Positions 1-33,820 of a stretch of 33,820 nucleotides of DNA are shown here, one piece after another; position 1 is the stretch's first letter, and every line of letters starts with the position of its first letter. Source of the DNA: Octopus bimaculoides (Eukaryota); contig NC_068986.1 of assembly GCF_001194135.2 (NCBI RefSeq), forward strand, positions 14,403,043-14,436,862, in the 5' to 3' direction. The notes under the pieces were generated by a model that made no database searches, was not told the DNA's origin, and worked only from the letters and a program-made list of their open reading frames with translations. A program made the translations under genes and the position numbers.

Positions 1-106
1 ATATATATATATATATAGGCAGACTGATAGATAGTCATACACACATACACACACACACATACATACACATGAACACCCGCACGCACATATATACAGTTAT
101 TTATAT

Positions 107-240
107 GGGGCTTCCCCATAGTGTGTGTCCAACAATTTCACTTCGAAAACACTGACTGGTTCGGAGTTGATTATGGTTTCGCTTTCTGAGGCTGAACCCA
201 AACCGCGTTGTCGTAAATCCATCCTTTTATACGCATCGCT
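107..240 (-). mobile_element. Highly diverged copy of tRNA-headed SINE family A
   Basis: Colinear but degenerate match to the minus-strand family A copy at 16150-16300 (GGGCTTC...GGCTGAACCCAAACC). Confidence 0.5.
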
Positions 241-422
241 ATGCTTCATCTAGTGAACAACATTACTAAGAACGCAAATGAATAACAATGGATAAAAATC
301 TCCGGACAGATTATGAGCAGAGTGACTTGGTGTAACTAAAAACATAAATATCGAGAGTAAGAAGGTGCACATTGCCCAACAAAACACCGAACTCCATATT
401 GCACAACATGTTAGAAAAATCA

Positions 423-591
423 GGAGTGGCTATGTGGTAAGAAGCTTGCTTCCCAACCATATGGCTCCGGGTTCAGTCCCATGCACCATCGCCAAGCGTC
501 TTCTAGTATAGCCTCGGTCCAACCAAAGCCTTCTGAGTGGATTTAGTAGACGGAAACTGAAAGAAGCCCGTCGTATATATAAATATATATA
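423..591 (+). mobile_element. tRNA-derived SINE, family A (5' part; runs into (AT)n and a gap)
   Basis: A-box-like TGGCTATGTGGT and B-box-like GGTTCAGTCCC, then body TCTTCTAGTATAGCCTCGG...GGAAACTGAAAGAAGCCCGTCG. The same sequence recurs at 4716, 11985, 16150, 18382 and 19266. Confidence 0.85.
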
Positions 592-1002
592 NNNNNNNNN
601 NNNNNNNNNNNNNNNNNNNNNNNNNNNNNNNNNNNNNNNNNNNNNNNNNNNNNNNNNNNNNNNNNNNNNNNNNNNNNNNNNNNNNNNNNNNNNNNNNNNN
701 NNNNNNNNNNNNNNNNNNNNNNNNNNNNNNNNNNNNNNNNNNNNNNNNNNNNNNNNNNNNNNNNNNNNNNNNNNNNNNNNNNNNNNNNNNNNNNNNNNNN
801 NNNNNNNNNNNNNNNNNNNNNNNNNNNNNNNNNNNNNNNNNNNNNNNNNNNNNNNNNNNNNNNNNNNNNNNNNNNNNNNNNNNNNNNNNNNNNNNNNNNN
901 NNNNNNNNNNNNNNNNNNNNNNNNNNNNNNNNNNNNNNNNNNNNNNNNNNNNNNNNNNNNNNNNNNNNNNNNNNNNNNNNNNNNNNNNNNNNNNNNNNNN
1001 NN
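592..1002. other. Assembly gap (N)
   Basis: Run of N flanked by (AT)n. Confidence 0.99.
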
Positions 1003-1044
<42 letters not shown>

Positions 1045-3000
1045 GTGTATTAATGTTGACGCTCATCAGAATATATGAAAGAGTGTCAGTAGTGGCCCGA
1101 TAGTCACTGCTTGCCATCATTTGTCAATGGATGTTAATTCTCAATAGGTAAGGGAAAAGTTTATGAAATAAGAAACAACAATTGAAGTGATGTTGTAGTT
1201 TCTTCATACTACAGGAAACGGCATGGTGCTTAGCAGCACCACTCTATCATATTATGTCCATTAATGCATTAGCACATGAATGGAAGTGCTTACCACAATT
1301 CGTGTGTAGTCTCGTATGGAAACGGCAAATAAATAATGGATAGGATTGAAAATGCTTGACAACGGATAAATTAAAACAAGCCGTTGAATTTATATTTCCC
1401 ATGGATATCAGCAAAGATTAAGCTACATAGATCAGTCAGTTATTGTCCTGTCGTGATGCGATTGTGAAGTAATGTACCCAAATTACCTACGTGTTTGGGA
1501 AAATGGCAAAATCAGCGTGTTTGAGATGCCGCAAGAAAGAAAAGCTATAAGTAGTGATTGTGATAAAATTTTTAAACAAATTATAACCAAAAGGGCGAAG
1601 GTTTTAAGCAATATCAAATTATGAAAAGAATGACACCTCTGGTGAAACGATAACAATTCGAATACTAAACGATATGTTAAAAGCAGTAATAATGCATTCG
1701 TGGCGTTAGTACTAATGTAGTCATGTCAACAAAGATCGGTTACAGGAAATTCAATGTGATATATGTCCTGTTGAGTTTGTGAGAACGCATTGGAGAAAAA
1801 AAACAACTAACAAAAGCAAAGCCAAACACTTGGAATTTTAGAGCGAAATGTATAATCCATCAATGTCAGAAGCATATTTAATTGTAGTGAAAACCCATCA
1901 ATAGCAGATTTAGATTAGTGTTATGGTCTGACCTAGTGCACAAAATATTCAGTAAGCGGCAAATGGAAGTGAGAAAATGCTAACAGCTGAACTTGTGATT
2001 GATAGTTTAGTCGGAGTGAAAGCAGTAAAGTGAAATAGAAGTGAGGAGGATTTCGGGTAGTGCAAAAAATTGTTTTGCTTTTTAATTTTTTTTAATTATC
2101 AAAACTGAATACTATCTCAGAATAAACTCTTATTTACTTATTGTTCATGTAATATGCTATTTTGCAGTGCAGATTCAGGTCTATTGCAACACGCTAATAG
2201 ATTTGGTTACATTGTTTGTTATTATGTATAATATTATATCAAATTAAAGTTGACAATGAGGGCAAATTTGAGCAATTGTCTCAAGAACATAGCAACGGAA
2301 ATTAATGAAGGTATGAACCAAGTATTTGGCTACGGTACACGAAACGCACGTTCACCTCAGCATTAGTGTTTTGCAGGGAAGGAACATCCCGAAAAGTAAA
2401 GATGTTTGAGATTCTTGACAGACAATGGGTTACAATTAGAGAAGGGAACAGAAAGAACCGAAAAGAAAGCGAGAGGCTTCAAAAGGTCTAAACATTTACC
2501 ATGCAGCTGTTGGTCGACTGACCTACTACACTGGAATTTAAAAAGAAAAAAGACGGTAACAAGTGTAACACGGTCTATAGCGTAAGATAGGAACCTATAT
2601 CTCTTTTAGAAACACTACATATTTTGAGCAACAATATCATCCATTGCTTGAAAGCATTGTGACATGCTATGATATATAGAAAAGGGTCCATCCTTTGTAG
2701 GCAGGTTTTGTGTTGGTCATATTGGTTCTTTATTGTGTCTATTTAAAAGCACAATAATTTACCATACAACGCAACCTTCATTTTTCACGTTGAAGGAACT
2801 GTTGCGTTGTTTTATCAGCTAACAAAAACTATCGTATTCTACTTCATGTTTTCCTCTTTTCCTCTCTCATAAATCTACATAATGTTTGTTGTAAATGTTT
2901 TCGAAAGGGACAAACCCCTGTATTGTTTCGGAAGCTGCATCTCGCTTATCATAAATAATTTAAACTAGGTGCATCGATAAAGGAATTTTGCCCTGTATAA

Positions 3001-3178
3001 TCAATCGCTTCCATTTTTCCATAACACAACGGGATTATCTAGAGATGATGAATTGTGTGCACAACACTGGTTTACTGATGTCCAGAATGCAGAGTTCATG
3101 AAACTTATCCCATATCGCAAGCCCGAATGAAATTCTAAGGTCAGTTCTAAAATGAGTTTATGCCCACGTTTTCTGCAT
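3001..3178 (-). CDS. Candidate terminal exon (phase-2 start; CRKRGHKLILELTLEFHSGLRYGISFMNSAFW...WKNGSD*)
   Basis: Acceptor ttttggtattcag| at 3179-3181; 59 codons to TGA; minus-strand AATAAA near 2730. No homology recognised. Confidence 0.2.
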
Positions 3179-3349
3179 CTGAATACCAAAAGTATCAACA
3201 CATGTCTTGTAAAACATTTTGTAGGAATAGTTCTACATGTTTTATACTGCCTGTTATTCCAGCTTCGCTCCGTATCAATCTCCATCTCTGGCCAAATCTC
3301 TACTTCTGCTGCTAATAAATAACCAATTCCCCAATTTCACACTTTCCTA

Positions 3350-3416
3350 GTCACGCGATTTGAATGTCACGCGATTTGAATGTCACGCGATTTGAATGTC
3401 ACGCGATTTGGATGTC
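3350..3416 (+). repeat. Tandem repeat, 4 x 16 bp GTCACGCGATTTGAAT
   Basis: Three perfect copies plus one with GGAT, then a partial GTC; no spacers. Confidence 0.97.
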
Positions 3417-3459
3417 TGTATCGTAAAATTCTTGTCATGTTGGTATCTAATATATCCAC

Positions 3460-3612
3460 ACATTATTTACATTGGAAGGATATTTGTCCTCATCTTGTTT
3501 GTTGTTAACACAACGCTTCGGGTGATACACTCTCCAGCCTTCATCAGATGTCTTAGGGAAATTTCGAGCTAGGGTTCTCATTACTAATGCAGTTTTCGAT
3601 GTTATTATTATC
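3460..3612 (-). mobile_element. 3' half of the hammerhead-bearing short retroelement (inverted copy, core mutated)
   Basis: Its reverse complement aligns without gaps to 4213-4357, with about 20 mismatches in about 145 nt by manual count. Confidence 0.9.
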
Positions 3613-3726
3613 ATTTAGTAGTTTTATTTTTATAAATTGCTTTCACTTCACTACCGAGCGCAGCTCTGTGTGCCTTGGGTATGTGCTGTGGTTTGCTGTG
3701 ATGCTTTTATGGTTACTGTATTGAGA

Positions 3727-4053
<327 letters not shown>

Positions 4054-4072
4054 AGGTCACTGCTTGGAATCT

Positions 4073-4132
4073 TGGCGTAGTGATTAGGAGCGCGAGTTAC
4101 TAAACCCAAGATTCCGAGATTCCAAGCAGTGA

Positions 4133-4184
<52 letters not shown>

Positions 4185-4390
4185 AATAATAACAACAACA
4201 ACGACAATGATAATAAGATCGAAAAATGCCTTAGGAATGAGAACCCAGGTTAGAAATTTCCCCAAGACACCTGATGAAGGCTGGAGGGTATATCAGCCGA
4301 AACGTTGTGTCAATAACATACAAGATGAGGACAAATATCCGCCAAATGTAAATAATGTACATAATTCTTCATCTCTTAAATATAGAACTG
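4073..4390 (+). mobile_element. tRNA-headed short retroelement: tRNA-like head (4073-4136), (AAT/AAC)n (4137-4214), linker, hammerhead motif, AT-rich tail
   Basis: A-box TGGCGTAGTG, degenerate anticodon arm and eroded B-box (GAGATTCC). The 3' half is repeated inverted at 3460-3612, and the tail recurs at 5784-5838. Confidence 0.75.
4266..4311 (+). ncRNA. Putative minimal type I hammerhead ribozyme
   Basis: GACAC-CTGATGA-A-GGCTG-(GAGGGTATAT)-CAGCC-GAAA-CG-T-T-GTGTC. Perfect 5-bp helix I and 5-bp helix II, intact core, palindromic ACGT helix III, GUU cleavage triplet at 4304-4306. Confidence 0.7.
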
Positions 4391-4529
4391 GATGAATGTA
4401 TTGCATCTTAAAATATAGACAGTGGCAAGCTAAGAAATTTCATGACCTATTTTATTCCCTTAATATTTTAATTTCTTAGAAAAGTAGATAGGTAGATATG
4501 TTAGGTCGCTGAAGTCTACAATTTTATTT

Positions 4530-4690
4530 CATCCTCTCTGTGTTTATTTTCACTTATTCCTTCCTGTTGAAGCGCGTAAGTTCAAAACGTAAAAGACCTT
4601 TTCATTTTGCCCGAGCTTCAGACAAATACACTTGCTTGTTCATACACCTGTCTTCGTCTTTTCTTTTTCTCTAAATCTCAACTAGATAAA
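4530..4690 (+). mobile_element. Short interspersed repeat with a degenerate hammerhead-like segment (4564-4597)
   Basis: CTGTTGA-A-GCGC-GTAA-GTTC-AAAA-CGT-A spacing mirrors the 4271-4306 motif. Single copy here; repeat status is from memory. Confidence 0.35.
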
Positions 4691-4715
4691 TAGATAGATA
4701 AATAAAGTAAACTTC

Positions 4716-4866
4716 CACAGATTTTCTCTTCCAAATTCACTCAGAGAACGTTGCTGGTCCCGGGGCCATAGTAGAAGACACTTGCCTAAGTTGGTACACA
4801 ATGATACTAAACTCTCAACCACGCAAGTACAAAGCGATGTTCTTAACCGCATAGATAGGCCTGTGC
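4716..4866 (-). mobile_element. SINE family A, diverged copy
   Basis: The reverse complement contains GGCAAGTGTCTTCTACTATGGCCCCGGG and TGAGTGAATTTGG, as in 423-591. Confidence 0.75.
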
Positions 4867-5228
4867 ATATATATCAAACCAGAAACAAATTCACCGTTAG
4901 TTTGTGCTGAAGTCTATTTATTTTAAAAATTTCCCTAAAGACATCTGCAGAATTGTGGATGTTGAGTTACTTTTGAAAACCCGCACGTTCATTTAGAATG
5001 TTTCCCAGGGCATTTTCTATTCGCTCATTATCGTTTTTCTTCTGCCTCTCTTTCTGTCAGTTTACATAGGAATGCATTTCTCCAATTTCGTTTTAGTTTT
5101 AACAATTTTATTGATTACTTGAAGAATGTTTGCCACGGCTTCTGTCGCTGCTGTTCATGTAGATTTTGCTGTTGTCTATATGTATTGCTATTACTGTTTT
5201 CTTGGTGTTTTAATAATTCCAAAGGTTA

Positions 5229-5443
5229 GGGCGTCGAGCTGGAATAATCCTTAGCATGCCGAGCAAAAATGCTTAGTGGCATCTCTCGCGTCTTTATGTT
5301 CTGAGTTCATAATCCGCCGAGGTCAACTTTGCCTTTCATCCCATTCATGGTCGATAAAATAGGAACCACATGACTGGAGTCAATGTAATCGACTCATCCT
5401 CTACCCCGAGACTACTGGCCTTATGCCAAAATTTGAAGTCAAT
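5229..5443 (+). mobile_element. tRNA-headed SINE family B, near full length
   Basis: GGCGTCGAGCTGG head, GAGTTCATAATCC B-box-like motif, central TTTGCCTTTCATCC...GTCGATAAAATA. Other copies at 5459, 14713, 21893, 25842, 30920 and 31955. Confidence 0.85.
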
Positions 5444-5458
5444 ATTTTCAAAAGTTAT

Positions 5459-5577
5459 GGTGGCGAGTTGCGAGACTCTTTAGCACGCCGGGAAAAATGC
5501 ATAGCGACATTTCATCCGTCTTTACTTTCTGATTTCAAATTCTACCATTGCCAGCTTTGTCGTTCATCCTTTCGAGG
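5459..5577 (+). mobile_element. SINE family B, 3'-truncated
   Basis: Colinear with 5229-5350; stops at CATCCTTTCGAGG. Confidence 0.8.
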
Positions 5578-5783
5578 ATCCAAAGAATATTCGAGGTAAC
5601 CTACAAAGACGGAGTCACAAATTCTGAAGACCTGAGAAGAGACAAATCTGCACAATCCACCGAAAATTGTTGAGGAAAGAAGAAATTGATTTGCAGGTCA
5701 GGTTTTCTGACAACCAGAAGAGAGTTATTCAATGGGGACCACTAGAATGCCAAACGCATAGAGGGCGACACAAGAAGACGTTA
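5578..5783 (+). pseudogene. RTE-like LINE ORF C-terminal fragment (frameshifted, with stops)
   Basis: Manual translation across frames gives QRIFEVTYKDGVTNSEDLRR / TNLHNPPKIVEERRN*FAGQV / KRVIQWGPLECQTHRGRHKKT. This matches the RRIL..SW.D.V.N.EVL.R...R.RFAGHV...RGRP.K.W pattern of RTE-type LINE 3' ends. Confidence 0.7.
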
Positions 5784-5838
5784 AATGCAAATAATGTAAA
5801 TAATGTACGTAATTCCTCATCTCTTAAATATAGCACTG
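5784..5838 (+). mobile_element. Isolated tail of the hammerhead-bearing element
   Basis: AATGTAAATAATGTACGTAATTCCTCATCTCTTAAATATAGCACTG versus 4345-4390. Confidence 0.8.
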
Positions 5839-6597
5839 TAATATTCCTCTATTTTTAGTCCGTTGTCCCTATCATATGTAATACACCATGTTTTTCTGGC
5901 ATCCATACATCGTTTATGATACACTTTCACATGTTTGCTAACCACTAGAATAAAGTGTTTACTATGAAAAGACAGTTTTATATTACTTGGAGCATATAAA
6001 AATATAACAAGACAAACTTGCTGAAACTTTTGTAAAGATAAAAGGTTAAGGTGAGGATGATTTAACTGCTATTTCTAACAGACTGAAGTATAATAGAAAG
6101 GATCATTGATGGATAGTATCCCGTTGTTAATTTTAAGGGTGGTTCTGGTATCAACGATGCATATACTGTTACTACTTTTGTTGTCGCAAAGCATACATCT
6201 CGGATTCATTGGCCATATGGTCATCCGGTCTTATTCATTCTCGAAACCACGGTTTTCTCAGTGAATTCTTTCGCTTCATCGTTTCTGTATTGGGTCTTTT
6301 CCTAAATAAAATATTGTCTATTCAACAAAAATTTACAAAATCGAGAAACAGAAATGAAAAGTGAAAATAAACAAAAATAGAATTAACAATGATTTCGACC
6401 TTTGTAAATGAAGATATACAAAGCGCTGACTCATCACACTCGCCATATTTTTGTTACATTTCCAAATATAACAATCAGCAAAATTGTACGATAATGAGAT
6501 TTCAAACGGGTAAAATCAACAGTAATTTTAATAAAACTTAGAGTACGACACGACAATGCTGCTCTCAGACTTAAAGCAAAGATGGCAATAATAAGAA

Positions 6598-6609
6598 ATG
6601 ATGATGAAA

Positions 6610-6677
<68 letters not shown>
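6598..6677 (+). repeat. (GAT)n microsatellite
   Basis: Directly visible. Confidence 0.98.
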
Positions 6678-6770
6678 AGTAAGACGAAGAAGAATTGTTT
6701 CTAACATCACGACATAACGTCTGAAAGCGTTCCTTCAATTCATTCCACAGAGGCGAGAATATAATAAATG

Positions 6771-6789
6771 ACACACACAGGCACACACA

Positions 6790-6835
<46 letters not shown>

Positions 6836-6990
6836 TACACACACATATTTTCACCTAAACAAATACACATTCAAACACTCACACAAACACATATATACAT
6901 TATTTATATATTATATACATACGTATGCATATGGATATATGTATTGTAGATTATATATATGTGTATATATGTATGTATGTTTGTGTGGGT
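6771..6990 (+). repeat. (CA)n followed by degenerate (AT)/(GT) tract
   Basis: Directly visible. Confidence 0.9.
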
Positions 6991-7368
6991 TCGTTGTATT
7001 TTGCTTTGGCATACTATATTTTGTTTCATATGCTCAGTCTAATGTGACATTATATCTCTTAAAATGTACAGTAACAACACACGTTGCAGTCAGTCGAAGT
7101 ACGATATTTTCGTCTAAGAATTCGTTTATTAAATTTGAAAAGTTTTGATTAGATCACCTCTGGAATCGTCACCAGATTGACCAGGTTGGATAATCTATTA
7201 TGTGCGTTAATTCTAGATATACCATCAGGATAACGAAATGAATAGAAAAGTTCTTGAGAAGTGAAAATTCCATACAGCAACTTTCCGTCACAAACGTATA
7301 CACATTACAAAATGAACGCGGAGAGGAAAACAACAATTATATATATATATATGCGTGTGAGTGTGTGC

Positions 7369-7411
<43 letters not shown>

Positions 7412-8182
7412 NNNNNNNNNNNNNNNNNNNNNNNNNNNNNNNNNNNNNNNNNNNNNNNNNNNNNNNNNNNNNNNNNNNNNNNNNNNNNNNNNNNNNNNNN
7501 NNNNNNNNNNNNNNNNNNNNNNNNNNNNNNNNNNNNNNNNNNNNNNNNNNNNNNNNNNNNNNNNNNNNNNNNNNNNNNNNNNNNNNNNNNNNNNNNNNNN
7601 NNNNNNNNNNNNNNNNNNNNNNNNNNNNNNNNNNNNNNNNNNNNNNNNNNNNNNNNNNNNNNNNNNNNNNNNNNNNNNNNNNNNNNNNNNNNNNNNNNNN
7701 NNNNNNNNNNNNNNNNNNNNNNNNNNNNNNNNNNNNNNNNNNNNNNNNNNNNNNNNNNNNNNNNNNNNNNNNNNNNNNNNNNNNNNNNNNNNNNNNNNNN
7801 NNNNNNNNNNNNNNNNNNNNNNNNNNNNNNNNNNNNNNNNNNNNNNNNNNNNNNNNNNNNNNNNNNNNNNNNNNNNNNNNNNNNNNNNNNNNNNNNNNNN
7901 NNNNNNNNNNNNNNNNNNNNNNNNNNNNNNNNNNNNNNNNNNNNNNNNNNNNNNNNNNNNNNNNNNNNNNNNNNNNNNNNNNNNNNNNNNNNNNNNNNNN
8001 NNNNNNNNNNNNNNNNNNNNNNNNNNNNNNNNNNNNNNNNNNNNNNNNNNNNNNNNNNNNNNNNNNNNNNNNNNNNNNNNNNNNNNNNNNNNNNNNNNNN
8101 NNNNNNNNNNNNNNNNNNNNNNNNNNNNNNNNNNNNNNNNNNNNNNNNNNNNNNNNNNNNNNNNNNNNNNNNNNNNNNNNNN
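7412..8182. other. Assembly gap (N)
   Basis: Run of N after (GT)n. Confidence 0.99.
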
Positions 8183-9792
8183 ATAGATATATATATATGT
8201 AAAATAATTAAGGGCTGGCAGCTGAGTTTATTAAAGCTAATTTAATACTTCAGTTTCATTCCACTCCTTAGATTGAACATAATTAAATAAATAAAGGTAC
8301 AAAGAAGCTTGTTACCTTTCAGGAAAAACCTATTGAAATAACAGCAACAAAAATAGTCATAATAAACAGCAATACGAAGGTGATGATGATGGCGATGACT
8401 ATGACGATGAAGATGATGATGATGATGAAGAAGATGATGATGATGATAGTAATTGTAAAGCGAAAGAAATATGACAGAACATAAGAAAGCGATGAGAGTG
8501 AAAGCGAGAAAGCGCAAACGATATCACTTGCATGGCAACGTCAACACTTAATAAGACAAACTTCGAAGCTATGTCTGAAGTTCTTAATTAAGTATCCTCT
8601 TTAAACTTGTCAGAAACCCCTTAAATTTTTACATCTACCTCCTACAACTTCCTACAACCGCCACCACTACTGCCACCTCTGACAGCCCCCTCCTAATACT
8701 AATGGAAATGTTAGACGCGCTCTTCTTTATAATCCTTCGTTATCTTTCCACTTCCCTGTCTTACTCATAGCAAACGGACGAATCTAATACAGCATTTTCC
8801 AATTTCTCTTTTTATTCTTACGATCCAAGCTAGGATTGAGCCAAGATTCTAAGCTAATTAAGAGTCCCTTCATGTTTATTCACGCAAGTCTGATAAACAT
8901 TGCCAGGATGGCAAATAACCTGTCCTTAATAAAAGGGACCCATCCAATGAAGACAAATATATATTGAATTCATATTAGAGAATATTGAAATTAATATATT
9001 CAATATATATATCTTACCTACTGTCTCAACACACGCACACAAACACACATGCACACACACGCACACACACGAACGCACACATATTCATATATTGAGATAT
9101 GGTTGAAATCTGAGCCATATCCTCTTGAAGCACACCTGCTTATTCCAATAGTCAAATTTCGTCCGTAGATGCCATATTTATTTGAGACACTTTTTGATTC
9201 TCTCACTGAAAAATACTTCTAAAATCTTACGCAACATGAGTGTGTGTAAGTGTTTGCGTGTGTGCATGTAAAATAAACAGGGATTTAGGCATCCTCAGTT
9301 AGCACTCATGCAGATACCGGCTAGAAGACGATATACATGGAAAGTTTCCCTTCCAGAAAAAATCCTTTCGTACAAATTAAACTTCCAGGTATAATTTGCT
9401 TCTTACAGAGGAAATTGAAGAATGGTATTATACATATTCTTTCAATACACTCGTTTTAACAATATATGGATCAAGTCCATCATGTATATAAAAATGGATA
9501 TAAATATAAATAATTGTATATATTATATATATTATATATATTGCAGCTTTTTTTTTCAATAAACTATATTCAACAAAAACAATAGCAACATTTAACAAAA
9601 AACATCTTTAAATGATTATTCCAGAGCATATTCATCATCTACTTCAATTTATTCTAGACGTTTTGTTTAAATTTTGAAAAGAAATTATTGAAAAAAGCCG
9701 CAATAATTATGCACCAACCTAATATTATGTGTTTATGTTCGTGTCATCAAACCAAGGATTGTTGAAAAGACTTATATTCTTGAGTTAACGAT

Positions 9793-10500
9793 ACATACAT
9801 ACATACATATACACACACATACATACATAAATACATACATGTATACATACATGTATACATACATACACATCCATACATACATACATACACACATACATAC
9901 ATATACATACTTACACACATACATAAATACATACATAATACATACATACATACATACATATATGCATGCATACATACATGCATACATGCAAGCATGCATA
10001 CATACATACATACATGCATACATACATACCTGTAATAGACTGCCTGGAGAAAGCTAATTCGAAGACTACAAATCTAGTCCATCACTGGAAGTATAAAAAT
10101 CTGTAAAATTTTCCAAATGTTTATCATTTAAATATATATGAGCAGGAGAATAAATATATAAAACAGAACACACATACATAATACATACATACATACATAC
10201 ATACATACGTACGTACAAGAATATCCTGTTGTTGATGTTGAAATTCCAATGAATGAGCCTTGAATCTCAGTTAGAAACCGGCTCCTTCTCAATTTGTAAG
10301 AAAACTTGAAATAAAACTGAATCGTGACATTCATACATACATACATACATACATACATACACACATACACACATACATACAAAAATAGCCTGTTGTTGAT
10401 GTTGAAATTGGATCTAGGTTAGAAACCGGTTCTTTCTCTATTGGCAAGAAATCTTGAAATAAAGGTGAATAGTGACATACATACGTATATAAACATACAA
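9793..10500 (+). repeat. (CATA)n tracts interleaved with a ~100-bp interspersed module (copies at 10221-10322 and 10384-10470)
   Basis: Module CTGTTGTTGATGTTGAAATT...GTTAGAAACCGG...GAAATAAA..TGAAT is repeated here twice and again at 25703-25812. Confidence 0.85.
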
Positions 10501-10803
10501 CATACATACGTAATAAATACGTACACGCATACATATATATGCGTACACAGACGCACATAATCGGATATACATTAATAAACATTCGAGAGAAAAGACAATT
10601 ATTATATTCTGGAACAGTGTCTCTCCTGGCACATTATATAAAGCTATAAATAATGCCATCTAATTACTGGGTTGAAAAACTCATTTTTTGAAAGAGAAAT
10701 GTCGGAATTTGCCGGCAGGATAGAAATTTTTCGAATTTCTCTATGCATTTTAGACATATTTTTATCCAGAGACTTTCCTCAACACGCTATTAATTATATC
10801 CTC

Positions 10804-10871
10804 TGTATGTATGTATGTATGTATGTATATGTATGTATATGTATGTATGTATGTATATATGTATACACACA

Positions 10872-10910
<39 letters not shown>

Positions 10911-10933
10911 AGAGAGAGAGAGAGAGAGAGAGA
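10804..10933 (+). repeat. (GTAT)n-(AT)n-(AG)n compound microsatellite
   Basis: Directly visible. Confidence 0.97.
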
Positions 10934-11090
10934 GGCCCTTGGCCTAGTGGTTAGACCCTAACATTTAGGGTGTTGCACTCATGAGGGCAAGGTCATGAGT
11001 TCGATTACCAGAGTAGGTAGCGCGTTATATTCTTGAGTAAAACATTTCATTTCACATTACTCCAGTCCACTCAGCTGTTAACGGGTAACC
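10934..11090 (+). mobile_element. tRNA-headed SINE family C with CORE-like body
   Basis: A-box TGGCCTAGTGG and B-box GAGTTCGATTACC, then TTCTTGAGTAAAACATTTCATTTCAC...CAGTCCACTCAGCTG resembling CORE-SINE central domains. Confidence 0.7.
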
Positions 11091-11261
11091 CGTACTAGCA
11101 TTTAATTAGGAGGAATATCTGTTTACCTGCCTTGCCAGCGTTTTGGCATCATCTGAAAGCTCAAAGAAACGAAAATAAAACAAACACGCAAAGTGCATTG
11201 TGACTAGCGATGTATGCCATGATCTGATAGTCGGGTAGCTACCGTGATATATATATATATA

Positions 11262-11393
11262 NNNNNNNNNNNNNNNNNNNNNNNNNNNNNNNNNNNNNNN
11301 NNNNNNNNNNNNNNNNNNNNNNNNNNNNNNNNNNNNNNNNNNNNNNNNNNNNNNNNNNNNNNNNNNNNNNNNNNNNNNNNNNNNNNNNNNNNN
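11262..11393. other. Assembly gap (N)
   Basis: Run of N inside (AT)n. Confidence 0.99.
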
Positions 11394-11397
11394 TATA

Positions 11398-11446
<49 letters not shown>

Positions 11447-11984
11447 GTATAATAGTGTTGCTATAACTTTTGACAGCCTGCTAATTTTTTTCAGCATCGC
11501 ATGAAAACATGGCAGAATATGACTTGCTAAGTGTTAATCATATTTTTATCTTGGTTAATCAGTGGGAAAAAAGGAAAATCATATTCAATATTAAATTTGA
11601 ACGTGAAATTTAAATTAAAGGTTCGAAATGTATTTTGTATATCTTCTTTCCATATAAATGATGAGATTTATAATCTATTCGTCTTATTGCATCGTTGGTG
11701 GTACCTAAAGAATGCGTACGTTTAATTATTTTTCTCTTCCGCATCCTAGTCTTAATTGATCTAACGTACATATCAATATGTATATCTCTTTCTTAAAGAA
11801 AATGGCATTTTGGAGAATGTAGCATTCATTTCTTTTACGGATTACGTACTTCTATGTTGTTAGCGAACAGAACATAACACAGTACTATGGAGTGTATACT
11901 ATGAAGTGTGGGTTTGAAGCAGTGTACTTAAATTGAACTGGATATAACGACTATACGTGAGAATCCTGCAGAAATATCCACTTG

Positions 11985-12030
11985 TAAATGGATTTGGTAG
12001 ACAGAAACTGAAAGAATCCCATGGAATATA
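11985..12030 (+). mobile_element. SINE family A fragment
   Basis: TGGATTTGGTAGACAGAAACTGAAAGAATCCC matches 538-570. Confidence 0.75.
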
Positions 12031-12136
12031 TATATGTATATATATGTGTGTGTGTGTATGATGTGTGTATATGCATATACATATGTATATACATACATAT
12101 ATATTTATGTATATACATATAAGCATACATATATAT

Positions 12137-13036
12137 NNNNNNNNNNNNNNNNNNNNNNNNNNNNNNNNNNNNNNNNNNNNNNNNNNNNNNNNNNNNNNNN
12201 NNNNNNNNNNNNNNNNNNNNNNNNNNNNNNNNNNNNNNNNNNNNNNNNNNNNNNNNNNNNNNNNNNNNNNNNNNNNNNNNNNNNNNNNNNNNNNNNNNNN
12301 NNNNNNNNNNNNNNNNNNNNNNNNNNNNNNNNNNNNNNNNNNNNNNNNNNNNNNNNNNNNNNNNNNNNNNNNNNNNNNNNNNNNNNNNNNNNNNNNNNNN
12401 NNNNNNNNNNNNNNNNNNNNNNNNNNNNNNNNNNNNNNNNNNNNNNNNNNNNNNNNNNNNNNNNNNNNNNNNNNNNNNNNNNNNNNNNNNNNNNNNNNNN
12501 NNNNNNNNNNNNNNNNNNNNNNNNNNNNNNNNNNNNNNNNNNNNNNNNNNNNNNNNNNNNNNNNNNNNNNNNNNNNNNNNNNNNNNNNNNNNNNNNNNNN
12601 NNNNNNNNNNNNNNNNNNNNNNNNNNNNNNNNNNNNNNNNNNNNNNNNNNNNNNNNNNNNNNNNNNNNNNNNNNNNNNNNNNNNNNNNNNNNNNNNNNNN
12701 NNNNNNNNNNNNNNNNNNNNNNNNNNNNNNNNNNNNNNNNNNNNNNNNNNNNNNNNNNNNNNNNNNNNNNNNNNNNNNNNNNNNNNNNNNNNNNNNNNNN
12801 NNNNNNNNNNNNNNNNNNNNNNNNNNNNNNNNNNNNNNNNNNNNNNNNNNNNNNNNNNNNNNNNNNNNNNNNNNNNNNNNNNNNNNNNNNNNNNNNNNNN
12901 NNNNNNNNNNNNNNNNNNNNNNNNNNNNNNNNNNNNNNNNNNNNNNNNNNNNNNNNNNNNNNNNNNNNNNNNNNNNNNNNNNNNNNNNNNNNNNNNNNNN
13001 NNNNNNNNNNNNNNNNNNNNNNNNNNNNNNNNNNNN
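12137..13036. other. Assembly gap (N)
   Basis: Run of N. Confidence 0.99.
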
Positions 13037-13065
13037 ATATATTTCACGCAGCTGGCGGATATGAG

Positions 13066-13261
13066 TTGTACCTGTAATTCAAAGGGCCAGTTTCGGGAGA
13101 TTCTAAATCACGCTGAATCTCTCTTTAAAGACTCTGTGTGTGGGTACGGCTGACTGTGGGGGGGTGGGGGAGAGCCCAATCGGCTGCACGTCAATTTCAG
13201 GAGCCAGCTGTTCCGTTGATAAGTTCAACTGGAAAATACGTCAGCGTAACCGACGTAGTGC
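13066..13261 (+). mobile_element. SINE family D, diverged 3' half
   Basis: CCTGTAATTCAAAGGG...CACGCTGAAT...GCTGTTCCGTTGAT..TCAACTGGAA matches the reverse complement of 16985-17170. Confidence 0.75.
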
Positions 13262-13384
13262 GAGTGCTTACTAATTTTCAATGTATTCATAAATGCGAGA
13301 TTTTTTGTGTTCATATCCGTGCCTTTTATATGATCATTGTTTATTCACTCTTATTAGTTTTATATATCTCTTAAAATATCAGTA

Positions 13385-13432
<48 letters not shown>

Positions 13433-13952
13433 TGACTAGTATGTTTGATTATCGCCCACGTTATTCGTATATATCAAATAGTATTCCATACTAAAGAGGA
13501 ATCAATATTAATGTCATTTTAATCTGAAAATATGTTAAACACCAATAATATCATATATGAACGTCCCATATGAAATAATCAACATATTTCTTGTTACATC
13601 AAAGTAATGTTAGTTTTCTTATCATCAAGAATATATAATTAATTCTAAAATGGCGTTTATAAATTCTCTGCAATATATAATGTTGCTTTAGTCTGTTAAA
13701 ATAATACACATCTAAACGAAATTAACGGCGCACTTCATAACTGTAGTGGAATAACAATTTTCCTATCTAAGACAGTTCTTCTTTCATCTCGCTGCTGGTA
13801 TTTTTTTCACTGAAAATTTTGTTCGTCGTTTTTAGAAAGACCCCTAAATGTTTTGACTTTCGATCTTACAGCCCAAGGATAAATGATTGTCAAACCAGAA
13901 CTGTGACAGTATTAAATGGCCAGTAATAAGCCCTTTAATTTTTATCTCTACA

Positions 13953-13995
13953 CAGTGGCGTAGCTAATGGGGGAGTAAGGAGTGCGACCGCTACC
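13953..13995 (+). mobile_element. Possible hAT-like left terminus (CAGTGGCGTAGCTA...GGGGG...GTGCGACCGC)
   Basis: Resembles common hAT-type termini. No convincing right end or 8-bp TSD found. Confidence 0.3.
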
Positions 13996-14712
13996 CGCCG
14001 AGTATATCTTTCAAAATTGGTGCCTTTTCAACATTTTTAACCTGTATCAGTGACTGTAATTTACATAGATACATCACTGAGTCATGACGTTAACCAATGT
14101 AGAATACAATTACGTATATTATAACTAAAGAAATATTTCTCATACTATAACAGAAATTAGTTAAATTTTTTCTGGTATGCGTCACGGCAGCACTTTGTCT
14201 CTAATACTTGTTATTTACTTGGAGTAACTCATGAAATTTGCAATTTCTATTTCTTATAACTATTACACAGAGTTAATTAGACTTTGTCATCTAAGCTAAA
14301 TGTTCCTAAGCTTTTCTCTGTTCTTTCTACTATTTTATTTCTATGCTAGAATACTGAATTCTTTTAATATTTTCATATTGATCAGTGGAGTTCGCTGTCG
14401 ACTCAATCATGAATAAAATTTAGTCTCACGTGATAGTGCTGGATAGCATGATATGCTTTCACCAACGATTTATTTTCAAATTAAATGCTAGTATTCATTT
14501 CACCATTTTGACTTTGTAGTTGTTTATGGCTACGCATTTCGATGAAACTTGTAGATTCATACATTCCCTTTTTGTATCTACCTTTGATATTTCGTGTCAT
14601 TGTTTACCGATTCTGATCCCTCTTTGTTGTTTACACCTCGTCTATATATTTTACTTAGGTGTAGTTAATATTCATCTTTGCACTCTATCATTTTCTCTTA
14701 CATATTAGTCTC

Positions 14713-14926
14713 AGATTTTGGCATAAGGACAACACATTTCGGGTGTAAGGGGTAAGTCGATTACATTCACTCCAGTGCTCAGTTAATACTGAATTTATCG
14801 ATCATGAATGGACGAAACCAAAGTCGAACTCGGAAGAATTTGAACTGAGAGTGTAACGACAGACGAAATGCCACTAGGCATTGTGCTGTTTTGCTCGGCG
14901 TGCTCACGCTTCTGTCAGCTCGCCCC
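14713..14926 (-). mobile_element. SINE family B, full-length diverged copy
   Basis: The reverse complement is colinear with 5229-5443. Confidence 0.8.
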
Positions 14927-15075
14927 CTTATTTCATCATATATATTAATATATACTGAATATTTTTTATCACATGCATTTCACAGCTGCCTATTTCTTCT
15001 TTTTTTTTTTAAATTATTCTCTTAATCGACTTTCTATTTTTTTGCAGGAGTTTTTCTCTTGAACTCAGTACTCAC

Positions 15076-15162
15076 CCTTCTATAGATTTAGATTCATAAA
15101 TTTGGTACTCTGTCAGATGTTTCTTGAATTTTCTCAATCTTTGCAATTCACTTAACGTCCAC
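15076..15162 (-). CDS. Candidate internal exon, 87 nt, phase 2-2 (WTLSELQRLRKFKKHLTEYQIYESKSIE)
   Basis: Acceptor cttctttagtatcag|G, consensus donor GG|GTGAGT, open frame, length divisible by 3. No homology recognised. Confidence 0.45.
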
Positions 15163-15965
15163 CTGATACTAAAGAAGTAGTTTGTCAGAAGAATGTTTTA
15201 CAAAATTTCAAATATCTCATTTCTGGCGTTGAGTTACTTATTTAGTATTTCTTTAATACTTTTTAGACTAACCATTTATAATTTTATCCTATATTTCTGT
15301 TTGTATCTTAAGTGTTACTGTTATCCATATGCATTTGTTTGGTTGATTCTGAAACAATTTTCCAATTTTGTCGTCTCTGCCTAATGTAATGAACTCAATT
15401 ACTTCTCATCTTTTGCGACAAATCTGACTAAATTCAAGGCTTGGCTGAATTTGTGCAAATTTTTTAGCATTCCATATGGATACTTTATTCAGTAAATCTA
15501 TTTTAGATTATCCCTCTAAAGAGATGTTCTCTAGATCATCTGCAGCAACTGTGCATAATTTCATCTGAAGAGCTTTAATCATGTTAAAACTAACAACAAT
15601 ATCAAGTTGCCCTGGAGGTTTTGCGTCTAATAGGTTCCAATTGTCTTCTGTAATAATATTTATCCATGTCTATCACACATGTCTCGTTCCAAAACATAAA
15701 AAAAGAAAGTAAGTAAAGGCAAAACCCGTCAAACGAAACGGATGAATGAATAATAGAAGAAACTGGAACAATAAATAAGTTTCAGTTCGAGAACATCGTG
15801 TATGAAGGATAGGGCGCACTTTCGTAGTCCAAACGAGATCGTTAACCAATCCATGAACGATTGCCGATCCCTGGTATTCCACATCACCGCGTAAGGATAT
15901 TCATAATTAGCACACCATGCTATCACGAATCAGTAATAAAGGAAGATAGATGTCTTTAATAATAC

Positions 15966-16328
15966 TTTACTTGTTTTAGCCATTAGACAGCAGCCATGCT
16001 GGGGCACCGCCTTGAAAAAATTTAGTTGACCCCAGTACATATTTTTGAAGCCTATTGCTTATGCTGTCAAGATCGGTTCTCAAGCGGTGATGGTGATGGG
16101 TGGAATACAAACTGAAAAACACACACACATAGATACAAGAATACATATACGGTGGGCCTCTTTCAATTTCCGTCTACCAAAATCACTCATAAGGCATTGG
16201 TCGACCCGGGCCTAAAGTGGGAAAATTTGCCCAAGGTACTGCACAGCGGGTCTGGAACCGAAACCATGTGTTTGGTACGCAAACTCACTACACAGCCACG
16301 TTCGCGCATATAAACCACTCCTGTGCCT
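15966..16328 (-). mobile_element. SINE family A, near full-length copy with internal (CA)-rich tract and 3' extension
   Basis: 16150-16300 is the reverse complement of 423-575; the extension matches the plus-strand fragment at 19786-19852. Confidence 0.8.
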
Positions 16329-16844
16329 ATAAGACACATCAGGACGTATCATATTTTCTATTTCGACAAACACTGTATGATATATTTCCTAAGGATTGGG
16401 GCTGGGGCTGCTTTATTCAAGTAGAAAGACTCCACTATCCAGAAGCGTGTAACCCGCTACCCAATACATTTCGGTACTTAACAAATAATTGTCGATGATT
16501 CTCCAGCATTCATATCTCTTGCGATCTCAATATTCACTCGGTAGATACTGTTTCATATGATATATTCATTTCCATGACTGTTCGTCCGCCTGCTAGAGAG
16601 CCAAAACCTGTTGAATATCGCCAATGGCATTATTCAACAGCATTTGCTCCTTATAGCCATATATTTATCTTAAGTACCGTTTATTCTGAATGAGTAACCA
16701 ATTTTCTTGTAAGGTGTTTTGTATAGGGCTAGCAAGCTTGTTGTATAACTGAAATTTTACAGATCTCTGTCATTTTTGTGTTCTGATATATATGACGTTT
16801 CCTTCTATAGCAGACGGCCACAAGTGGTGAGTTGACAGACATGT

Positions 16845-16901
16845 ACACACACTGACTGACACACACGCACACACACATACACATACGCACACACACACAC
16901 A

Positions 16902-16943
<42 letters not shown>

Positions 16944-16984
16944 CATGTAGAAGCACACACAAACACATACACACACATATACAT
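16845..16984 (+). repeat. (CA)n/(AT)n microsatellite
   Basis: Directly visible. Confidence 0.95.
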
Positions 16985-17347
16985 GTTGGCACTCCGTCGC
17001 TTACGACGTCGAGGGTTCCAGTTGATCCGATCAACGGAACAGCGTGCTCGTGAAATTAACGTGCAAGTGGCTGAGCACTCCACAGACACGTGTACCCTTA
17101 ACGTAGTTCTCGGGGAGATTCAGCGTGACACAGTGTGACAAGGCTGACCCTTTGAATTACAGGCACAGGAACAGGATATAAGAGTGAGAAAAAGTTGTGG
17201 TGAAAGAGTACAGCAGGGTTCGTCAACATCCCCTGCCGGAGCCTCGTGGAGCTTTAGGTGTTTTCGCTCAATAAACACTCACAATCGAAACCGCGATCCT
17301 ATGACCGCGAGTCCACTGTCCTAACCACTGGGCCATTGCGCCTCCAC
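16985..17347 (-). mobile_element. tRNA-headed SINE family D, young-looking near full-length copy
   Basis: The reverse complement begins GTGGAGGCGCAATGGCCCAGTGGTTAGGACAGTGGACTCGCGG...GGTTTCGATT (A and B boxes). It is GC-rich relative to the flanks, and a second partial copy lies at 13066. Confidence 0.85.
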
Positions 17348-18002
17348 ATATACATATATATATATATACATCAAAATAAGCAACAAGGACATCCAGAGGT
17401 AATACAGTACGTTAGTTTCATGGAACTCCATTTAATTGAACAATATAGAAGCAATATTTCTTTGTCTATCTCCTTAACTTCTTGGAGATTTTACGTATAA
17501 TTATAATAATGTGTCCATCTGTTATAATTTAATTAAATTCTATGTCTGCGTGCAGTCGAGGATTGCTCTGCATTTTAAATTGATGTAATGATTGCATTGT
17601 TCAATTAAATGGAGTTGCATGATACGATCGTACTGCATTATATCTGGATATCCTTGTTGCTTATGTTGATTTTAATCATCTTATTTTGAAATTGTACGGA
17701 TAATACCGTACTAAATGTTGGTGCCTCAACTTAAGTACCATATTCATCTGAATCTATTTTGAAACATGTGTAGGAATTAAAGGAACTTTTATTTATATGC
17801 GTTTTGCTCCATTTGTTTTTATTATTCGTATCTTCTCAAAATATATCACTTTAACTTGGTATCTCTACCTGTAAAACAGCTGTGATATCTTGATTTCTAG
17901 TGTAATTTTGCTACCTCTGGTAACTGTTAACATATTTACATTATCAAAGGTTTTTTTAAAACTGAGATAATATTAATATATACATAAACTAATATATATG
18001 TA

Positions 18003-18263
18003 NNNNNNNNNNNNNNNNNNNNNNNNNNNNNNNNNNNNNNNNNNNNNNNNNNNNNNNNNNNNNNNNNNNNNNNNNNNNNNNNNNNNNNNNNNNNNNNNNN
18101 NNNNNNNNNNNNNNNNNNNNNNNNNNNNNNNNNNNNNNNNNNNNNNNNNNNNNNNNNNNNNNNNNNNNNNNNNNNNNNNNNNNNNNNNNNNNNNNNNNNN
18201 NNNNNNNNNNNNNNNNNNNNNNNNNNNNNNNNNNNNNNNNNNNNNNNNNNNNNNNNNNNNNNN
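18003..18263. other. Assembly gap (N)
   Basis: Run of N. Confidence 0.99.
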
Positions 18264-18381
18264 AATCGCTCGCTGGTTTATCTAAATCGAGCTGTCAACA
18301 TGCATGTTTGCTATATAAATTTATCGCTGATTCAGTGAAATGCTAATGTGTATATTTTACAATTTGATACAAACTGCTTGT

Positions 18382-18536
18382 CGGGATTGCTTCAGATTAC
18401 GTCTACCAAATCTACTCACCAGGCTGTGGTCGGTTGGAGGATACATTAGAAGAAACTTGCTCAAGGTGCCATTCTGTGAGACTGAACTCGGAACCATGTG
18501 GTTGGGAATCAAGCTTGTTACTACACAGCCACATCC
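18382..18536 (-). mobile_element. SINE family A copy
   Basis: GTCTACCAAATCTACTCAC...ACTGAACTCGGAACCATGTGGTTGGG...CACAGCCAC is the reverse complement of the family A head and body. Confidence 0.85.
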
Positions 18537-18589
18537 AATTTTCCTATTCCTCTGAAACTCATGTTTAAATGAGATATACATATAGCTAT

Positions 18590-18856
18590 ATGCGCATATA
18601 TATATATGTGTTTGTGTGTGTGTGTGTGTGTATTTGTGTGCATGGGTGTATGTGTACCTGCTCGTGAGTGTGTGTGTATGCATGTATATATGTACACATG
18701 TCTGTGTATCTGTTTATCAACATCTCTACCAACATACACAAATATGCACGTACACGCACACGCACACGCACACGTACACACACAGAGACGTACACAAACA
18801 CAGACACACCTACACATAGAAACGTACACTCAAAGACACAACTACACACACACAGA
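18590..18856. repeat. Degenerate (GT)n immediately followed by (CA)n
   Basis: Directly visible; inverted orientation of the same dinucleotide. Confidence 0.9.
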
Positions 18857-19265
18857 GAAGTTGAAGACTATTGTGTTGCGTTTCAGCGAATAAAACCGTT
18901 CGAGTCAGCGCCAAGATGGTTGAAGTCCAAGGCATGAAAAGTGAGAAGGAGTAAAAGTATAAAAGGATAGAAGCCTTCTAATTAAATCGTATGAGATACA
19001 TTCTATCCATTCAATAACAGACAAAGCTGTTAAATTAAGTACAAATTCAAATATATTCTGTGAAGCATGAAAACTTATTTTCTAGTGGATCTCTGTCAGG
19101 TGTGCAGTGAAAAATGTTGACACCTCATTAAGGAAATTTATAGTTAAATTGAATTTCACAGGTTCATGTGTGTATTGCAATGATTCTTTCATGAATTTCT
19201 CGCTTCATTTCATATCAAGGCTCTTGCGACACAATTACAATGAAATGATGGCACCGACAACACTG

Positions 19266-19430
19266 GGATGGTTGTGTGATGAATAGACTCACTTGCCAAA
19301 CCACGTGATTTCAGGCGCCGTCTCACAGCCAGACTCCTTGGCCCGCTGTCTTCTACTATAGCATCAGTCTGATGAATACCTTGTTAGCGAATCTGGTTGA
19401 GAGAACCCATGTGGAGTCACGTCGCGTATA
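19266..19430 (+). mobile_element. SINE family A, old diverged copy
   Basis: GGTTGTGTG...CCACGTGATTTCAGG...TGTCTTCTACTATAGC is colinear with 423-575. Confidence 0.65.
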
Positions 19431-19785
19431 CTTTTATTTTCATTCGCACTTGTGTCGCAAATGTCTTTCATCTCAAACGGAAACAAATACATCATTAAAC
19501 ATCTTTCTAAGCTTTCAATAAACACGCGCACACATGATCTTCAATTTAAATGTAAATTTTCTTAATGAAGTGTCAATATTCTTCGCCGCACAGCTCACAT
19601 AGTTTCCCTAGAAGAATATCTTTCCACACCTCACGAAGAAAATTTCTACTTAATTAACAGATCTGTGTGTTATTAAATAGTTAGAATTTATCTCCTCTGA
19701 TTTAAATACGACACTTCTATCCTTTCATACGTTTATTCTTTTATATATGTATGTGAGTGTGTCTCTGCATCTGTATTTCTCCTCC

Positions 19786-19852
19786 CCAACTGTTTGACAA
19801 CCGTTGTTGGTTTGTTTGCCTCAGCGTAATGTGGCGGTCTGGCAGCAGAGAT
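19786..19852 (+). mobile_element. SINE family A 3' extension fragment
   Basis: TTTGACAACCGTTGTTGGTTTGTTTG is similar to the reverse complement of 16070-16100. Confidence 0.45.
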
Positions 19853-19855
19853 ATA

Positions 19856-20190
19856 CAGGGTGCGTAACACAAAAGTGTGTACCAGGCTCTATTTTTCGAC
19901 GTAAACGTTTCGTGTGTTGCTTAAAAATGGCAGTATTTCAATGACTCAATCAATTAAAAGATTCAACACCAAAAACAAGGAAACGTGTCTCAAACCAAAG
20001 AGAGATTAATTAGGGATTATTAATCCAGTTGAAATACTTCTTAAGTTATCTATATATAAAAATTCATGGTTCCATTACCCAGTTCATATTCTGTTTTTAC
20101 TGAGTGATACATAAGATAGACAGAAATAATAGGGTGTATGCACATTTATTATAATCTTACGGTTGTTTCAGATACACGTTTGGGTGCGCT
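19856..20190 (+). mobile_element. Possible decayed Tc1/mariner-derived element
   Basis: Starts TA-CAGGGTGCGTAAC like the element at 20318. Internal LNPVE resembles the DLNPIE motif; the right TIR is poor. Confidence 0.3.
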
Positions 20191-20317
20191 CATGGTTCAT
20201 TCTTATCAATCAATCAATCAATCGATTATTCGACTGAAAAGAGAAACCTTGTGCTGGAAGGAGAAAAAAGTATTCCGTTTCTTAATATTGGCTGTAATAT
20301 TTGTTTAACCTTTTATA

Positions 20318-20506
20318 CAGGGTGTACAAAAGGTAAGTCGCAGTGAATTATTTTTTCATCCTACTCATCACCATGGCGCTACTTCCAGAGTTCTTCGGTG
20401 AACGGATTATTTCGAAGGGACTAGGAGCAAGTAAAGGATCGGTGTACAAGAATCGCCCAGAAACCATTAAATACTTATACTACGGAGAGACTTTTTGAAC
20501 GCCCTG
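20318..20506 (+). mobile_element. Internally deleted Tc1/mariner-superfamily element (MITE-like), TA TSD
   Basis: TA|CAGGGTGTACAAAAGGT ... ACTTTTTGAACGCCCTG|TA imperfect TIRs. Internal remnants translate to FFGERIISKGL and KGSVYKNRPETIKYL, typical of transposase C-terminal segments. Confidence 0.8.
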
Positions 20507-21892
20507 TATCTCACACTAATAATAGAGATGATTAAACTTAAAATAATTTCAAAATAAGTTTTCAAAATATTTTATTACGTCATAGACATATTGGATACTT
20601 GTATTTGTTGAGCGTTATTTTGCGGCAAATTTATAGATGGCGTTTGAGATTTTTAGTGGGAATCAAAATAAGTGGTGCACCATATTTACAATTCCATCAT
20701 GGATGTATGCTACTTGAGTGTTAAAATGTTTGCCTACACATTTATTACCGAATCGCATACCTAACTATATTCAATAGATTTATTCAAGTATTGATTTTTG
20801 TGTATTTGTATAATCGGAAGCTTGTAAGTGATCAGCTTAAAATTCTTTGAGATTAATGCCTTTTTCATATCAGTAATGGCCAAGGTAAGGTAGAATTGTT
20901 TCAGTAAAACAGAATTGAAAATAAAGTTACGAGCTTCAATGTCTATTCGATGACGTTTTCTAACCAAGTATTTCAAGTTTATATGAAACAAAACGTTATA
21001 TTAAGTTTGCTATTATCAAACAGTCAATAACGATGACATTAAACGGCGGTATTTAAATTGAGTCTATATCTTCAGCAATTTTGGAACTATAAAGTAAAAA
21101 TCAGTAAATCGTAAAAGCGAACCTTTCCTTGAACCGTCCATAATGCCGCTTTGTCGATATTCAAGATCAATTTACATATTGAAGAAAAGACGAATACTCG
21201 AATATGAACATCTCTGTGAATAAATATGTCGTAACCTTTAACTGCGTGAACATGGCGAAACATAAATAAGACAGTATTCAAAATATTTCAATATGAATAA
21301 GTAGCGTATTAAATGAATCATGCTTTTAATATCGCGAATAGATGTTTCTTATCTCAAGAGTGACATAGTTTCTAAGAGTGAATAACAATGTTGAATCAAC
21401 AATAGATTGCCATTTTACAATATTTAGTGCGGTCCCCTCAATGCTTCAATACGCTTTTCAGATTATTAATTTGATAAAATAAGTGTCAAACATTTCTCAA
21501 CGTGAGGAATCAATAACATAGTATCAGTCAAGGATATGCTGTTTATATATTGTCAATATTGTTTGTACATCAATGAATTGATCCACTGATCCACTAGCTG
21601 CATCCGCATTGAAATAACTACTGTTTCTTTAATGAACTTTTTTTCCAGAATCTTGCTATTGACTTTCAGATGAAAGCTGTTTTGCATCAAAAATATTTGA
21701 AATATTTGCAATCATATAATTACTTAACATATATAACAATAAATGACATAATATATGACTACGAAACTACCAATTATATAACGTTGTATAATTGTAAATA
21801 ATATATTATATAATATTACACACTTTCTAATATTTATAATTTTATCATTTATAAATACAGTATGTTATTTATAAAAAATATCACCGATTCAA

Positions 21893-21975
21893 TAAGAACC
21901 AGTTACGCATTGCGCTGGATGTAATCGACTTATTCCCGCCCCAAGCTGCCCCGCTGGAAAAAAGTTGAAATCACT
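21893..21975 (+). mobile_element. SINE family B 3' fragment
   Basis: ACCAGTT...GATGTAATCGACTTA..CCCC matches 5365-5440. Confidence 0.65.
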
Positions 21976-22555
21976 AATTTATTTATAACTGAGTAACTTG
22001 GAATGATGTGAAGTGAAGCTGTTTCGAGCCAGAACACAAAGCACTCCTCTGTCCTATCGGGTGCGGCACTCTAAGCACAGGAGCGCGCGCCTTCTTGATC
22101 AAATAATTAGTAACTTTTATTTATTTCGAATGATAATCAGAAACAAGAGACTAACACGTTAGCCGACATTTATTGCTGTTTTCACGTCACTACACACCAA
22201 AATTTGCCAAAACGTTCAGTTAATTTTTTCTTAAATTATTTACGTCAAGCCGTTCAGTAATCGCCATATTTGTGTGAGGATTTAGGATACAAATATTAAT
22301 ATATAGATGTTTCAATCCATTTCTTTAAATGGAAACAATTTCTGTATGAGCAAATTGAAATATTTTACGACATATTCTAATACCACAAGGATTCAAAAAA
22401 AAAATGCTTCTTTGATTCGCTGCTATTCTAATAATTTCCAGAGCTATTAAACTTAGGTGGTGCTTCAAATAACAGTTAAAAATTCCTATTAAAACATATA
22501 TGTTGGCATGTCAAATTCGTTTCCGAATATATATCATTATACAAATACAAATGTA

Positions 22556-23285
22556 NNNNNNNNNNNNNNNNNNNNNNNNNNNNNNNNNNNNNNNNNNNNN
22601 NNNNNNNNNNNNNNNNNNNNNNNNNNNNNNNNNNNNNNNNNNNNNNNNNNNNNNNNNNNNNNNNNNNNNNNNNNNNNNNNNNNNNNNNNNNNNNNNNNNN
22701 NNNNNNNNNNNNNNNNNNNNNNNNNNNNNNNNNNNNNNNNNNNNNNNNNNNNNNNNNNNNNNNNNNNNNNNNNNNNNNNNNNNNNNNNNNNNNNNNNNNN
22801 NNNNNNNNNNNNNNNNNNNNNNNNNNNNNNNNNNNNNNNNNNNNNNNNNNNNNNNNNNNNNNNNNNNNNNNNNNNNNNNNNNNNNNNNNNNNNNNNNNNN
22901 NNNNNNNNNNNNNNNNNNNNNNNNNNNNNNNNNNNNNNNNNNNNNNNNNNNNNNNNNNNNNNNNNNNNNNNNNNNNNNNNNNNNNNNNNNNNNNNNNNNN
23001 NNNNNNNNNNNNNNNNNNNNNNNNNNNNNNNNNNNNNNNNNNNNNNNNNNNNNNNNNNNNNNNNNNNNNNNNNNNNNNNNNNNNNNNNNNNNNNNNNNNN
23101 NNNNNNNNNNNNNNNNNNNNNNNNNNNNNNNNNNNNNNNNNNNNNNNNNNNNNNNNNNNNNNNNNNNNNNNNNNNNNNNNNNNNNNNNNNNNNNNNNNNN
23201 NNNNNNNNNNNNNNNNNNNNNNNNNNNNNNNNNNNNNNNNNNNNNNNNNNNNNNNNNNNNNNNNNNNNNNNNNNNNNNNNNNNNN
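22556..23285. other. Assembly gap (N)
   Basis: Run of N. Confidence 0.99.
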
Positions 23286-23799
23286 TATATACGCATGTAT
23301 ATATGTATATTTAGATACATACGTAAATGCATACATACATAGAGGCATACAGACGTACACACATACTGGCTGACACGCACACATTCATGCACGCACGCAC
23401 GCACACACACATATATGGATGTAGATATGTGTTCTGTGTGGGCTACATTGTATACATAGATAATAAAATTAATAATAACAACAACAGTAATGTTCATAAC
23501 GAAAATTATATTTACGTATATTTGACCGAATATTTTTCAATCTCTCTCTAACTTTACCCAACATATTTGAACATGAACACGTTAAGCATTCAAAAACGCA
23601 ATTGCCCAAACATCGTAGTAGGCGTTCATAAGATTTTGAATGTGTCCTTGTGTGGATGTATAATATTTCGATTGCTTATGCCTAAGCGGATGTGTTGAAT
23701 ATAATCTAAAAATAATATCACAGATGATGCTTCAGTCACATTTCCATGAAAATCTGCCCAGAGAATATTCCAAATCATTTCAGTATAAGAAATAATTCT

Positions 23800-24062
23800 G
23801 TGCATGTGTATGTGTGTGTGTGTGTGTCTGTGTGTGTGTGTGTGTGTGTGCGTGCGCTCACCTGTGGACATGTGTCAGTGTGTGTTTGTATGTTAGCTTG
23901 TGGTTTATGTGGCTGTCAGTATGTGTGTTTACGTGTGTTTGTAGCTGTGCATGGGTGCGAATATGTGTGTGTGTGATTTCGTGTGTATGCATATCTCTGT
24001 GTGTGAATATGTTTGTGTTTTCAAGTGTGTGCATGCGCGTGTGTCTGTGTCTGTGAGTGTGT
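23800..24062 (+). repeat. Degenerate (GT)n tract
   Basis: Directly visible. Confidence 0.93.
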
Positions 24063-24527
24063 AGCGGGGGGAGGGCGAATGGTTTAATGCTTAAAGGCTT
24101 AACTGAATTTTGCACCAAAAGAGTAATAAATCTTCAGGAAATTTACTTTGGAAGCGTTCTGCTTCCATCGTTGCTATGGGCCCTTACACACTTCGGCAAA
24201 AAAATTGTGATGTTGATGGCTTAAATATCGTAAACAATCGGGTCGGATGTGAGTTCTTGAAACCAATGTGTAAAGAATGTATAGAATCGAGCTCTTCCTT
24301 CTCCTTATGAGGTCCCTCCGTTTCAGTCCCTGTGTAACACAGCTCCAATGATGTTTAGTCAAACAAACGCAGAAAGCGCTCCTTTCTAAAATACAAAGCC
24401 TAATGCTTATTGCGCGAACGTATCGCGAGTGATCTAGTAAGTATTTACAACTAAGATATACTTGACGGTTCAATCTGTACCAGTGATATATTGAGGTGGC
24501 AAATACGTGGTATTGAACAAGTGTTAC

Positions 24528-24647
24528 CAAACCACATGTGTGTCAATACGGTTGTTATTGGTTCCATCCCCCCTGCTGTCCGTGACCCTGTGGTTGATGA
24601 TTTCCACAGTGCGAAATACCACAGCTGTGCTTTTGTTAGATGCCATT
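24528..24647 (-). CDS. Candidate internal exon, 120 nt (phase 2-2 reading MASNKSTAVVFRTVEIINHRVTDSRGDGTNNNRIDTHVV; a phase 1-1 reading is also open)
   Basis: Strong acceptor ccctattttctgcag|, donor TG|GTAACA, length divisible by 3. No homology recognised. Confidence 0.35.
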
Positions 24648-25292
24648 CTGCAGAAAATAGGGTTTCGTAACATCTCCGTGCTACCAGATCACATCTAATG
24701 CATCCGTATCCTGACAAGAATTATATCTGTTCAGATGATACGGAGTTTGAATTATATTCAACCAAACACACGATGAAAGAAGCACGCTATGTACAGGCAC
24801 ACATGCATAGATACACACTTACTCACATATAGATATACATACATATATATATCAACCGTTCCACTCTTCTTTCTTTCGTTCCCCCTCACTTACATTTCAT
24901 GGCTTTCTCTTCATTCTCACCTTCCTTTCTCTTTCATTTCACTCTGTCCCTTTTCTGTTTTTCTCGTCCCTCCTTAATTGTTTTATCTCTCTGCCTCTAC
25001 CTCTCTCCTCTCTCGCCACGTGACCGGTATTTAGCCAAACCTAACCTTTCTTTCTTGGTTGGACTACCATCCGTGCAACATCTATATTTCTCCACATGCC
25101 TGTCATCACTTATGTCCCTGCCGTAAGGCTTCACTTCTACACACGCCAGCTTAATTCAACTCGTCCTTTGTCGAAAAACACCCGTTGTTAATGTCCTGTT
25201 TTGCATTTCTATTTGTGTACCATTTATCCGTTTTTTCGCCTCCTTTTTTTTTCTTATTCGTTCGCTGCTTTCTTCCAAGGAATCTATTGCTC

Positions 25293-25493
25293 TTAACTTA
25301 GGTTTTCCTTGCTGCTATCCAGATTGGAGCAATCTCGAGTATAACCAGCCGAAATTGCAAAGATAATCTGGAACTCGAATGAGGAGAAAAAACTCCGAAT
25401 GACCCGTCCTTGTCCCATTGTTTGTATTCCTTTACACACATAAACACACACAAACACAGACACACACACACATACACACACACACACACACAT

Positions 25494-25524
<31 letters not shown>

Positions 25525-25812
25525 CATGTATATGCACATAGATACAGACGTACGTACATACGTACATATAAACATGTATAAATACAAACATATATACATC
25601 CATATATATACATACATACATACATACATACATACACATATACATACATACATACATACATACATACATACATACATACATACATACATGCATAGAAAAA
25701 ATACGCAGTTGTTGATACTGAAATTCCAATGATGGATCCTTAGATCTTGGTTAGAAACCAGTTCTTTCTCTGTTGGCAAGAAATCTTGAAAGAAAAAAAA
25801 CTGAATAATGAC
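25293..25812 (+). repeat. Interspersed module(s) around a (CA)n/(CATA)n tract; third copy of the 10221 module at 25703-25812
   Basis: GTTGTTGATACTGAAATTCCAATGA...GTTAGAAACCAGTTCTTTCTCTGTTGGCAAGAAATCTTGAAA matches 10221-10322 and 10384-10470. Confidence 0.85.
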
Positions 25813-25841
25813 ATATATATACATATATACATACATATTGA

Positions 25842-26053
25842 TTCGAAACTTTGGTATAACGCCAGCAATTTTGGGGGAGAGGGATAAATCGAGTGCACCG
25901 ACCCCATTGTTCAACTGGTACTTATTTTACGGAAACCGAAATTATAAAAAGCAAAGTCGGCCTCAACCTTATTCGAACCCAGATTACAAGGGCCGAAAAA
26001 TGACGTTAAGTATCCCCCCCCCCGTGTGTTAACTATTCTGCCACCTCGCCGCC
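25842..26053 (-). mobile_element. SINE family B copy
   Basis: The reverse complement starts GGCGGCGAGGTGGCAGAATAGTTAACAC and contains AAAATAAGTACCAGTTG. Confidence 0.8.
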
Positions 26054-26537
26054 TTTTATGATCACAGCATTAAAACAAATCATGGTAATGGTGCCAACGT
26101 TTGAGCCGTTCGACTGGTTCACACTTCATAGATCGCGGCGCGATTGCTGAAATCCATTGCAAGGAAATGTTTCCTCTGTTCTTAATGTCCGATGCAAAAT
26201 TACAATTTTACAGTTGCCTCTGAAAAATCGTTATACACAAATGTATATACTGACAGTGATGAGACGACGGGAAGTTTGCGGCCATTGGAAAATTGTGCAT
26301 CTATGTGTAAACTATACATACGGATATATAGACATTGGGATTATAAAGACGTTTAAGGTCGGATGTCTCGATTTATTTCAGAAATGTTATCCATGCGATG
26401 TTGAATAATTTGCCTTGTTTGATAATCTGTAATTCAACGTTATAGATTACACGTTATAAAGTGAAAATTGATTTTAGTATTACATTCAGCCAGAGTAAAT
26501 ACTGAAGAGATTACGAAATAGAAATTTGTAATCTCAC

Positions 26538-26713
26538 CCGCGCTGATTCCATGCCTGCCCGCCACCCCACTGTACGACTACATCTAGTGATATTGATGAA
26601 GTGGATGCTGCTGCTGCTGTTGCTGCTGTTGGTGTTACTGTTACAGATGTGGCTGCTGAGTTGCTACTGATGTTGTTACTGCTACTGTGATGGTGGCGAT
26701 GTTGAGAGCGCAT
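26538..26713 (-). CDS. Candidate 5' coding exon (MRSQHRHHHSSS...AAAASTSSISLDVVVQWGGGQAWNQR), ending in phase 2; true 5' boundary unknown
   Basis: Donor GG|GTGAGA falls exactly before the in-frame stop. S/T/A/H-rich frame is open back into the (CAT)n tract; it could also be non-coding low-complexity sequence. Confidence 0.3.
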
Positions 26714-26769
26714 GAAGGTTAATGGCGCTGATGTTGTTGGTGTTATAATTGAAGCTGAGGTTGATGGCA

Positions 26770-27115
26770 ATGATAATGATGATGATGATGAACATGATGA
26801 CCGTGCTGGTGGTGATGGCGGCAGTTTCTTGTTATTGTTGGTAGTGACTGCTGCGGTTACGACGATAACATTGATCATGGTCAATGTGATAGCAACGATG
26901 ATGGAGATGTTGACAATGATAATGATGATGATGATGATGATGTTGATGATGATGATGGTGATGATGATGATGATGAGTATGATGATGATGATGACGATGA
27001 TGAAGATCATGATGATGACGATGATGATGACGATGATGATGATGATGATGATGAGGAAGAGGAGGATAATGAATTGTGATCATGATGATGATGTTGATGA
27101 CGACGACAACGACGC
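26770..27115 (+). repeat. Degenerate (GAT)n tract
   Basis: Directly visible. Confidence 0.95.
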
Positions 27116-27527
27116 CTGAGATGAGATCAAGTTAGTCACTACCGCAATATAGCAACATGCACTCTGTTTTAATATTAGTGAATCGTCAGGTCATCATATT
27201 CATCCATCCTAGCGATGGAACAAACACCTAAAGGTTGCACAACTTACAACGTTTCAATCAATTTCCTAACAGAAAGCAACGACTTTTATCGCAACTCTTT
27301 GCCTGACTTGTTTACTGTAATTTAATGTGCGAAATTTGCAGAAACAACATTGCACCCGTTCCAACATCCAAAGCTTTATCTCTATTCCTTCACTTTCAAC
27401 CCCGCCCCTCCACTTTCCTTTTTGTTTTTCTTTTTCTTAAAATTACGAGGTAACATTAATTTCGTAGTTGCTGTCGTCATTCGGTTCTATTCTTGCCATT
27501 GCTATTGTTGTGGCTGCTAACACCCCA

Positions 27528-27933
<406 letters not shown>

Positions 27934-29250
27934 TTCCATATACGCTCAACAGATTAAACTGTTGGTAAAACATAATTCCCAAGATCGGGCTACACAAGTA
28001 GACATAGATGACAAGAACTTTCCTAAATATTCCAGCTGTCCCTAATAACACTGTTCCCTGCAGCTCTACTGAACTAGGTTTTATGCCTAATTCCTCTATC
28101 GATCTGATCAAATCATTAAGGATAGTTCCTAATGCACCTATAACTACAGGGATGCATTCTTCCCTTCTCCATAGTCTCTGGAATGGCTAGGCACTCGTAC
28201 TTTGCTATCTCCTCTATACCTCTCATATTCACTTCCTCATCATTTGGGACTCTAAAGTCAGATCTCTGGCTCTTTTTATTCTATTTGTGTCCTACTACTA
28301 AATCCCTCCTAGATTCTATTATTCTGTTCGTCTGAATATTAAAGTCGCACAACGTCTTATAATTTCTATCTTTGTAGCACTTTATTTCGTTCATGTTCAT
28401 ACCATTCATTTGTACGGCCAAATCTCAGTTTTCTATATAACTCCCAGTGGATTACTCCCCCTAGGTTGTCGTCTTGTATTCGTTCTGCGCCAATTTGCTA
28501 CATTCACTTACTATATGAATAAGACTTTTTTGATTTACATAACCCACATCGTAAATCTATCTGGTTGCTGTCTATCTTGGCTTTTATCCAATGTATTCTT
28601 TTGTCCATGCATTCTTTTCTTTATCCACCTATTTTTAGTTTCATTCATTCTCAATTCCGTGTACAGCGCTTTATCTTTGCAATTTTCTATCCTACACAAG
28701 CCTGACCTTCTTACTTCTAATAATAGCGGTTCTGTGGCTTTCTATATACCATGCTATGTTGATTTCTTCTCCCCATTATTTTTCTTGGTACATACAGCCT
28801 ATCGGTGTCACTCTTTTCGTGGAGTATTCCATATCTACTTGGCAACTTCCTTGTCTTTCTGTCTAAGCTGTTTAGTTCGTCTACTGTCCATGCGATTACC
28901 CCTACTCCATAACTAAGCAGTGAAACCGTCAAGGTGTTGATAGCGTCAATCTTAGTCCGTTCGTTTAATTCCGACTTAAGGATCAATCTCAGACTGCGCA
29001 GGTACACCACCTTAATTTCTTTATGTCATTTTTTCTCATGAATTTATCCATATCCAAAATCTCCAAGTACTTATAGCCCATCTTTTCTATCTACTTCGCA
29101 ACTTCCCCACGACGGTATCGATAGAACGTCCATACATTTGATTTTGCCTGTCTTCAAGATTAACACACCAAACTTTCTCTGTCCGAACACCATTCTGATA
29201 TCAACACTGAAAGTATACACCGTATCAAAGAAGGAACTGATTTGGGATTC
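27934..29250 (-). mobile_element. 5'-truncated, decayed non-LTR retrotransposon with restriction-like endonuclease (R4/Dong-like clade)
   Basis: Manual translation gives late RT (SQISSFFDTVYTFSVDIRMVFG...GYKYLEIL), thumb (ILKSELNERTKIDAINTLTVSLLSYGVGVIAWT...DRKTRK...DRLYVPRK), CCHC knuckle (CGLCK...IHIVSECSKLAQNEYK), RLE (DFNIQT..IIESRRDLVV...KY) and C-terminus IPVVIGALG...VLLGTAGIFRKVL, followed by a short 3' UTR. Confidence 0.9.
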
Positions 29251-29269
29251 ATCATCATCATCATCTTCA

Positions 29270-29343
<74 letters not shown>

Positions 29344-29360
29344 ATTATCATTATTATTGA
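29251..29360 (+). repeat. (ATC)n-(ATT)n microsatellite
   Basis: Directly visible; abuts the LINE 5' truncation. Confidence 0.98.
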
Positions 29361-29984
29361 TTTACCACGAATCCGAGCAACGAACGACGGTTAGACGGTA
29401 GGTAATGACCGATGCGATAAACACATTGGCCACCTCCACCCTCTCTTTAAGGGGCAAGGAATGTTAGGAAATTATAAATTATAATGTTACGTTAAACAGG
29501 TAAACAGTTTTTCATGCTGCACTGTAAGATCAGGATGAAGCCCATTGTCAAAATAGGGGAAGCTAGGTGTTATTAGCCAAATTGTGAAACTATAACAAAT
29601 TCGCTAGACCTTGACAAACCTTGGCGGCGAGCAGGATAAAAGGGTTACTATTTCTTTCAGATTTGCGTTCTGTCATCAATTTCGGTTGGGGTCGACTCGG
29701 CCCTTCATTGTTTCGTTGATAAATAGCTAGTTGAGGACTGAATTCTTTGTAATCGACTAAAATCTTCCGATAAAATTGCTTGTCTAGTGCTAAAATTGGA
29801 GAGCATTATTGATATTATGGTTATTAAACGAGAGCAGTGCATTTCATCTAAGTTACACTGGGGAACAAATATACGAAGCCCAAAATACACATCATGATTA
29901 GTCGTCAGATAAATGTACATCAGGCACATACATCACAAACATATATGCGCGACATGCAGCCCTCACATGAAACTGAACAGTACA

Positions 29985-30290
29985 GGACCTTACTGGTGGG
30001 GCCCAGTTAGTATTTTCTTCATGTCGTGTAGTCCATCCTGTTCAAAAGGTCCATGAATAGGGGTAGTTTAAGGATGATAAGTGAAGCAGTCATATTTTCA
30101 GAGGTGAGCTTTTCAAACCTTAACATATCTCTATAACCACAGGCCTAAGATGCTCCCTTTTACTCCCGTGTTTGGTCAGAGGCGTACAGATGGTCAGCCA
30201 CTAGAAGACTTCCTTAAATGGTTAAGGCCAAGCAACTGGCAAACAAATCTGTGATATTAAGTAGAAGATTTGCTGTAGCACATATTTTGC
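29985..30290. mobile_element. Probable diverged interspersed repeat of unknown class
   Basis: Recalled as a recurrent octopod repeat; single copy here, so it cannot be confirmed internally. Confidence 0.3.
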
Positions 30291-30359
30291 GCCAAGACAA
30301 AACATGTACGATAAAAACTTCCAACCATTAAAGGTAGAGATCACGAAAGCCACTGCCTA

Positions 30360-30480
30360 TTCTTGTTCTTGTTCTTGTTCTTCATCTTCTTGTTCTTGTT
30401 CTTGTTCTTGTTCTTCTTGTTCTTCTTCTTCTTCAGCTCCTCCTCCTCCTCCTCCTCCTCCTCATCATCATCATCATCAT
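30360..30480 (+). repeat. Compound microsatellite (TCTTGT)n-(TCT)n-(CCT)n-(CAT)n
   Basis: Directly visible. Confidence 0.97.
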
Positions 30481-30919
30481 AATTTATGGTTTCCTTTCAT
30501 TACAACTGTATTTCTCTCGTTTTTGTTGTTGTTGTTAAATTGATCGTTAACTTTATTGACCGCTTACTCTTTTATATTTCAGATTGCGCCTCTAAGAATG
30601 TATTTTCTTCCAGGCTTACTTCCATAACTCAGGAAATAATAAAACTTCCCTTTAGTACGGAAAAGATTCATATTATGTGAACGCCAATTCAATCATCCAA
30701 CACGGGAAAAAAATGTTTTATTTCAAATATCATTATTTTTCATTATAACGGGTTGGATAAAGTGGGGACTCGCCACGTCTTGGAGCCGGTGTATAATTTC
30801 TCTCAAACATTTTAGGTATTTGTAACCTTTTAAAAACTCATTTTTCGCCTTTATATTTAATGCGTTGAAGGTAATGTGGGTTTGTAAACTCTGCATTTGG
30901 AGGTGTTATTTAGTAAAAT

Positions 30920-31000
30920 TTACGCTTTCAGTTCAAATCTGGATAAGATTCACATAAATATTCTTTCGAGGTCGATGAAATAAGAAGTATTTTAGTAAGT
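30920..31000 (+). mobile_element. SINE family B internal fragment, very diverged
   Basis: AGTTCAAATC...CTTTCGAGGTCGATGAAATAAG. Confidence 0.5.
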
Positions 31001-31521
31001 GACGACAGCATCGAGAAGAACAAGGACGAAGATTATAGAAAAGTTTGTTGATGGCGGGAAAAAAAAAATTCAATTGAAATACTTTCTTGGGCAATAAATA
31101 TATCTAGATCCAAACTGGAATTGCTTGACAGAAATCTAGCGAAAGCTATGAGCTGCATTACAGAGTTGCTGTTTCAAAGTATTTGATAAATGTGATTCAA
31201 TGTTGCAAAAAAGATGTAGAGATGCGAGATGGAATGAGTAAATGAATTATCAAAGAGATGCTGCTTGCCAGAAGAAAAATATAATGAAAAAAGCAGAAAA
31301 CAAATGATTAAAGATTATTTATGACTTGGGAAAATGTTGGCAGGGATGTCGGGAGTACGAAAGTAATATGCAAGGATACATGTTAAAATAGCATGTAATA
31401 TATAAAACAAAACAAAACAGAAACAGTTAGTGAGAATGGATGAGACAGAATGGCGATGCGGAGCGTGCGGAGGAGCAGAAAGCGTGATGTTACGAAGAGA
31501 AAGAGGTAACTAGAGCAACAT

Positions 31522-31524
<3 letters not shown>

Positions 31525-31595
<71 letters not shown>
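31525..31595 (+). repeat. (GA)n microsatellite
   Basis: Directly visible. Confidence 0.98.
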
Positions 31596-31954
31596 TTGTT
31601 TGAGTGAAACAGTGTTCTATTAAAAGTAAGATATATGTTGCCTTGGATCTGCGTTGGTGGAGATATAATAGTAAGATTAGACTGATTGATTGTATCATGA
31701 ATAGCTTATGGAATAATATGTCGTAAATACTGAAGCGTTAACTGCACAAGCTCGTAGATCTACTGCAGATTAGGCAGTATAAATAACTAAAATTTTAAGT
31801 TGCTTATATCGCATATAAAACAATAGAATTGTACGAACTGTAGTTAGCAACTGCGAAAAAATCTCAGTATTCTAGGTCAAAAGTATTATCTATTATTTGG
31901 AATATATGGATCAGTAAAATACCTTGTCTTCTAAATTCAATACTGGTGAAAGCA

Positions 31955-32129
31955 TGGCGGTGAGCTTGCAGAATTGTTAATACGCCATACAAAACTAATG
32001 CTTAGCAGCGTTTCGTCCGTCTTTAAGGTGTGAGTTTAAATTCAGCTGAGTTTGACTTTTTCTTTCATCCTTACGGAGTCGATAAAATAGTACCAGTTGA
32101 GTGCTCGGATCGATGTAATCTACTTACCA
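31955..32129 (+). mobile_element. SINE family B copy
   Basis: TGGCGGTGAGCTTGCAGAATTGTTA...TTTCATCCTTACGGAGTCGATAAAATAGTACCAGTTGAG. Confidence 0.85.
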
Positions 32130-32577
32130 TATTCCGTTTGAATTGTCTAAAGAAACAACAGAAATCTCCATGATAACCAGTTATATTCAATGAAATATTC
32201 GTATTATCCGCTTAACGTTCGATAAATAGCTTTTACACGAGGTATTTTCTTAAAAAACATAATATATATTCTCACGATCACAAGCTCAACTTCTCACATG
32301 ACGGGACTTTAGAACGAGTTTTAGTGGTCGATTATCTCCGAGCTTTTGTCTGTGGATTGGCATATCCCGCGCAGCAATTATTTTGTCATTCTGTCAGATA
32401 ACCTCCAGCACGTTAAACCACGTCTTTTTCTCCCGGGATATAATACTGCTGACTTTATGGTAATTGCATGACAGTGATAAGTTCCTAATTGATGCCGGTA
32501 TAAATAGTCTCTGTTAAAATTACACAGAAAATTACAGAAGTCATAGACTACGCAGAAGCGACTCGATTCTGTAATTA

Positions 32578-33640
32578 TTAGGTTGTTCCGAAAATAATGG
32601 CCGATTTCAGAAAAATAATTTTATTCTGGAAAAATTAACAATAGAAATGTTTTGATTAGTCAAAGTATGAACCGTGAACATCTATGCATCTCTGCCATCG
32701 ATAACGAGATTATTTATGCCTCATTGATAAAAAAAAAAAAACTTATTGGCTTTGATGCTAAGAAATCTTTGAAAGCTGATTCCACCTCTGGTTTGGACCT
32801 GAAAGTTTAATCACTTAAAAACGTGTTTAAATGCTTACAAAATGGTAGTCAGTGGGTGAAAAATTAGAAGAATATGGAGGATGTGGTAATGTCTCATATC
32901 CCAAGTCTGTGAATTTCTGCAGCGTCATTCTTGAAACATGTGGCTTTGCATTATCGGGGAGTAGGATTGGGCCACCCCGATTCACCAATGCAGGTCTTAT
33001 TTTTTGCAAGTGAGCATGCATTTCAGTGAGTTGATTGCAGTAAACCTCTGCTATAATGCTCTGATTGGCTTCCAGAAAGCTGTAATGGACAACACCAATT
33101 TCAGATCACCAGACAGTCACCGTAATCTTTTGCTGATGCAACTTTGGTTTTGGGAAATGTTTGGGGGACTCACTACAATCGAGCCATTGACCTGATCGTT
33201 TACGGTTGTCATAAAGGACCCACTTTTCGTCACGAGTGAGTATTCGGCCAAGGAGTGGATCATTGGTGCTTCGCAGAAAGAGCATCGAGCACACATCAAA
33301 ACGCAGAACGTTTTGATTTTCATTGAGCTCATGCGGTACCCATTTATCGGGATTTTTCACCTTACCAATCTTCTGCAGATTGCAGGAGACCGTTGCAATA
33401 CTGATATCAGGTGCCTGAGGCCTTTCTCTGATACTTTGCCAGGAGTTTTGTTCATTATCAAGACTACATGACCTGCCTCTATCTTCTTCATTTTCAAGGC
33501 TCTCATCACCACTACGAAATTTCTGAAACCGCCTTCGAACTGTGCGATCACTTATGGTCCCCTCTCCCCATGCTTTGTTGATATTGGAAGCAGTTTGGGA
33601 GGCATTGTGCCCAAGCTTAGAATTGAAAGAAGAGGATAAT
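32578..33640 (-). mobile_element. Decayed mariner (DD34D) transposon with 3' TIR and TA TSD; 5' end lost into a microsatellite
   Basis: HTH (KLGHNASQTASNINKAWGEG), WVPHEL, TRDEKW, PDNAKPH and HPPYSSNFSPTDYHF (34 residues between the last two D) in one frame with one stop, then frameshifts. TIR TA|TTAGGTTGTTCCGAAAATAATGGCCGATT at 32576-32606. Confidence 0.95.
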
Positions 33641-33645
33641 GAAAA

Positions 33646-33749
<104 letters not shown>

Positions 33750-33820
33750 TGTTTCAAGTATATTTTAGAAGGAAATACAACAAATATATATTACTAAACA
33801 TGTATATATATATATATATA

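What the first reader, a model, noticed from the sequence alone, without database searches (positions are those of the whole stretch)
4073..4390. tRNA-headed SINE-like element carrying a minimal hammerhead ribozyme
SEEN: a Pol III-type tRNA head (A-box TGGCGTAGTG) is followed by (AAT)n and then GACAC CTGATGA A GGCTG-loop-CAGCC GAAA CG T T GTGTC. Helices I and II pair perfectly, all core nucleotides are present, and the predicted cut is after 4306 (GUU). Helix III is only the palindrome ACGU, so it can form only between two motifs. ESTABLISHED: Penelope-like elements and animal retrozymes carry minimal type I hammerheads with palindromic helix III that cleave as dimers. Schistosoma Sm-alpha is a tRNA-related repeat with a hammerhead, and an extra A between A9 and G10.1 occurs naturally in the CChMVd viroid hammerhead. 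INFERENCE: this is a self-processing non-autonomous retroelement family (Pol III head plus a Penelope-derived ribozyme end) that may yield defined or circular small RNAs and be mobilised by a Penelope-type RT. Caveats: the palindrome is shorter than the usual 6 nt, this copy's B-box is eroded, and the family may already be catalogued.
Basis: partly seen in the sequence, partly recalled or inferred. Interest (0 to 1): 0.85.

Follow-up and report, generated by a model that had tools for sequence, protein, structure and literature searches.

The report
Octopus SINE carrying minimal hammerhead ribozyme
A short mobile element in an octopus-like genome joins a tRNA-like promoter head to a small self-cutting RNA motif (hammerhead) of the Penelope-retroelement type; it belongs to a real repeat family, and its insertion pattern suggests it may borrow Penelope's copying machinery.

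Summary
A complete minimal hammerhead lies at 4266-4311 (+), with the cut predicted after 4306. It is the only descriptor hit in the window, against 0 hits in 63 Mb of random sequence.

The locus 3460-4390 is therefore a ~930-bp head-to-head palindrome.

Protein-level searches found about 2,500 short ORFs across this repeat, including two in Octopus bimaculoides. Fetched loci show the architecture recurs: a tRNA-like head, then an AAT-rich microsatellite, then the hammerhead module (L007). The window's head is homologous to that head (z=5.8). No tRNA detector recognises any of the heads.

A related family from an unidentified organism has a clearer A/B-box head, 129-nt tandem hammerhead units and a perfect 14-bp target duplication. 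The two family consensuses differ at 5 of 36 hammerhead positions, all of them permissive ones.

Inverted 5'-truncated partner copies recur, and a variably present ~30-nt 3' extension resembles the Penelope tail. Both fit Penelope-like insertion.

Not shown: cleavage, Pol III transcription, or a Penelope partner with the same 3' end. A LINE partner remains possible.

Verdict: a real element, probably a new variant of a known kind.

The parts
3460..3611 (-). 3' module of the inverted, 5'-truncated partner copy. Lacks the terminal 32-nt tail.
   Evidence: 86% identical to 4207-4358 in reverse complement.
3507..3552 (-). Degenerate hammerhead of the inverted copy: GACAU CUGAUGA A GGCUGG..UCACCC GAAG CG UU GUGUU. 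Helix II is broken, A15.1 is changed to G, and the palindrome is lost.
   Evidence: The fold does not recover the helices (z=+1.1).
3612..3728 (.). 117 nt inside the inverted copy, between its module and its microsatellite. It has no counterpart elsewhere. Unexplained.
   Evidence: No match in the sense copy or in any fetched locus.
3729..4053 (-). (ATT)108, the reverse complement of the element's internal (AAT)n, expanded in the inverted copy.
   Evidence: TRF; inverted-repeat pairs with 4137-4216.
4054..4072 (-). Start of the inverted copy: the reverse complement of the head's 3' end (4118-4136), a 19/19 match. Its last 7 nt (GGAATCT, 4066-4072) are at the same time the 5' end of the sense head, giving a 7-nt microhomology junction at the acceptor-like stem.
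   Evidence: read directly from the sequence.
4066..4136 (+). tRNA-like head of the sense copy. A-box-like TGGCGTAGTGA at 4073-4083; eroded B-box-like GAGATTCCAAG at 4116-4126.
   Evidence: Homologous to the L007 head (z=5.8, 0/2000 shuffles) and to the ERZ-type head (z=3.9, 3/2000). No tRNA call by ARAGORN or Rfam.
4137..4216 (+). Internal (AAT)n/(AAC)n microsatellite of the sense copy.
   Evidence: TRF. AAT-rich tracts sit in the same place in L002, L006, L007 and L008.
4207..4358 (+). 3' module of the sense copy.
   Evidence: 75-81% identical to L002, L006, L007, L008 and L012. Positions 4267-4334 are 87% identical to L004 10112-10179.
4266..4311 (+). Intact minimal type I hammerhead. Helix I 4266-4270/4307-4311; core 4271-4277; bulged A 4278; helix II 4279-4284/4293-4298; GAAA 4299-4302; ACGU 4302-4305. 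Predicted cut after U4306.
4359..4390 (+). 32-nt terminal extension ('tail'), ACATAATTCTTCATCTCTTAAATATAGAAC. Present in some copies and absent in others.
   Evidence: Present in the window's sense copy, L007, the L002 inverted arm, both L012 arms and copy 3. Absent in the window's inverted copy, the L002 sense arm, L006 and L008.
5793..5838 (+). Third, severely 5'-truncated copy (3' end plus tail only). It sits directly after a LINE ORF2 C-terminal remnant.
   Evidence: 93% identical to 4345-4390. The sequence upstream of it is not homologous to the module (z=-0.47).

Best explanation
Window 3460-4390 is one old insertion of a SINE-like, non-coding retroelement family of an octopus-type genome.

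Anatomy. The sense copy (4066-4390, + strand) has three parts. First, a ~70-nt tRNA-like head with Pol III A/B-box-like motifs. Second, an internal (AAT)n microsatellite. Third, a ~175-nt 3' module holding a complete helix-III-less (minimal) type I hammerhead (4266-4311, cut after U4306) and a 32-nt terminal tail. An inverted, 5'-truncated second copy (3460-4072) abuts its 5' end at a 7-nt microhomology, so the whole locus is a palindrome.

Shown here:
- The motif is real and non-random.
- The family exists.
- The head-microsatellite-hammerhead order recurs.
- The heads are homologous.
- Both family consensuses keep an intact hammerhead core.
- Head-to-head inverted insertions are the rule in this family.
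- One whole composite is bounded by a perfect 14-bp target duplication.

Inferred:
1. Pol III transcribes the sense strand from the head. That strand has no T4+ terminator in any copy.
2. The RNA is copied into DNA by a Penelope-like element's reverse transcriptase and GIY-YIG endonuclease, which recognise the hammerhead-bearing 3' module. This machinery would create the inverted 5'-truncated partner and the variable ~30-nt tail.
3. The hammerhead works as in Penelope pseudo-LTRs: weak self-cleavage that needs two motifs to build helix III from the ACGU palindromes. It would therefore act on multimeric transcripts (the 129-nt tandem units of the related family) or in trans, not on a single monomer.

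This particular locus is a decayed relic (14% divergence between arms), although its sense hammerhead happens to be intact.
For: Motif and chance:
- One descriptor hit in the window, 0 in 3 Mb plus 60 Mb of random sequence.
- Helices I and II are kept in the minimum-free-energy fold.

Family:
- Octopus bimaculoides ORFs P0001 (86% identity) and P0002.
- 232 cluster representatives and 2,464 proteins.
- DNA copies in L002, L006, L007, L008 and L012.

Architecture:
- L007 450-757 is a simple sense copy: head with A and B boxes, AAT-rich tract, module, tail.
- Head homology z=5.8 and z=3.9.

Constraint on the hammerhead:
- The octopus-type and ERZ-type consensuses differ at 5 of 36 hammerhead positions. 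These are N7, the 10.4/11.4 pair (U-A versus C-G) and two loop-2 positions.
- Identity is 8/8 over GAAA..H17, against 40% upstream and 67% downstream.
- Pair 10.4-11.4 is CG in 7 copies and UA in 7. Overall 75.8% of cells are paired, against 16-49% in the slid controls. The covariation score is 0.204 against 0.159 shuffled (5/500).

Penelope features, from PMC4209133:
- No helix III.
- G10.1-C11.1.
- Palindromic 15.2-16.2.
- Helix I of 4-5 bp.
- Dual motifs 100-700 bp apart on opposite strands.

Insertion anatomy, from PMC8557442:
- An inverted 5'-truncated copy adjacent to the 5' end, with variable truncation points, in the window, L002, L004, L005, L009, L010, L011 and L012.
- A ~30-nt extension present at only one end in the window and in L002.
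- A 14-bp target duplication around the whole L004 composite.

Strand bias: 0 T4+ runs on the sense strand against 25 on the antisense strand in 7 element instances.
Against: - No autonomous Penelope element with this 3' end was found. The source genome could not be searched, and no Penelope ORF was seen when I read the window's ORF lists by eye; only four sequences were scanned against Pfam.
- Rfam Hammerhead and tRNA models and ARAGORN are all negative.
- Among the decayed octopus-type copies the hammerhead is no better conserved than its flanks: 76% against 69-75%. Only 9 of 18 copies keep the core.
- Helix I is only 3 bp in the ERZ-type.
- The one covarying pair can arise from two CpG-decay transitions.
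- A designed double hammerhead is not favoured by nearest-neighbour energies: -25.5 against -27.2 kcal/mol for two monomers.
- In this locus the two motifs are on opposite strands.
- None of the few truncated copies starts at the predicted cleavage site.
- In L012 both arms carry the tail.
- No clear target duplication flanks the window composite.
- Copy 3 follows a LINE remnant.
Confidence: 0.55

Rival explanations
1. An ordinary LINE-dependent SINE. The tRNA-like head and body are joined to a 3' tail shared with a partner LINE, which mobilises it by target-primed reverse transcription. The hammerhead would be a passenger acquired from elsewhere.
For: The last ~46-57 nt of the element recur at 5793-5838, directly after a LINE ORF2 C-terminal remnant (..VTYKDGVTNSEDLRR..HRGRHKKT). 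RTE-type LINEs are abundant in the related ERZ loci. 5' truncation and target duplications are also LINE traits.
Against: - The module upstream of the shared tail shows no homology to the LINE remnant (z=-0.47; BLASTP finds nothing).
- The LINE remnant lacks the ~40 codons that normally follow RGRPKKTW (own knowledge), so the junction looks like a nested truncated insertion.
- Inverted partner copies that duplicate the same 3' end do not fit L1-type twin priming (own knowledge), which joins different parts of one RNA.
- About half the copies lack the last 30 nt, and there is no poly(A) or simple-repeat 3' end. Both are unusual for LINE-primed SINEs.
Confidence: 0.2
2. The hammerhead is only a sequence fossil or a look-alike with no catalytic role. 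The element spreads as a SINE-like repeat, and the motif is conserved because it is part of the 3' recognition module (for example as a protein-binding hairpin).
For: - Genomic copies decay neutrally, including the core.
- Helix I is 3 bp in the ERZ-type.
- The sequence downstream of the motif is as well conserved within the ERZ-type as the motif itself.
- Published minimal hammerheads cleave poorly in vitro (PMC4209133).
- Naiad Penelope elements thrive without hammerheads (PMC8557442).
- The dimer is not energetically favoured.
Against: The chance rate of the full motif is below 0.003 per window. All 13 core nucleotides, the bulge, G10.1-C11.1 and the ACGU palindrome are kept in both family consensuses, while the 5 differences fall only at permissive positions. 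The same feature set defines hammerheads across Penelope elements of many phyla.
Confidence: 0.2
3. A foldback or MITE-type DNA element, or a palindrome made by a replication or repair accident. On this view the inverted arms are terminal inverted repeats or a local inverted duplication, not retrotransposition products.
For: A ~930-bp palindrome with a perfect 19-nt inner stem and mirrored microsatellites. Several other inverted-repeat structures occur in the same window.
Against: - L007 is a simple, non-palindromic copy.
- The inverted partner is truncated at a different point in every locus while the 3' ends are constant.
- The arms are 3' ends facing outwards, not fixed terminal inverted repeats.
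- A 14-bp target duplication bounds a composite whose two arms differ in content (L004).
Confidence: 0.05

Closest known systems
Minimal hammerheads of Penelope-like elements (Cervera & de la Pena 2014, PMC4209133)
   Same: A type I motif without helix III or loop 3, a palindromic 15.2-16.2 step, one unpaired nucleotide between A9 and G10.1, a G10.1-C11.1 pair and a short helix I. The motif lies near the 3' end of the element. Pairs of motifs a few hundred bp apart on opposite strands are reported, and a dimeric mode of action is predicted.
   Different: No reverse-transcriptase or GIY-YIG ORF is attached. Here the motif sits in a ~330-nt non-coding element that starts with a tRNA-like A/B-box head. 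Helix II is 6 bp rather than the 7-8 bp of the schistosome families.
Schistosoma Sm-alpha / Sj-alpha SINE-like retroposons with hammerheads (cited in PMC7229834 and PMC4209133; details from my own knowledge)
   Same: A short, dispersed, non-coding, SINE-like repeat with Pol III-type boxes that carries a hammerhead.
   Different: Those carry canonical type I hammerheads with loop-loop tertiary contacts and a short helix III, in flatworms. This one has the minimal Penelope-type motif, an internal microsatellite and head-to-head insertion structure, in a cephalopod-type genome.
Metazoan non-LTR retrozymes (PMC7229834; proposed as Penelope non-autonomous derivatives in bioRxiv 10.64898/2026.07.22.740005)
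   Same: Non-autonomous, low in GC and hammerhead-bearing. The related ERZ-type family has 2-3 head-to-tail 129-nt units, each with a hammerhead, which could be cut into monomers.
   Different: Retrozymes are 170-400-nt tandem monomers with canonical hammerheads and no Pol III head. The window copy has one unit per arm, and the arms are inverted, not tandem. No circular RNA evidence is available here.
tRNA-derived SINEs of cephalopods (OK, OR1, OR2; Ceph-SINEs; PMC5786205, PMC4758252)
   Same: A short interspersed element with a tRNA-like head and a modular body, in cephalopod genomes.
   Different: None of the papers I could read reports a hammerhead or Penelope-type insertion structure in them. 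I could not compare sequences with SINEBase, Repbase or Dfam, so identity with a catalogued family is not excluded.
Rfam Hammerhead_1 / Hammerhead_3 families
   Same: The same catalytic core, with helices I and II.
   Different: No match even at E<=10. This is expected, because those models require helix III.

Membership tests
Hammerhead ribozyme, minimal Penelope type | Catalytic core C3-U4-G5-A6-N7-G8-A9 ... G12-A13-A14, A15.1-U16.1, H17 not G | tested here: met
   CUGAUGA ... GAAA, U16.1, U17 at 4271-4306. Also intact in both family consensuses.
Hammerhead ribozyme, minimal Penelope type | Helices I and II formed by flanking complementarity, with a G10.1-C11.1 pair | tested here: met
   Helix I 5 bp; helix II 5 bp plus G.U; both kept in the minimum-free-energy fold. 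Family-wide, helix II is 84% paired, with one pair showing CG in 7 copies and UA in 7. Helix I is 66% paired, and only 3 bp in the ERZ-type.
Hammerhead ribozyme, minimal Penelope type | Unpaired nucleotide between 9 and 10.1; palindromic 15.2-16.2; no helix III or loop 3 | tested here: met
   A bulged nucleotide in all 18 aligned copies (A in 17). ACGU in the window and in both consensuses. Features as listed in PMC4209133.
Hammerhead ribozyme, minimal Penelope type | Site-specific self-cleavage, as a dimer | not testable with these tools
   Energy models only: double hammerhead -25.5 against two monomers -27.2 kcal/mol.
Rfam Hammerhead_1 (curated covariance model) | Score at or above the gathering threshold | tested here: not met
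   No hit at the gathering threshold, nor at E<=10.
tRNA-derived SINE | 5' head recognisable as tRNA-derived | tested here: not met
   ARAGORN and the Rfam tRNA model find nothing in the window, L004, L005 or L007. Only the box motifs resemble a tRNA.
tRNA-derived SINE | Internal Pol III A and B boxes at proper spacing | tested here: inconclusive
   Window: the A box matches 10 of 11 positions, which is not significant on its own, and the B box is eroded. Relatives: TGGCATAATGG plus AGTTCAATTC (L007), and TGGCGTAACGG plus GGTTCAATCC (L004, L005), about 35-45 nt apart. No T4+ run on the sense strand.
tRNA-derived SINE | Short, non-coding, many dispersed copies, 5' truncation, target-site duplications | tested here: met
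   A 14-bp target duplication in L004. No clear target duplication in the window.
tRNA-derived SINE | 3' tail shared with a partner LINE | tested here: inconclusive
   The tail recurs after a LINE remnant at 5793-5838, but the body is not homologous to it.
Penelope-dependent non-autonomous element | Inverted 5'-truncated copy immediately adjacent to the 5' end | tested here: met
   Window, L002, L004, L005, L009, L010, L011 and L012. Criterion from PMC8557442.
Penelope-dependent non-autonomous element | [quoted passage not shown] | tested here: inconclusive
   One-sided in the window and in L002. Both arms carry it in L012. Six copies have it and four lack it.
Penelope-dependent non-autonomous element | 3' end or pseudo-LTR sequence shared with an autonomous Penelope element of the same genome | not tested
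   The source genome and Repbase were not searchable. No Penelope ORF was seen when I read the window's ORF lists by eye; only four sequences were scanned against Pfam.
Non-LTR retrozyme | Head-to-tail tandem monomers, each with a hammerhead, expressed as circular RNA | tested here: not met
   Window: two units in inverted, not tandem, order. The ERZ-type relatives do have 2-3 tandem 129-nt units. Circular RNA is not testable here.

The most novel reading that the evidence does not exclude
These may be genuine SINE partners of Penelope-like elements. On this reading, Pol III-transcribed, tRNA-like-headed RNAs are reverse-transcribed by a Penelope RT/GIY-YIG enzyme that recognises the hammerhead-bearing 3' module. 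In the tandem-unit relatives the hammerheads would cut the transcript into ~129-nt monomers that can be circularised. That would make it a Pol III-driven mini-retrozyme, conserved between an octopus-type genome and at least one other lineage.
Probability: 0.3. Interest if true: 0.8.

Novelty: new variant of a known kind. Interest (0 to 1): 0.6.

Why it matters
SINEs are normally defined by dependence on LINEs. A Pol III-headed element that carries the Penelope hammerhead and inserts in the Penelope manner would be a direct handle on two open questions: what the hammerhead does for Penelope-type retrotransposition, and where animal retrozymes come from.

The family offers small, natural constructs for cleavage and mobilisation tests: a monomer, an inverted pair, and 129-nt tandem units behind one promoter. 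It would also show that cephalopod genomes hold a large, probably unannotated set of ribozyme motifs that standard Rfam models miss.

If the partner turns out to be a LINE, or the motif is inert, this is just one more SINE family with an unusual passenger.

Tried and rejected
1. Penaeid shrimp origin. I guessed this from the microsatellite load and read PMC7878876. I dropped it when the repeat's ORF hit Octopus bimaculoides.
2. Module as the decayed C-terminal coding end of a LINE ORF2. The frame ..DEGWRVYQPKRCV.. looked like the usual ..DR..WR..V ending, and MAFFT aligned it loosely with 5640-5790. Rejected: BLASTP finds only SSLKY, the shuffle test gives z=-0.47, and the 232 relatives are short spurious ORFs, not LINE proteins.
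3. Exact-pattern scans. Viral contigs gave nothing. The single metagenome scan returned one chance 20-mer with no flank similarity.
4. Rfam at both thresholds and ARAGORN, on the window and on the loci. No hammerhead and no tRNA.
5. Naming the ERZ21867824 organism with its RTE reverse-transcriptase fragment. Only unnamed ENA proteins came back. Paper searches for the accession numbers and for motif strings found nothing.
6. L1-style twin priming as the source of the inversion. Rejected because both arms hold the same 3' end.
7. The P0002 and P0001 look-ups gave no DNA.
8. Target duplication for the window composite. Only a weak, displaced direct similarity was found.
Full report
**1. The observation**

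Positions 4266-4311 (+) read GACAC CTGATGA A GGCTGG AGGGTATA TCAGCC GAAA CG T T GTGTC.
- This is a complete type I hammerhead core.
- Helix I has 5 bp. Helix II has 5 bp plus a G.U pair.
- One A lies between A9 and G10.1.
- There is no helix III, only the palindrome A15.1-C-G-U16.1.

A descriptor I wrote for such minimal hammerheads finds only this site on both strands of the window. It finds none in 3 Mb of first-order Markov sequence and none in 60 Mb of composition-matched random sequence. Chance therefore gives fewer than about 0.003 per window.

The 46-mer folds into helices I and II (-14.2 kcal/mol, z=-2.07). The same helices survive in the 186-nt context.

Rfam finds no hammerhead and no tRNA at the gathering threshold or at E<=10, and ARAGORN finds no tRNA. 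The A-box string at 4073-4083 is present, but as a bare motif it is no more frequent than chance (59 observed against 73 expected).

**2.

- The module 4207-4358 has an inverted copy at 3460-3611, 86% identical.
- (ATT)108 at 3729-4053 mirrors (AAT)n at 4137-4216.
- A perfect 19-nt inverted repeat (4054-4072 / 4118-4136) brackets the head.
- So 3460-4390 is a ~930-bp palindrome whose 45-nt centre is the inside of the head.
- The hammerhead of the inverted copy (3507-3552, minus strand) is degenerate: helix II is broken, GAAA has become GAAG, and the palindrome is lost.
- A third, 46-nt fragment of the 3' end lies at 5793-5838 (93% identity).

**3. A real family, and the likely source**

Both arms translate in one frame (..KTPDEGWRVYQPKRCVNN.QDEDKYP.NVNNV..). 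I used this only as a search handle.
- The profile hit two Octopus bimaculoides proteins, P0001 at 86% identity and an exonised piece in a dystrobrevin isoform.
- It then hit 232 cluster representatives, nearly all 40-200-aa spurious ORFs.
- A wider profile hit 2,464 proteins.
- The window is therefore most likely octopod. My first guess, a penaeid shrimp, was wrong.

DNA for some of these hits shows two groups:
- An octopus-type group (Logan runs SRR118693xx: L002, L006, L007, L008, L012).
- A related group from ENA assembly ERZ21867824 and from GCA_052426985.1 (L004, L005, L009-L011). I could not name the organisms behind these.

**4. The head**

L007 450-757 is a simple sense copy. In order, it contains:
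- GGACATATGGCATAATGG...AGTTCAATTC, with A and B boxes.
- An AAT-rich tract.
- The hammerhead module.
- The 30-nt tail.

The window's 4066-4136 aligns to that head with z=5.8 (0/2000 shuffles), and to the ERZ-type head with z=3.9.

No tRNA model recognises any of the heads. 'tRNA-like Pol III head' is justified; 'tRNA-derived' is not shown.

The sense strand of seven element instances (2.4 kb) has no T4+ run, while the antisense strand has 25. This fits Pol III read-through of the sense strand. The copies are related and the strand is A-rich, so the point is weak.

**5. The hammerhead across the family**

Eighteen modules were aligned.

Within the decayed octopus-type copies:
- The hammerhead is no better kept than its flanks (76% against 69-75%).
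- Changes at CG sites of the motif are common, consistent with CpG decay.
- This is what neutral decay after insertion predicts.

The two family consensuses tell a different story:
- They differ at 5 of 36 hammerhead positions.
- All five are permissive: N7, the 10.4/11.4 pair (U-A against C-G) and two loop-2 bases.
- GAAA..H17 is 8/8 identical.
- Upstream identity is 40% and downstream identity 67%.

Pair counting gives:
- 75.8% of cells paired, against 16-49% when the partner is slid.
- A covariation score of 0.204 against 0.159 shuffled (5/500).
- One pair with CG in 7 copies and UA in 7.

Caveats:
- That pair can arise from two CpG transitions.
- Helix I is only 3 bp in the ERZ-type.
- Only 9 of 18 copies keep the core.

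A covariance model built from the alignment finds 26 hits in 122 kb of held DNA, and only the two known sites in the window.

**6. How it inserts**

In the ERZ-type the element consists of a head, a ~140-nt body and 1-3 tandem 129-nt units, each with CTGAAGA A GGCCGG-8-TCGGCC GAAA CG TT.

Head-to-head structure:
- Almost every insertion is head-to-head. An inverted copy, truncated at a different point each time, abuts the 5' end of the sense copy (L004, L005, L009, L010, L011).
- The same holds in the octopus-type L002 and L012 and in the window.
- The whole L004 composite is bounded by a perfect 14-bp duplication, TAAACTACATTAAG, so it arose in one event.

The tail:
- About half of the octopus-type copies end at ..AATGTAAATAATGT.
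- The rest carry ~30 nt more.
- In the window and in L002 only one arm has this tail. In L012 both arms have it.

Comparison with Penelope-like elements:
- Craig et al. 2021 (PMC8557442) describe exactly these traits as typical of Penelope-like elements: an inverted 5'-truncated copy at the 5' end, a 30-40-bp tail often at one end, and hammerheads near the 3' end.
- Cervera & de la Pena 2014 (PMC4209133) list the bulged nucleotide, G10.1-C11.1, palindromic 15.2-16.2 and short helix I as hallmarks of Penelope minimal hammerheads. They also mention dual motifs 100-700 bp apart on opposite strands.

In the window the junction is a 7-nt microhomology (GGAATCT, which is the complement of AGATTCC, the acceptor-like stem). 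This would also allow snap-back self-priming of the cDNA. That last step is my inference.

**7. Mechanism, with its status**

Shown:
- The anatomy.
- The existence of the family.
- The intact consensus hammerhead.
- The insertion pattern.

Inferred:
- Pol III transcription from the head.
- Copying by a Penelope RT/endonuclease that recognises the 3' module.
- Weak, dimer-dependent cleavage, as for Penelope hammerheads.

A designed double hammerhead is not favoured by nearest-neighbour energies (-25.5 against -27.2 kcal/mol). This agrees with the low in vitro activity in the literature.

In this locus the two motifs are on opposite strands, so any cleavage would need a second RNA. The tandem units of the ERZ-type could dimerise in cis and give 129-nt monomers.

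None of the few truncated copies begins at the cleavage site. There is therefore no sign that cleaved RNA is the template.

**8. Rivals**

- A LINE partner is not excluded. Copy 3 sits right after a LINE ORF2 C-terminal remnant. However, the module is not homologous to that remnant (z=-0.47), and the remnant lacks its normal last ~40 codons, which suggests a nested truncated insertion.
- The motif could be an inert fossil.
- A DNA foldback element is unlikely, given the simple copy in L007, the variable truncation points and the L004 target duplication.

**9. Comparison and novelty**

Closest known systems:
- Penelope minimal hammerheads (same motif class).
- Schistosome Sm-alpha / Sj-alpha (SINE-like repeats with canonical hammerheads).
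- Animal retrozymes (tandem, canonical hammerheads, no Pol III head).
- Cephalopod tRNA-derived SINEs.

I found no paper describing a Pol III-headed element with a Penelope-type minimal hammerhead and Penelope-type insertion. I could not consult Repbase, Dfam or SINEBase, so the family may already be catalogued there.

I rate it a new variant of a known kind, with interest 0.6.

Noticed in passing
window 32830-33753 (-): Mariner-type transposase remnant in two frames, next to (TAC)n/(TAA)n. Pfam HTH_48 (1.4e-11) and Transposase_1 (7.4e-21).
   Followed up: partly
window 5533-5790 (+) and 28720-29025 (-): Two LINE ORF2 C-terminal remnants, recognised by eye (VTYKDGVTNSEDLRR..HRGRHKKT..LYVPRKIMGRR..). 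Pfam gives no hit for either. The first one abuts copy 3 of the hammerhead element's tail.
   Followed up: partly
window 5227-5436 (+), ~5440-5600 (+), 14711-14930 (-): Another interspersed repeat (72% identity between 5227-5436 and 14930-14711), with a second degenerate tandem copy. Possibly a different SINE family.
   Followed up: no
window 17370-17444/17596-17670; 18946-19180/19513-19741; 26836-27072/27556-27900: Three more inverted-repeat structures. One is a mirrored (GAT)n...(ATC)n pair around a ~480-nt centre that contains an N gap. Head-to-head or foldback structures seem common in this genome.
   Followed up: partly
window 3350-3416: A 16-nt tandem repeat, GTCACGCGATTTGAAT x4.2 (98% matches), 45 nt to the left of the composite insertion.
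   Followed up: no
window 3915-3983: A sub-threshold Rfam mir-598 hit (31 bits; gathering score 69; E=2e-4). It is just an imperfect (GTT)n/(ATC)n microsatellite hairpin. The giant-squid genome paper (PMC6962438) reports 172 mir-598 loci, which may be the same artefact.
   Followed up: no
window 3612-3728: 117 nt inside the inverted copy with no counterpart in the sense copy or in any fetched locus.
   Followed up: partly
L004 9786-10236; L005 66-690; L009 9709-10266 and 14339-14791; L010 6443-6703 and 9741-10293; L011 9927-10176: Related family in an unidentified organism. It has a clearer A/B-box head, a ~140-nt body and 1-3 tandem 129-nt units, each with a minimal hammerhead. It is almost always inserted head-to-head. 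L004 has a perfect 14-bp target duplication.
   Followed up: yes
P0002 (Octopus bimaculoides dystrobrevin beta isoform X1): The first ~33 residues of this annotated isoform are a translation of the hammerhead module (..GEGWRVYQPKCCVNNKQDEDKYPSK..). This is an apparent exonisation or an annotation artefact of the repeat.
   Followed up: no
window 10940-10950 (+), 17325-17335 (-): Perfect A-box matches (TGGCCTAGTGG, TGGCCCAGTGG) that may mark heads of other tRNA-like SINEs.
   Followed up: no
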